Below, one piece after another: positions 1 through 53,523 of a DNA stretch of 53,523 bases. This DNA comes from SAR86 cluster bacterium AG-422-P06 (GTDB lineage Bacteria; Pseudomonadota; Gammaproteobacteria; Magnimaribacterales; TMED112). The DNA lies in the NCBI GenBank assembly GCA_003213455.1, contig QCMX01000003.1, forward strand, positions 1-53,523, given 5' to 3'. Position 1 is the first letter of the stretch. Every line of letters starts with the position of its first letter. Made by a program: the position numbers and the translations under genes. Under the pieces are notes generated by a model. That model was not told where the DNA came from, did not search any database, and worked only from the letters and a program-made list of their open reading frames with translations.

Positions 1-1
1 T

Positions 2-547
2 AATACAGGCTTAAATATCTTTGGTCCTACAGAGGGAGGGCAGCCTGCAAACCAAGCTTACGGTGATCCTGTATATAACAATATTTTAGATGATTGCGGT
101 GGGCATACTGCCTTTGCCTATCATAACCATGCACTAAATTTTAGATGTTTTAATCCCAATGGTTTAACTGCTAATCCTGCAACAGATCCGCAACCAGAGA
201 TTTTATATACCTCATTAATTTTAGGTTTTGGACCTGATGGCTTCCCAATTTTCAATGGATATGAGTATGCCAATAATGATGGTGTTAATCTTGTATCACC
301 ACAAAGCAGCTATGAATTAATTGATGGTCAGAATCCACAAAGATATGTTTTTGATGCCTATGAGTATGTTGAAAAAGATAATCTAGAAATTTACTTGGAT
401 GAGTGTAATGGCCATAGTCATGATAACCCTCATGGTTATGAATACCACTACCATGCCACTGAAGATTTTCCTTATATTTATGGTTGTATTAGAGGAGAGC
501 CATTTGGTATAGGTGGCGGCGGTCAAGGGGGCAATAATAATGATTAG
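2..547 (+). CDS. YHYH-domain protein, 5'-truncated by window edge
   Basis: Not in ORF track. Frame 2 is open from the edge to TAG at 545-547 and reads ...LDDCGGH..AYHNH..LILGFGPDGFPIF..LDECNGH..YEYHYHATEDFPYIYGC, the YHYH-family motif set. Confidence 0.85.
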   Translation, partial: NTGLNIFGPTEGGQPANQAYGDPVYNNILDDCGGHTAFAYHNHALNFRCFNPNGLTANPATDPQPEILYTSLILGFGPDGFPIFNGYEYANNDGVNLVSPQSSYELIDGQNPQRYVFDAYEYVEKDNLEIYLDECNGHSHDNPHGYEYHYHATEDFPYIYGCIRGEPFGIGGGGQGGNNND

Positions 548-914
548 AATCATTCTATTATTATTTTTAGCAAATTTTATGCAATCAGAGACTGTGGAAA
601 CTTATTACAAAACAGGTGAGCTGAAAGAAAGATTTGAGCTTCAGGGTGATATTAGAGAGGGCCTATATCAGAAATGGTATCTGAATGGTCAAATAGGAAA
701 GCAATCATTCTATAAAAACGGAGTTCTGAATGGCGAGTTAACTACTTGGTATCCAAATGGAGTGGTGAAGGGAACGTATCCAATATCTAACGGCAAAATA
801 GAAGGTACGGCAAAGTATTATGATAATAAAGGGAATTTAAGTTGGCAGGTATATGAAAGCAACATACCTAATCAGAATAACAATATAGATCTTTCAGGTT
901 GGTGTTTAGATTAA
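540..914 (+). CDS. Exported MORN-variant repeat protein (YwqK-like repeats)
   Basis: Repeated Y/WYxNGx units. Hydrophobic signal-like N-terminus from ATG 540 (MIRIILLLFLA), overlapping the upstream stop. Confidence 0.75.
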   Translation: MIRIILLLFLANFMQSETVETYYKTGELKERFELQGDIREGLYQKWYLNGQIGKQSFYKNGVLNGELTTWYPNGVVKGTYPISNGKIEGTAKYYDNKGNLSWQVYESNIPNQNNNIDLSGWCLD

Positions 915-1892
915 ATCTTTGACTAAATCTCTTTCTTCAACCAATTCATTTGCAGTTTTTTCTAATCCTTTTTTTGCAAAATCACTAAGACTATAATCTC
1001 GAACAATCTCAACAGAGCCTTTACCATCTGAGATTAGAGGAAAACCAGAAAATATACCCTTAGGCATACCATAAGCACCATCGCTCATTACCGCAGCGTT
1101 AAACACATCACCTGATCTAGTAGGATGTTCAACAGCTTTTACTGTATCGCAAGCTGCTCTTGCAGCTGATGATGCTGAAGAAGCACCTCTAGCTTTGATT
1201 ATTTCTGCACCTCTTTGTTGAATTTTGGGAAGAAAATCATTCTCAACCCAGTCATGATCATCTATTTCTTGGTATGCCTTTTTACCCGCTACTATTGTAT
1301 TTTCTAAATCAGGAAACATTGTTGGGCTGTGGTTACCAAATATTGCCAAACGGTATATATCATCAACATGGCAACCCAGTTTTTGGGACAGTTGTGCTTT
1401 TGCTCTAAGCGCATCAAGCATAGTCATTGCCATCCATAACTGAGTAGCTTTCCCTGCACTTTTGTATCCAATCAATGCATTAGTATTTGCTGGATTTCCA
1501 ACAACAAGAATTTTGCAATGTTCTTTTGCATGAGCACCAATTGCTTTTCCTTGTTCTGTAAAGATTCCACCATTTATTTGTAGTAGATCTGATCTTTCTT
1601 TGATTTCTTTACCATTTAGAACTATTCCTCTGGGTATAGAGCCCACCAAAAGACACCAATCAGCATCAACAACTGCATTTTCTATGTTGTCAAAAGTACT
1701 TATTGAACTAACAGTTGAATAAGCTGAATCCTCAAGTTCTTTTACAAAACCATCAAGTCTGCCCATGGCTTGTGGTATTTCAACTAAATTTAAATCTAAC
1801 TTTTCATTGGAATTAAAAATACCCTTTTCACAAAGGAAAGGTATCAAAGAATATGCTATTTGACCTGCTGCACCTGTTATTACTACTTTCAT
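906..1892 (-). CDS. mdh: Malate dehydrogenase (type 2)
   Basis: VVITGAAGQIAY, VVGNPANTN and GNHSPT motifs; 328 aa. Confidence 0.95.
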   Translation of the reverse strand: MKVVITGAAGQIAYSLIPFLCEKGIFNSNEKLDLNLVEIPQAMGRLDGFVKELEDSAYSTVSSISTFDNIENAVVDADWCLLVGSIPRGIVLNGKEIKERSDLLQINGGIFTEQGKAIGAHAKEHCKILVVGNPANTNALIGYKSAGKATQLWMAMTMLDALRAKAQLSQKLGCHVDDIYRLAIFGNHSPTMFPDLENTIVAGKKAYQEIDDHDWVENDFLPKIQQRGAEIIKARGASSASSAARAACDTVKAVEHPTRSGDVFNAAVMSDGAYGMPKGIFSGFPLISDGKGSVEIVRDYSLSDFAKKGLEKTANELVEERDLVKDLI

Positions 1893-1985
1893 TTCTTGTA
1901 AAAAATAATCTTTATTCTATGTTTACTTGTGATCGATTTCCATTAGAATTTACACTCTAACAGTTTATTTTAAAGGAGTCAGAGA

Positions 1986-2897
1986 ATGTCACTAGATTTT
2001 GAAGGAAAAGTTGCCATTGTTACCGGATCAGGCGGTGGAATTGGTAAAGGGTACGCATTGGAATTAGCACAAAGAGGTGCAAAAGTTGTTGTTAATGATT
2101 TGGGAGGAGCAGTAGATGGTTCTGGCGGCTCTGTATCTGCAGCTGAAGCAGTTGTTCAAGAAATAGAAGCTGCTGGCGGTGAAGCTATTGCAAATGGTGC
2201 AAATGTTTGTTCAGAAGAAGATGTGAAAGCCATGGTTGATAATGTCATGACTAAATGGGGCAGGGTAGATATTCTTGTCAATAACGCAGGAATTCTTAGA
2301 GATAAATCTTTTGCAAAAATGGATTGGTCAGATTTTGTAACAGTCGTGAATGTTCATCTAATGGGTTCTGCATTATGTGCACATACAGTATTTCCAATCA
2401 TGAAAGAACAAGAATATGGAAGAATAATAATGACAAGCTCTTCTTCAGGTTTGTTTGGTAACTTTGGTCAAACCAATTATGGAGCAGCAAAAATGGGTGT
2501 TGTTGGTCTAATGAATACTTTGAAGCTTGAGGGAGCGAAATATAATATTCACACTAACTCTGTTGCTCCAACTGCAACAACACGTATGACAGAGCACTTG
2601 TTTCCTGCTGAGTTTGCAGAAAAGCTTGACCCCCGTTTAATTATTCCTGCAGTTGTCTTTTTAGCTAGTGAAAAAGCTCCGAACGGAGAAATCTTAGAAG
2701 TTGGCGGAGGCGTTGTTGCTAATACATACATCATGGAAACTATGGGTAAATATTTTGGCACTGATGAAGGCTTTAATGCAGAGGCTGTTGCTGATCATTG
2801 GTCTGAAGTGATAGATACCACGGATGCAAAAAGACCATTTCAAGGTGGAGATGTTGCAATTAAGCATTTAGAAACTATTGGGAAATCAGAAAGTTAA
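1986..2897 (+). CDS. SDR oxidoreductase, MFE-2/HSD17B4-like hydroxyacyl-CoA dehydrogenase type
   Basis: TGSGGGIG, VVVNDLGG, NNAGILRD and YGAAK motifs; SD AAGGAG upstream. Confidence 0.88.
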   Translation: MSLDFEGKVAIVTGSGGGIGKGYALELAQRGAKVVVNDLGGAVDGSGGSVSAAEAVVQEIEAAGGEAIANGANVCSEEDVKAMVDNVMTKWGRVDILVNNAGILRDKSFAKMDWSDFVTVVNVHLMGSALCAHTVFPIMKEQEYGRIIMTSSSSGLFGNFGQTNYGAAKMGVVGLMNTLKLEGAKYNIHTNSVAPTATTRMTEHLFPAEFAEKLDPRLIIPAVVFLASEKAPNGEILEVGGGVVANTYIMETMGKYFGTDEGFNAEAVADHWSEVIDTTDAKRPFQGGDVAIKHLETIGKSES

Positions 2898-2907
2898 ATT
2901 ATCTCTT

Positions 2908-2949
2908 TCTCAAATAAAAAAGGCTCATAAAGAGCCTTTTTTTTTGAGA
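2908..2949. terminator. Bidirectional intrinsic terminator between convergent SDR gene and nrdB
   Basis: AAAAAAGGCTC-ataaa-GAGCCTTTTTTTTT hairpin with A and T tracts on either side. Confidence 0.9.
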
Positions 2950-2988
2950 GCACCACCAATAGTTGCAGACCTAAGGCAGTGCAAAACT

Positions 2989-4287
2989 CTAGTCGTCAAA
3001 TTTTAGAGAACCACCTACTTGATACTCAATCACTCTTGTTTCAAAGAAGTTTTTCTCTTTTCTTAAATCCATGATTTCTGACATCCATGGGAATGGATTT
3101 TCAGCGCCTGGATAAGCTTCAGGAAGATTAATCTGAGTAAGACGTCTATTGCAGACATATTTTAAATACTCTTCCATAGTTTTGGCATTCATGCCTAGAA
3201 CACCTCTTGGCATTGTGTCTCTGGCATAGTTAATTTCAAGCTCTGTTCCCTCTACAATCATATCGGAAGCTCTCTTCTTCATTTCTTCGTCCCATAGACC
3301 AGGATTCTCATTAATAATTGAATTGATAACGTCTATTCCAAAATTAACATGCATTGATTCATCTCTCATGATGTATTGGAATTGTTCTGAAACTCCTGTC
3401 ATTTTATTTCTTCGTCCCATAGAAAGAATTTGAGAGAAACCACAATAAAAGAACATTCCTTCTAGAACACAATAGAAAGCAATTAAGTTTGATAAGAAGA
3501 GCTTATCCTTCTCTGGAGTCCCTGTTTCAAAGTTTGGGTCTTCAAGCGCTTGAGTATACTTTAATCCCCAAGCTGCTTTTGCTTCAACGCATGGCACTTC
3601 TCTATACATATTGAAGATTTCACCTTCATCCATACCAAGAGATTCAACGCAGTATTGGTATGCATGAGTATGTATTGCTTCCTCAAAAGCTTGTCTAAGT
3701 AAATATTGTCTACATTCTGGGTTAGTGATGTGCTTATAGACAGCCAGAACAACATTATTTGCTACCAATGAATCTGCTGTAGAAAAGAAGCCTAAACTTC
3801 TTTTTATAATTGTTCTTTCATCTTCTGTTAGCCCATCTTCTGACTTCCATAAAGCAATGTCAGCCGTCATGTTAATTTCTTGAGGCATCCAATGGTTTGC
3901 TGTTCCATCTAGGTATTTTTCCCATGCCCACTTATATTTAAAAGGGACAAGCTGATTCAGATCTGCCTTTGAATTTATCATAGCTTTTTGACCGACTTGT
4001 ACCCTACCTTCTAATGCGCTTGCCATTCTTTCACGAACTTTCTCAAGCTCTGCTTCAGTTGGCTCCTTCATTGTTGTGTAATTTTCAATATCTTGCATTG
4101 CTTCTGAAGACATATCTTCAGTAACAAGGGTATCTGTATCTGATGACTGAACTTGTTCTTGTTGAACTTGTGATTCTTGTGGAATCGTTTCAGCTTCAGT
4201 TACTTCTGCTACTCTCGGTTCAGGATTTTTTGTTTCTTCCTTTTTAACCGGAGCTTCGTCTTTATAATAGTCTTCCCAACTTAACAT
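2989..4287 (-). CDS. nrdB: Class Ia ribonucleotide reductase beta subunit
   Basis: [16 protein letters not shown] (radical Tyr), RDESMH and [10 protein letters not shown] motifs. Start moved to MLSWEDY at 4287 because GGAGG precedes it. Confidence 0.96.
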
Positions 4288-4298
4288 AATTTCCTCCG

Positions 4299-7097
4299 TT
4301 ATTGACACGCCTCACAATCTGGATCAAGTATGCTGCAAGCACTCGGTGCTTGTGACGCTGTTTGCGCTTCTTGACTTGATTGCACAGCATTTAAGCTGCT
4401 CCTCTCCACCGTTGATTTTTCAGTTGCGGTTGCTCCCATTGATCTTAAATAATATGTTGTTTTAAGACCTTTATACCACGCCATTCTGTATGTTATATCT
4501 AATTTCTTTCCATCTACATTTGCTATATAGAGGTTTAGGGATTGTGCTTGGTCAATCCATTTTTGTCTTCTACTGGCTGCTTCAACTATGAATCTAGGTT
4601 CCACTTCAAAAGCAGTCTTAAACTTATTTTTAATGTGTTCAGGAACTCGGTTTATCTGTTTCAGTGAACCTTCAAAGTATTTGAGATCACTTAGCATAAC
4701 TTCATCCCACAAGTTCTCTTTTTTCAACTCTTCAATAAGGTATGGGTTAACAACAGTAAACTCTCCTGAAAGATTAGATTTAACATATAAATTTTGATAG
4801 GTCGGTTCAATCGACTGAGATACACCTGTAATATTAGCGATGGTTGCTGTTGGAGCTATTGCCATTACATTTGAGTTTCTTATTCCATGTGCCGCAACCT
4901 TTTCCTTTAACTTATCCCAATCTAAGGTCTTTTCTGTATTTTGATCAATAAATTCTTTTCCTCTTTGTTCCGTGAGGAGATTAATTGAATCTAGTGGAAA
5001 AATTCCATTATCCCAGAGTGACCCTTTATATGTTTCATATACTCCTTTTTCTTCAGCAAGCTCACAAGAAGCTTCAATAGCAAAGTAACTTATTAACTCC
5101 ATAGATCTGTCCGCAAATTCAACAGCATCTTCTGAGTCATATGAAATCCCGAGCTTATACAAAGCATCCTGGAAGCCCATTAACCCAAGACCAATCGGTC
5201 TATGTTTTTTATTTGAATTCTCTGCCTGAGGAACAGGGTAAAAGTTTATATCGATCACATTGTCCAACATCCTTATGGCTGTTTTCACTGTGCCTTTCAG
5301 TTGTTCTATATTGATTTTTCCTTCACTGATATGTTGAGGTAAATTTACACTACCTAAATTGCATACAGCTATCTCATCCTCGTTTGTATTTAAGGTTATT
5401 TCTGTGCATAGGTTTGAAGAATGGACTGTACCAACATGTCCTTGAGGGGATCTTATATTGCATGGATCCTTAAATGTCACCCATGGGTGGCCTGTTTCAA
5501 AAAGCATTGAAAGAATTTTTCTCCATAAGTCCTTTGCTTCTATGGTCTTATAAAATTTAATCTCGCCTGCTTCAGCCATTTTTTCGTACTCTTCATATCT
5601 TTTTTCAAACTCAGTACCGTAAATATCATGTAAGTCTGGAACATCAGAAGGAGAGAAAAGGGTCCATTTCTCATTTTTTTCTAACCTTTTCATAAAGAGG
5701 TCAGGGATCCAATTAGCAGTGTTCATATCATGTGTTCTTCTTCGATCATCCCCTGTATTTTTTCTCAGGTCTAAAAATTCCTCTACATCCATGTGCCAGC
5801 ATTCAAGATAAGCGCAAAAAGCACCTTTTCTCTTTCCACCTTGATTAACTGCAACTGCTGTATCATTCGATACTTTAAGGAAAGGCACTATCCCTTGGCT
5901 CTTTCCATTTGTTCCCTTAATCCTTGACCCTAAAGCGCGAACAGGGGTCCAATCATTTCCTAATCCACCAGCCCATTTTGAAAGCAAGGCATTGTCTCTT
6001 ATTGCACCGTATATACCAGATAGATCATCAGGCACTGTGGTTAAATAACAAGAAGAAAGTTGTGGACGATTAGTTCCTGAGTTAAATAAAGTAGGAGTCG
6101 AACTCATATAGTCAAAACTTGAAAGTAGCTTATAAAACTCAACTGCTTTTTCATTTTTATTTTCTTCGTTTATTGCAAGACCCATAGCTACCCGCATGAA
6201 AAATACCTGAGGCATCTCATAACGAGTCTCTTCATGTGTAATGAAATATCTATCATATAAAGTTTGTAATCCTAAATATGTAAATTGGAAATCTCTCTTT
6301 TCGAGCAGAGCTGCTCCGAGTTTTTCTAAATCAAATGTTTTTAGTTCTTCGCTTAGAAAATCAAGCTCAATTCCTTTATCAACTGTTTTTGTGAGTGCTT
6401 CCATATACATTTTTGCTCTATCTTTTCTTTCTTTGATATTCAGGAAGCTACACACTTCATTTTCCATATTGTTTAGGAGCAGGCGTGCCGTAACATAGGA
6501 ATAGTTAGGCTCTTTCTCGACCATTGTTCTTGCTGTCATGAGCATGCTTTCTGCGAGATCTTTTTCAGATATACCATCATAGGTGGCATTTTTGATCTCA
6601 GTGGCAAGTAAGGCCTCATCAACGTTATCAAGATCAGTGCAAGCTTTCTTTACAGCAGCGTCTATTATCTCTTGTACACTTTGTTCTATACTTCTGCTGT
6701 CTTCTTTTTCTTCAACTCTCTCATTTTTTCGAGCTTCTCTGTATAAGACATAAGATCTTGCAACCTTATGATGTTCATTTCTCATTAATTGAAGCTCTAC
6801 TTGGTCTTGGATCTCTTCTATATGAATTGTTCCACCAGAAGGCATTCTTCTCTCGAAAACTTTAATTATGTCTTGCGCCATTTGATCAACTTCTTCGTGT
6901 ATTCTTGAAGAACCAGCAGCAGTACCACCTTCTACTGCTAGAAATGCTTTCATTATTGCAACCTTGATCTTTTCTTCTTCGAAGGAAACGACTTTTCCAT
7001 TCCTTTTTATGACTCTAATTTTTCCTGGAGCCATTACTTGGTTAGGAGCTATTTCCTTTTTTTCTTCTGGTGTGTTTTGTGTTACTTGTTGTTCCAT
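4299..7097 (-). CDS. nrdA: Class Ia ribonucleotide reductase alpha subunit
   Basis: N-terminal ATP cone (VIKRNG), [26 protein letters not shown] and C-terminal CxxxxxxCxxC. ATG 7097 preferred over 7148, which lies within an NrdR box. Confidence 0.96.
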
Positions 7098-7144
7098 TAC
7101 TTTAGGTATTTTTCTATAGATGGTGACGACATTCAAGCATTTCA

Positions 7145-7191
7145 ACACAATATGTTGTGTTATTTTTTTATTTGCACACTATATGCTGTAA
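7145..7191. promoter_or_regulatory. Tandem NrdR boxes upstream of nrdA
   Basis: ACACAATATGTTGTGT (7145-7160) and ACACTATATGCTGTAA (7176-7191) match acaCwAtATaTwGtgt, with starts 31 bp apart (canonical spacing). Confidence 0.9.
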
Positions 7192-7197
7192 TCTTCT

Positions 7198-7217
7198 TGT
7201 TGATAACTTATGGATAA
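7198..7217 (-). promoter_or_regulatory. Two DnaA-box-like 9-mers in the nrdA/serA divergent promoter region
   Basis: TTATCAACA (7198-7206) and TTATCCATA (7209-7217) on the minus strand, each one mismatch from TTATCCACA. Confidence 0.55.
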
Positions 7218-7287
7218 ATTGTTGTTTATTTAATAATATCCGTTTAAATAAAGCCTATAAATGTGTATTCTTTAAATCTCTTTCATA

Positions 7288-8472
7288 ATGAAAATAAAGA
7301 TACTAAATAACATAGCAAAAGAAGGTCTAGACATTCTTGGCCAAGGTAATTTTCAGATTGTTGATGAAGATGTTGATCCATCTGGAATTGTTCTAAGAAG
7401 TCATGATCTAACAAGCCTTCAAGTATCAAAAAATCTAATTGGAATAGCACGAGCTGGTGCAGGAACAAATAACATCAATATAAACGAATGCTCAAAACAC
7501 GGGGTTGTTGTTTTTAATACACCAGGCGCAAATGCAAATGCCGTAAAAGAAATGGTCATCTGTTCTCTGATTCTCTCGAAAAGAGATCTTGTATCTGGCA
7601 ATAAGAATCTAGACATGTTGGTGACAGAAAATAAGAGTGACTTGGAAATTAGTGCAGAGATTGAAGGTATGAAAAAAATTTACCAAGGGGAAGAGGTTAA
7701 AGGAAAAACACTGGGTGTGATAGGGCTTGGGGCAATTGGTTCCATGGTTGCTGAACAGTCGATGTCTTTTGGCCTGAAGGTTAATGCTTTTGATCCTGGT
7801 CTAACAGTGGATACAGCTCTACGCCTTCCTAGCAGCTTGAAAAGGTTTGATAGTATGGAAGAAGTATTACAAAACTCCGACTTTGTTTCCCTGCACCTTC
7901 CTTTAACAGAAAAGACCAAAGGGTTAATAAATGAAAGTAAATTAAAGTTAATGAAAAAAAACTCAGTCTTAATTAATTTCTCAAGAGGAGGAATAGTGGA
8001 TGAAAATAGTGTAATTAAATTCTTGGATAATCAGCACCTTTATAAATATGTTACAGATTTTCCAACAAAGGAACTTTTAGAAAGGCTTAATACAAAAAAG
8101 GATGTGATGATATTCCCACACTTAGGTGCTAGCACGAAAGAAAGTGAAGTTAATTGCGCAGTAATGGCTTGTTCTCAATTAAAAGATTTTATTGAGGAAG
8201 GCACAATCACCAATAGTGTAAATTTTCCTAATATAATTTCTGAAAAAATTGGCAAGCATAGAATCTTCATAACAAACAAAAATGAACCGGGCATTATAAG
8301 TAAAATTGCAGAGAGCTTAGCTACCAATAAAATTAATATTTTAGAGTTTGTAAACAAAAGTAGAGGCAATTTAGCCTGCAATATCATAGATACTGACGAT
8401 AAAATTGATGTTTCAATTGTCTCTAAGCTAGAGAAAATCAGCGGTGTTACAAATGCAAGACTTTGCTATTAA
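7288..8472 (+). CDS. serA: D-3-phosphoglycerate dehydrogenase with C-terminal ACT domain
   Basis: ARAGAGTNNI, NTPGANANAVKE, GLGAIG and PHLGAST motifs; ACT domain (NKNEPG). Confidence 0.92.
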   Translation: MKIKILNNIAKEGLDILGQGNFQIVDEDVDPSGIVLRSHDLTSLQVSKNLIGIARAGAGTNNININECSKHGVVVFNTPGANANAVKEMVICSLILSKRDLVSGNKNLDMLVTENKSDLEISAEIEGMKKIYQGEEVKGKTLGVIGLGAIGSMVAEQSMSFGLKVNAFDPGLTVDTALRLPSSLKRFDSMEEVLQNSDFVSLHLPLTEKTKGLINESKLKLMKKNSVLINFSRGGIVDENSVIKFLDNQHLYKYVTDFPTKELLERLNTKKDVMIFPHLGASTKESEVNCAVMACSQLKDFIEEGTITNSVNFPNIISEKIGKHRIFITNKNEPGIISKIAESLATNKINILEFVNKSRGNLACNIIDTDDKIDVSIVSKLEKISGVTNARLCY

Positions 8473-8681
8473 AAAAACGCACTTTTTTTTTCGAAATCTA
8501 TTGCTTTTCTCACAAGAATGAGCATCAACCACTTAAACCCAATAATTCCTTTATGAATTTAATATTTTTTTATATTGTAGGCTGAAAGACTGATTTTAAC
8601 TGGTTAAAAATATATTGTTCATTTTTTGTACAATTTAACGAAAGCATTTTCTCTTGTGGGGTTTATGATATTTTAATGCAG

Positions 8682-8716
8682 TTTTCCCCAAAGTTATCCA
8701 CAGTTTCTGTGGATAA
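8682..8716. promoter_or_regulatory. DnaA-box cluster with DARS-like geometry
   Basis: Minus strand reads TTATCCACA-gaaac-TGTGGATAA-ctt-TGGGGAAAA: two perfect opposed boxes plus one single-mismatch box. Confidence 0.8.
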
Positions 8717-8745
8717 AAAAAATGTGTTATTTTTACCTTGTGGAC

Positions 8746-9399
8746 ATGCATAATAATTGGCAAAGTTTTATAGATTGCGAAATAAAAAAACCTTATTTTG
8801 CTGACATAAAAAAACGTTTAATTTCCGATAATAAGCAAGGCAAGATTATCTTGCCTAATCCTAAAGATTATTTCAGAGCCTTTAACCTTTGCGAGCTAGA
8901 GAATCTTAAAGTTGTGATAATAGGACAAGACCCATACCATACTCCTGGTGTTGCCAATGGCCTTGCCTTTTCAGTAAGAAAACAACAAAAAATTCCACCA
9001 TCTTTACAGAATATATTTAAGGAATTGAAAACTGATTTGGGTATTGATAACACACATGGTGATTTAACAAATTGGGCAAAACAGGGCGTTCTTCTAATGA
9101 ATACATCATTATCTGTTTGTTCGGGCTTAGCAGCATCTCACTCAAATATTGGCTGGGAGGAATTTACAAACAAAGCAATTAATCTTTTACAGAATAAAAA
9201 AAATATTGTTTTTCTACTTTGGGGTAATTTTGCAAGGAAAAAGAAGGACTTAATAGGGCACGAAAACTACATTTTAGAAGCATCTCACCCTTCGCCTTTA
9301 TCTGCACATAATGGTTTTTTTGGTTGCAAGCATTTCTCAAAGACAAATGAAAGGCTTATTGATCTTGGTTTAGCTCCCATTGACTGGAAGTTGGAATAA
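8746..9399 (+). CDS. ung: Uracil-DNA glycosylase family 1
   Basis: GQDPYH, GLAFS, PPSL and HPSPLS motifs. Start probably ATG 8746 rather than 8722. Confidence 0.96.
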   Translation: MHNNWQSFIDCEIKKPYFADIKKRLISDNKQGKIILPNPKDYFRAFNLCELENLKVVIIGQDPYHTPGVANGLAFSVRKQQKIPPSLQNIFKELKTDLGIDNTHGDLTNWAKQGVLLMNTSLSVCSGLAASHSNIGWEEFTNKAINLLQNKKNIVFLLWGNFARKKKDLIGHENYILEASHPSPLSAHNGFFGCKHFSKTNERLIDLGLAPIDWKLE

Positions 9400-10084
9400 T
9401 TATCTTGCCGTCATGGTAATAATCATTTTCTTCCACAAAGAATTGGCTTAAATTAATTTCTTCTGACCCAAGCTCAAAAATTTTTTTCCCTATTTTTTTC
9501 CCTGACGAGTCTGAAATAAATTCTAGCGCACTGTCGAATACCACTGCTTTCTTTACCTTTTTGCCTAGGTAAGTTAATCGAGCAATTATTTCTTGTCCTC
9601 TGTAACAGCCTTTGTCATAAGAAATATAATCTTCAAATTTATAACCTATCTCATTAACACGAAATTTATTTGATGATTGCTCATCAATGTCAAAACAGAA
9701 ATTTTTCATAGTTTCTATATCCCAATCTAAGCTTGTTAATTGAAAATGGTTTTTGCCAAGACATTTTTTGAAAACATTATTGTCTTGCACGCCATATATA
9801 TTCTGCTTTTCTTCTGAGATTTCACAATCAAAAAATTTTGCAAATTTTTGCAATTCATCTATCAAGAATTTAGATACATTTTTTTTAACAATAATCCTGA
9901 AGAAGTTCTCTTTAAGAATTACAGCATTTGTGATCACATAACCTTTCTCATCGCAGAAAAGGCCATCAAAATAATCTTTATTCTGAGCAAGATCACAAGA
10001 TACCTGACCCTGAAGAAGCTTTTCTGAATCAACTCCTTTGATTAATATCGAAGTATAATTTGGTAAGGAAAAACTTAATGCCAT
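9356..10084 (-). CDS. ygfZ: YgfZ/CAF17-like folate-binding Fe-S maturation protein, shortened
   Basis: LLQGQVSCD near the N-terminus and signature KGCYRGQE. Start set at ATG 10084. Confidence 0.88.
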   Translation of the reverse strand: MALSFSLPNYTSILIKGVDSEKLLQGQVSCDLAQNKDYFDGLFCDEKGYVITNAVILKENFFRIIVKKNVSKFLIDELQKFAKFFDCEISEEKQNIYGVQDNNVFKKCLGKNHFQLTSLDWDIETMKNFCFDIDEQSSNKFRVNEIGYKFEDYISYDKGCYRGQEIIARLTYLGKKVKKAVVFDSALEFISDSSGKKIGKKIFELGSEEINLSQFFVEENDYYHDGKIIIPTSSQWELNQDQ

Positions 10085-10319
10085 GGATGATAATCTTTTA
10101 CTTAAAAAGTTAAATTTTAAATCAAGAAGAGGGATGAAGGAAACTACATTTGTAGTAAAAAAACTCATTGTTGATTTTGAGGATATGGATAATATGCAAA
10201 AAGAAGAGTTACATGAGTTGCTTGAACTAAATGATCAAGAGCTTTTCGATCTTGTTTTTAAAAATAAAAAACTATTCTCTGAAAAATTTCCTAAGTTAAA
10301 AAATTTGCTAATAAAATGA
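10083..10319 (+). CDS. sdhE: FAD assembly factor SdhE
   Basis: RRGMKE (RGxxE) motif and LLELNDQELFD; 78 aa; divergent from ygfZ as in other Gammaproteobacteria. Confidence 0.88.
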   Translation: MDDNLLLKKLNFKSRRGMKETTFVVKKLIVDFEDMDNMQKEELHELLELNDQELFDLVFKNKKLFSEKFPKLKNLLIK

Positions 10320-10344
10320 ACTTAATTAAAAATTCATTATCAAA
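10318..10344 (+). promoter_or_regulatory. Sigma-E-dependent autoregulatory promoter of rpoE
   Basis: GAACTT (10318-10323), 16-bp spacer, TCAAA (10340-10344): matches the RpoE/AlgU consensus. Confidence 0.85.
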
Positions 10345-10351
10345 GGTGTAA

Positions 10352-10891
10352 ATGAAAAAGAATAGTATCCCACAACTTGTGGAACTCTCACAGAAAGGCG
10401 ACTCGAATGCATTCGAGTTGCTTTTCACTACTTTCAAAACTCGTCTTCATCATTCTTTGTTCAAAGTTTTGAGAAATTATCATGAGACAGAGGATGTTGT
10501 TCAACAAGCATTCATGAGGGCATGGGAAAAGATTGGAACTTTTAAAGGTAATTCTAATTTCTATACTTGGTTATATAGAATCGGTTTTAACCTAGCAATT
10601 ACAAAAATAAATTCCTCTAGAGAGAGTCAAATTGATGAGGGATTTGAAAGTACACTTGCGGCACCAAATAATGTTGTTGAATCTATTGAGAATGCTGAGC
10701 TATTTAAATCTGTAAAAGGCTTGTTGAATGAGCTACCTGAAGAGCAAAGAACAGCCTATATATTGTGCGAAGTAGATTCAAAGAATTATGAGGAAATAGC
10801 AAATATAACAGGTGTGCCAGTTGGAACAGTAAGATCAAGAATTTTTAGAGCGAGACAATTTTTAATGGAGAATTTAAAAGAAAGATTATGA
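10352..10891 (+). CDS. rpoE: ECF sigma factor RpoE/AlgU
   Basis: FYTWLYRI and YEEIA..PVGTVRSRIFRAR motifs; synteny with anti-sigma, degP and lepA. Confidence 0.93.
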   Translation: MKKNSIPQLVELSQKGDSNAFELLFTTFKTRLHHSLFKVLRNYHETEDVVQQAFMRAWEKIGTFKGNSNFYTWLYRIGFNLAITKINSSRESQIDEGFESTLAAPNNVVESIENAELFKSVKGLLNELPEEQRTAYILCEVDSKNYEEIANITGVPVGTVRSRIFRARQFLMENLKERL

Positions 10892-11622
10892 GTAATATTT
10901 CAGACTATGATTTTAGCAGGATATCTGCATTCGTTGACGGAGAGTTAAGCACAGAAGAAGTTGATTGTCTTATTAAAGATATGACTGCTAAACCTGAGCT
11001 TAAAGAAGTGTATTTTAATATTATTGAAATAAGTGAGGCGTCAAAAGATTTGAAGCCAATTGGCTTTAAACAGCAATTAGCAAATATGTCCTTGCAAAGT
11101 TTATTTTCTGCTTTCAATCAAAGGCTTGTCATGCCTCTAACGATATTTTCAGTAGGCGCCTTATTAAGCTATTCGGTTCTTAATAATGCAATAAATAATA
11201 ATGATGCAAACAAGGCTAGTCTTTTGCTGCAACAATCAATAGCATCAGTGGAAGCTAAACAAATTCTAGAAAACATTAAATCAGACGAAATTTTGCAGTT
11301 TGCTTCCAGGCATTATGCTCCAAATGTGAATAAAAATATTATGCCTGTCGCATATCAACCACAATGGTTGCCAAGAGGTTTTAATACTGACGATAGACTG
11401 AATAATAGGTTTATTAATAGAGCTAATAAAAAAGAGTTTTCAATCTTTATTGATAGCCCAAATACACTTAATCTTCCTGATGGGGTGTATAAAAAAGAAA
11501 ATTTTATTTTGATTAAGAAAACCCTTATTCACTCTGATAAGCCACATACTATTGCGATATTTGGCGATATAGACATTGAATCAGGAAAAAGAATCCTTAA
11601 TTCTATAAGACCTATTAATTAA
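10888..11622 (+). CDS. rseA: Anti-sigma-E RseA/MucA with a C-terminal RseB/MucB C-domain-like region
   Basis: N-terminal ISAFVDGEL, one transmembrane segment, then WLPRGF..FSIFID..IAIFGD..RILNSIRP. Confidence 0.75.
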   Translation: MSNISDYDFSRISAFVDGELSTEEVDCLIKDMTAKPELKEVYFNIIEISEASKDLKPIGFKQQLANMSLQSLFSAFNQRLVMPLTIFSVGALLSYSVLNNAINNNDANKASLLLQQSIASVEAKQILENIKSDEILQFASRHYAPNVNKNIMPVAYQPQWLPRGFNTDDRLNNRFINRANKKEFSIFIDSPNTLNLPDGVYKKENFILIKKTLIHSDKPHTIAIFGDIDIESGKRILNSIRPIN

Positions 11623-11629
11623 ATTATTA

Positions 11630-13000
11630 ATGAAAAAGTTTTTAGCAATAATTCTTGTATTTTTGTTTAGTCTTGATGCTCATGAATTTGATTTTTCTGA
11701 GCTGGTAAAAGACCAATCTGAATCAGTTGTGAACATACAATCAATTCGGAAAATTAAATATAACAGAAGATCTTTAGGAGGCTTCCCAGAGGAGCTTTTC
11801 AGGGAATTTGGCATACCTATGCCAGAGATGAATGACCCAAGAGGCCAAGAAAGAGAATCAATAAGTACAGGGTCAGGTTTTGTAATAGATAAAGATGGAT
11901 ATGTAATAACCAATTACCATGTCGTCCAAGGAGCCGATGAAGTTCTGGTTAAGTTTTTAGACAGAAGAGAATTTAAAGCTGTGATCGTAGGAATGGATGA
12001 ATTAAGCGACTTGGCACTATTAAAAATTGAATCTGATGATTTTGATCCAGTGGAGATTGGCAATTCTGATGAAGTTGAGCAAGGGGATGGGGTCATAGCA
12101 ATTGGTTCACCATATAATTATGATTTTTCAGTTACATTTGGAATAATTAGCGCTACCGGTAGAGGCATAACTTCTGGGCAAGGCATAGGGGACTATGTGC
12201 CATACCTTCAAACAGACGCAGCAGTTAATAGAGGAAATTCTGGAGGACCATTATTTAACACTGAGGGTGAAGTTATAGGCATCAATTCTCAGATCTTTTC
12301 TAGATCAGGAGGAAATGAAGGTTTAGCTTTTGCAATACCGATAAATATTGCTCTTGAGGTTGTTGAACAGCTCAAAGAAAATGGAAAATTTTCTAGAGGT
12401 TATCTAGGAGTTCAGGGCGGAGAAGTTTCGAGTGATTTGGCAGAAGCTCTTGGAATGGAAAAACCAATTGGCGCCTTGGTTCGTGCTGTTGTTAAAGATG
12501 GAGCAGCTGAAAAAGGCGGAATTAAACCAGGTGATGTAATTGTCAAAGTAGGTCAAAAAGATGTTATTTATTTTAAGGACTTGCAACACTCTGTAGGCAT
12601 GACAAAGCCAAAGACTAATTTAAAAATTAAATTATTTAGAGATGGTGAGTACACAAATTTGTATGTGAAAGTAGGTGAACTTCCAACACAAGATAGACCA
12701 GAACCTGTTAATAATGTGCCAGATGAACCAAATTTTCCTCTTGGCTTAGAATTAGAGAATTTAGACAATGAAGAAATTGTTGGAGTAAGAGTAGTCCAAG
12801 TAACAAGAGACTCTCCTGCTATGGGGCAAATTATTAAAGGAGATATTATTAACAAAATTAAATCTGGCAATACAACTTACGATATTGCAAAAGTTGCAGA
12901 TTTTAAAAATGCACTTGATTCATTTGCTGTAGGTGACAAAATAGCGGTATTTGGAACCAGAGAGGGTTCCAACTTTTTTGTTGCAGTAACAGTTGAATAA
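11630..13000 (+). CDS. degP: DegP/MucD-like HtrA serine protease with two PDZ domains
   Basis: Signal peptide; TNYHVV, SDLAL and GNSGGP catalytic triad motifs. Confidence 0.92.
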
Positions 13001-14780
13001 GATTAGAAATTTCTCAATTATCGCTCATATTGATCATGGGAAGTCCACGCTATCTGACAGAATAATAGAGTTCTGTGGAGGTCTAAGCAAAAGAGAAATG
13101 AAATCTCAGGTTCTAGATACTTTAGAACTAGAACGAGAGAGAGGAATCACTATTAAAGCTCAATCTGTGGCATTGAAGTATGTTGATGATGAGGAATATC
13201 AATTTAATCTTATAGACACTCCAGGTCATGTAGACTTTTCTTATGAGGTTTCAAGGTCTCTAGCTGCTTGTGAAGGTGCGCTACTTGTTGTAGATGGGTC
13301 ACAAGGAGTGGAAGCACAAACATTATCAACTTGTTATAAAGCAATAGATCTTGGTTTAGAAGTAATACCTGTAATTAATAAGATAGATCTTCCACAAGCT
13401 GAACCAGAAAGGGTTAAAAATGAAATTGAGGAGATTATTGGTATAGATGCATCAGAAGCATTATTTGTAAGTGCAAAAGATGGAACAAATCTAAATGAAT
13501 TATTAAGGCAGATATCGCAAAAAGTGCCCCCTCCACAAAAAAGCACTGAAGAGAACTTGCAAGCACTCATTATTGATTCTTGGTACGATAATTTTTTGGG
13601 AGTAATTTCATTAATTAGAATATTTAGTGGCTCCTTGAAGAAAGGCGAAAAATTTATTGTTAAGTCAACTGGTCAAACATATACCGCAGACACCATTGGA
13701 AAATTCACTCCGAAAAAAGTTCCTTGCAACGAATTAATGGAAGGTGAAGTTGGTTATTTGGTTGCAAGTGTTAAAGATCTTAAGTCTGTTCCGGTCGGAG
13801 ATACCTTAATATCTGCAAAACACCCAGATACAAAAGAACTTGATGGTTTTGAAGAAGTGAAACCTCAGGTTTTTGCTTCTTTTTTTCCAATTGATTCAAA
13901 TGATTACCAAGCATTTAGAGAGGCATTGCAAAAACTTAATTTAAATGATGCCTCACTTACTTTTGAACCAGAGAATTCTGAAATTTTAGGTAGTGGTTTT
14001 AGGTGCGGTTTTCTGGGAACATTGCACTTAGAGGTTGTAAAAGAGAGACTCGAAAGAGAGTATGATTTAGATCTGATAACTACAGCACCAAGCGTTGCTT
14101 ACGAAATACTCAGAACAAACGGAGAAGAATCTACAATTAGTTCCCCAGCTGAACTGCCAACAGTTAATGAAATTCAGGAAATTAGAGAACCAATAATCAG
14201 ATCAACTATTCTTTGCCCAAATAAATATGTTGGCGATGTAATTGAATTGGCTATGTCTAAAAGAGGGGTGCAGAAAGATTTACAGTATTTGGGTGGACAG
14301 GTTTCAATTATTTTCGAAATGCCATTGTCTGAAATAGTCATGGACTTCTTTGATATTCTTAAATCTAAAAGTCAGGGCTATGCTTCTGTTGATTTTGTAT
14401 TTGATAGGTTTCAAACTGCCAAGCTCGTGAAAGTAGATGTTGCCATTAATGGTCTAGTTGTAGATTCTCTATCGTCAATAATGCATAGATCCCAAGCTGA
14501 AAGAAAAGGAAGAGAGATAGCTAAGAGGCTACGAGAAGTAATTCCAAGACAAATGTTTGAGATACCCATTCAAATCATGTTAGGTAGTAAAATCATAGCT
14601 AGAGAGAGCGTTAAAGCATTTAGAAAGAATGTTACTGCTAAACTTTATGGTGGTGATGTCACAAGAAAGAAAAAACTTCTGGAAAAACAAAAAGCAGGAA
14701 AAAAGAAGATGAAACAAATAGGCAAGGTAGCACTTCCACAAGAAGCTTTCTTAAGCTTCTTATCAACTGATAAAAAATGA
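12993..14780 (+). CDS. lepA: Elongation factor 4
   Basis: [25 protein letters not shown] and [15 protein letters not shown] motifs; TTG start. Confidence 0.98.
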
Positions 14781-15679
14781 GTACATTTTTTTCTCTTATT
14801 CAGCCTATTTCAAATATCCCTGTATTTGTATTTCTAAATATAGCTATTTGTTTAATAGCAATTCATTGGTATTGGATGAAGGCTACAAACAACTTTAACG
14901 AAAATATACATAGATGGGCACAAAGAGCAGGCTTATTAATATCAATTTTAATTATTGGAATATTATTTGTGAAGCAATGGAATATAGGAGATTTATTGGC
15001 TTTTTATTCAGTTTTTTCATTAATATTACTCATCATTTCTTTAATAAATGGCCACAAAGAAATAATCAAAGAAAGTAGAGGGTGGTTTATCAATATTTTT
15101 TTAGTATTTTTCATAAGAGGTTATGTTTATGAGCCTTGGCAGATACCATCAGAGTCAATGAGACCAAATTTAGAAGTGGGTGATTTTGTTCTAGTAAATA
15201 GAAATGCTTATGGTTTAGAGATACCTTTTACAGGTCGTGATAAATTGTTTTCAACTGGGCCAGAGCTTGGTGAAATAGTTGTTTTTTTCCCACCTCATAA
15301 ACCCACAGTGCCTTTCGTTAAGCGAGTAATTGCAAAAGGGGGAGATGTCGTTACGTATGTAAACAAAAAATATTACGTAAATGGAGTTGTCTTATCCCAA
15401 GAAAATTACATAGAAGACGATTCTGCAAAGCTTCTAACTGAATCAAATGCAGGCAAAGAATATACAATCAGACACATGGACAGAAGAGGCCAGAGTGGCA
15501 GCTGGACAATACCAGAGGGCATGTATTTCGTGAGCGGAGACAACAGGGATAACTCTAATGACAGTAGAGCATGGGGCTATATTAGTGAAGATGTTATTTG
15601 GGGAAAAGCAGAATATATATGGATGTCCTGGAAACCTGGTGAATGGCCATCTACAGACAGGGTTGGAAAAATAAATTGA
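14777..15679 (+). CDS. lepB: Signal peptidase I
   Basis: [10 protein letters not shown] (catalytic Ser), FVKRVI (catalytic Lys) and [11 protein letters not shown] motifs. Confidence 0.95.
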
Positions 15680-16557
15680 TAAAGTGTGGCTATACAACAA
15701 TTATTGGTAAAACTAATGTTGGTAAATCAACATTTTTAAACAAATTTCTTGATAAGAAAGTGTCAATTACTGCTGATAAATCACAGACAACAAGATCAAA
15801 TATTTATGCCATCAAAACTCTAGAAAAAACACAAATAATTTTTATTGATACACCAGGTATTCATAAAAAAAGTGAAAAAACTTTAAATAAAGTTCTTCGA
15901 AAAAAGCCATCAGAAGTTATTCATGATGTTGATGTAGTAATTTTCATGGTTTCTGGAACAAAATTTGATGATGTTGACAAAGAAACACTAGATTTGGTTT
16001 ATCAGTCCAATGCTAAGAAAATACTAGTCATTAATAAAATTGATCTAGTTAAAAATAAAAAGAATCTTTTTGCTTTTGTTGAAGAAACTTTCAAGAAAGA
16101 TGATTTTTTTGCGATTGTTCCTATTTCAGCCAAAAATAATATCGGCATTGACCTTGTAGAGGAGGAATTGGAGAAAGCTTTGCCAGAGAATGAGTTTTTT
16201 TATCCTGAGGAAATAAGTTTTCAAAGCAAAAATTTTGAAATTAGCGAAATAGTAAGAGAGAAAGTAATTCGCCTATTAGGAGATGAGCTGCCATATGAGA
16301 CAGCAGTAGTTATAGAGCATTTAGACGATAAAAAAGATGCTTTTGAAATAAGCGCCAATATTTATGTTTCAAAGCAAAGTCAAAAAAGCATAGTGATTGG
16401 AAAGAATGGAGAAAAAATTAAATCTATAGGTATTGCAGCAAGAGCAGACCTTGAGAAAAAATTTGGAAAAAAAATTATCTTAAAACTCTGGTGCAAGGTA
16501 CAAAAGAACTGGGTAAATAACCCTATAAGCCTAGAGAGTTTTGGTATCAAGAGCTAA
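15676..16557 (+). CDS. era: GTPase Era
   Basis: GKTNVGKST, DTPG, NKID motifs and KH domain (VIGKNG). TTG start overlaps the lepB stop. Confidence 0.96.
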   Translation: MIKCGYTTIIGKTNVGKSTFLNKFLDKKVSITADKSQTTRSNIYAIKTLEKTQIIFIDTPGIHKKSEKTLNKVLRKKPSEVIHDVDVVIFMVSGTKFDDVDKETLDLVYQSNAKKILVINKIDLVKNKKNLFAFVEETFKKDDFFAIVPISAKNNIGIDLVEEELEKALPENEFFYPEEISFQSKNFEISEIVREKVIRLLGDELPYETAVVIEHLDDKKDAFEISANIYVSKQSQKSIVIGKNGEKIKSIGIAARADLEKKFGKKIILKLWCKVQKNWVNNPISLESFGIKS

Positions 16558-17234
16558 TGGACTCAAATTATCAAAAAGCATTTGTAATCCATTCAAGGCC
16601 CTATAAAGAAACTAGTTTAATCGTTACTTTTCTTAGCGAAAAAAACGGAAAAATAAATGCAGTAGCTAAGGGAGCTAAAAGGAAGAATTCTAAGCTCTCC
16701 GGTAATCTTGAGCCTTTTCAATGTTTAAACATTGATTTTAGAGGAAGATCAGATCTAAAGACATTATATTTAGCCGAGCCATGTGAGGTATTCAAAGACT
16801 TCATGGGGAGTGAAAACCTTTATTCCGCCTTTTATATTAACGAACTTATCAATTACTTAATAACACAATCAGAGGAGTCAGCAGAGCTATTTGATATCTA
16901 TAAAAACTGTGTCGCTAAACTAAAGGATGAAAGATCTATTGAAAATGTATTGAGAAATTTTGAATTAGATTTGCTGGGAGTATTAGGGTATGAAATAAAT
17001 TTTTCTACAGAATACGGCACAAATAATGACATAGATTTTGAGCAAAAATATAAATATTCTCCCCAATCTGGTTTTTCAAAGAGCACTAATGGTTTTGATG
17101 GTAAAATACTAAATGAAATTTCAAACAGAAGTTTTTCAAAAGATGCTTTAGCAGCATCAAAAGAAATAAACAGAAAAACAATAGAGTATTATTTTGAAGA
17201 ACTTAATATAAAGAGCAGAGTATTTTTTAAATGA
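16557..17234 (+). CDS. recO: DNA repair protein RecO
   Basis: AFVIHSRPYKETSL, YINEL and LRNFELDLL motifs; follows era. Confidence 0.94.
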   Translation: MDSNYQKAFVIHSRPYKETSLIVTFLSEKNGKINAVAKGAKRKNSKLSGNLEPFQCLNIDFRGRSDLKTLYLAEPCEVFKDFMGSENLYSAFYINELINYLITQSEESAELFDIYKNCVAKLKDERSIENVLRNFELDLLGVLGYEINFSTEYGTNNDIDFEQKYKYSPQSGFSKSTNGFDGKILNEISNRSFSKDALAASKEINRKTIEYYFEELNIKSRVFFK

Positions 17235-17587
17235 TTTTAGGCATAGGCACTGATCTAGTTCAAAAAGATAGAGTAAAAGCTATCTACAAAAAATATGACA
17301 AAAGATTTATAGATAAAGTGCTTTCAGACTTTGAAAAAAAAGAATTTCTTAAACTAAAGGAAAGTGCAAAAGTTAGCTTTTTATGTTCATCCTTTGCTGC
17401 AAAAGAGGCTCTTGTTAAAGCTTTAGGAACAGGCTTTAGAGGGATTTATCCACCAGATATCTCTATCAAAAAAGATGAATTAGGAAAGCCATCAATAACA
17501 AGCAGCAAGCTAGAAACAATCAAAAACCACCTATCAATAACTAATACTGATAGTTATACTTTGTCTTTTGTAGTTATAGAAAAATGA
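17231..17587 (+). CDS. acpS: Holo-ACP synthase
   Basis: GIGTDLV, FAAKEA..KALGTG and GKP motifs. Confidence 0.95.
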   Translation: MILGIGTDLVQKDRVKAIYKKYDKRFIDKVLSDFEKKEFLKLKESAKVSFLCSSFAAKEALVKALGTGFRGIYPPDISIKKDELGKPSITSSKLETIKNHLSITNTDSYTLSFVVIEK

Positions 17588-18219
17588 ATTTAATTCTTTT
17601 AGGAATGCCGGGGGCTGGAAAAGGCACACAAGCTGAAATAATCCAAAAAGATTTTGATATTGCTAACATCTCTACAGGTGCAATGATGAGAGAAGTCAGT
17701 AGGTCAGAAGGAGAGCTTGCCGAAAAAGTTCAAACCTATTTATCATCTGGAACTTTAGTACCAAATGACATAATAGTTGAAATGCTTGTTCAGAGAATAG
17801 GCCAAGATGACTGCAGAAAAGGTTTCTTGTTAGATGGTTTTCCTAGAAATCTTGATCAGGGCAAAGCTCTTGATTCAGCTAATGTGTCAATAGACCTAGT
17901 TTTATACCTGAGCATCTCAGAAGATGAGATTATTAATCGCATGTCAGGAAGAAGAGTACACCTCTCATCTGGCAGATCTTATCATGTGATTCACAATCCT
18001 CCACAAAAAGAAGGTTTTGATGATATTACAGGAGAAGCACTTATCCAAAGAGAGGATGATGCACCAGAGGTTATTAAAAAGAGACTAGATGTTTATTTTA
18101 GTGAAACAGAACCACTTCTGGATTTCTACAGAAATAAGAATTTAAAATTTATTGAAATAGATGCTTCAAAGTCACTAGATGAAGTAACAGAATCCATTCG
18201 TCAAAGTATTTCAAATTGA
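17584..18219 (+). CDS. adk: Adenylate kinase
   Basis: GMPGAGKGTQ, LDGFPR motifs and LID domain (GRRVH..GRSYH). Confidence 0.97.
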   Translation: MNLILLGMPGAGKGTQAEIIQKDFDIANISTGAMMREVSRSEGELAEKVQTYLSSGTLVPNDIIVEMLVQRIGQDDCRKGFLLDGFPRNLDQGKALDSANVSIDLVLYLSISEDEIINRMSGRRVHLSSGRSYHVIHNPPQKEGFDDITGEALIQREDDAPEVIKKRLDVYFSETEPLLDFYRNKNLKFIEIDASKSLDEVTESIRQSISN

Positions 18220-18800
18220 ACGCCATAGTTTTAGACCTAACCTCAGATCTTCATTACATAACACTTCAATATGATGGGAAAATCTATGATTTTTCATTTA
18301 ATGAAAAACAGATAGCAAAAAGGAATAATTGGGGTGAAAAGATAGAAACATTGAAGAAATCAGTGCCTGCATTTGATTTTAACAAATTGGATAAGATGGC
18401 TTATGCAGCTGGTCCTGGCTCTTATACAGGAGCAAGACTGGCCTACACATTTTTACAAACTATTGAACTAATTTTAGATAAAAAATTCTATGCCTTCTCA
18501 AATTTGAGTGCTTTAAATTTAACTAGTCCAGAGAAGATTCCAGTTATCAAAGGAAATAAAAATGATTTTTTTTATAGGTATATGGGTAAAGATTTTTATT
18601 GTGATAGTGCTGAAGATATTCCTAAAGGACAATATATAGGACTTAAAAGAGATCAGCTTGCTCTTAAAAGCCTAGAGCAGGTTGATGGTAAGACAATACC
18701 GACCAACATTCTTAGAATGCTTTTAAAGGATGATAATCATGAATTAACTTCGAACTTCCCTAACTATATTAAAGAGCTTAGTTACACAAAAAGCCAATGA
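18216..18800 (+). CDS. tsaB: t6A biosynthesis protein TsaB, divergent
   Basis: AGPGSYTGAR motif; position after adk. Confidence 0.82.
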   Translation: MNAIVLDLTSDLHYITLQYDGKIYDFSFNEKQIAKRNNWGEKIETLKKSVPAFDFNKLDKMAYAAGPGSYTGARLAYTFLQTIELILDKKFYAFSNLSALNLTSPEKIPVIKGNKNDFFYRYMGKDFYCDSAEDIPKGQYIGLKRDQLALKSLEQVDGKTIPTNILRMLLKDDNHELTSNFPNYIKELSYTKSQ

Positions 18801-19561
18801 ATGATCTAAGCATACTTCAAACTATAATTTTAAGCATAATTCAGGCGATAACAGAGTTCTTGCCTATATCAAGCTCTGCACACCTGCTATTGCCAAGCAA
18901 AGTGCTTGGTTGGCCAGACCAGGGAATATTATTTGATATCACAGTACATTTCGCGACATTAATGGCGGTTTTAATCTATTTTAAAGATGAATTCCTAAAA
19001 ATTAACTTTTATTTGTCTAGAACCTTTCTTTATCTATCTTTAAGCACATTGCCAATAGTGTTATTGGTCTTATTTGTCGATGGTATAGGAGATTATAGGT
19101 GGTCATTATCATCAATAGCGTATGCAAACTTATTTTTTGCTTTATTGCTCTTATTCTCTGAGAAGATTAGCTCTAATAAGCTCACAAATGCAAATATGAA
19201 TATCAAACATGCAATAGTTATTGGCGTATTTCAAACCTTCAGTTTAATTTCAGGTGCTTCAAGATCTGGTACAGCTATTACTGGGTCATTAATTTTAGGG
19301 TATAAGAAAGAAGAAGCAGCTAAATACTCCTTGATGCTATCAATTCCAACAATACTAGGAGCACTATTATTTAGCTTTAAAGATATAAACACTTTAACAG
19401 AAGATATAAACATATTAACAACATTTATAGCATTTTTAACTACATTTACAGTATCTTATTTTTCAATTTCAATCTTCATTAAACTAGTAAAACAGTTAGG
19501 CTACATGCCTTTTATTTTATATAGGTTAATTTTGGGTTCTATATTATTGTGGCTGATATAA
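18797..19561 (+). CDS. uppP: Undecaprenyl-diphosphatase (BacA)
   Basis: QAITEFLPISSSAH and SGASRSG motifs; multi-pass membrane protein. Confidence 0.95.
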   Translation: MNDLSILQTIILSIIQAITEFLPISSSAHLLLPSKVLGWPDQGILFDITVHFATLMAVLIYFKDEFLKINFYLSRTFLYLSLSTLPIVLLVLFVDGIGDYRWSLSSIAYANLFFALLLLFSEKISSNKLTNANMNIKHAIVIGVFQTFSLISGASRSGTAITGSLILGYKKEEAAKYSLMLSIPTILGALLFSFKDINTLTEDINILTTFIAFLTTFTVSYFSISIFIKLVKQLGYMPFILYRLILGSILLWLI

Positions 19562-20283
19562 AAGGAATAAAGACTGGAGATCCAGAACTTTTTCAAAGAG
19601 CTAAAAAATTATCATCTAAGTACAATGTTCTTTTGCTTGAACCAGAATCTTCTGATACTCACATAAATTTAGATTATCCATCAGTTTTATGCTTTCAAGG
19701 CATGAAATTAGTTAATTCATTCATTAAAGGTAAGTTTTATTCAAGAATTACAAAATTTCAAAATGAATCTCTTTTAAAGAAAGCCTGTGCTGTGAACACA
19801 GCTAAACCACAAAAGATATTAGATACGACTGGTGGACTAGGTCACGATGCTTTTATATTGGCTTTGCTTGGTCAAAAGGTTACTGTTGTTGAGAAGAATG
19901 CAGGTCTTTGTATATTGTTAGAGGAAGCTCTAAATGAATTGCCAGATCTTCCATATTTTAACGATGCTGTAAGCAATATCACTATTATAAATAGTGACTC
20001 AAGAAATCTTTTAGATTCAGTTCGTAGCTTTGATGTTATCTATGTTGATCCTATGTTTAATTCAAACAAAAGACTCAAAAGAACAAAACAAATGGAATTT
20101 TTGGATCTATATTTAGAAGATTACGATGACCCTGCAATTGATTTCTTTAAATCAGATTTTAAAAGATTGGTAATCAAGAAAGAATTAAGAGCTTCAGCTA
20201 GTATAAAAGATAGCTCTGCTATATCATTTAAGGGTTCATCAATAAGATATGATGTCTATATAAGGGAGAAAAATGAATTTTAG
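19549..20283 (+). CDS. rsmJ: 16S rRNA m2G1516 methyltransferase RsmJ-like
   Basis: LDTTGGLGHDAF, VIYVDPMF and IRYDVY motifs. Confidence 0.85.
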   Translation: MADIKGIKTGDPELFQRAKKLSSKYNVLLLEPESSDTHINLDYPSVLCFQGMKLVNSFIKGKFYSRITKFQNESLLKKACAVNTAKPQKILDTTGGLGHDAFILALLGQKVTVVEKNAGLCILLEEALNELPDLPYFNDAVSNITIINSDSRNLLDSVRSFDVIYVDPMFNSNKRLKRTKQMEFLDLYLEDYDDPAIDFFKSDFKRLVIKKELRASASIKDSSAISFKGSSIRYDVYIREKNEF

Positions 20284-20800
20284 TCAAGCAGTAAAGTCAG
20301 CATTAATAGAGAAATATTCTACGTTTAGCGGAAGAGCAAGCAGAGCAGAATGGTGGTATTTTTTATTATTTACCATAATTGTATCGATCGTGGTAAGTGC
20401 ACTAGTAGCTTTTACTACTTTTGGAAGCGTTGATTGGGAATATGTTGCAACGTTAAACGAAGGCCAAGCAACAGAATTTCTTTTAGATTCAAGTTTTGGC
20501 ATAGGCACTAGATTGTCTGCCGTTATTTTATCTTTAGCCTTTTTCTTACCTTCATTAGCAGTAACAATCAGAAGACTTCAGGACTTGGATGCAAGTTACT
20601 ATTGGGCAATTCCGTATTTCATTGCAAGTATTATGAGCATATGGATGGCAATTTTTCCTTCAGTTGAGCCTGCAGCTATCAGACTTGATGCAGCAGGAAA
20701 TCTTGTTACTCTTCTGTATTGCTTAGCTTTTTTAAGAAAGGGCGGTTATGAGGATAACAGATTTGGAGCTAATCCCCTTGAAGAAGAAGATACCTATTAG
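20273..20800 (+). CDS. DUF805 (YhaH-like) inner-membrane protein
   Basis: FSGRASRAEWW, RRLQD and NRFGANP motifs. Confidence 0.9.
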   Translation: MNFSQAVKSALIEKYSTFSGRASRAEWWYFLLFTIIVSIVVSALVAFTTFGSVDWEYVATLNEGQATEFLLDSSFGIGTRLSAVILSLAFFLPSLAVTIRRLQDLDASYYWAIPYFIASIMSIWMAIFPSVEPAAIRLDAAGNLVTLLYCLAFLRKGGYEDNRFGANPLEEEDTY

Positions 20801-21114
20801 TCTTCAATAGTTACAGCTGTACCATAAGCAACCACTTCAGATGCACCCTGTGCAATAGTGCTGCTTTGTATACGAAAACAAATTATCGCATTCGCACCTT
20901 TGTTTTTTGCATCTGCCATCATTCTTTCTACGGCTTGATCTCTGGTCTGTTGAAGTAATCTTGAGTATTCTTCTACCTCACCGCCAATAACATTCTTAAG
21001 GCTAGCAAAAATATCTGCTACGGCATGTCTGGCTCTTGCAGAACTGCCTTTAACATAACCAATAGTGCTAATAATGTTCTTTCCAGGAATATGCTCTGAG
21101 GTTGTGATTAACAT
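20797..21114 (-). CDS. YbjQ/UPF0145 family protein
   Basis: LKNVIGGE..Y, GANAI and AYGTAV motifs; 105 aa. Confidence 0.92.
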   Translation of the reverse strand: MLITTSEHIPGKNIISTIGYVKGSSARARHAVADIFASLKNVIGGEVEEYSRLLQQTRDQAVERMMADAKNKGANAIICFRIQSSTIAQGASEVVAYGTAVTIED

Positions 21115-21191
21115 GCTCTTATTCTAACAAATAATTTCAATTGATTATTATGCTTCACAATAAGTATTAAAAGATTTAAAATGCATGCTTC

Positions 21192-21401
21192 ATGGCTGTA
21201 CAAAAAAGTAAAAAAACAAGAAGCAGAATTGGAATGAGACGTTCACACGACTCATTATCAAGCAATTCATTGGCTACTGACCCTGTTTCAGGTGAGAGAC
21301 ATTTAAGACATAACATGTCTGCAGATGGTTTCTATAAAGGCAGGCTAGTCAAAGATCTCAAGAAGAAATCAAAAGAATCTGAAGAAGAAATTCAACAGTA
21401 G
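21192..21401 (+). CDS. rpmF: 50S ribosomal protein L32
   Basis: [20 protein letters not shown] and GFYKGR. Confidence 0.97.
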
Positions 21402-21407
21402 ATTTTA

Positions 21408-22337
21408 ATGGCTTTCTCATTCTTATTCCCGGGACAGGGAGCTCAATATTCAGGAATGTTCAAAGAGCATTTTCAAGAATTCCCTGAATTTCAAGAAACT
21501 CTAGCTATTGGTGAAGAATTCTATAAAGAAGATCTTAGAAGCATAATATTAACCGATGACCCCAGGCTAAATGATACCTACTACACACAACCATTATTGA
21601 TGTTGATGAGTTATTCGCTTTTTCAGGTATGGAAAAAGCATAATTGTCCAATGCCAAAAGTGGCTGCGGGGCATAGTCTTGGTGAGGTATCTGCATTTTT
21701 ATGTGCTGGAGGTTTCAGTGTAAAAGATGCATTGAGGTTTATAAAATTTCGAGCAACTTTCATGATAGAAAGCAAAGGAGATACTAAGACAAAGATGTCA
21801 GCTGTACTTGGTCTGGACAGTGAAAGTATAAGAAAAATATTAGCCGATAAAAAAGCTAAATTTTTAGAGGCTGTGAATTTGAATTCTCCATTACAAACGG
21901 TTATTGCAGGTAATACAGATGAGATTGAAGCAGTAAAAAATGAGCTAGCTGATAAAGGCGCTAAAAGAGTTATTGATTTAGCAGTATCAGTGCCATCTCA
22001 TTCAAGTTTAATGAATATTGCTACCACAAAACTAAAACTTGTTTTAGACGAACTCAATATCGCAAAACCAAGCTTTCCGGTAATACAAAACCTACATGCA
22101 AAGATTCCATTAACAACTAAAGAGATTTGCAATAATCTTGCTGAACAGATATCCAACCCTGTTCAGTGGGTATCATCAATGAATAGATTGAAGAAATATG
22201 GTCTTGAAGAACATATTGAATTTGGCCCTAATAAAGTTCTTTCAAGTTTGGCAAAGCAAAACAGGATTAAAGGAACATTTTCATCTCTTGATAATATTGA
22301 TACATTTAAAGAACTACTTGATAAATATGGCAAATAA
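21408..22337 (+). CDS. fabD: Malonyl-CoA:ACP transacylase
   Basis: FPGQGAQ, GHSLGE, VSVPSHS and PVQW motifs. Confidence 0.96.
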   Translation: MAFSFLFPGQGAQYSGMFKEHFQEFPEFQETLAIGEEFYKEDLRSIILTDDPRLNDTYYTQPLLMLMSYSLFQVWKKHNCPMPKVAAGHSLGEVSAFLCAGGFSVKDALRFIKFRATFMIESKGDTKTKMSAVLGLDSESIRKILADKKAKFLEAVNLNSPLQTVIAGNTDEIEAVKNELADKGAKRVIDLAVSVPSHSSLMNIATTKLKLVLDELNIAKPSFPVIQNLHAKIPLTTKEICNNLAEQISNPVQWVSSMNRLKKYGLEEHIEFGPNKVLSSLAKQNRIKGTFSSLDNIDTFKELLDKYGK

Positions 22338-23028
22338 AAAAGTAATTGTTACAGGCGGTAACAGGGGAATAGGAAAAGGCATAGTTCTAAGCTTACTAGA
22401 GTGTGGTTATGAAGTTCTTGCCACTTGCCGAGATGCCTCAAATTTTGATTTTTCTCATGAAAATCTTTCTGTTGCTAATCTCGATATTTCTGATGATGCT
22501 TCGGTAGAGGCTTTTCGTATATCTGTTGAGGAATTCGAACCAAATATTTTGATTAATAATGCAGGCATAACCAAAGATAATCTTTTTTTAAGAATGTCTG
22601 AGGATGATTGGAATGAAGTAATAAATACAAATTTAAATGGAGTATTCAAGATTACCAAGTTAGTAGTTAAAGGTATGCTCAAAAGAAGATGGGGAAGAAT
22701 CATAAATATAAGTTCAATCTCAGGTTCAATGGGAAATCCAGGCCAAACTAACTATTCAGCATCAAAAGCTGGTGTGGACGCGTTTACTAGGTCTCTCGCT
22801 AAAGAATTGGGATCGAGAAACATTACAGTAAATTCAATTGCTCCAGGCTTTATTGAAACTGACATGACAGAGGGTGTTTTAGACCAAGAAATAATAGACA
22901 AGATTCCCCTAAAAAGAGCAGGTAAGGTTGAAGATGTTGCTTCTCTAGTGAACTTTTTATCATCTGAGGAATCAAATTATATAACCGGCCAAACTTTAGT
23001 AGTTGATGGCGGGCTATTTATGAAGTAA
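22327..23028 (+). CDS. fabG: 3-oxoacyl-ACP reductase
   Basis: TGGNRGIG, NNAGITKD and YSASK motifs. Start corrected to ATG 22327. Confidence 0.96.
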   Translation: MANKKVIVTGGNRGIGKGIVLSLLECGYEVLATCRDASNFDFSHENLSVANLDISDDASVEAFRISVEEFEPNILINNAGITKDNLFLRMSEDDWNEVINTNLNGVFKITKLVVKGMLKRRWGRIINISSISGSMGNPGQTNYSASKAGVDAFTRSLAKELGSRNITVNSIAPGFIETDMTEGVLDQEIIDKIPLKRAGKVEDVASLVNFLSSEESNYITGQTLVVDGGLFMK

Positions 23029-23060
23029 TGTATGCTTTACGAATTTACTGAGGAGTAATA

Positions 23061-23294
23061 ATGAGCGAAGTTCTAGATAAAGTTGTAGAAATAGTTTGCA
23101 ATCAGCTGACTGTAAATAAAGATGATGTCACACCAGATTCTTCTTTTGTAGAAGATTTAGGAGCAGATTCACTGGATACTGTTGAATTAGTAATGGCATT
23201 TGAAGAGGAATTCGGTCTTGAAATTCCAGATGACGAAGCTGAAAATATTACAACAATTAAGAGTGCCGTCGATTGGATCCAAAACAATAGCTAA
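23061..23294 (+). CDS. acpP: Acyl carrier protein
   Basis: [15 protein letters not shown] motif; SD GAGGAG. Confidence 0.98.
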
Positions 23295-24255
23295 GAAATC
23301 ACTACTTTTTTTCCTAGTTCTTGGGTTTTTATTTATATCTACAAAGCTTCAGTTTGCGCTTGAGCAAAAAATCCCTGTCCAAGACCATAACCAAACCTTC
23401 ATAGTTGAGAAGGGCGATAGCCTATATGGAATACTTTCTGATATCGAGGCAGAGTATGGTCTTTATAGTACATGGTGGGTGAGGTTCAAATACATATTTA
23501 AAGACCATCCTGTTATAAAAGCAGGCCGATATAACATACCGTCTAATTCAAGCATCTCAGAGCTAATTAAGCGCTTTGAGGAGGGTGATGTTCAGTTATT
23601 TAAGCTTGCAGTTATTGAAGGTACAGTTGCAAAGAAAAGCTTAGATAACTTAGAAGAGCTAATTAATAACCAAAACTTACAAATAAACATTCCCAAAGAA
23701 GTGAGTGACATATTCTCTCGTGAGGGTCTTATTATGCCTGACACATATTTTTTTAGTGACGAGCAAGATCTCATTGAAGTTTTGGCAAATTCAAAATCCT
23801 ATCTAGATGAATATTTAATAAAAGCATGGGAAAGCAAGCCAAAAGATAATCCTTTAAATTCACCCAAAGAAGCTCTGATTCTTGCTTCAATTATTGAGAG
23901 AGAAGCAGTTTTGCCATCTGAGCAAACAACAATTGCATCAGTATTTCTAGCTAGACTAAATATAAATATGAAATTACAGGCCGATCCAACTTCTTCATAT
24001 GGCTATTATCAGGATTATGGGAAAAAAATTGGCAGAGCAGTTCTAGACGATAAAAACTTATACAACACTTATCAGGTGAAAGGTCTTCCACCTGGACCAA
24101 TTTGCTACCCATCTAAAGGTGCTATCGATGCAGCAATAATGTCGTCTCCTGGTGATTATTTCTATTTTGTAGCTAGAGGTGATGGATCTCATGTTTTTTC
24201 AAAAACATATCAGGAACATAATAAAGCTGTAAAAAAGTATATTTACAGTAAATAA
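23263..24255 (+). CDS. mltG: Endolytic transglycosylase MltG
   Basis: N-terminal transmembrane segment; [14 protein letters not shown] and YNTY..GLPPGPI motifs. Start uncertain; nearest conventional start is GTG 23263. Confidence 0.9.
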
Positions 24256-24263
24256 TATATATC

Positions 24264-24881
24264 GTGTTTATTTCATTTGAAGGTATTGAAGGATCAGGAA
24301 AGTCTACTCAAATTGACTTATTAGAATCCCATCTTAAAGAGCTAGGTTATAAAGTTGCAAAACTCAGAGAGCCAGGCGGCACTCTTATGGGTGAGAAGAT
24401 AAGAGATATTTTTCTACAAGATACTTCAGAAAAAGTTGATCCAATTACAGAAGCTTTTTTACTTTATGCTTCAAGAAAACATCTTGACCAAAACTTCTTA
24501 AGGGAAAAAATTAATCAAGGATATATCGTTATTGCTGATAGGTACTCTGATGCTACTGTAGCCTATCAATGTTTTGGTAAAGGCCTAGAGAAAGACTTTA
24601 TAGATCTAATACACAATAGCTCTAATTTGCTAACTCCAGATTTAACATTTTATATGGATATTTCAGCTGAAATGTCGAGGGAAAGGATATCTGATAGAGA
24701 GATGGATAGGATGGAAAGTGAGTCAGTTGAGTTTTTTGACAGGGTAAGACAAGGATACTTGCAGATAGCAGCAGAGAACCCAGAAAGAGTAATAAGCCTC
24801 GATGCAAACAAAAGCATTAACGAATTAAAAGATGAGATTGCCACTAAAACTACTGAAAAACTAAATGCTTCCTTGGGATAA
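24264..24881 (+). CDS. tmk: Thymidylate kinase
   Basis: FEGIEGSGKSTQ, REPGG and DRY motifs. Confidence 0.97.
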   Translation: MFISFEGIEGSGKSTQIDLLESHLKELGYKVAKLREPGGTLMGEKIRDIFLQDTSEKVDPITEAFLLYASRKHLDQNFLREKINQGYIVIADRYSDATVAYQCFGKGLEKDFIDLIHNSSNLLTPDLTFYMDISAEMSRERISDREMDRMESESVEFFDRVRQGYLQIAAENPERVISLDANKSINELKDEIATKTTEKLNASLG

Positions 24882-25680
24882 AAAATTTTTAGATGGCATA
24901 GGCAGTATTCAGCCTAAAACAATTTTATGTGGGCCTGATGGCCTTAATATAAATGACATTTCAAGAAGTTTGGTTAAGAAATTAATCTCTGAAACAGACA
25001 GTAGAGATTACTCAGACAGTAAGTTGGAAAACATAGCTTCACCTAACTTCTATTTTCTAAAAAGAGATCCAGAAAAAAGCATCATACCAATTTCTGAACT
25101 TAGAGAACCAAGAGATTTTCTTACCCTAAGTACTTCAAACAGAAGGTTGCTTTTTATTCAGGGTGGGGAAGATATAAGAATTGATGGTTATAATTCATTG
25201 CTCAAAGTTGCAGAGGATACTGGTAAGGACACATATATATTTATTTCTACTAATAATCTTTCACAAATTCCATCGACTATAAAAAGTAGATTTCACATCA
25301 CCAGAGTACCAAGACCTTCAGCATCTGAAGTAAAAGAATATCTTTCATCTAAATCATTCAACCTCTCAGAAGATGCACTTAATTTTTTATCAGAAAATCC
25401 AAATGAATTTGATAGATCAATAGATGAAATATCAACAAAAATGGAAAAATATGATTCGTACCTTAAAAATAAAAACATTCAGTCAAAAGATAAAGGTGAA
25501 ATTTCAGCCTTCACCGATTATCTTATATTTCTTGAGAAGAGTAGGGTTGTTTCAAATAGTAAACAGTCATTGATACATCTAGAGAAATTGATTGATATTA
25601 AAAAATCTATAAATTTACCAAACAATTTAAGTCTTGATGTAATCAAATTAAGACTCAATTCTTGTCTTGAATTGGTTTAG
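24865..25680 (+). CDS. holB: DNA polymerase III delta' subunit, divergent and short
   Basis: MLPW start, NSLLKVAED (NALLKxLEE-like) and PSTIKSR motifs; follows tmk. Confidence 0.78.
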   Translation: MLPWDKKFLDGIGSIQPKTILCGPDGLNINDISRSLVKKLISETDSRDYSDSKLENIASPNFYFLKRDPEKSIIPISELREPRDFLTLSTSNRRLLFIQGGEDIRIDGYNSLLKVAEDTGKDTYIFISTNNLSQIPSTIKSRFHITRVPRPSASEVKEYLSSKSFNLSEDALNFLSENPNEFDRSIDEISTKMEKYDSYLKNKNIQSKDKGEISAFTDYLIFLEKSRVVSNSKQSLIHLEKLIDIKKSINLPNNLSLDVIKLRLNSCLELV

Positions 25681-27181
25681 GAAAAAACTTGTTATTTTGT
25701 TCAAAAGAATAAGCCATATTAAGCAGCTTAACTTCATCCCATGCTGAACCCATAAAAGAGACCCCGGTAGGGAGGCTATCTGAAAAATCTAGAGGTATTG
25801 TGATATGAGGATAGCCAGATATAGCTGACAAGGCTCCATTTCCCCAACCATTTTCAAAAGTATCTCCAGTCTGATAATTAATTTTCCATGCAGTATTTCT
25901 AGTCAAACCTACAAGAGCATCCAGTTTATTATCAGCTAATGTATCGTCTATAGCTTTCTTAGCATATTCAAGCGTTTTTAATGACTCTTGATAGATGTTT
26001 TCAGTTCTGACACTTCCAATAGTTCTTCCTGGCGCAGACTCTACGCTTTTGATGAAATATTCTTGCCCATAGAAGCTCATAACTTGTTTAGAATTTAATT
26101 TATTAAAATCTATAACTGATTCCATATCCTGCATTCTTGATTTAGATTTTTTTAGGTAACTATTAAGACCTATATAGAATTCATGCTGAAGAACAAATAA
26201 AGCAGCAGACCAAAAATTTTCAGGCATGCCAGAAAATCTAACTTCTATTACTTCAGCACCAATTGATTTTAGCTGTTTTTTAACCTTTTCAATTAATCTT
26301 AATGCCTCATTTGGAGCATTAAGATCTGGCATTATTAAACCTATTCTTTTTCCATTTAAGTAATCTCTGTTTAATTCTGTCAGTGCATCAAAATCGTAAT
26401 TGCTTGGTATTGAATGCGTGTATACATCTTTAGGGTCTTTTCCTGAAATAGCTTGAAGTACTATTGCAGCATCTAAAACGCTTCTTGCTAGAGGTCCAGC
26501 AGTGTCCTGGGTAGAAGAAATAGGAATTATTCCATGTCTGCTAACAAGCCCAACTGTAGGCTTTATTCCTACAACACCATTCATTGAAGCAGGGCAGGTT
26601 ATAGAGCCATTTGTTTCAGTGCCTATCGATACAGGAACAAGACCAAGAGCAACTGCTGCTGCACTGCCTGAGCTTGATCCGCAAGGACTGTAGTTATAGT
26701 TGTATGGATTTCTTGTTTGTCCCCCATAGCTTGACCACCCACTTACAGATTTTTCTCCCCTAAAATTAGCCCATTCTGATAAATTTGCTTTTCCAAGAAT
26801 AAGAAAACCAGCTTTTTTTAGATTCTTGACTAAATGAGCATCACTTCGTGGAAAATTATCGGTTAAAGAGATTGATCCTGCAGTATTAGCAAGCCCCTTT
26901 GCATCTATATTATCTTTAAGGAGTATAGGTACACCTTGCCAATCTTTATTCTTGCCATACACGTATGATCTGTAAAGCTGATTAGTTTCATAAAGAGAAA
27001 TTATAGAATTAACATCATTATCTGAGTTTTTTACCCAATCAGAGTAGTCTTTTAGAAAAGCTTTTTTATTTTTACTGTCAGATAGGTTTTCTTGAAACTC
27101 AGTGACTGAGAGAGCCTTAAATGATTCTGAGCTCCATAGAAAAGACGATAAAAATAAGACAAATATTGCTTTAGAACTCAT
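25655..27181 (-). CDS. Secreted amidase-signature family enzyme
   Basis: LLKDNID, GSSSGS and GTETNGSI (Lys-cisSer-Ser) motifs; signal-like N-terminus from ATG 27181. Confidence 0.92.
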   Translation of the reverse strand: MSSKAIFVLFLSSFLWSSESFKALSVTEFQENLSDSKNKKAFLKDYSDWVKNSDNDVNSIISLYETNQLYRSYVYGKNKDWQGVPILLKDNIDAKGLANTAGSISLTDNFPRSDAHLVKNLKKAGFLILGKANLSEWANFRGEKSVSGWSSYGGQTRNPYNYNYSPCGSSSGSAAAVALGLVPVSIGTETNGSITCPASMNGVVGIKPTVGLVSRHGIIPISSTQDTAGPLARSVLDAAIVLQAISGKDPKDVYTHSIPSNYDFDALTELNRDYLNGKRIGLIMPDLNAPNEALRLIEKVKKQLKSIGAEVIEVRFSGMPENFWSAALFVLQHEFYIGLNSYLKKSKSRMQDMESVIDFNKLNSKQVMSFYGQEYFIKSVESAPGRTIGSVRTENIYQESLKTLEYAKKAIDDTLADNKLDALVGLTRNTAWKINYQTGDTFENGWGNGALSAISGYPHITIPLDFSDSLPTGVSFMGSAWDEVKLLNMAYSFEQNNKFFPKPIQDKN

Positions 27182-27182
27182 C

Positions 27183-28628
27183 TTAGATAAATTGCTTTTT
27201 AGCGACAGATAACAGGTTAGCTTGAAGATTTTCATTATTTAAATGAAATCTATCTATTTCATTGTCCCAATCAAGGTCTTTAAAGTCTAAGAGCCCTTTC
27301 TTATACCAGTCTTCGTCTTTAAACTCTAAATCCTGTGAAGATTTAATAAAGGTATTCATTAACCAAGTCCTGCTTGTAATTTCATTGATTAAATCAAAAA
27401 TTTCTTCGCATTTTTCATAAGTATTATTAAGGAAATATGCAAAAAATAGATTATTTGTTCGTCTGTCAGAACTACTATCTGCAAATGGTACAGGATCAAT
27501 TGCATATAATTTTTCCCACATTTTTACTCCCTCTGAAATTTTATTGTTTCTTAAAAGCGCATCACCGTAAATAGACATCACATTAGGGTTATTTGGGTTA
27601 GCATTGAAAGAAATTGTGGCAAATTTTAGAGCCTGAGCATAATCATGCAAGGAAAGGTGTACCTCTCCCAAGAGTCTGTTAGCATTCCAATCATTTTCAT
27701 TCATTTCTTTTGCAAAATTTATTGCTTCAAACATCTCATTTACCCACTCATCTGTTTGCTCTACAAAACCCATACCTATAGCTTGACCCATAGTGCAGGC
27801 TTTCCAGGAGTAGGGCAGAGGGTTTGTTTTATCAGCTTCTATTGCTAAATTAAGCATTTTCAATGCTTCAGTATTAGATTCTTTGTTATATTTCTGATTT
27901 AAGGCTCTTCCCTTAAGCATATAGTCATATGAAGTCATATTTTTTGTAGGTTTTCTAAAGGCTCTTTTAAGACTTTTTATTTCAATATTTCCTACAGTTT
28001 GATTAATAATTTTTTTAACAATTTCATCTTGTACTTCGAAGATATCCTTCTTAACACGATCATATTTATTTGACCAAAGTACATTACCATCTTCAGATTC
28101 AGATAATTCCACAGATATCCTAAGCCTATCTTCTACCGCTCTAATGCTTCCAGATACTAAATAATCAGCATTCCATTTGGAGGCAAATTCATTAACAGAA
28201 AGCGCATCATTCCTACATTCGAAACATGCTTTTCTAGAAACAATTTCAACCTCTTTTATCATAGAAAACTCACTTATTAAGTCTTCTACGATGCCATCAA
28301 CAAGAAATAAACCTTCTTCATCTTTATTGAGATTCTCAAATGGCAGGACCCCAATTTTGGGTATTAAGTTTTCACTTTTGACAACACCTTTATTTGTTTC
28401 TACTTCGTCATCTTCAGATCTTAAGAAATATGCCATTAATAGGAACACAGGCAAGAATGCTGGCACTCCAATAAACAAAGTTTGCATGAATAGCTCTTGA
28501 GAGATCCCTAAAGTATCTTTAATGGAAACATTGTTTACTACAACACTTGCTAATTGTATTAATGCAAAACCAGCAACTACATATGCAGTTGCACTTTTCC
28601 ATAAAACTTTAAAAACCTTCTTTAACAT
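27183..28628 (-). CDS. Membrane-anchored TolB-N-like/TPR protein (resembles the adenylate-cyclase C-terminal module, no cyclase domain)
   Basis: Two N-terminal hydrophobic helices; IGVLPFENL..DGIVEDLI and DIFEVQDEI motifs; helical repeats. Confidence 0.78.
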   Translation of the reverse strand: MLKKVFKVLWKSATAYVVAGFALIQLASVVVNNVSIKDTLGISQELFMQTLFIGVPAFLPVFLLMAYFLRSEDDEVETNKGVVKSENLIPKIGVLPFENLNKDEEGLFLVDGIVEDLISEFSMIKEVEIVSRKACFECRNDALSVNEFASKWNADYLVSGSIRAVEDRLRISVELSESEDGNVLWSNKYDRVKKDIFEVQDEIVKKIINQTVGNIEIKSLKRAFRKPTKNMTSYDYMLKGRALNQKYNKESNTEALKMLNLAIEADKTNPLPYSWKACTMGQAIGMGFVEQTDEWVNEMFEAINFAKEMNENDWNANRLLGEVHLSLHDYAQALKFATISFNANPNNPNVMSIYGDALLRNNKISEGVKMWEKLYAIDPVPFADSSSDRRTNNLFFAYFLNNTYEKCEEIFDLINEITSRTWLMNTFIKSSQDLEFKDEDWYKKGLLDFKDLDWDNEIDRFHLNNENLQANLLSVAKKQFI

Positions 28629-31480
28629 TATGGATCTATTCTAGGTGAGGTACCTAATCCAGCCCCATAAACTACTGCATTTAACCATAGTCTGCTTGTT
28701 CCTAGTGCTGCACCTCTAAAGTTTGGCTCTCCTGAAAATAAAATTACCTGGCCTCTACCAACCCTTTCTCGTGTAAGGTAGGCTGAGTTTGCAATTCTTT
28801 GTGAAGCTTCAGGCCAAACTAAGCCACTCATTTTTACATTGAGATCTGTATTAGGCGGCATATCAGACCAGTTAATTGTTCTATAGGTTGTAGCTTCTTT
28901 GTTTTCAATTATCTGTCCCACTCGAACAGCTGCTTCAGAGTTATTGCTAGTCATAAGAACAGGGTTATTGCCATAAAGAACGGGGAGGGTATCTATTGTT
29001 CCAAACGTTAACCAATGCTCATTATCAATTCTTCCTGCAACAATAGCACCAGATGGCATAAACAAAGACTGCCACTTATCCCTCATTTCTAATTGCGCTT
29101 TATTGAATTTGTTTTTACTAACTTCCCAAGGGTATTCAACTTCAAAATCTACCTTATTTTCGTTAACCTTTTGCATATCAATTTCTACGCTCAATGCTCC
29201 AAATTCACGCTGTAGATCCATGTTATAGGCTTCACTTTTATCGAATGTGCTTGAAATTTGTCTAACTGAACCAATTCCATTTTCAGATGCAAGACTTCTT
29301 GAACTTCCATTGTGAGCAATTAAGGTACCACCTTGTTTAACCCAATCTCTTATGCTGCTCATTTCAGAGTTTGATAGCCCTTGATAGCCACTTGGCATAA
29401 TAATTGTGTTGTAACGGGTTAAATCACCATAACTAACAGATGAGCCATTTACCATGCTATGTCTAATGCCCAGGTGGTGATCTAAAGACCACCAACTTAC
29501 ACCCACATCATATGAGCTGAAGTTTTGCTGTGCCATTAATGCAATTTGTGGTCGTTCTAAAAGCCTGAAATGTCTACCACCCCAATCTGGAAGTTCCTCA
29601 GGTCCAAAACCTGAATCTATTGATACAACTGAAATGCTTAAATCACTAGCCACAGACCCAACAACAGAGCTTAAATTTTCAAAATTTGGATTATCCATTT
29701 CAATAACAACTACGCTGCCTCGTGGAAGGTTTTGGTCTGAAAGAATAGATTCTTTGTCTATAATTCTAACCTCAATACCAAGCTCCATAAGTCTTGCAGC
29801 GAAGGCTACAGAGCGATCATCTATCCCATTTACAGCCCACATAAGAGCATCTTTATTGATAGTATTGTCTATTTTTGATGGTTCCCATTTCGAAAGATTT
29901 CCTTGTATATTCTCTTGAACAGTAACTGCTTCTAGGCCGTACATCATGGTTAAGTTAAAAGCTGTTGTGTCATACATTATTGAAGAGCCATTCTTTAAAG
30001 TTTGTCTTCTTTCCTCTTCCAGGACTGACTCAATTATTTCAGCATCAAATTCAAGTATTGCTGCTATTAAAGGTGCTTCTGGCTGAAGATTTGGAATAAT
30101 CATGCTACCAGCTGGTATTACATAATTCTCTTGAGAATCACCAGTTTGTTTTAAAGCAGATTTAGTCTGAATAGGTTTGGTATTTAAATAAATTTCAATA
30201 TCTTGAGCTTGGAGTTTCTTAGCAAAAGTATTAAGTCTTCCTATATTTTCTGTAGGCAATACAACAAAGGTTTGATTAGCAAATTCACTATTTTTAGAGA
30301 CATTATATTTTCTTCCATCCCAGAAATCTTGATACATAGCCTTTGTATGTTTTTCAAGAGTTTTAAGGTTAGCTAAGGTACTAACAAACTGGTGATGGAC
30401 TGATTCTTTATATGATTGAATCGTTCCCTCAGGTCTTCTTACACCATCTTCAGACATTCTAGATTGCTCATATAAGATCCCTAAACTTCCTCTAAATTGA
30501 ATATAAAAAGAGTAGCCAGGATAGAGGTCTTCATGCCATTCACCAGTATAAAATCGCCAATTATTATCATCAAAAGCTTTTGCTTGATCATCAGCAAAAA
30601 CATTACCCCATTTAATTAAATCTCTGTCTATATTTGTATTTATTGGTTCTCTTGGAGGCCCAGTCATAAAGGTATCTTGGGCACCCATCTCATGACCATC
30701 AACAAGAATTTGTGGACGCCATTTATTGATTAAAGGTACTCTTCCTTGAGTTTCAGGTTGAGTAAGGTAAAACCAATCTCTATTCAGATCGAAGTAATAA
30801 TGATTTGTTCTTGCATAAGGCCAGTCGCCTGAATGTAAAAGAGATTGATCATCATAATTTGGTGCTGTTCCTCTATATTGTTCAAGGGATTTTACGAACC
30901 TATCTCTACCATCTGGATTCATCATAGGGTCAACAATTACTATCATATTATCTAGCATGTTAGTAACAGCATTATCTTTACTTGCTATTAGGTGATAAAT
31001 AATACCTAATGCTGCATCTGCACCAGATGTCTCGTTACCATGGATAGAATAGGCCATCCAAGCAGTTGCTGGTAACGATTCGATTAAAGATTGAGCTTCA
31101 CGATTAGAAGTAGCTCTGGCATCTGAGAGTTTAGCAATAGATTTTTGGATATTATCTAAATTAGCAAGATTTTCAGGTGAGGATATATACAATGCAAACA
31201 ATGTGCGACCTTCATGTGTTTTGCCATATTCAATTACTTTTAGCCTGTCAGATTGTTGTGCATATGCTCTTATAGCGTTTTCAATCTGATAAGGGCTAGC
31301 TACTCTAGTACCATAATCAAAATCAAGAAAATTGTCAGGATGGCTGATAGTATCTAGATAATTACCATTAAGAATAGTATTTGAATATAAATCTTTCGAT
31401 AAAGAAGTTGGTTTCATTAAATCTCCAATTAAATAATTAGAGGAGAGTAGGGTGAGTAACATTAAAAATCTGTAAATCAT
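28628..31480 (-). CDS. Secreted M14 zinc carboxypeptidase with C-terminal GATase1-like domain
   Basis: Signal peptide; IHGNE (HxxE), NPDGR, DLNRD and DGHEM motifs; WVKQGGTLIA. Confidence 0.9.
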   Translation of the reverse strand: MIYRFLMLLTLLSSNYLIGDLMKPTSLSKDLYSNTILNGNYLDTISHPDNFLDFDYGTRVASPYQIENAIRAYAQQSDRLKVIEYGKTHEGRTLFALYISSPENLANLDNIQKSIAKLSDARATSNREAQSLIESLPATAWMAYSIHGNETSGADAALGIIYHLIASKDNAVTNMLDNMIVIVDPMMNPDGRDRFVKSLEQYRGTAPNYDDQSLLHSGDWPYARTNHYYFDLNRDWFYLTQPETQGRVPLINKWRPQILVDGHEMGAQDTFMTGPPREPINTNIDRDLIKWGNVFADDQAKAFDDNNWRFYTGEWHEDLYPGYSFYIQFRGSLGILYEQSRMSEDGVRRPEGTIQSYKESVHHQFVSTLANLKTLEKHTKAMYQDFWDGRKYNVSKNSEFANQTFVVLPTENIGRLNTFAKKLQAQDIEIYLNTKPIQTKSALKQTGDSQENYVIPAGSMIIPNLQPEAPLIAAILEFDAEIIESVLEEERRQTLKNGSSIMYDTTAFNLTMMYGLEAVTVQENIQGNLSKWEPSKIDNTINKDALMWAVNGIDDRSVAFAARLMELGIEVRIIDKESILSDQNLPRGSVVVIEMDNPNFENLSSVVGSVASDLSISVVSIDSGFGPEELPDWGGRHFRLLERPQIALMAQQNFSSYDVGVSWWSLDHHLGIRHSMVNGSSVSYGDLTRYNTIIMPSGYQGLSNSEMSSIRDWVKQGGTLIAHNGSSRSLASENGIGSVRQISSTFDKSEAYNMDLQREFGALSVEIDMQKVNENKVDFEVEYPWEVSKNKFNKAQLEMRDKWQSLFMPSGAIVAGRIDNEHWLTFGTIDTLPVLYGNNPVLMTSNNSEAAVRVGQIIENKEATTYRTINWSDMPPNTDLNVKMSGLVWPEASQRIANSAYLTRERVGRGQVILFSGEPNFRGAALGTSRLWLNAVVYGAGLGTSPRIDP

Positions 31481-31797
31481 AAAAAATCCGATAATTGAGT
31501 AAATTTATTCAATATTAATATAAAAAATTAAAAAAATTGTTCGATTTATGCAAAAAATTCAAAATAGGGCCCAGAAAGCTTTTCTAGAAGAAATTATTGA
31601 AAATGTGAGATAGTAGTCAACTAATTATTAGAGACATATCTTAAACGTGAAATTTAAGAGTAATTTTTTTCTTCAAAATAATATTTTTTTAGCAATTTCA
31701 TAAATTTTAAAAACTAAGCAATTTTTTTTAGATATTTTTTTCGATCAATTACAAACTACAAAAATATATAAATTTTCTCAGGGTAGGTTAGTACTTT

Positions 31798-31818
31798 TTT
31801 TCCACACTTTTATCCACA
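31798..31818 (+). promoter_or_regulatory. Two tandem DnaA boxes adjacent to dif
   Basis: TTTTCCACA (31798-31806), ctt, TTATCCACA (31810-31818); both fit TTWTNCACA. Confidence 0.7.
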
Positions 31819-31826
31819 TGCAAATA

Positions 31827-31854
31827 ACTTCGCATAATATATATTATGTTAAAT
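31827..31854 (+). other. dif site (XerC/XerD chromosome dimer resolution)
   Basis: ACTTCGCATAA-TATATA-TTATGTTAAAT: XerD arm identical to the E. coli arm, XerC arm sharing CGCATAA, 6-bp spacer; lies in the largest intergenic gap. Confidence 0.95.
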
Positions 31855-31944
31855 ATATATAAGGATAAAATGTATTAAGTACATGCTTTAAATAGCTTAT
31901 TCTATATGGTTATTAGGAGATTATTAAATAATAGATAAAAATTT

Positions 31945-31971
31945 ATTTAACATAATAATCTTATGATTATG
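31945..31971 (-). repeat. Inverted degenerate dif-like site (perfect XerD arm, 5-bp spacer, partial XerC arm)
   Basis: ATTTAACATAA (31945-31955), TAATC, TTATGattatg. Confidence 0.65.
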
Positions 31972-32440
31972 AATACCAAGGATGTTTGCCGTATTTATTC
32001 TTAGTTACCCTAGTGTTTGTATGTATATATTCAGAAAAACCTCTTACAACGTTATCTATATAACTTTGTAATCTATGCTTTATGTAAAGATGCCACAATA
32101 ACCATTTAATTATTTTATTTTTATATGGTAATTCTGGTTCTATAGTAATTTTCAGTGAAGATGCCTTTGAATTTCCTTCTACAAGCCATTTTACTCTAGC
32201 TACCTTACTCTTTACCCCTATATCTAGAACATATCCGCTCTCATCCCATTTAATGAATTCTCTACGGTATTTAAGCTTATTTAAATATTTAACATAATCT
32301 ATGGAGCCTTTTCCTGGCCATTTCTCTATTTTATTTTCTATACAAAATGGATGATAATTCTCTAAATTTCCAGGCACCCGTATAGCCTCTAATATTTTAG
32401 ATTTTTCCTTTTTGAATGTTTTTTTAGCTTCTACATACAT
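31967..32440 (-). CDS. Hypothetical protein, probably SRPBCC/START-like fold
   Basis: 157-aa Lys-rich ORF with PGNLENYHPFC..WPG and REFIKW. Fold assignment is inference. Confidence 0.6.
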   Translation of the reverse strand: MYVEAKKTFKKEKSKILEAIRVPGNLENYHPFCIENKIEKWPGKGSIDYVKYLNKLKYRREFIKWDESGYVLDIGVKSKVARVKWLVEGNSKASSLKITIEPELPYKNKIIKWLLWHLYIKHRLQSYIDNVVRGFSEYIHTNTRVTKNKYGKHPWYS

Positions 32441-32931
32441 TTTTCATAGTATCTAACACCATATTCTGGATTTGAATATGCTTCAGAAACCTTTCTAAAG
32501 CCCATTTTTTCATGAAATTTAATTGATTCCTTATTTATTGGAACGATATTAACTTCCGCACAAATTGGTAAGCCTTTTTTTAAGCAAATATTATCTATTT
32601 TACTATATATGAAAGTTCCTAAACCCTTATTTTTAAAGCCTTTAACCACGCCTATACGGTCAATGTAGAAGAATCTTTTAAACCTTTTTTTGAAGAATTT
32701 ATAATTCATTGATTGGTATTGTGAATCTTCTCTAAAACATACCAAAAACGCGCAAATCTGGTTTTTGCTAGTAAGAAATATGCTGAAGTTTGATTTATCA
32801 ACTAAATCTCTTAGGTTATCTACAGTTCTAAGAGGCCCTAAAAATGGGTTATAACCTTCATTTATTTCAAATATTTCTTTTAAAGTTTCCTCATTAGCAG
32901 CTTTTAGATCGTGTATTTGAATATCATTCAT
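32431..32931 (-). CDS. GNAT-family acetyltransferase
   Basis: SMNYKFF, FFYIDRIGV..KNKGLG, CAEVN and SIKFHEKMGF motifs. Confidence 0.88.
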   Translation of the reverse strand: MNDIQIHDLKAANEETLKEIFEINEGYNPFLGPLRTVDNLRDLVDKSNFSIFLTSKNQICAFLVCFREDSQYQSMNYKFFKKRFKRFFYIDRIGVVKGFKNKGLGTFIYSKIDNICLKKGLPICAEVNIVPINKESIKFHEKMGFRKVSEAYSNPEYGVRYYEKCM

Positions 32932-32981
32932 TTTGGTAATTTAAGTGACATTTAAAGCTAACCTAGTAAAATAGGCAACCA

Positions 32982-33200
32982 ATGGCAGGAAAAGATACTA
33001 TTGAAATGCAAGGGACCGTTATGGAGGTCCTGCCTAACACTGTTTTTAGGGTGAAGCTTGAAAATGACCATGTCATTACAGCCCACATATCAGGCAGAAT
33101 GAGAAAAAACTACATTCGTATTCTTAATGGAGATAAGGTCACTGTTGAAATGTCGCCTTATGATCTTTCTAAGGGACGTATAACCTTTAGATCTAAGTAA
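32982..33200 (+). CDS. infA: Translation initiation factor IF-1
   Basis: [25 protein letters not shown]; 72 aa. Confidence 0.98.
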
Positions 33201-35415
33201 TTCTCTCTTTTCTATTAACTATTTTTAGGTCAATTTTTCCACTTTTTACAGTTAGTTGCACTGAACTTCCTCTTTTTATCGAGTCCTCAATTAACATGGT
33301 AGATATAGGCTTCTTGATTAATTTATCTACAGCTCTAGATAATGGTCTAGCACCTAATTTAGGGTCATAACCTTCATCTAAAACTAATTTTATTACATCG
33401 TCATTAAACTCAATATCTATGCCTTTCTCATTAAGTTTGGCCTCAACCTCAATGATGAGTTTTTTGACAACTGATTCTAAGTTATTGTTTGTGAGGCTAT
33501 TGAAATTAACAATACCATCGAGTCTATTTCTAAACTCAGGAGTGAATGCTTTTGATACTGCTTTCTCAAATTTATCGTCTGTGCCCTGCTCTATGAAACC
33601 TACAGACTCTCCCTCAGCCTCTACTGCTCCTGTATTTGAGGTCATTACGATAATTGTATTTTTGAAGTTAATATTTCTGCCATTGCTATCTGCTAAATTG
33701 CCGTAATCTAAGATCTGCAGGAGTATATTGAAAATATCAGGGTGTGCCTTTTCAATTTCATCTAAAAGCAATACAGAATGAGGCTTCTTATTGATTTCCT
33801 CTGTAAGATATCCCCCCTGCTCATAACCAACATATCCTGGAGGAGATCCTATGAGTTTTGAGATACTATGTTTCTCCATAAATTCAGACATATCAAGCCT
33901 GACAAATTCAATCCCCAAGAAGAATGCTAATTGTTTTGTAAGCTCTGTTTTGCCAACTCCAGTAGGACCGGTAAAAAGAAATGAGCAAATAGGTTTTTCA
34001 TCATTGCCAATGCCTGCTTTCGAGGTTTTAACTGCTGAAACAACGTCATCTACTGCATGATCTTGGCCAAATATTACAGATTTCAAGTTGCCCTCTAAAT
34101 TATTAAGATTTTCCTTACTAGATGCGTTAAGTTGCATTGTAGGAATTTTTGTAATTTTAGAAATTAAGCTTTCTATATCTGACTTTCTGATAATCTTCCC
34201 TTTTGATTTTGATAATTTCTTTTGTGATCCAGCTTCATCAATTAAATCAATAGCTTTATCTGGCAATTTAGAGTCTTGTAAGTACTTATTTGAGAGCTCA
34301 ACAGCTGATTTAAGGGCTTCTTTTGAATAAGTTATGCCATGATAGTGCTCAAACTTATTTTTTAAGCCTTCGAGGATCTGAACTGCTTCTTCAGTTGAAG
34401 GTTCATCGATTTGTACTTTTTGAAATCTACGAGATAACGAATTGTTGCGCTCAAAAATTTGACGATACTCTTTGTACGTCGTTGCACCAATACATTTAAT
34501 GTCCCCTCTAGCTAGCGCTGGCTTTAATAGATTAGAAGCATCGAGAGCTCCACCTGAAGCTGACCCTGCACCTATTATTGTGTGAATTTCATCAACAAAT
34601 AATATTATTTTCTGCGACTTCTTTAGAAAATCCATCATAGATTTCATTTTCTTTTCAAAGTCACCTCGATATTTTGTTCCTGCGACAAGACTTCCTACAT
34701 CTAGAGACATTACTTGATAATCAGTGAATATTTCTGGAGCTTTTCCATCTGCTATTGATTTAGCCAGACCTTCAGCAATAGCTGTTTTACCTACACCAGA
34801 TTCTCCAACTAATATTGGGTTATTTTTTCTTCTTCTACCTAAAACTTGAAAAAGCCTACTAAGAGTATCGGTTCTACCAATAAGCGGATCTATATCACCG
34901 TCTTTTGCGAGATTATTTAGGTTTGTTAAAAATTCAGGATGTGTTTCGCTTTCTTTAGGAGATTCCTCGACATTTTCCTCTGTTTCTACAGCAGTATTCT
35001 TACCATGTGAAATGTATTCGACGACATCTAATCTAGAGATATTTCTTCTGCTCAGCATATAAACTGCATAACTTTCTTTCTCCGAAAAAAGCGCAGCTAG
35101 TAAATTTTCACCATTAACTTCTGTTTTTCCGCTGGATTGAACATGAAAAATTGCTCTTTGCAATACTCTCTGGAAAGCCAAGGTTGGCTGAATTTCCTTA
35201 TTTTCTGTAGCTTTAGGAACATTCTTTTTTATATATTCTTTGATTTCTTTTTGAAGGCTTTCAATATCTATAGACAGGTGATCAAGCACCTTTCTGGATG
35301 AATCTTCCTGAGTTAAAACAAGTAAAAGATGTTCAATTGTTACGAACTCATCATTATTATCAGAGCACTCTTTGAACAATAAATTAAGAGTATTTTCTAA
35401 ATCTTTTGAAAGCAT
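33193..35415 (-). CDS. clpA: ATP-dependent Clp protease ATPase subunit ClpA
   Basis: Two AAA+ modules ([16 protein letters not shown]), [13 protein letters not shown] and VGF loop; follows clpS. Confidence 0.97.
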
Positions 35416-35428
35416 ATATCTAATATAT

Positions 35429-35752
35429 CTAATCTTTTCCTAATTCTTCAATATCTGTTTTCAAAGGATGTTCATTTTCTTTAGCAAATTGATTAATTTG
35501 TTGCGATTTTGTTTCTGCTATTTCTTGTGAGAATGCACCACAGAACCCTCTTCCTTTGGAATGAACTTCTAGCATAATTTCGGTTGATTTAGCATGATCA
35601 AAACCAAAAAACTTTTGTATAACATAAACAACAAACTCCATTGGGGTGAAGTCATCATTGAATATAATTACTGTAAAAAGTGGAGGTTTATCGACTTTTA
35701 GTTCTGCTTCTTCAAGCTCTACTGTGCCAGTAGAAAACTCATCTTGTGCCAT
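35429..35752 (-). CDS. clpS: Clp adaptor ClpS
   Basis: NDDFTPMEFVV, MLEVH..G and EIAETK motifs. Confidence 0.97.
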   Translation of the reverse strand: MAQDEFSTGTVELEEAELKVDKPPLFTVIIFNDDFTPMEFVVYVIQKFFGFDHAKSTEIMLEVHSKGRGFCGAFSQEIAETKSQQINQFAKENEHPLKTDIEELGKD

Positions 35753-35756
35753 TTAT

Positions 35757-37013
35757 CTAATCAAATTTTTTGATTAATAGTCTACCAAAATCTGAGCAGC
35801 TTACTTCTGTTGCATCATCAATTAGTCTTGCAAAGTCATAGGTAACTTTCTTTTTCTGGATTGTTTTTTCCATAGATTTAATAATTAAGTCTGCCGCTTC
35901 TACCCAACCCATATGTCTCAGCATCATTTCAGCGGAAAGAATTAAAGAGCCTGGGTTGACTTTGTCTTGGCCTGCATACTTGGGGGCTGTCCCATGTGTG
36001 GCCTCAAATACAGCTGTTGTATCTCCGAGGTTTGCACCTGGGGCTATACCTATACCACCAACTTGAGCTGCAAGTGCATCGGAAATGTAATCGCCATTTA
36101 GATTTGGCGAAGCAAGAACATCATACTCAGCTGGTCTGTGTAAAATTTGTTGTAAAAATGCATCACAAATAACGTCTTTCACAACTATATCCTTGCCATT
36201 GTTTGGGTTCTTAAAAACATGCCATGGGCCGCCATCCAATGCTTTTCCTCCAAATTCCTCTCTTGCTAACTCATAACCCCAATCTCTGAAAGCACCTTCT
36301 GTAAATTTTTGTATATTTCCCTTGTGAATTAATGAAACAGAATCTCTATTGTTTTGGATTGCATATTCGAAAGATTTTCGTATTAATCTTTTACTTCCTT
36401 CTTCCGAAACAGGTTTAATTCCTATTCCGCAATTATTAGTAAATCTAATCTTTTCAACACCAAACTCTTTTCCCAGAATGTCTATTAGCTTATTTGCTTC
36501 GTCGGTATTAGCTTCAAATTCTACACCTGCATAAATATCTTCCGAGTTTTCTCTAAAGATAACCATGTCTACAAGATCCGGCCTTTTAACAGGACTTGGC
36601 GTACCTGCAAAATACTTAACAGGCCTTAAGCAAACATATAAATCGAGTTTTTGTCTTATAGCTACGTTTAATGATCTAATTCCACCGCCGACTGGGGTAG
36701 TCAAAGGTCCTTTAATTGAAACATTGTATTCTTTGCAGGCATCAAGTGTTTCTTGTGGCATCCACTCATCACCACCGTATACATCTACTGCTTTTTCTCC
36801 ACAATAAATTTCCATCCAGCTAATTTCTCTCTTGCCACCATAGGCTGATGCTACAGCTGCATTCACAACATCTATCATGACAGGTGTTATATCTACTCCG
36901 ATACCATCACCTTCTATGAAGGGTATGATCGGGTTATCAGGTACAATTAACTGATTATCTTTGTAAGTTATCTTTTCGCCTTTGGCTGGAATTTTGATTT
37001 TTGATGAAGTCAT
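35757..37013 (-). CDS. icd: NADP-dependent isocitrate dehydrogenase (dimeric, E. coli type)
   Basis: [31 protein letters not shown] and [12 protein letters not shown] motifs. Confidence 0.97.
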
Positions 37014-37079
37014 AGCTAAAAATTTGGCTTGATTATACTTACATTTACACTAAATATTAAGACTCAATAGACAATAAGT

Positions 37080-38219
37080 ATGGAAAAACAAAAAAAAGTG
37101 ATTGTTGGCATATCAGGCGGTGTTGATTCAGCAGTAACAGCATTGCTTCTAAAATCAGCAGGATATGATGTTCAAGGCATATTTATGAAGAATTGGACTA
37201 ATAATGCTCCAAACATTGAATGTACCTCTGAAGAGGATTTTATAGATGCTGAAAAGGTATGCGATCAAATTGGAATTCCTTTGCATCTAGCAAACTTTTC
37301 ATCTGATTACTGGGATAGAGTTTTTAAAAAATTTCTTTCTGATCATCATGAAGGCTTAACCCCTAATCCTGATATTCTCTGCAACAAGGAAATTAAATTT
37401 GGTGCTTTTCTCGATTATTGCTTAGAAACTGGTGCTGACTATATTTCAACTGGACATTATGCAAGACTTGATACTAACCAAAATAGTGTCAAATTGCTTA
37501 GAGGAATCGACAATTCAAAAGACCAGTCCTATTTTTTACACCAAGTTAAAGGTTCAGACCTAACAAGAGCTATCTTCCCTCTTGGAGAGTTAACAAAAGA
37601 TCAAGTTAGAAAGATTGCGCATGATAACAAGTTAATTAACGCTGATAAGAAAGATTCTGTAGGAATCTGCTTTATTGGGAAAAATAATTACAACGACTTT
37701 ATATCGAACTTTTTGGGTAAAAAGCCTGGCAGAATTGTTGATGAAAATGGGATCAAATTAGGCGAGCACCAAGGCCTAATGTATTTTACACTTGGTCAAA
37801 GGCAGGGAATTGGTATTGGGGGAGTGAAAGGCAGAGACCAAAGCTCTTGGTATGTTGCACATAAAGATCAGTCAAATAATGAACTCACAGTAGTTCAGGG
37901 TGGCGATAATCCCCTTCTCTATAGCGAGGGTTGCTATACAGAGGATATGCATTGGATAAATACAGAACTCGAGAATGGTTCTGAATGTGAGGTTCAAATT
38001 CGTTACCAATCAGAACCTATCAAGGCAAAAATTTACAAAACACCTATGGGTAATAAGATAAATTTTCATGAACCAGTATCAGCAGTTACTCCGGGCCAGT
38101 CCGCAGTGATATACCAAAATGAAGAGTGTTTGGGTGGAGCTGTAATTAGAGAAAGAATTTCACAGAAATACTACAGTTGGGCAGAAGATAGGGAGTATAA
38201 TTACGAAGTCTATGAATGA
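37080..38219 (+). CDS. mnmA: tRNA 2-thiouridylase
   Basis: SGGVDS, TPNPDILCN, KDQSYFL and TPGQ motifs. Confidence 0.97.
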   Translation: MEKQKKVIVGISGGVDSAVTALLLKSAGYDVQGIFMKNWTNNAPNIECTSEEDFIDAEKVCDQIGIPLHLANFSSDYWDRVFKKFLSDHHEGLTPNPDILCNKEIKFGAFLDYCLETGADYISTGHYARLDTNQNSVKLLRGIDNSKDQSYFLHQVKGSDLTRAIFPLGELTKDQVRKIAHDNKLINADKKDSVGICFIGKNNYNDFISNFLGKKPGRIVDENGIKLGEHQGLMYFTLGQRQGIGIGGVKGRDQSSWYVAHKDQSNNELTVVQGGDNPLLYSEGCYTEDMHWINTELENGSECEVQIRYQSEPIKAKIYKTPMGNKINFHEPVSAVTPGQSAVIYQNEECLGGAVIRERISQKYYSWAEDREYNYEVYE

Positions 38220-39555
38220 CACTCTTAATAATCTATCCCCACTAGATGGTAGGTATCGGGAAAAAACCCAAAATTCACGCGCAAATTTCTCTGAAAACGC
38301 ACTTATAAAAGCAAGATTAATAGCAGAAATAAAATGGTTAAGCTATTTTTTAACCACCTTTAAACCTGAATTAATAGATACTGAAACTAATTCAAAAATT
38401 GATCAGTTGTCGAAAACAATTCCAGAACCACTAGTTGCAAGAGTTAAAGAGATTGAGAAGACTACAAATCATGATGTAAAAGCAGTTGAGTTAGCACTTG
38501 CAGAGGAATTTAAGCATTCAGAAAAAGTACAAAGCCTCATACATATATTCTTAACTTCAGAGGATATAAACAGTCTTAGCTATGCTCTGATGTTAAAAAA
38601 TGCACATGTAAGCTTATTAAGCTCGACAGAACAGGTGATAGAGGAATTAGAACTTCTTGCTCAAAAAAATAAAGATACAGCTATGATGTCGAGAACACAT
38701 GGTCAACCAGCCTCCCCTACTACACTTGGAAAAGAGATTAATGTGTTTGTAACCAGAATTAAGAAAGAATATGCCAGTCTTTTGAAGTCAAAATTTTGCG
38801 CTAAATGGGGTGGAGCAACAGCTAACTATAACCCTCATTTTTTAGCCTTTCCTGATGAGGATTGGGTATCGCATTCTAAAGATTTTTTAAAACAGCTTGA
38901 TATTGATTTAACGGTTGTTGCAACTCAAATTGAGCCACATGATTATATGGCTGAACTTTTTCAAAATATTCAAAGAATTAATACTATTATTCTAGATTTG
39001 AATAGAGACATTTGGACCTATATTTCTTTAGATTATTTCTCATTAAAAATGAGTAAAAATGAAGTGGGATCATCGACCATGCCCCACAAAGTTAATCCAA
39101 TAGACTTTGAGAATGCAGAAGGCAATATTGGTTTATCAAATGCTATTTTCTCGCATTTATCTGAAAAGCTTCCGGTTTCAAGACTTCAAAGGGATTTATC
39201 TGACTCTACGGTATTAAGAAATATCGGCACAGCTTATGGATATATGGAAATTGCAATCAATTCAACATTAAAAGGGCTTAGTAAATTGGAAGCTAATAAA
39301 AAGGTTATATCTAATGATCTTGAGGAAAGATATGAGTTGCTTACAGAAGCATTGCAAAGCTTTCTAAGACTTGAAGGTAAAAAAGATGGTTACGATCAAG
39401 TAAAACTTCTTTCAAGAGGGCAAAAAATGGATAAGGAAATGTATTTAAAAGCAGTTGAAGAGCTAATAGAAAATAGCGAATACAAGAAAATATTAATGGA
39501 TTTAACTCCCAGCAAATATATAGGATTAGCAGCTAAGCTAGCTGAAATGAAATAA
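38212..39555 (+). CDS. purB: Adenylosuccinate lyase
   Basis: SPLDGRY, TNHDVKAVE, RTHGQPA and GSSTMPHKVNPIDFEN motifs. Confidence 0.96.
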   Translation: MNDTLNNLSPLDGRYREKTQNSRANFSENALIKARLIAEIKWLSYFLTTFKPELIDTETNSKIDQLSKTIPEPLVARVKEIEKTTNHDVKAVELALAEEFKHSEKVQSLIHIFLTSEDINSLSYALMLKNAHVSLLSSTEQVIEELELLAQKNKDTAMMSRTHGQPASPTTLGKEINVFVTRIKKEYASLLKSKFCAKWGGATANYNPHFLAFPDEDWVSHSKDFLKQLDIDLTVVATQIEPHDYMAELFQNIQRINTIILDLNRDIWTYISLDYFSLKMSKNEVGSSTMPHKVNPIDFENAEGNIGLSNAIFSHLSEKLPVSRLQRDLSDSTVLRNIGTAYGYMEIAINSTLKGLSKLEANKKVISNDLEERYELLTEALQSFLRLEGKKDGYDQVKLLSRGQKMDKEMYLKAVEELIENSEYKKILMDLTPSKYIGLAAKLAEMK

Positions 39556-41126
39556 TGAAATTCAATTTTAATATACCTGAAAATACACAGATTATTTTTA
39601 CCGATGAAGCAAATAAATTTGTACAAGATCTGCACAGTAAGTTTGGAACTCAAATTCAAGATTTATTAGCCAAACGTGAAGAAAAACAGTCTGAATTTAA
39701 CGAAGGCAACCTACCAAATTTCTTAGATGAAACCAAAGATATTAGATCTTCTGATTGGCAAGTAAGAGAAATCCCAAAAGATTTAAGAGATCGACGCGTT
39801 GAAATTACAGGACCAGTGGATAGAAAAATGGTTATAAATGCTCTTAATGCAGATGTGAAAGTTTTTATGGCTGACTTTGAAGACTCTCTGAGCCCAACAT
39901 GGGAAAACGTAGCTAACGGCCAATTAAACCTCCATGACGCTGTACGCAAGACCATTACCTTCGAAAACCCTGCAAACGGTAAAAAATACCAGCTTAACGA
40001 TGAAACAGCAGTTCTAATGTGTAGAGTTAGAGGTCTACATTTACTAGAAAAAGGCATTGAGATTAATGGTATTAACCCACCAGGATGTCTCTGCGACTTT
40101 GGTTACTACCTATTTCATAATGCAAAAGAATTAATTAATAGAGGTTCAGGGCCTTATTTCTACATTCCTAAATTGCAAAGTCATTTGGAAGCAAGATACT
40201 GGAATGAAGTAATTAATTACGCTGAAGATCAACTAAACCTTCCTAGAGGGACTGTTAGAGTCACTTGCCTCATTGAGACTTTGCCAGCAGTGTTTGAGAT
40301 GGACGAAATTCTGTTTGAACTTAAGGATCATATTGTTGGATTAAATTGTGGTAGATGGGATTATATTTTTAGCTACATTAAGACCTTCCAAAATGACCGC
40401 TCAAGACTTCTTCCTGATAGATATCAGGTAGGCATGGATAAACCATTCCTGAATGCATATTCAAGGCTTCTAATCAAAACATGTCATAAAAGAGGAGCAT
40501 TTGCTATGGGTGGGATGGCAGCCCTAATACCATCAAAAGATTCTGATGAAAATGCAGTAGTTATTGAGAAAGTTCTAAGCGATAAAACCCTTGAAACACA
40601 CAATGGTCATGATGGTACGTGGATCGCTCATCCTGGGCTTGCTGATATTGCCAATAATGTATTTTCTAATGCTTTTGAATTTGACAGAACTAATCAGTTG
40701 CATGTCCTTCGTGAGAATGATGTTATAAATCAAGATGATTTAATTGAGCCTTGTTCCGGTAGTTTTACTGAAGAATGCTTTAGAACGAATATTCGGGTAT
40801 CACTTAGATATATTGAAGCTTGGTTGCGAGGTGTTGGGTGTGTTCCAATTTATGGCTTAATGGAAGATGCCGCTACAGCTGAAATTTCAAGAAGTTCTCT
40901 TTGGCAATGGATCAAGCACAGTGTAGAGCTGGATACTGGTTTAGTGTCTTCAAAAGAGACGTTTGAAAAACTATTAGAGGAAGAATACAATGTTGTCTTA
41001 GAAGAGGTTGGGCAAGACTCTTTAAATTCAGGTAAGTTTGTTGAAGCTAAAGCTTTATTGAAAGATTTAGTATTGAGCGATGAATTAACTGATTTCCTCA
41101 CACTGCCCGCATATAGGAGTATATAA
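39555..41126 (+). CDS. aceB: Malate synthase A
   Basis: DRRVEITGP, GLNCGRWDYIFS and LMEDAATAEISR motifs; 523 aa. Confidence 0.96.
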   Translation: MKFNFNIPENTQIIFTDEANKFVQDLHSKFGTQIQDLLAKREEKQSEFNEGNLPNFLDETKDIRSSDWQVREIPKDLRDRRVEITGPVDRKMVINALNADVKVFMADFEDSLSPTWENVANGQLNLHDAVRKTITFENPANGKKYQLNDETAVLMCRVRGLHLLEKGIEINGINPPGCLCDFGYYLFHNAKELINRGSGPYFYIPKLQSHLEARYWNEVINYAEDQLNLPRGTVRVTCLIETLPAVFEMDEILFELKDHIVGLNCGRWDYIFSYIKTFQNDRSRLLPDRYQVGMDKPFLNAYSRLLIKTCHKRGAFAMGGMAALIPSKDSDENAVVIEKVLSDKTLETHNGHDGTWIAHPGLADIANNVFSNAFEFDRTNQLHVLRENDVINQDDLIEPCSGSFTEECFRTNIRVSLRYIEAWLRGVGCVPIYGLMEDAATAEISRSSLWQWIKHSVELDTGLVSSKETFEKLLEEEYNVVLEEVGQDSLNSGKFVEAKALLKDLVLSDELTDFLTLPAYRSI

Positions 41127-42407
41127 ATGAATTTGACTGACCAAGTCGTTGCTTTAGAGAAAGATTGGGCTGAGAACCCAAGATGGAAGCACGTAAAAAG
41201 ACCGTATTCAGCAGAAGAAGTTGTAAAATTAAGAGGTTCTTTGCAACCTGAATGTACATTAGCAAGAAAAGGAGCTGAGAAGCTTTGGAACTATTTATTT
41301 TCTGAAGATTATATTAATTGCTTGGGAGCGTTAACAGGTGGACAGGCAGTTCAGCAGGTTAAGGCAGGAGTTAAAGCAATTTACCTATCAGGGTGGCAAG
41401 TTGCTGCAGATAACAATTCAGCTGGCACAATGTACCCAGACCAGTCTCTATATCCAGTAGATTCTGTACCAAAAGTCATAACAAGAATTAATAACGCTTT
41501 TAGAAGAGCGGACCAAATAGAATGGATGACATCAAATGGAGAGCCAAATGTTGATTTCTTTGCTCCCATAATTGCAGATGCTGAAGCAGGGTTCGGTGGA
41601 AATTTAAACGCTTTTGAATTAATGAAAAGAATGATTGCAGCTGGAGCTGCAGGCGTTCATTTTGAAGATCAATTAGCAAGCGTTAAGAAATGTGGTCACC
41701 TTGGTGGAAAAGTTTTAGTGCCTACACAAGAAGCAGTACAGAAACTTATCGCAGCTAGGTTAGCCTCAGATGTTTCAGGGACTCCAACTATACTAATTGC
41801 ACGTACAGATGCTGATGCAGCAGATCTTGTTACTTCTGACGTCGATGAAAATGATAAGCCTTTCTTAACTGGTGAAAGAACATCAGAAGGATTTTTTAGA
41901 ACAAAAGCGGGCTTGGATCAGGCTATATCAAGAGGTCTAGCGTATGCACCCTATTCTGATCTGGTTTGGTGTGAAACTTCTAAACCTGATCTTGAGCAGG
42001 CGAGAACTTTTGCAGAAGCTATTAAAAAAGATCATCCAGAAATCATGTTGGCATATAACTGTTCACCTTCTTTCAATTGGAAGAAGAACCTCGATGATGC
42101 AACTATAGCTAAATTCCAAAAAGAGCTTGGTGCTATGGGTTATAAGTTTCAATTTATTACACTAGCAGGCATACACTCAATGTGGCACGGCATGTTTAAC
42201 CTGGCGAATGAGTATGTAGCAGATGGTATGACAGCCTACGTTAAGCTTCAGGAAAAAGAATTTGAAGATGCCAAAAAAGGTTATACCTTTGTCTCACATC
42301 AACAAGAAGTAGGCACAGGATACTTTGATGCTGTTAATAACTGTATCCAAGGAGAGGAAAGTTCAACTTCTGCACTCAGAGGTTCTACAGAAGAAGAACA
42401 GTTTTAA
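41127..42407 (+). CDS. aceA: Isocitrate lyase (short type)
   Basis: [21 protein letters not shown] and GSTEEEQF motifs. Confidence 0.97.
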
Positions 42408-42428
42408 TCAGAACTGTTTTAAAACAAT

Positions 42429-42456
42429 AAGGGCTGTATTTATACGGCCCTTTTTT
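42429..42456. terminator. Intrinsic terminator after aceA, probably bidirectional
   Basis: AAGGGCTGTA-ttta-TACGGCCCTT followed by a T run. Confidence 0.88.
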
Positions 42457-42640
42457 ATAGCCAACCAAAAATAAAGGGGAGTAACAAGGGAAGCAAAAGC
42501 ACGGCTGCATACAGTGTAAAAGCAGCATTTCTAGACATTTTTGTTCCTAAAAACTTACGAATTTTTAATGAGAGTGTTCCAAATATCAACCAAAAACCAA
42601 CGATAAATAATGTTAGATAGAGAGCTTCTAGGTTTGTCAT
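42455..42640 (-). CDS. Small two-helix membrane protein, hypothetical
   Basis: 61-aa ATG ORF filling the gap; two hydrophobic stretches around a basic loop. Confidence 0.65.
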   Translation of the reverse strand: MTNLEALYLTLFIVGFWLIFGTLSLKIRKFLGTKMSRNAAFTLYAAVLLLPLLLPFIFGWL

Positions 42641-42684
42641 TGAATATATTTTACAAAGAAATTAAGTAAATTTATTATACATAA

Positions 42685-44505
42685 GTGCATTATTTTAAAA
42701 GAACCCTCATCTTTTCATACACTTTATTGCTTATAGCATGTGGTGGAGGTGGTGGATCAAGTAATGAGACAACACCTGAATCCATACCTCTAACAATAAA
42801 TGTGAGTAATTTTGATTCTAATGTTAGAAGCTATGAACCAAAAACAATCACTATTTCAGCAAATTATAACTGCTCTTTTAATCTTTCAGGGCCTGATATA
42901 CATTGGGTTACAACATCAGATAATAAAACGTTTTCATATAGAGCTCCGATTACTTTGCTTGAAGAAGAGCAATTCAATATAACCGTTAGCTCAGTGCCTG
43001 CAGCTAATTGTCCTTCTGGATCAAGAATTTTTACTCATAATGTTTCCAGAGAAGCCAATACATTAAGGTATGTGCCTGACCCAGAACCTTACAACTATAG
43101 TGATTTAAAAACTGATTATTTTGCCTCACATGACTTGGGTTTTGGGGGTATGAGAATTACAGATAGATTTACAGCAACTATTTGTTATCCCACGCCTGAA
43201 GATTGTGAAACATGGGAGAATGAGCTGTTTGGTCAAGATGCTCATAACATGGCTACAGGTGATTTCAATGGCGATGGATATGAAGATATGGTAGTTTCAT
43301 GGGCATTATTTCCACACACTATTGATCTTGATCAAAAGGTAAATGCACCTGTAAATATCTATTTAAATGACGGTAATGGTAATCTATATGAAGATCTTTC
43401 AATCTATGAAAATGGTGAAGTTCCAACCCACCCTTTTGCATATAGATTAGCAATTGCTGATTACAACGGTGACGGCATTGATGATATATTTGCAGGCTCT
43501 ATGGGGTTGCAATATCGAGATCCTGATTATTCAAATAACTTTATACTGCCCTACCCTGATCTTCTGCTTTTAAGCAACTCTGAAGGAATATTTATCGAGT
43601 CGTCAGCCAATATTGATGACCAAAATAATGGCGAGGGAAAACTCTGTGGTTTTAGTCATGATTCAAGTTCGGGTGATTTTGACAACGATGGTGATATTGA
43701 TATTTTTGCCTGCAATATCTTATTAGTTAATGATGGTTCGGGGAACTTTTCCTTTCATGATTATCTGGAAAGAAACCATCAATTTGCCTATGGAAACCCT
43801 ATGAGTAGTTTAGTAGTGGATCTCAACAACGATGATTTTGATGATTTAGTTTTCTGGAATTTTGATAACCGTTGGAACTTTGAGAACCTTCCAGAGGATG
43901 GTTTTGTTTTCTTGAGCGATGGAACAGCTAATCTTGAGAACTGGACCCTTACAGAATTACCAATTGGACCTTTTGGTAGAAATCATAATAAATATAATCA
44001 TGCTGCCTGGGGCGATATAAATAACGATGGTAATAATGACATTGTTGTAGCAGTTACAAGGGATTTGCCTTATTACGAAGGAGCATATATTCAAGTTCTT
44101 TTAGGCGATGGCACAGGCCTCATGACAGATGTAACTGCTACTAACTTTAGCAATCAACCAAGGTCTGATAGCCATCATGGAGAAGGCAACATATATCTTA
44201 GAGACTATGATAACGACGGCGATATAGATATCTTTCATTCAACCCGAGACTTTCTATCTGACTTACATGGCGCTCATATTGCCCTAAATGATGGTGAAGG
44301 GAATTTTTCGTCAGTGGCAGGAAGCATTATGCCTCAAAAACCTAAAGCCAATGAATACGATAATAATCAGTACTTATTTAAGGGAATGCCAATAAATCTT
44401 GATAATGAAGGTTGTTTAGATCTTATTTCAACAAGTGACAGTTGGATGAATGAGAGCGCTACAAAAAATTACTTATTTAGTTTAATTAATATTAGATGTG
44501 AATGA
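42685..44505 (+). CDS. FG-GAP/VCBS-repeat lipoprotein
   Basis: Lipobox LIAC followed by GGGGGS; repeated DFNGDGxxD / DxDNDGDIDI Ca-binding loops. Confidence 0.88.
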   Translation: MHYFKRTLIFSYTLLLIACGGGGGSSNETTPESIPLTINVSNFDSNVRSYEPKTITISANYNCSFNLSGPDIHWVTTSDNKTFSYRAPITLLEEEQFNITVSSVPAANCPSGSRIFTHNVSREANTLRYVPDPEPYNYSDLKTDYFASHDLGFGGMRITDRFTATICYPTPEDCETWENELFGQDAHNMATGDFNGDGYEDMVVSWALFPHTIDLDQKVNAPVNIYLNDGNGNLYEDLSIYENGEVPTHPFAYRLAIADYNGDGIDDIFAGSMGLQYRDPDYSNNFILPYPDLLLLSNSEGIFIESSANIDDQNNGEGKLCGFSHDSSSGDFDNDGDIDIFACNILLVNDGSGNFSFHDYLERNHQFAYGNPMSSLVVDLNNDDFDDLVFWNFDNRWNFENLPEDGFVFLSDGTANLENWTLTELPIGPFGRNHNKYNHAAWGDINNDGNNDIVVAVTRDLPYYEGAYIQVLLGDGTGLMTDVTATNFSNQPRSDSHHGEGNIYLRDYDNDGDIDIFHSTRDFLSDLHGAHIALNDGEGNFSSVAGSIMPQKPKANEYDNNQYLFKGMPINLDNEGCLDLISTSDSWMNESATKNYLFSLINIRCE

Positions 44506-44507
44506 CT

Positions 44508-44666
44508 TTAGTCTTTAACTTTGCCACAAACCTGACAAGCCTCACCTTTAGAAAGATATACCCCACCGCAACTAGGGCTTAAAGGCTTATTTTTAAGTAT
44601 TAAACCAATTGCCATTCCACATATTGATAAGGCAACTACTAAAGTGGCTAAAAGAGCATTAATCAT
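44508..44666 (-). CDS. nqrM: Na+-NQR maturation factor NqrM (DUF539)
   Basis: Not in ORF track. [52 protein letters not shown] (52 aa): transmembrane helix, MAIG, SCGG, CxxC; ATGA-coupled to apbE. Confidence 0.88.
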   Translation of the reverse strand: MINALLATLVVALSICGMAIGLILKNKPLSPSCGGVYLSKGEACQVCGKVKD

Positions 44667-45460
44667 GGGGATATCATACTCCAATTACTGCTTTGAATGG
44701 AATCGCCATTAGCTAAAATAAAAAATACTTTTAAACCATTTAATTCAGCAGTCATTAAACCCTGATCCTTCCCAAGCACATACAAAGCTGTAGCCCATGC
44801 ATCTGCATAAGTTGCACTTTCGTGAGCGACTGTTACAGACAACAAATCTCTAGGGCCCTTACCCCAGATGTGATTAGGTTCACGATACTCTCCAGATGTA
44901 GCAATAGAAATACCACCTTTGGGCACATTAAAGGCGATATAAGGGCTTTTTTTACTGTTGATTGGTCTTTCTATGCCAAAAATCCAATTTTCCTTAAATT
45001 TAGAACCCTTAGACCTAATTTCACCACCTATTTCGATAAAGTAATTATTTACTCCATTTTGCTCAACTAATTCTGCAATTTTATCAATGGCATAACCTTT
45101 ACCAATAGCAGAAAAGTCATAACCATTGTTGTCTTTTGGTGAAAAGGCTCCCTCACTTAAAGTTGATATTTCCATACTTGTTTCATAAAGGTTTCTAAAT
45201 TCTTTCGACCATTCAAGATCATCATCATTATTAATTAGTGAAATTTCTGATGAAGGTTTATATGTTGAGAAAACATAATCTATTCTTGTAAGCTCATTTT
45301 TTATTTTCGACTCTAAGTTCGCATAGCTAGAATTTTCAGCAATTTTAATTGAATATGTTGTGCCATAAATCTTTCCGGAAAAGTCTTGAAGAATTGCATT
45401 AGAACAACCTGATAAAAAAAGAAGGCAAAAAAGAATTAATCTCTTAACCACCAAAGTCAT
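44663..45460 (-). CDS. apbE: FAD:protein FMN transferase ApbE (lipoprotein, shortened)
   Basis: Lipobox LSGC; GTTYSIK, SAIGKGY, EIGGE, ATSGEY and ADAWATAL motifs. Start may be GTG 45451. Confidence 0.9.
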
Positions 45461-46667
45461 CGAGCATTATGTTTTCTGGCTCAACTCCTAGATCAGTAAG
45501 CATTTTGATGCAACTAGAATTCATTATTGGTGGTCCACAAAGATAATATTCACAGTCTTCAGGAGCATCATGTTTTGATAGATACTCATCTTGAGTTACT
45601 TGGTGTATGAAGCCAGAAAGTCCTTCCCAATTATCTTCAGGCAACGCATCAGAAAGAGCGATGTTGAAAGAGAAATTTTCATGCTCCTCAGCAAGTTTTT
45701 CAAACTCTTCTTTATAGAAAATTTCCTTCATACTTCTTGCACCATACCAATAAGAGATCTTTCTATTCGAATTAAGTCTCATTAACTGGTCAAAGATATG
45801 TGAGCGCATAGGTGCCATGCCTGCTCCTCCACCTATGAAAACCATCTCATTTTGTGTTTCACGTGCAAAGAATTCCCCAAAAGGACCAAATACTTTTACC
45901 TTATCTCCTGGTTTTAAGCTAAATACATAAGATGACATTATGCCTGGTGGAAAATCAGAACCTGGTGGTGGAGAAGCTACTCTTATGTTGAACTTAAGCA
46001 CCCCTTCTTCTAGTGGATAATTTGCCATTGAGTAAGCTCTAATTATCGGTTCAGGATTCGTAGCAACGTTGTCCCAAATCTTAAATCTATCCCAGTCCTC
46101 ATGATATTCTTCAGCCACATCAAAATCTTTATATCTCATATTCTCATAGGCTGGGGCTTCCAATTGGACATATCCCCCTGCTCTGAATTTTACATTCTCA
46201 CCTTCAGGAAGTTTTAGCACTAGCTCTTTAATGAAAGTGGCAACATTATCATTTGAAACGACTTCACACTCCCACTCCTTAACACCAAAAACTTCTTCTG
46301 GTATTTGAATCTTCATGTCTCCCTTAACTGCAACCTGACAGGATAGTCTCCAATTATCATTTTGTTGCTTATAGTTAAAATGTGATTGTTCAGTTGATAA
46401 AATAGATCCACCACCATCGGTTACTTGGCACTTACATTCAGCGCAAGTTCCACCACCACCACATGCGGAAGCAAGATAGATATTTTTAGCTGCTAATGTG
46501 CTTAATAATTTTCCACCTGCAGGAACTTTAATGCTTTTTTCTGGATCGCCATTAATCTCAATAGAAACTTCACCCGTTGAGACAAGCTGTGATCTTGCAA
46601 ACATTACAAATGCAACTAAAAATGCAACTATTAAAGTGAACGAAAGTATTCCTAGATAGATATCCAT
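45444..46667 (-). CDS. nqrF: Na+-NQR subunit F
   Basis: [11 protein letters not shown] 2Fe-2S motif, [14 protein letters not shown] and C-terminal DDFGG. Confidence 0.97.
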
Positions 46668-47275
46668 TAGAGCAAAATACCCCCAAATGACATGAAACCA
46701 AAACTCATTAAACCAACTATTACAAAAGTTATACCTAGTCCTCTTAACCCCTCTGGTATATCACTATATTTTAACTTTTCTCTGATACCTGCCAAGAGCA
46801 CAATAGCTAAAGCCCAACCAAAACCTGCTCCAAACCCATAAACTATGCTTTCAGTGAAATTGTAGTTCTTCTCTATCATAAATAGTGATGCTCCTAGGAT
46901 TGCACAATTTACTGTGATAAGGGGTAAGAATATGCCCAAAGCATTATATAAAGCAGGCACATACTTATCTAAGAACATTTCTAGTATTTGCACGGCTGCA
47001 GCGATCACTCCTATGTAAGTTATCAGACCTACAAATTTCAGGTTAGTATTTTCCAAACCAGCCCAGGATAGAGCCCCTTCTTTGAGCACAAAGTTATAAA
47101 TTAAATTATTGAGAGGGACAGTGATAGTCAAAACAACTATAACCGCAACACCTAATCCAAATGCTGCTTTAACTTGTTTTGAGATAGCAAAGAAGGTACA
47201 CATCCCTAAAAACAAAGAAAGTGCAATATTCTCAATGAAAACGGTTTTAACAAAAAGGTTTAAAAGATCAGCCAC
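46667..47275 (-). CDS. nqrE: Na+-NQR subunit E
   Basis: FLGMCTF and [10 protein letters not shown] motifs. Confidence 0.96.
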
Positions 47276-47951
47276 TGTGCACCTCTTTCTTAACTTTCAA
47301 AGGCTTGAATGTATGAGCTTTCAATGGGTTTTCATTCTCTTCAACTTGGCTTTTACTGAATGATCTTATAACCCAAATCATTATTCCAATAATTATGAAT
47401 GAGCTTGGAGGAAGTAATAGAAAGTTATTAATAGGATAGCTTTCAGGCATTACCTGTACCCCAAAGAAAGTACCGCTACCAAATACTTCTCGAATTGTAG
47501 CAACTACCAACAAAACAAAGCTATAACCAAGACCATTACCAAAACCATCAAGCATGCTTTTAATTGGTGGATTCTTCATGGCATAGGCTTCTGCACGGCC
47601 CATAACAATACAGTTTGTAATAATTAAACCAACAAACACAGATAATTGTTTGCTAGCTTCATAAGCATATGCTTTTAAAAGCTCATCAACTATGATCACA
47701 AGTGACGAAATAATTGTCATTTGGACAATGATTCTTATGCTGTCGGGTATGTAATGTCTAATAATTGAAATAAATAAGTTTGAGAGCGTTACAACCGATG
47801 TTAAAGCTATACACATAATCAAAGTTACATCCATCTTTACTGTAACTGCAAGAGCAGAACAAATGCCTAAGATCTGAAGCGCAATAGGATTATTCTCAAC
47901 TATAGGAGTAAATAAGAGCTTTCTTGTTTCTTTAACTGAAATTGCCTTCAT
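47268..47951 (-). CDS. nqrD: Na+-NQR subunit D
   Basis: [18 protein letters not shown] and [14 protein letters not shown] motifs. Confidence 0.96.
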
Positions 47952-48682
47952 ACGTTAGCTATCCCTTCTCTTAATTTTTGCAATACTGGACCATAACCAT
48001 TTTCACCAAGCCAGTATCTAATCATATTTGTTACACCATTGCTCGTAAGAGTTGCACCTGAAATGCCATCAATCTCATAATCTTCAGAAGACGGTCCTTT
48101 AGTTACGTAAAGAATTACTTCTCCTGAGGTGTCATAAATTTTCTTTCCATTCCAATCAGATTTCCAAACAGGGTTATCTACCTCTCCCCCTAAACCTGGT
48201 GTTTCTTTGTGATCATAATATTCAATGCCTTTAACTGTATTTAGGTCAGCATCTAAAGATATGTAGCCATAAAGTGTGCCCCATAAACCATAACCCCTTA
48301 TTGGTAAAACAACTTTCTGGATCTGTTCTTCATCAGAATACCAGACATAAATTGGAGCAATATTTTCTCTTCTCTTGAGAATAGCTATATCTTGATCTTT
48401 AGGAACTATGCTAGAGGCTTCAACGCTCGCAGATGCCTTAATATGATCGTAATTGTTTTCGACTTGAACTAACTGATTAGAAGCGAAATCTACATAGAGA
48501 GTCTCAATCTTAGAGAATTCTTTCTCAACCTCATCAGTCACAATACCTGCTGCAGCAAGAATTTTTAATTTCTTTTCATTTTCAATATTTAAGTTTTGCT
48601 CTGGCCTCACGGAAACAGCAGTCACCGAGACAATTACAGCACAGGCAATGCATGCAATTAATGGAATGATCATTTTGTTCAT
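47948..48682 (-). CDS. nqrC: Na+-NQR subunit C
   Basis: [12 protein letters not shown] motifs and FMN-attachment DGISGATLT. Confidence 0.95.
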
Positions 48683-49890
48683 GAGTTATATCTCTCCATT
48701 CTCTTGCTGGTATTGTACGAAGTTACACAATAATCTATAGCAGGAGCAAGTAAGTTAGCAAATAGAATAGCTAACATCATGCCTTCTGGAAAAGCAGGAT
48801 TTACAACTCTTATGAGTATTACTAAAACCCCAATTGAGAAGCCATAGATCCATCTGCCCATATTAGTATTAGCAGCTGTAACTGGTTCCGTCGCCATAAA
48901 TACAAGCCCAAATGCAAAGCTTCCAATAGTTAAGTGCCACCACCAAGGGACACTAAACATTGGATTTGTGTCTGAACCAATAAAGTTCAATAGACTTGTC
49001 ATGAGGATCATGCCAATTAATGTGGCTAATATTATTCTCCAGGAGGCAATTTTTGCATAAACCATATAAGCACCTGAAAGCAATATAAGCAGTGTTGATG
49101 TCTCACCAATGGAACCTGGTATTTGACCTAAAAATGTCTGAGTCCAAGTATAGTTAGACTGAATCCCTGCAATACCTTCTTGTGCCCCTATCCCAAGCGC
49201 TGTAGCTCCAGAATAACCATCTATAGCTCCATTATCTGCTAATGATGAAATCCAAACCATGTCTCCAGATAATTCAGATGGATAAGCAAAGTAAATAAAA
49301 GCTCTGCCTGTTAGTGCTGGATTCAAGAAATTCTTTCCTGTTCCACCAAAGAATTCTTTACCCACAACTATCCCAAATGCAATGCCAGAGGCTGCTTGCC
49401 AAAGCGGAATGTCAGGAGGACAGCTTAGTGAGAATAATACAGTTGAAACAAATGCTCCTTCATTAATTTCATGTCTTCTGATAGTTGCAAAGATCGCTTC
49501 ACAAGCAATACCTACAACGAAAACTGTTAAGTAAATTGGCACAAAATAGACCAAACCAAACCAAAATCTATGTAAATGGTTACTAGGATCTGTTCCTACT
49601 AGTTGTACTAAGGCATTATGCCAGTCGCCTGTGGAGGTAAAACCTCCTTTTTGCATGTAATCTAGACCCCAGAACCCCATGTTATACATACCCCAAAACA
49701 TAGCTGGGAAAGTAGCTAGCCATACAACTACCATCACTCTTTGAATATCAAGCTTATCTCTGATATGAGTTTTTCCTGTTGTTGCAACTTTTGATGAAAA
49801 AAAGAAGTTTTGAATCACTTCATACAAATAGAAATAGTTATTGTCTTTTGATGGTCTATTTTTATCAAAAAAATTCTCTAAAAATTTCAT
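48679..49890 (-). CDS. nqrB: Na+-NQR subunit B
   Basis: FGGTGKNFLNPAL, FMN-attachment SGATAL and PEGMMLAIL motifs. Start set at ATG 49890, coupled to the nqrA stop. Confidence 0.96.
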   Translation of the reverse strand: MKFLENFFDKNRPSKDNNYFYLYEVIQNFFFSSKVATTGKTHIRDKLDIQRVMVVVWLATFPAMFWGMYNMGFWGLDYMQKGGFTSTGDWHNALVQLVGTDPSNHLHRFWFGLVYFVPIYLTVFVVGIACEAIFATIRRHEINEGAFVSTVLFSLSCPPDIPLWQAASGIAFGIVVGKEFFGGTGKNFLNPALTGRAFIYFAYPSELSGDMVWISSLADNGAIDGYSGATALGIGAQEGIAGIQSNYTWTQTFLGQIPGSIGETSTLLILLSGAYMVYAKIASWRIILATLIGMILMTSLLNFIGSDTNPMFSVPWWWHLTIGSFAFGLVFMATEPVTAANTNMGRWIYGFSIGVLVILIRVVNPAFPEGMMLAILFANLLAPAIDYCVTSYNTSKRMERYNS

Positions 49891-51200
49891 GATGTCTCTT
49901 CTTTCCAAATCATTTGCATACAATCATTAAATAGTGCCACATAGTCATATTTACTAGGGCAAACATATGAAAATACACCCATATCTTCTTCACTTAAGTC
50001 AAAGATGCCTAATTCTCGTAATGCTACTAAATCACCAATAGCTAGTGACTTTAAAAATAGTGTTGGATCAATATCAAAAGGGTTAACTTCATCAAAAACA
50101 CCTATAGGCACAATTGCTCTGTAACCACCATTTATATTTGTATCAAAATCAAACTTTTGGGGCTTCAATAGGCTCGATAAAAATACATTTGAGTTGCTGT
50201 GATCTAATAAGCCAGGCTTTAGCCAATTAAAGAATGTTGCTTTTCTTTCATCTGATACCAATGAAACTTGATTGGAATAGCGAGTAAGGTAATCTGAATA
50301 ACTATCACCACTTCTCCCATAAAATAAGCTCCCAGATACTCTTCTTACATTTTGAGAGTAGAGGCCTGCTGTAATTTCTTCCATATTTGCGCCTTGTCTT
50401 GTTTGAATAACTTTTGGTTCGTCACAGGCTGGACCGCACACACTGACATATTTTTCATAACAAAAATCACCACTTGTTACTGCTTTTCCAATTCTCAAGA
50501 CATCTTGCCAGTTTATAGTCCATGTTTTTTTGCTTTTTGTTAAAGGTTGTATATTTTGTATATGCAGCGAGCTATTACCAGATGGGTATTTACCATCTAT
50601 AACAAACTGTTGAATATCTAAGTCACCAGTATAAATATTTGAATATGAGCATAGATATAAAGGGCAAGCAAAAGCTTCTTTGAGGTACTTTAATCCATTA
50701 ATGAAGCCTTCTTTTTCTATCTCTAGAATTTGATTAGGACTAACTTCTAATTCATCTGACTTACATGCATTTATAAATAAAAAATCAGGGGCTGTACCCA
50801 TGTCAGGAATGCGATTAAAAGGTCTTTCTCTAAAACTATCCCATAGGCCTGCATTAAAGATATTCTCAAGATGATTGGTTGATCTTTCAAATGCTCTTGT
50901 TTGATCACCGTGTCTTTTGACTACAACAGAGACTAGTGCTCTCTTATCACCTCTATTTATCTCATGAATTATGCCAGTTGCAGGAGATTTTACTGTAAAA
51001 CCAGGGTTGGTTTTGTCTTCCCAAATCGATTGACCAATACTTACTTCATCGCCTTCTTTTACCAAGATTTTTGGTTTTAGACCAAAGTAATCTTCTGCTA
51101 AAACCGCAGAAAACTGAGGGTCGATGATATCTAGATTGTTATTTCTTACAGAGCCGTGAAGAGGTACATCAAGGCCCCCTTTCATTTTAATTTTTTTCAT
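49887..51200 (-). CDS. nqrA: Na+-NQR subunit A
   Basis: GLDVPL, GLKPK, RGDKR and EED..YVCPSKYDY motifs. Confidence 0.94.
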   Translation of the reverse strand: MKKIKMKGGLDVPLHGSVRNNNLDIIDPQFSAVLAEDYFGLKPKILVKEGDEVSIGQSIWEDKTNPGFTVKSPATGIIHEINRGDKRALVSVVVKRHGDQTRAFERSTNHLENIFNAGLWDSFRERPFNRIPDMGTAPDFLFINACKSDELEVSPNQILEIEKEGFINGLKYLKEAFACPLYLCSYSNIYTGDLDIQQFVIDGKYPSGNSSLHIQNIQPLTKSKKTWTINWQDVLRIGKAVTSGDFCYEKYVSVCGPACDEPKVIQTRQGANMEEITAGLYSQNVRRVSGSLFYGRSGDSYSDYLTRYSNQVSLVSDERKATFFNWLKPGLLDHSNSNVFLSSLLKPQKFDFDTNINGGYRAIVPIGVFDEVNPFDIDPTLFLKSLAIGDLVALRELGIFDLSEEDMGVFSYVCPSKYDYVALFNDCMQMIWKEETS

Positions 51201-52673
51201 TTACTGTTTTGGGTATCTAATTAAATTTACACCAAGAACTTTTTTCAAAAGCCTTACAACTTGTTTGGAGTAACCATACTCGTTATCGTACCAGACGTAA
51301 ATAGTTACACAGTTAAAATTGCTTATTGTTGCTTGTGCGTCATAAACACAAGCAAATTCATTGCTGTAGAAATCTGAAGATACACCATCAATTGAATTAG
51401 AGTAATCAATTGTTGTTCTTAGATTTGAGTGAAAAGCTGCCTGTTTGAATAAGTCATTAAGTTCATCTACAGCAACACCCTTTTTAAGGTTAAGGTTCAT
51501 AATTGCCAAACTCACATTTGGTGTTGGAACTCTGATTGCATTAGCTGTAAGTTTGCCTTTCATTTCCGGCAGTATGTCAGAAACAGCTTTAGCAGCACCA
51601 GTATCAGTGATGACCAAATTAAGAGCTGCTCCTCTACCCCTTCTATCTGACTTATGGTAGTTATCTACAAGGTTTTGATCGTTTGTATATGCATGGATAG
51701 TCTCTATGTGCCCACTGACTATCTTGTAGGCATCATTTATTAGTTTGAGCGGCGGAACAATGGCATTTGTTGTGCATGATGCTGCAGCAACAATTTTTTC
51801 ATCTTGCTTTAATTTTTCATCATTTATTCCAAAGACAATATTTTTGATCTTTCCTTTTGCAGGAGCGGTAAGAATCACCTTGTCTACAGATGCATTTCTT
51901 GTATGTTGGCCAAGCCCTTCTTCATCTTTCCATGCACCAGTATTATCTATAATTGTTGCCTTTTTAATCCCATAATCTTTGTATTTAACTTTACGAGGAT
52001 CGTTTGCATAAATAACAAAAATTTCGTTTCCATTTACAATCAAGGAGTTATTCTTTTTATTGACTCTTATTGTTCCAGGAAATGTACCATGCACGCTATC
52101 ATTTCTTAACAAACTAGCCCTTTTTATTAAATCATCATCATGGCCTGAATCTCTAATTACAACAGCTCTTAATCGCCAATTTGAGCCAGCTCCTGTATCC
52201 GTTACCAGTATTCTAGTTATCAGTCTACCAATTCTTCCAAAACCATACAAAACAACGTCTTTAGGCCTTAGAGGGTAAGATCGCTTAGTTCTTTCTTGGC
52301 CATCTAATGTTTTGCTTACATAACCTGATGCATCAAGTTCAGGATTTTCAAGTAAATGAGAAACCATTTCACCAATATCTATCTCACATGGCATAAGTTT
52401 CATTTTGGCAATTTGTTCAATTACTGGATAAGTTTCTAGCTCACTTAATTCATTGCCTTCAGCTTCCCTTACAAACCTGTGAAGCTTCATAATTTCAATT
52501 GGAGAGCAATTACTTAGAGGGCGACCATACATAAGTAAATGGACGCCATTTCTAAAGAGTTTACCAATGATTGGAACCATAGACTCGGCAAGAGCTTCTC
52601 TCCATTTCCAGTCACCAAAGTAATCATCGACCTTTGGCCTTCTTCGTTTATCTGGATTGAATCTCTTAACCAA
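51201..52673 (-). CDS. gap: Glyceraldehyde-3-phosphate dehydrogenase, long form with N-terminal extension
   Basis: YGFGRIGR, AASCTTN, RVPTPNVS and WYDNEYGYS motifs; position upstream of nqrA. Confidence 0.94.
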   Translation of the reverse strand: MVKRFNPDKRRRPKVDDYFGDWKWREALAESMVPIIGKLFRNGVHLLMYGRPLSNCSPIEIMKLHRFVREAEGNELSELETYPVIEQIAKMKLMPCEIDIGEMVSHLLENPELDASGYVSKTLDGQERTKRSYPLRPKDVVLYGFGRIGRLITRILVTDTGAGSNWRLRAVVIRDSGHDDDLIKRASLLRNDSVHGTFPGTIRVNKKNNSLIVNGNEIFVIYANDPRKVKYKDYGIKKATIIDNTGAWKDEEGLGQHTRNASVDKVILTAPAKGKIKNIVFGINDEKLKQDEKIVAAASCTTNAIVPPLKLINDAYKIVSGHIETIHAYTNDQNLVDNYHKSDRRGRGAALNLVITDTGAAKAVSDILPEMKGKLTANAIRVPTPNVSLAIMNLNLKKGVAVDELNDLFKQAAFHSNLRTTIDYSNSIDGVSSDFYSNEFACVYDAQATISNFNCVTIYVWYDNEYGYSKQVVRLLKKVLGVNLIRYPKQ

Positions 52674-52674
52674 T

Positions 52675-53523
52675 TTAACTATCTATATATTTATCTAAGA
52701 AATAGTCAGAACTACCAAATATATTGGTAATAACTAGTAACCTTTTGAGATAATGTCCAACAGACATTTCTTCTGTAACCCCCATGCCTCCATGGAGCTG
52801 AACAGCTTCTTCGCCTACATATTTGCCTGCTTTTGCTATCTGATGTTTGAGACCATAAACTAGTTTTCTTCTTTCCGAAGCATCGTCTGTTGCTAGAACT
52901 TTCAGTAAGAATGATTTGCTAAATTCTGTTTCCATAAACATATCAACCATTCTGTGTTGCAATGCCTGAAACTTAGATAATGATTGACCAAATTGTTCTC
53001 TTTGTTGAGTGTATTCAATAGTTAGCTTGTAGCACTTCTCCATTGCACCAATAGCTTCTGATGAAACAGATATAATTCCTTCTAAGATCGCTTCAGTGAG
53101 TATTTCAAGTGCATCATTCTTAGAAAAAACAGCTTCAGATTTGACGTTATCTAATTTTATGTCCCCTGAGACAAAACCATCGTACGTTTTATATGAAGTA
53201 ACATTCAGACCCTCAGCATCTTTAGAAACAAGCGCAAAAGCATGGCTTGAACCATGTTTTCCAAATACCAGAAAATGATCAGCATTTGGAGCATTCAATA
53301 CGGTTGTTTTTATACCATTTACTGTTCCATCTGAGGAGATTTCGCAATCAACATTGTCTAAGTTAAATCCTTTTTGAGGCTCATAGTTTGCAAGAGAAAA
53401 TTGAGCTTCTCCTGCAATCAAACTTTCAATTAAATCTGATTTATTTTCGTGATCACATCTTTTAAGAACTCCGCCAGATAAAACTACATTTGCCAAGTAA
53501 GGTTCAATAACAATAGATTTACC
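52675..53523 (-). CDS. Acyl-CoA dehydrogenase family protein, 5'-truncated by window edge
   Basis: REQFG..FQALQH and QLHGGMGVTEE motifs; frame stays open to the window end. Confidence 0.92.
   Translation of the reverse strand, partial: GKSIVIEPYLANVVLSGGVLKRCDHENKSDLIESLIAGEAQFSLANYEPQKGFNLDNVDCEISSDGTVNGIKTTVLNAPNADHFLVFGKHGSSHAFALVSKDAEGLNVTSYKTYDGFVSGDIKLDNVKSEAVFSKNDALEILTEAILEGIISVSSEAIGAMEKCYKLTIEYTQQREQFGQSLSKFQALQHRMVDMFMETEFSKSFLLKVLATDDASERRKLVYGLKHQIAKAGKYVGEEAVQLHGGMGVTEEMSVGHYLKRLLVITNIFGSSDYFLDKYIDS

Follow-up and report, generated by a model that had tools for sequence, protein, structure and literature searches.

What does an inverted copy of the XerD arm represent when it stands 90 bp beyond a chromosomal dif site? 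The question is raised by the window analysed here, the whole 53,523-nucleotide stretch of contig C3 of an assembly of 687,513 bp in 31 contigs (66% complete). An initial annotation, made from the letters, had likened the arrangement to an Xer attachment structure of the CTX-phage type and had explained it as either the scar of an Xer-exploiting element or a domesticated accessory site. We compared the locus across its genus, its order, public metagenomes and a wider set of bacterial species, and weighed these readings against others in which the second arm serves the host.

The dif site and the arm beyond it

The 28-bp site (31827-31854) reads ACTTCGCATAA-TATATA-TTATGTTAAAT, lies between genes, and divides into an 11-bp XerC arm, a 6-bp centre and a conserved 11-bp XerD arm, the anatomy that PMC2731167 gives for proteobacterial dif, in which the 11-bp XerC arm varies, the 11-bp XerD arm is conserved, 6 bp separate the two, and the site is intergenic and low in G+C; the letters bear out the canonical dif that had been annotated at 31827. 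A search for the dif core pattern, with one mismatch tolerated, gave one match in the window's own assembly and no second dif anywhere in its 687,513 bp, and it matched 51 of 61 genomes of the order, mostly once per genome. In a closed relative (G016), dif lies at 406.9 kb and the cumulative GC-skew maximum at 419 kb, 12 kb apart, the maximum being that of a 400-kb stretch cut out around dif, and over the same 400 kb the KOPS-type word GGGNAGGG is oriented toward dif 9:1. The site is single-copy and sits at a terminus-type position near the GC-skew switch. Two single-contig relatives begin at dnaA (base 137), and on the closed contigs G016:C1 and G007:C1 the distance from dnaA to dif is 38-40% of the circle and not the 50% of a point opposite.

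The recombination machinery is best seen in five near-complete relatives, in which XerD scores 344-367 bits against a curated cut-off of 329.6 and which also encode a second Xer recombinase and FtsK. The FtsK gamma domain was detected in 22 of 29 genomes of the genus as well as in the window's own assembly, which likewise holds an XerC-type gene. No xerD gene was found in that assembly at its 66% completeness; in each of the five relatives checked, xerD precedes dif by 34-43 kb, so the genome's own copy would fall beyond the start of the contig. The stretch 31501-33500, which spans the dif intergenic region, orf157 and a GNAT gene, has the lowest G+C of the window (28.4% versus about 35%). In Logan contigs from four marine runs, summed depth jumps 10-100 fold over dif (31810-31872 of the window) and contigs end there; assemblies break at dif because its 28-mer is common to many organisms in the same samples.

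Table 1. Features of the dif locus, in coordinates of the window
Feature	Position	Strand	Description
Chromosomal dif	31827..31854	+	XerC arm 31827-31837, central hexamer TATATA 31838-31843, XerD arm 31844-31854
90-bp spacer between XerD arms	31855..31944	.	Sequence not conserved, length constrained, top strand G>C
Orphan XerD half-site (candidate)	31944..31956	-	Invariant 13-mer TATTTAACATAAT; XerD arm 31945-31955, inverted, outer face toward dif
Annotated "5-bp spacer + TTATG"	31956..31965	.	TAATC 31956-31960, TTATG 31961-31965; not conserved, outside the element
Third XerD-arm copy	32287..32297	-	Inside orf157; codons for D-Y-V-K-Y
orf157	31967..32440	-	157-codon ORF, predicted Bet v1/START-like fold; abuts the orphan site, not part of the element

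The second arm is an exact reverse complement of the dif XerD arm and starts exactly 90 bp past dif, just as had been annotated. Across both strands of the 687,513-bp assembly the XerD-arm 11-mer occurs three times, at 31844 (+), 31945 (-) and 32287 (-), all within 450 bp; five relatives of about 1 Mb carry three to five copies per genome, two of which are the dif arm and its neighbour. The remaining copies in those relatives are scattered, not clustered near dif, and come at about the control rate (20 matches versus 15 for the reversed pattern, five genomes in total). This background (about 1-1.5e-6 per position and strand) puts the probability that a genome has a perfect inverted arm 89-100 bp from dif by accident at roughly 2e-5, and the pair is far beyond chance. 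The third copy, at 32287, was ruled out as part of an XerD cluster and is a codon-driven coincidence: 11 of 23 orf157 homologues encode DYVKY, five of the 11 with a perfect arm and six with synonymous differences.

Conservation of the pair and the phage-type readings

Dif neighbourhoods were taken from all 26 same-genus genomes that carry dif and aligned with the window's own, 27 in all. [quoted passage not shown] In this alignment dif and the 13-mer TATTTAACATAAT are two islands amid diverged intergenic DNA, with mean pairwise identities (351 pairs) of 100% for the 13-mer and 96% for dif beside 46% for the spacer and 50% for the 100 columns upstream. Past the 13-mer nothing is conserved among the 27 genomes. 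The TAATC and TTATG that follow it here had been taken for a 5-bp spacer and the inner bases of an XerC arm; the letters are present, but they are peculiar to this genome and carry no meaning, and a TTATGA that recurs further on, at variable distance, is the stop plus the last codon of the neighbouring ORF. Since conservation ends with the 13-mer, the second site reads as an XerD half-site, not as a dif-like site.

The distribution of the pair follows the genus. It is present in 27 of 266 genomes of the order, all of this genus and once in each, and in none of 236 genomes from 21 other genera of the order; three genomes of the genus (G003, G010 and G012) have neither the pair nor a dif match, and in these the dif locus is probably unassembled. 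A MITE or other mobile copy was ruled out by the single occurrence per genome. A metagenome scan with the 24-base dif core gave at least 80 loci, a few of them too short or ambiguous to classify. Among the loci listed, the five with a perfect arm at 89-92 bp are the five with genus-type neighbours (5/5), that is, an InfA 90-97% identical or the order amidase-dif-orf157, and no arm stands, among the loci listed, where InfA (65-72%) or ClpA (about 50%) resembles other families. Contigs of four public marine runs, from different studies, hold many variants in the spacer and in 31958-31965 (at 31958, 31960 and 31965 in a divergent contig); among the variants listed for the four runs none falls in dif or in 31939-31957, even in a contig differing at 24 positions, the contigs being of a kind that drops rare variants. 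In family f3 (L012, L013) about 10 bp separate dif from the end of the orf157 homologues, and both spacer and second arm are absent; about 100 bp, spacer plus arm, was therefore gained on the line to this genus.

In the genus the locus usually runs from an M14 peptidase (or amidase) gene through dif and the orphan arm to orf157, a GNAT acetyltransferase gene, infA and clpA. The arm travels with dif and not with orf157, since L037 and L039 keep it despite having neither orf157 nor the GNAT gene, as does L031, which lacks orf157 alone. The orf157 product gave no Pfam, NCBIfam or PHROG match; its AlphaFold2 model (pLDDT 96.8) has a Bet v1/START-type helix-grip fold, for which the top Foldseek matches in the PDB are PR-10, PYL and bacterial START-like proteins (E about 1e-6, TM 0.5-0.7), and it is predicted to be an ordinary ligand-binding host protein. 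An orf157 homologue adjoins dif also in two genera of another family (L010, L012, L013), at 41-48% identity. Comparisons by Pfam, NCBIfam, PHROG and Foldseek found no phage genes among the dif neighbours, in agreement with the initial annotation.

Could the 13-mer instead be bound by some other factor, or act as a regulatory signal of the neighbouring gene, and merely resemble an XerD arm? Its position 11-25 bp past the orf157 stop in most genus genomes would suit such a role, but we find it quite improbable: the 13-mer matches the genome's own XerD arm at 11 of 11 positions and includes the adjoining central-region base, it is kept where orf157 is absent, a promoter and terminator scan of 31400-32100 returned seven promoter-like sites against 6.2 expected and no terminator, and no Rfam family was found in the window. 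A 13-mer that is invariant while everything around it has diverged, and that lies always on the XerD side, inverted, at 89-92 or 100 bp and with no XerC arm, argues for selection on the 13-mer.

Selection of this kind bears directly on the phage-type readings. PMC4246890 describes attP1 and attP2 of CTXphi as inverted dif-like sites 90 bp apart that are used as a folded single strand, so the geometry named in the initial annotation is in print. By our own derivation, once such a hairpin had integrated, one end of the prophage would show the XerC arm of the host, then the XerD arm of the phage, its loop and its site in inverted form; the locus could then be a functionless relic, the left junction of an ancient CTX-type integration whose phage has since been deleted. 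The geometry fits that derived product (XerC arm from the host; XerD arm, loop and inverted XerD arm from the phage), the attP spacing reported in PMC4246890 fits as well, and about 100 bp was gained in this lineage relative to L012 and L013. A relic is nevertheless very unlikely, for neutral DNA cannot stay identical at 13 of 13 positions in 27 species-level genomes beside a spacer of 46% identity, there is no remnant of an XerC arm, no phage gene and no second dif, and only an illegitimate deletion could have removed the phage and spared the inverted arm. A CTX-type junction is conceivable as the starting point of a later domestication, though we doubt it.

Set against a CTX attP, the locus shares the separation of its inverted arms, about 90 bp there and 89-100 bp here. 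The second site keeps the XerD arm only, not XerC and XerD arms in both inverted sites, and neither inovirus genes nor a second bounding dif-type site was found, with tools that do recognise a real inovirus (viral contig L095, with RstA-type replication and RstB-, Ace- and Zot-like genes). With no conserved XerC arm, no inovirus genes and no second dif, the annotation as a CTX-type Xer attachment structure is not supported, and a dif plus an inverted dif-like arm is by itself no evidence for a CTX-type phage.

A further reading is an active attachment structure, in which the arms of a single strand would pair into an XerD-bound stem for recombination or for attachment of a mobile element. The arms do form a 13-bp perfect inverted repeat, and the centroid fold of 31827-31971 as single-stranded DNA contains the arm-arm stem. 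The stretch folds at -12.5 kcal/mol and 200 shuffled versions at -9.64 +/- 2.22 (z -1.29), 19 of them equally well or better; the minimum-energy structure of the stretch has no arm-arm pairing. Spacers folded no better than their shuffled versions in the five genomes tried, and consensus folding of 25 spacers (two of the 27 dropped for Ns) gave no structure besides the arm pairing. The base after the dif arm varies between A and T opposite an invariant partner, without compensation; no copies of the pair occur elsewhere in the genomes; the pattern turns up in only three viral contigs, all unrelated to this locus; and among the differences listed for the contigs of the four public runs, which cannot show rare forms, there are no arm-arm joints. 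We regard an active fold-back as highly improbable.

The spacer has properties of its own. Its top strand carries 12-19 G versus 3-11 C in 25 spacers (the window and 24 relatives), far above the local genome skew, and its orientation is the same in all genomes, the forward alignment beating the reverse complement in 97% of 300 pairs. An invertible switch was ruled out, no pair among the 300 being clearly better as reverse complement. Phased bending was likewise rejected, the spacers showing no AA/TT periodicity at 10-10.5 bp (z -0.4 and 1.9); the odd peaks seen at 9, 12 and 15 bp reflect relatedness among the sequences and carry, in our view, no meaning.

A probable host-maintained half-site and its possible roles

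Of the two explanations offered at the outset, the scar is disfavoured and the host accessory site favoured by the genus-wide invariance. An invariant presence in all relatives with no variable cargo had been named beforehand as the outcome that would favour a host function, and the arm is indeed perfect in all the aligned neighbourhoods, also where the neighbouring genes differ. From the comparison of sequences, the second site is best read as neither an attachment site nor a decaying scar, and it is probably a functional XerD-only accessory site of dif. The fuller statement, that it is an orphan XerD half-site of the genus's dif locus, maintained by the host and acting as a backstop for FtsK, is our preferred reading as a whole, held at somewhat less than an even chance.

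Mechanistically, the proposal rests on E. coli biochemistry. In vitro, E. coli XerD alone binds a dif half-site with a KD of about 10 nM (Graham et al. 2010, PMC2800217), half-site-bound XerD is described as stopping FtsK about 5-fold better at its outer than at its inner face (PMC2800217), and FtsK is reported to activate recombination only from the XerD side of dif, where it must load (PMC2673442). By analogy, one XerD monomer would bind the orphan half-site, and the outer faces of two XerD molecules would look at each other across about 90 bp; because the orphan XerD's outer face looks back at dif, we propose a stop of FtsK that depends on direction. FtsK arriving from the flank would meet the weak inner face of the orphan XerD, pass it and then stop at dif, and an FtsK that slipped or reversed would be held by the orphan's outer face, within the 90-bp interval beside the dif-bound XerD. 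The result would be a one-way gate that prolongs the stay of FtsK beside the XerD it must activate.

Granted a functional accessory site, this backstop mechanism is a tentative choice, a little short of an even bet. The length constraint could equally well reflect looping or another assembly, and the gate leaves the G>C skew of the spacer unexplained. A scan of 185,579 species with gaps of 80-110 bp brought up no match in E. coli; Xer/FtsK function in general therefore does not need the element. Neither FtsK gamma nor SMC showed a change peculiar to the genus that could account for the site being confined to it: loss of FtsK gamma was ruled out by its presence in the 22 genus genomes counted above, and a short SMC as a correlate of the genus was ruled out because it is order-wide.

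SMC is also at the centre of the main rival. XerD on the orphan half-site might unload or stall SMC just before dif, as at the XDS sites of Bacillus subtilis, where XerD is reported to unload Smc-ScpAB in the terminus (Karaboja et al. 2021, as cited in PMC11894783, PMC11840125, PMC10945525 and PMC12322038). In favour of this, the half-site has an XerD arm with no XerC arm, and an SMC homologue was found in all five near-complete relatives searched. We think this unlikely all the same: there is a single site and no terminus-wide array, other copies of the 11-mer coming at the control rate; the fixed orientation and the distance of 89-100 bp from dif would go unexplained; and SMC is short across the whole order, yet only this genus has the site. 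The order's SMC homologue is encoded by frames of 733-831 aa (G007, G009, G016, G023, G028, G030-G034) that match about positions 1-360/470 and 780/860-1181 of a 1181-position model, most of the coiled coil and the hinge region being unmatched.

The spacing is instead the strength of a reading in which the extra XerD raises local occupancy, or closes a loop of about 100 bp with the dif-bound recombinases, and would thereby help the XerCD-dif complex to assemble or give the DNA a form that suits another enzyme. Here the constrained length (23 of 27 spacers at 89-92 bp, the other four exactly 10 bp longer) and the fixed relative orientation speak for it. Against it, the spacers lack the 10-10.5 bp AA/TT periodicity, the +10 bp variant is a single clade and Psychromonas gaps range over 97-103 bp; we know of no XerD-XerD contact of the looping kind. 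Helical phasing is no more than a possibility, since the 10-bp jump is one event and the Psychromonas gaps are spread. Recruitment or looping of this kind therefore strikes us as distinctly unlikely.

In the usual view, the 28 bp of dif suffice by themselves. Should the conserved, oriented half-site prove functional, the resolution of chromosome dimers would in some bacteria be under a second layer of control, and the locus would offer a natural substrate both for the orientation-dependent stop of FtsK, so far seen only in vitro, and for the link between XerD and SMC, so far seen only in Bacillus.

Similar structures in other lineages and the nearest known systems

The arm-pair scan of the 185,579 species, with one genome per species, gaps of 80-110 bp and matches classified by eye, returned 43 stretches: 15 from this genus, 10 from Psychromonas species, one from an Alteromonadaceae MAG with the same dif, two from Vibrio sagamiensis, one from Thiothrix, two from a Verrucomicrobiota MAG, one from a Lentisphaeria MAG and 11 with no recognisable dif. 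A perfect inverted arm stands 97-103 bp past dif in Psychromonas (L053, L056, L057, L066, L069, L075, L078, L079, L091 and L094; L062 likewise), and the second site there is a small tandem set of a 10/11 arm-like copy, 4 bp, a perfect arm and a conserved 20-mer. Host genes lie beyond it, DUF3297 and GGDEF-EAL genes in L078; the Alteromonadaceae MAG has the same layout, with inverted XerD arm or arms in that range of gaps and host genes behind. Several Psychromonas spacers hold a GATC-containing palindrome. In the Lentisphaeria MAG (L070), two complete dif-like sites form a perfect inverted pair 80 bp apart, and two contigs of the Verrucomicrobiota MAG179 (L054, L061) each have a dif-like site and an inverted XerD arm at 89 bp.

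A viral contig allowed the Psychromonas structure to be set beside a real phage. L095, an IMG/VR contig of 8376 bp, bears a Psychromonas-type dif with a CTX-like inovirus on the XerC side; the ends of the contig do not overlap, and it looks like prophage plus host flank. Past the second site, L095 agrees with flanks of Psychromonas chromosomes at 72-77% identity, and tblastn (E <= 1e-4) with its inovirus proteins matched neither the window nor any of the 45 other loci of the pattern scan. The Psychromonas structure is therefore chromosomal as well, and a prophage attP was ruled out for it.

Evolutionarily, we posit that the two lineages may represent an undescribed, recurrent class of dif accessory element, in which one XerD-only half-site, or several, would face dif from about 90-100 bp past its XerD arm; the element would have arisen at least twice in Gammaproteobacteria (in this marine genus of about 1 Mb, and in Psychromonas as a small tandem array), may derive from a folded attachment site of the CTX type, and would confine FtsK or halt SMC. 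Taken jointly, these propositions are possible, with the chances on the whole against them. Psychromonas is culturable and carries the analogous structure, so the idea is directly testable.

A limited literature search brought up no natural XerD half-site described next to a chromosomal dif; closest among known systems are the XDS sites, the roadblock that XerD on a half-site forms in vitro, and the attP of CTX. The pdif modules of Acinetobacter plasmids share the alternating (inverted) orientation of Xer sites, but theirs are complete XerC/XerD sites that flank gene modules which shuffle. Complete sites around a gene cargo are not seen here; there is a half-site and a 90-bp non-coding spacer, with no change of orientation in 300 pairwise comparisons. 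CTXphi attP and its dif1 prophage junction (PMC4246890) have in common with this locus two inverted XerD arms about 90 bp apart beside dif. Here the second site lacks an XerC arm, neither inovirus genes nor a second dif was found, the fold of 31827-31971 is no better than that of shuffles, and the element is vertically inherited and invariant across the whole genus. The XDS sites of Bacillus subtilis, which we know through citing papers, are of XerD type, serve no recombination and lie in the terminus region, as would the half-site, which differs in being one site at a fixed distance and orientation to dif, in Gammaproteobacteria and with no dispersed array. In the in-vitro roadblock (PMC2800217) the substrate was artificial; the orphan arm is exactly such a half-site, and the asymmetry of the XerD faces would give its natural arrangement a directional meaning.
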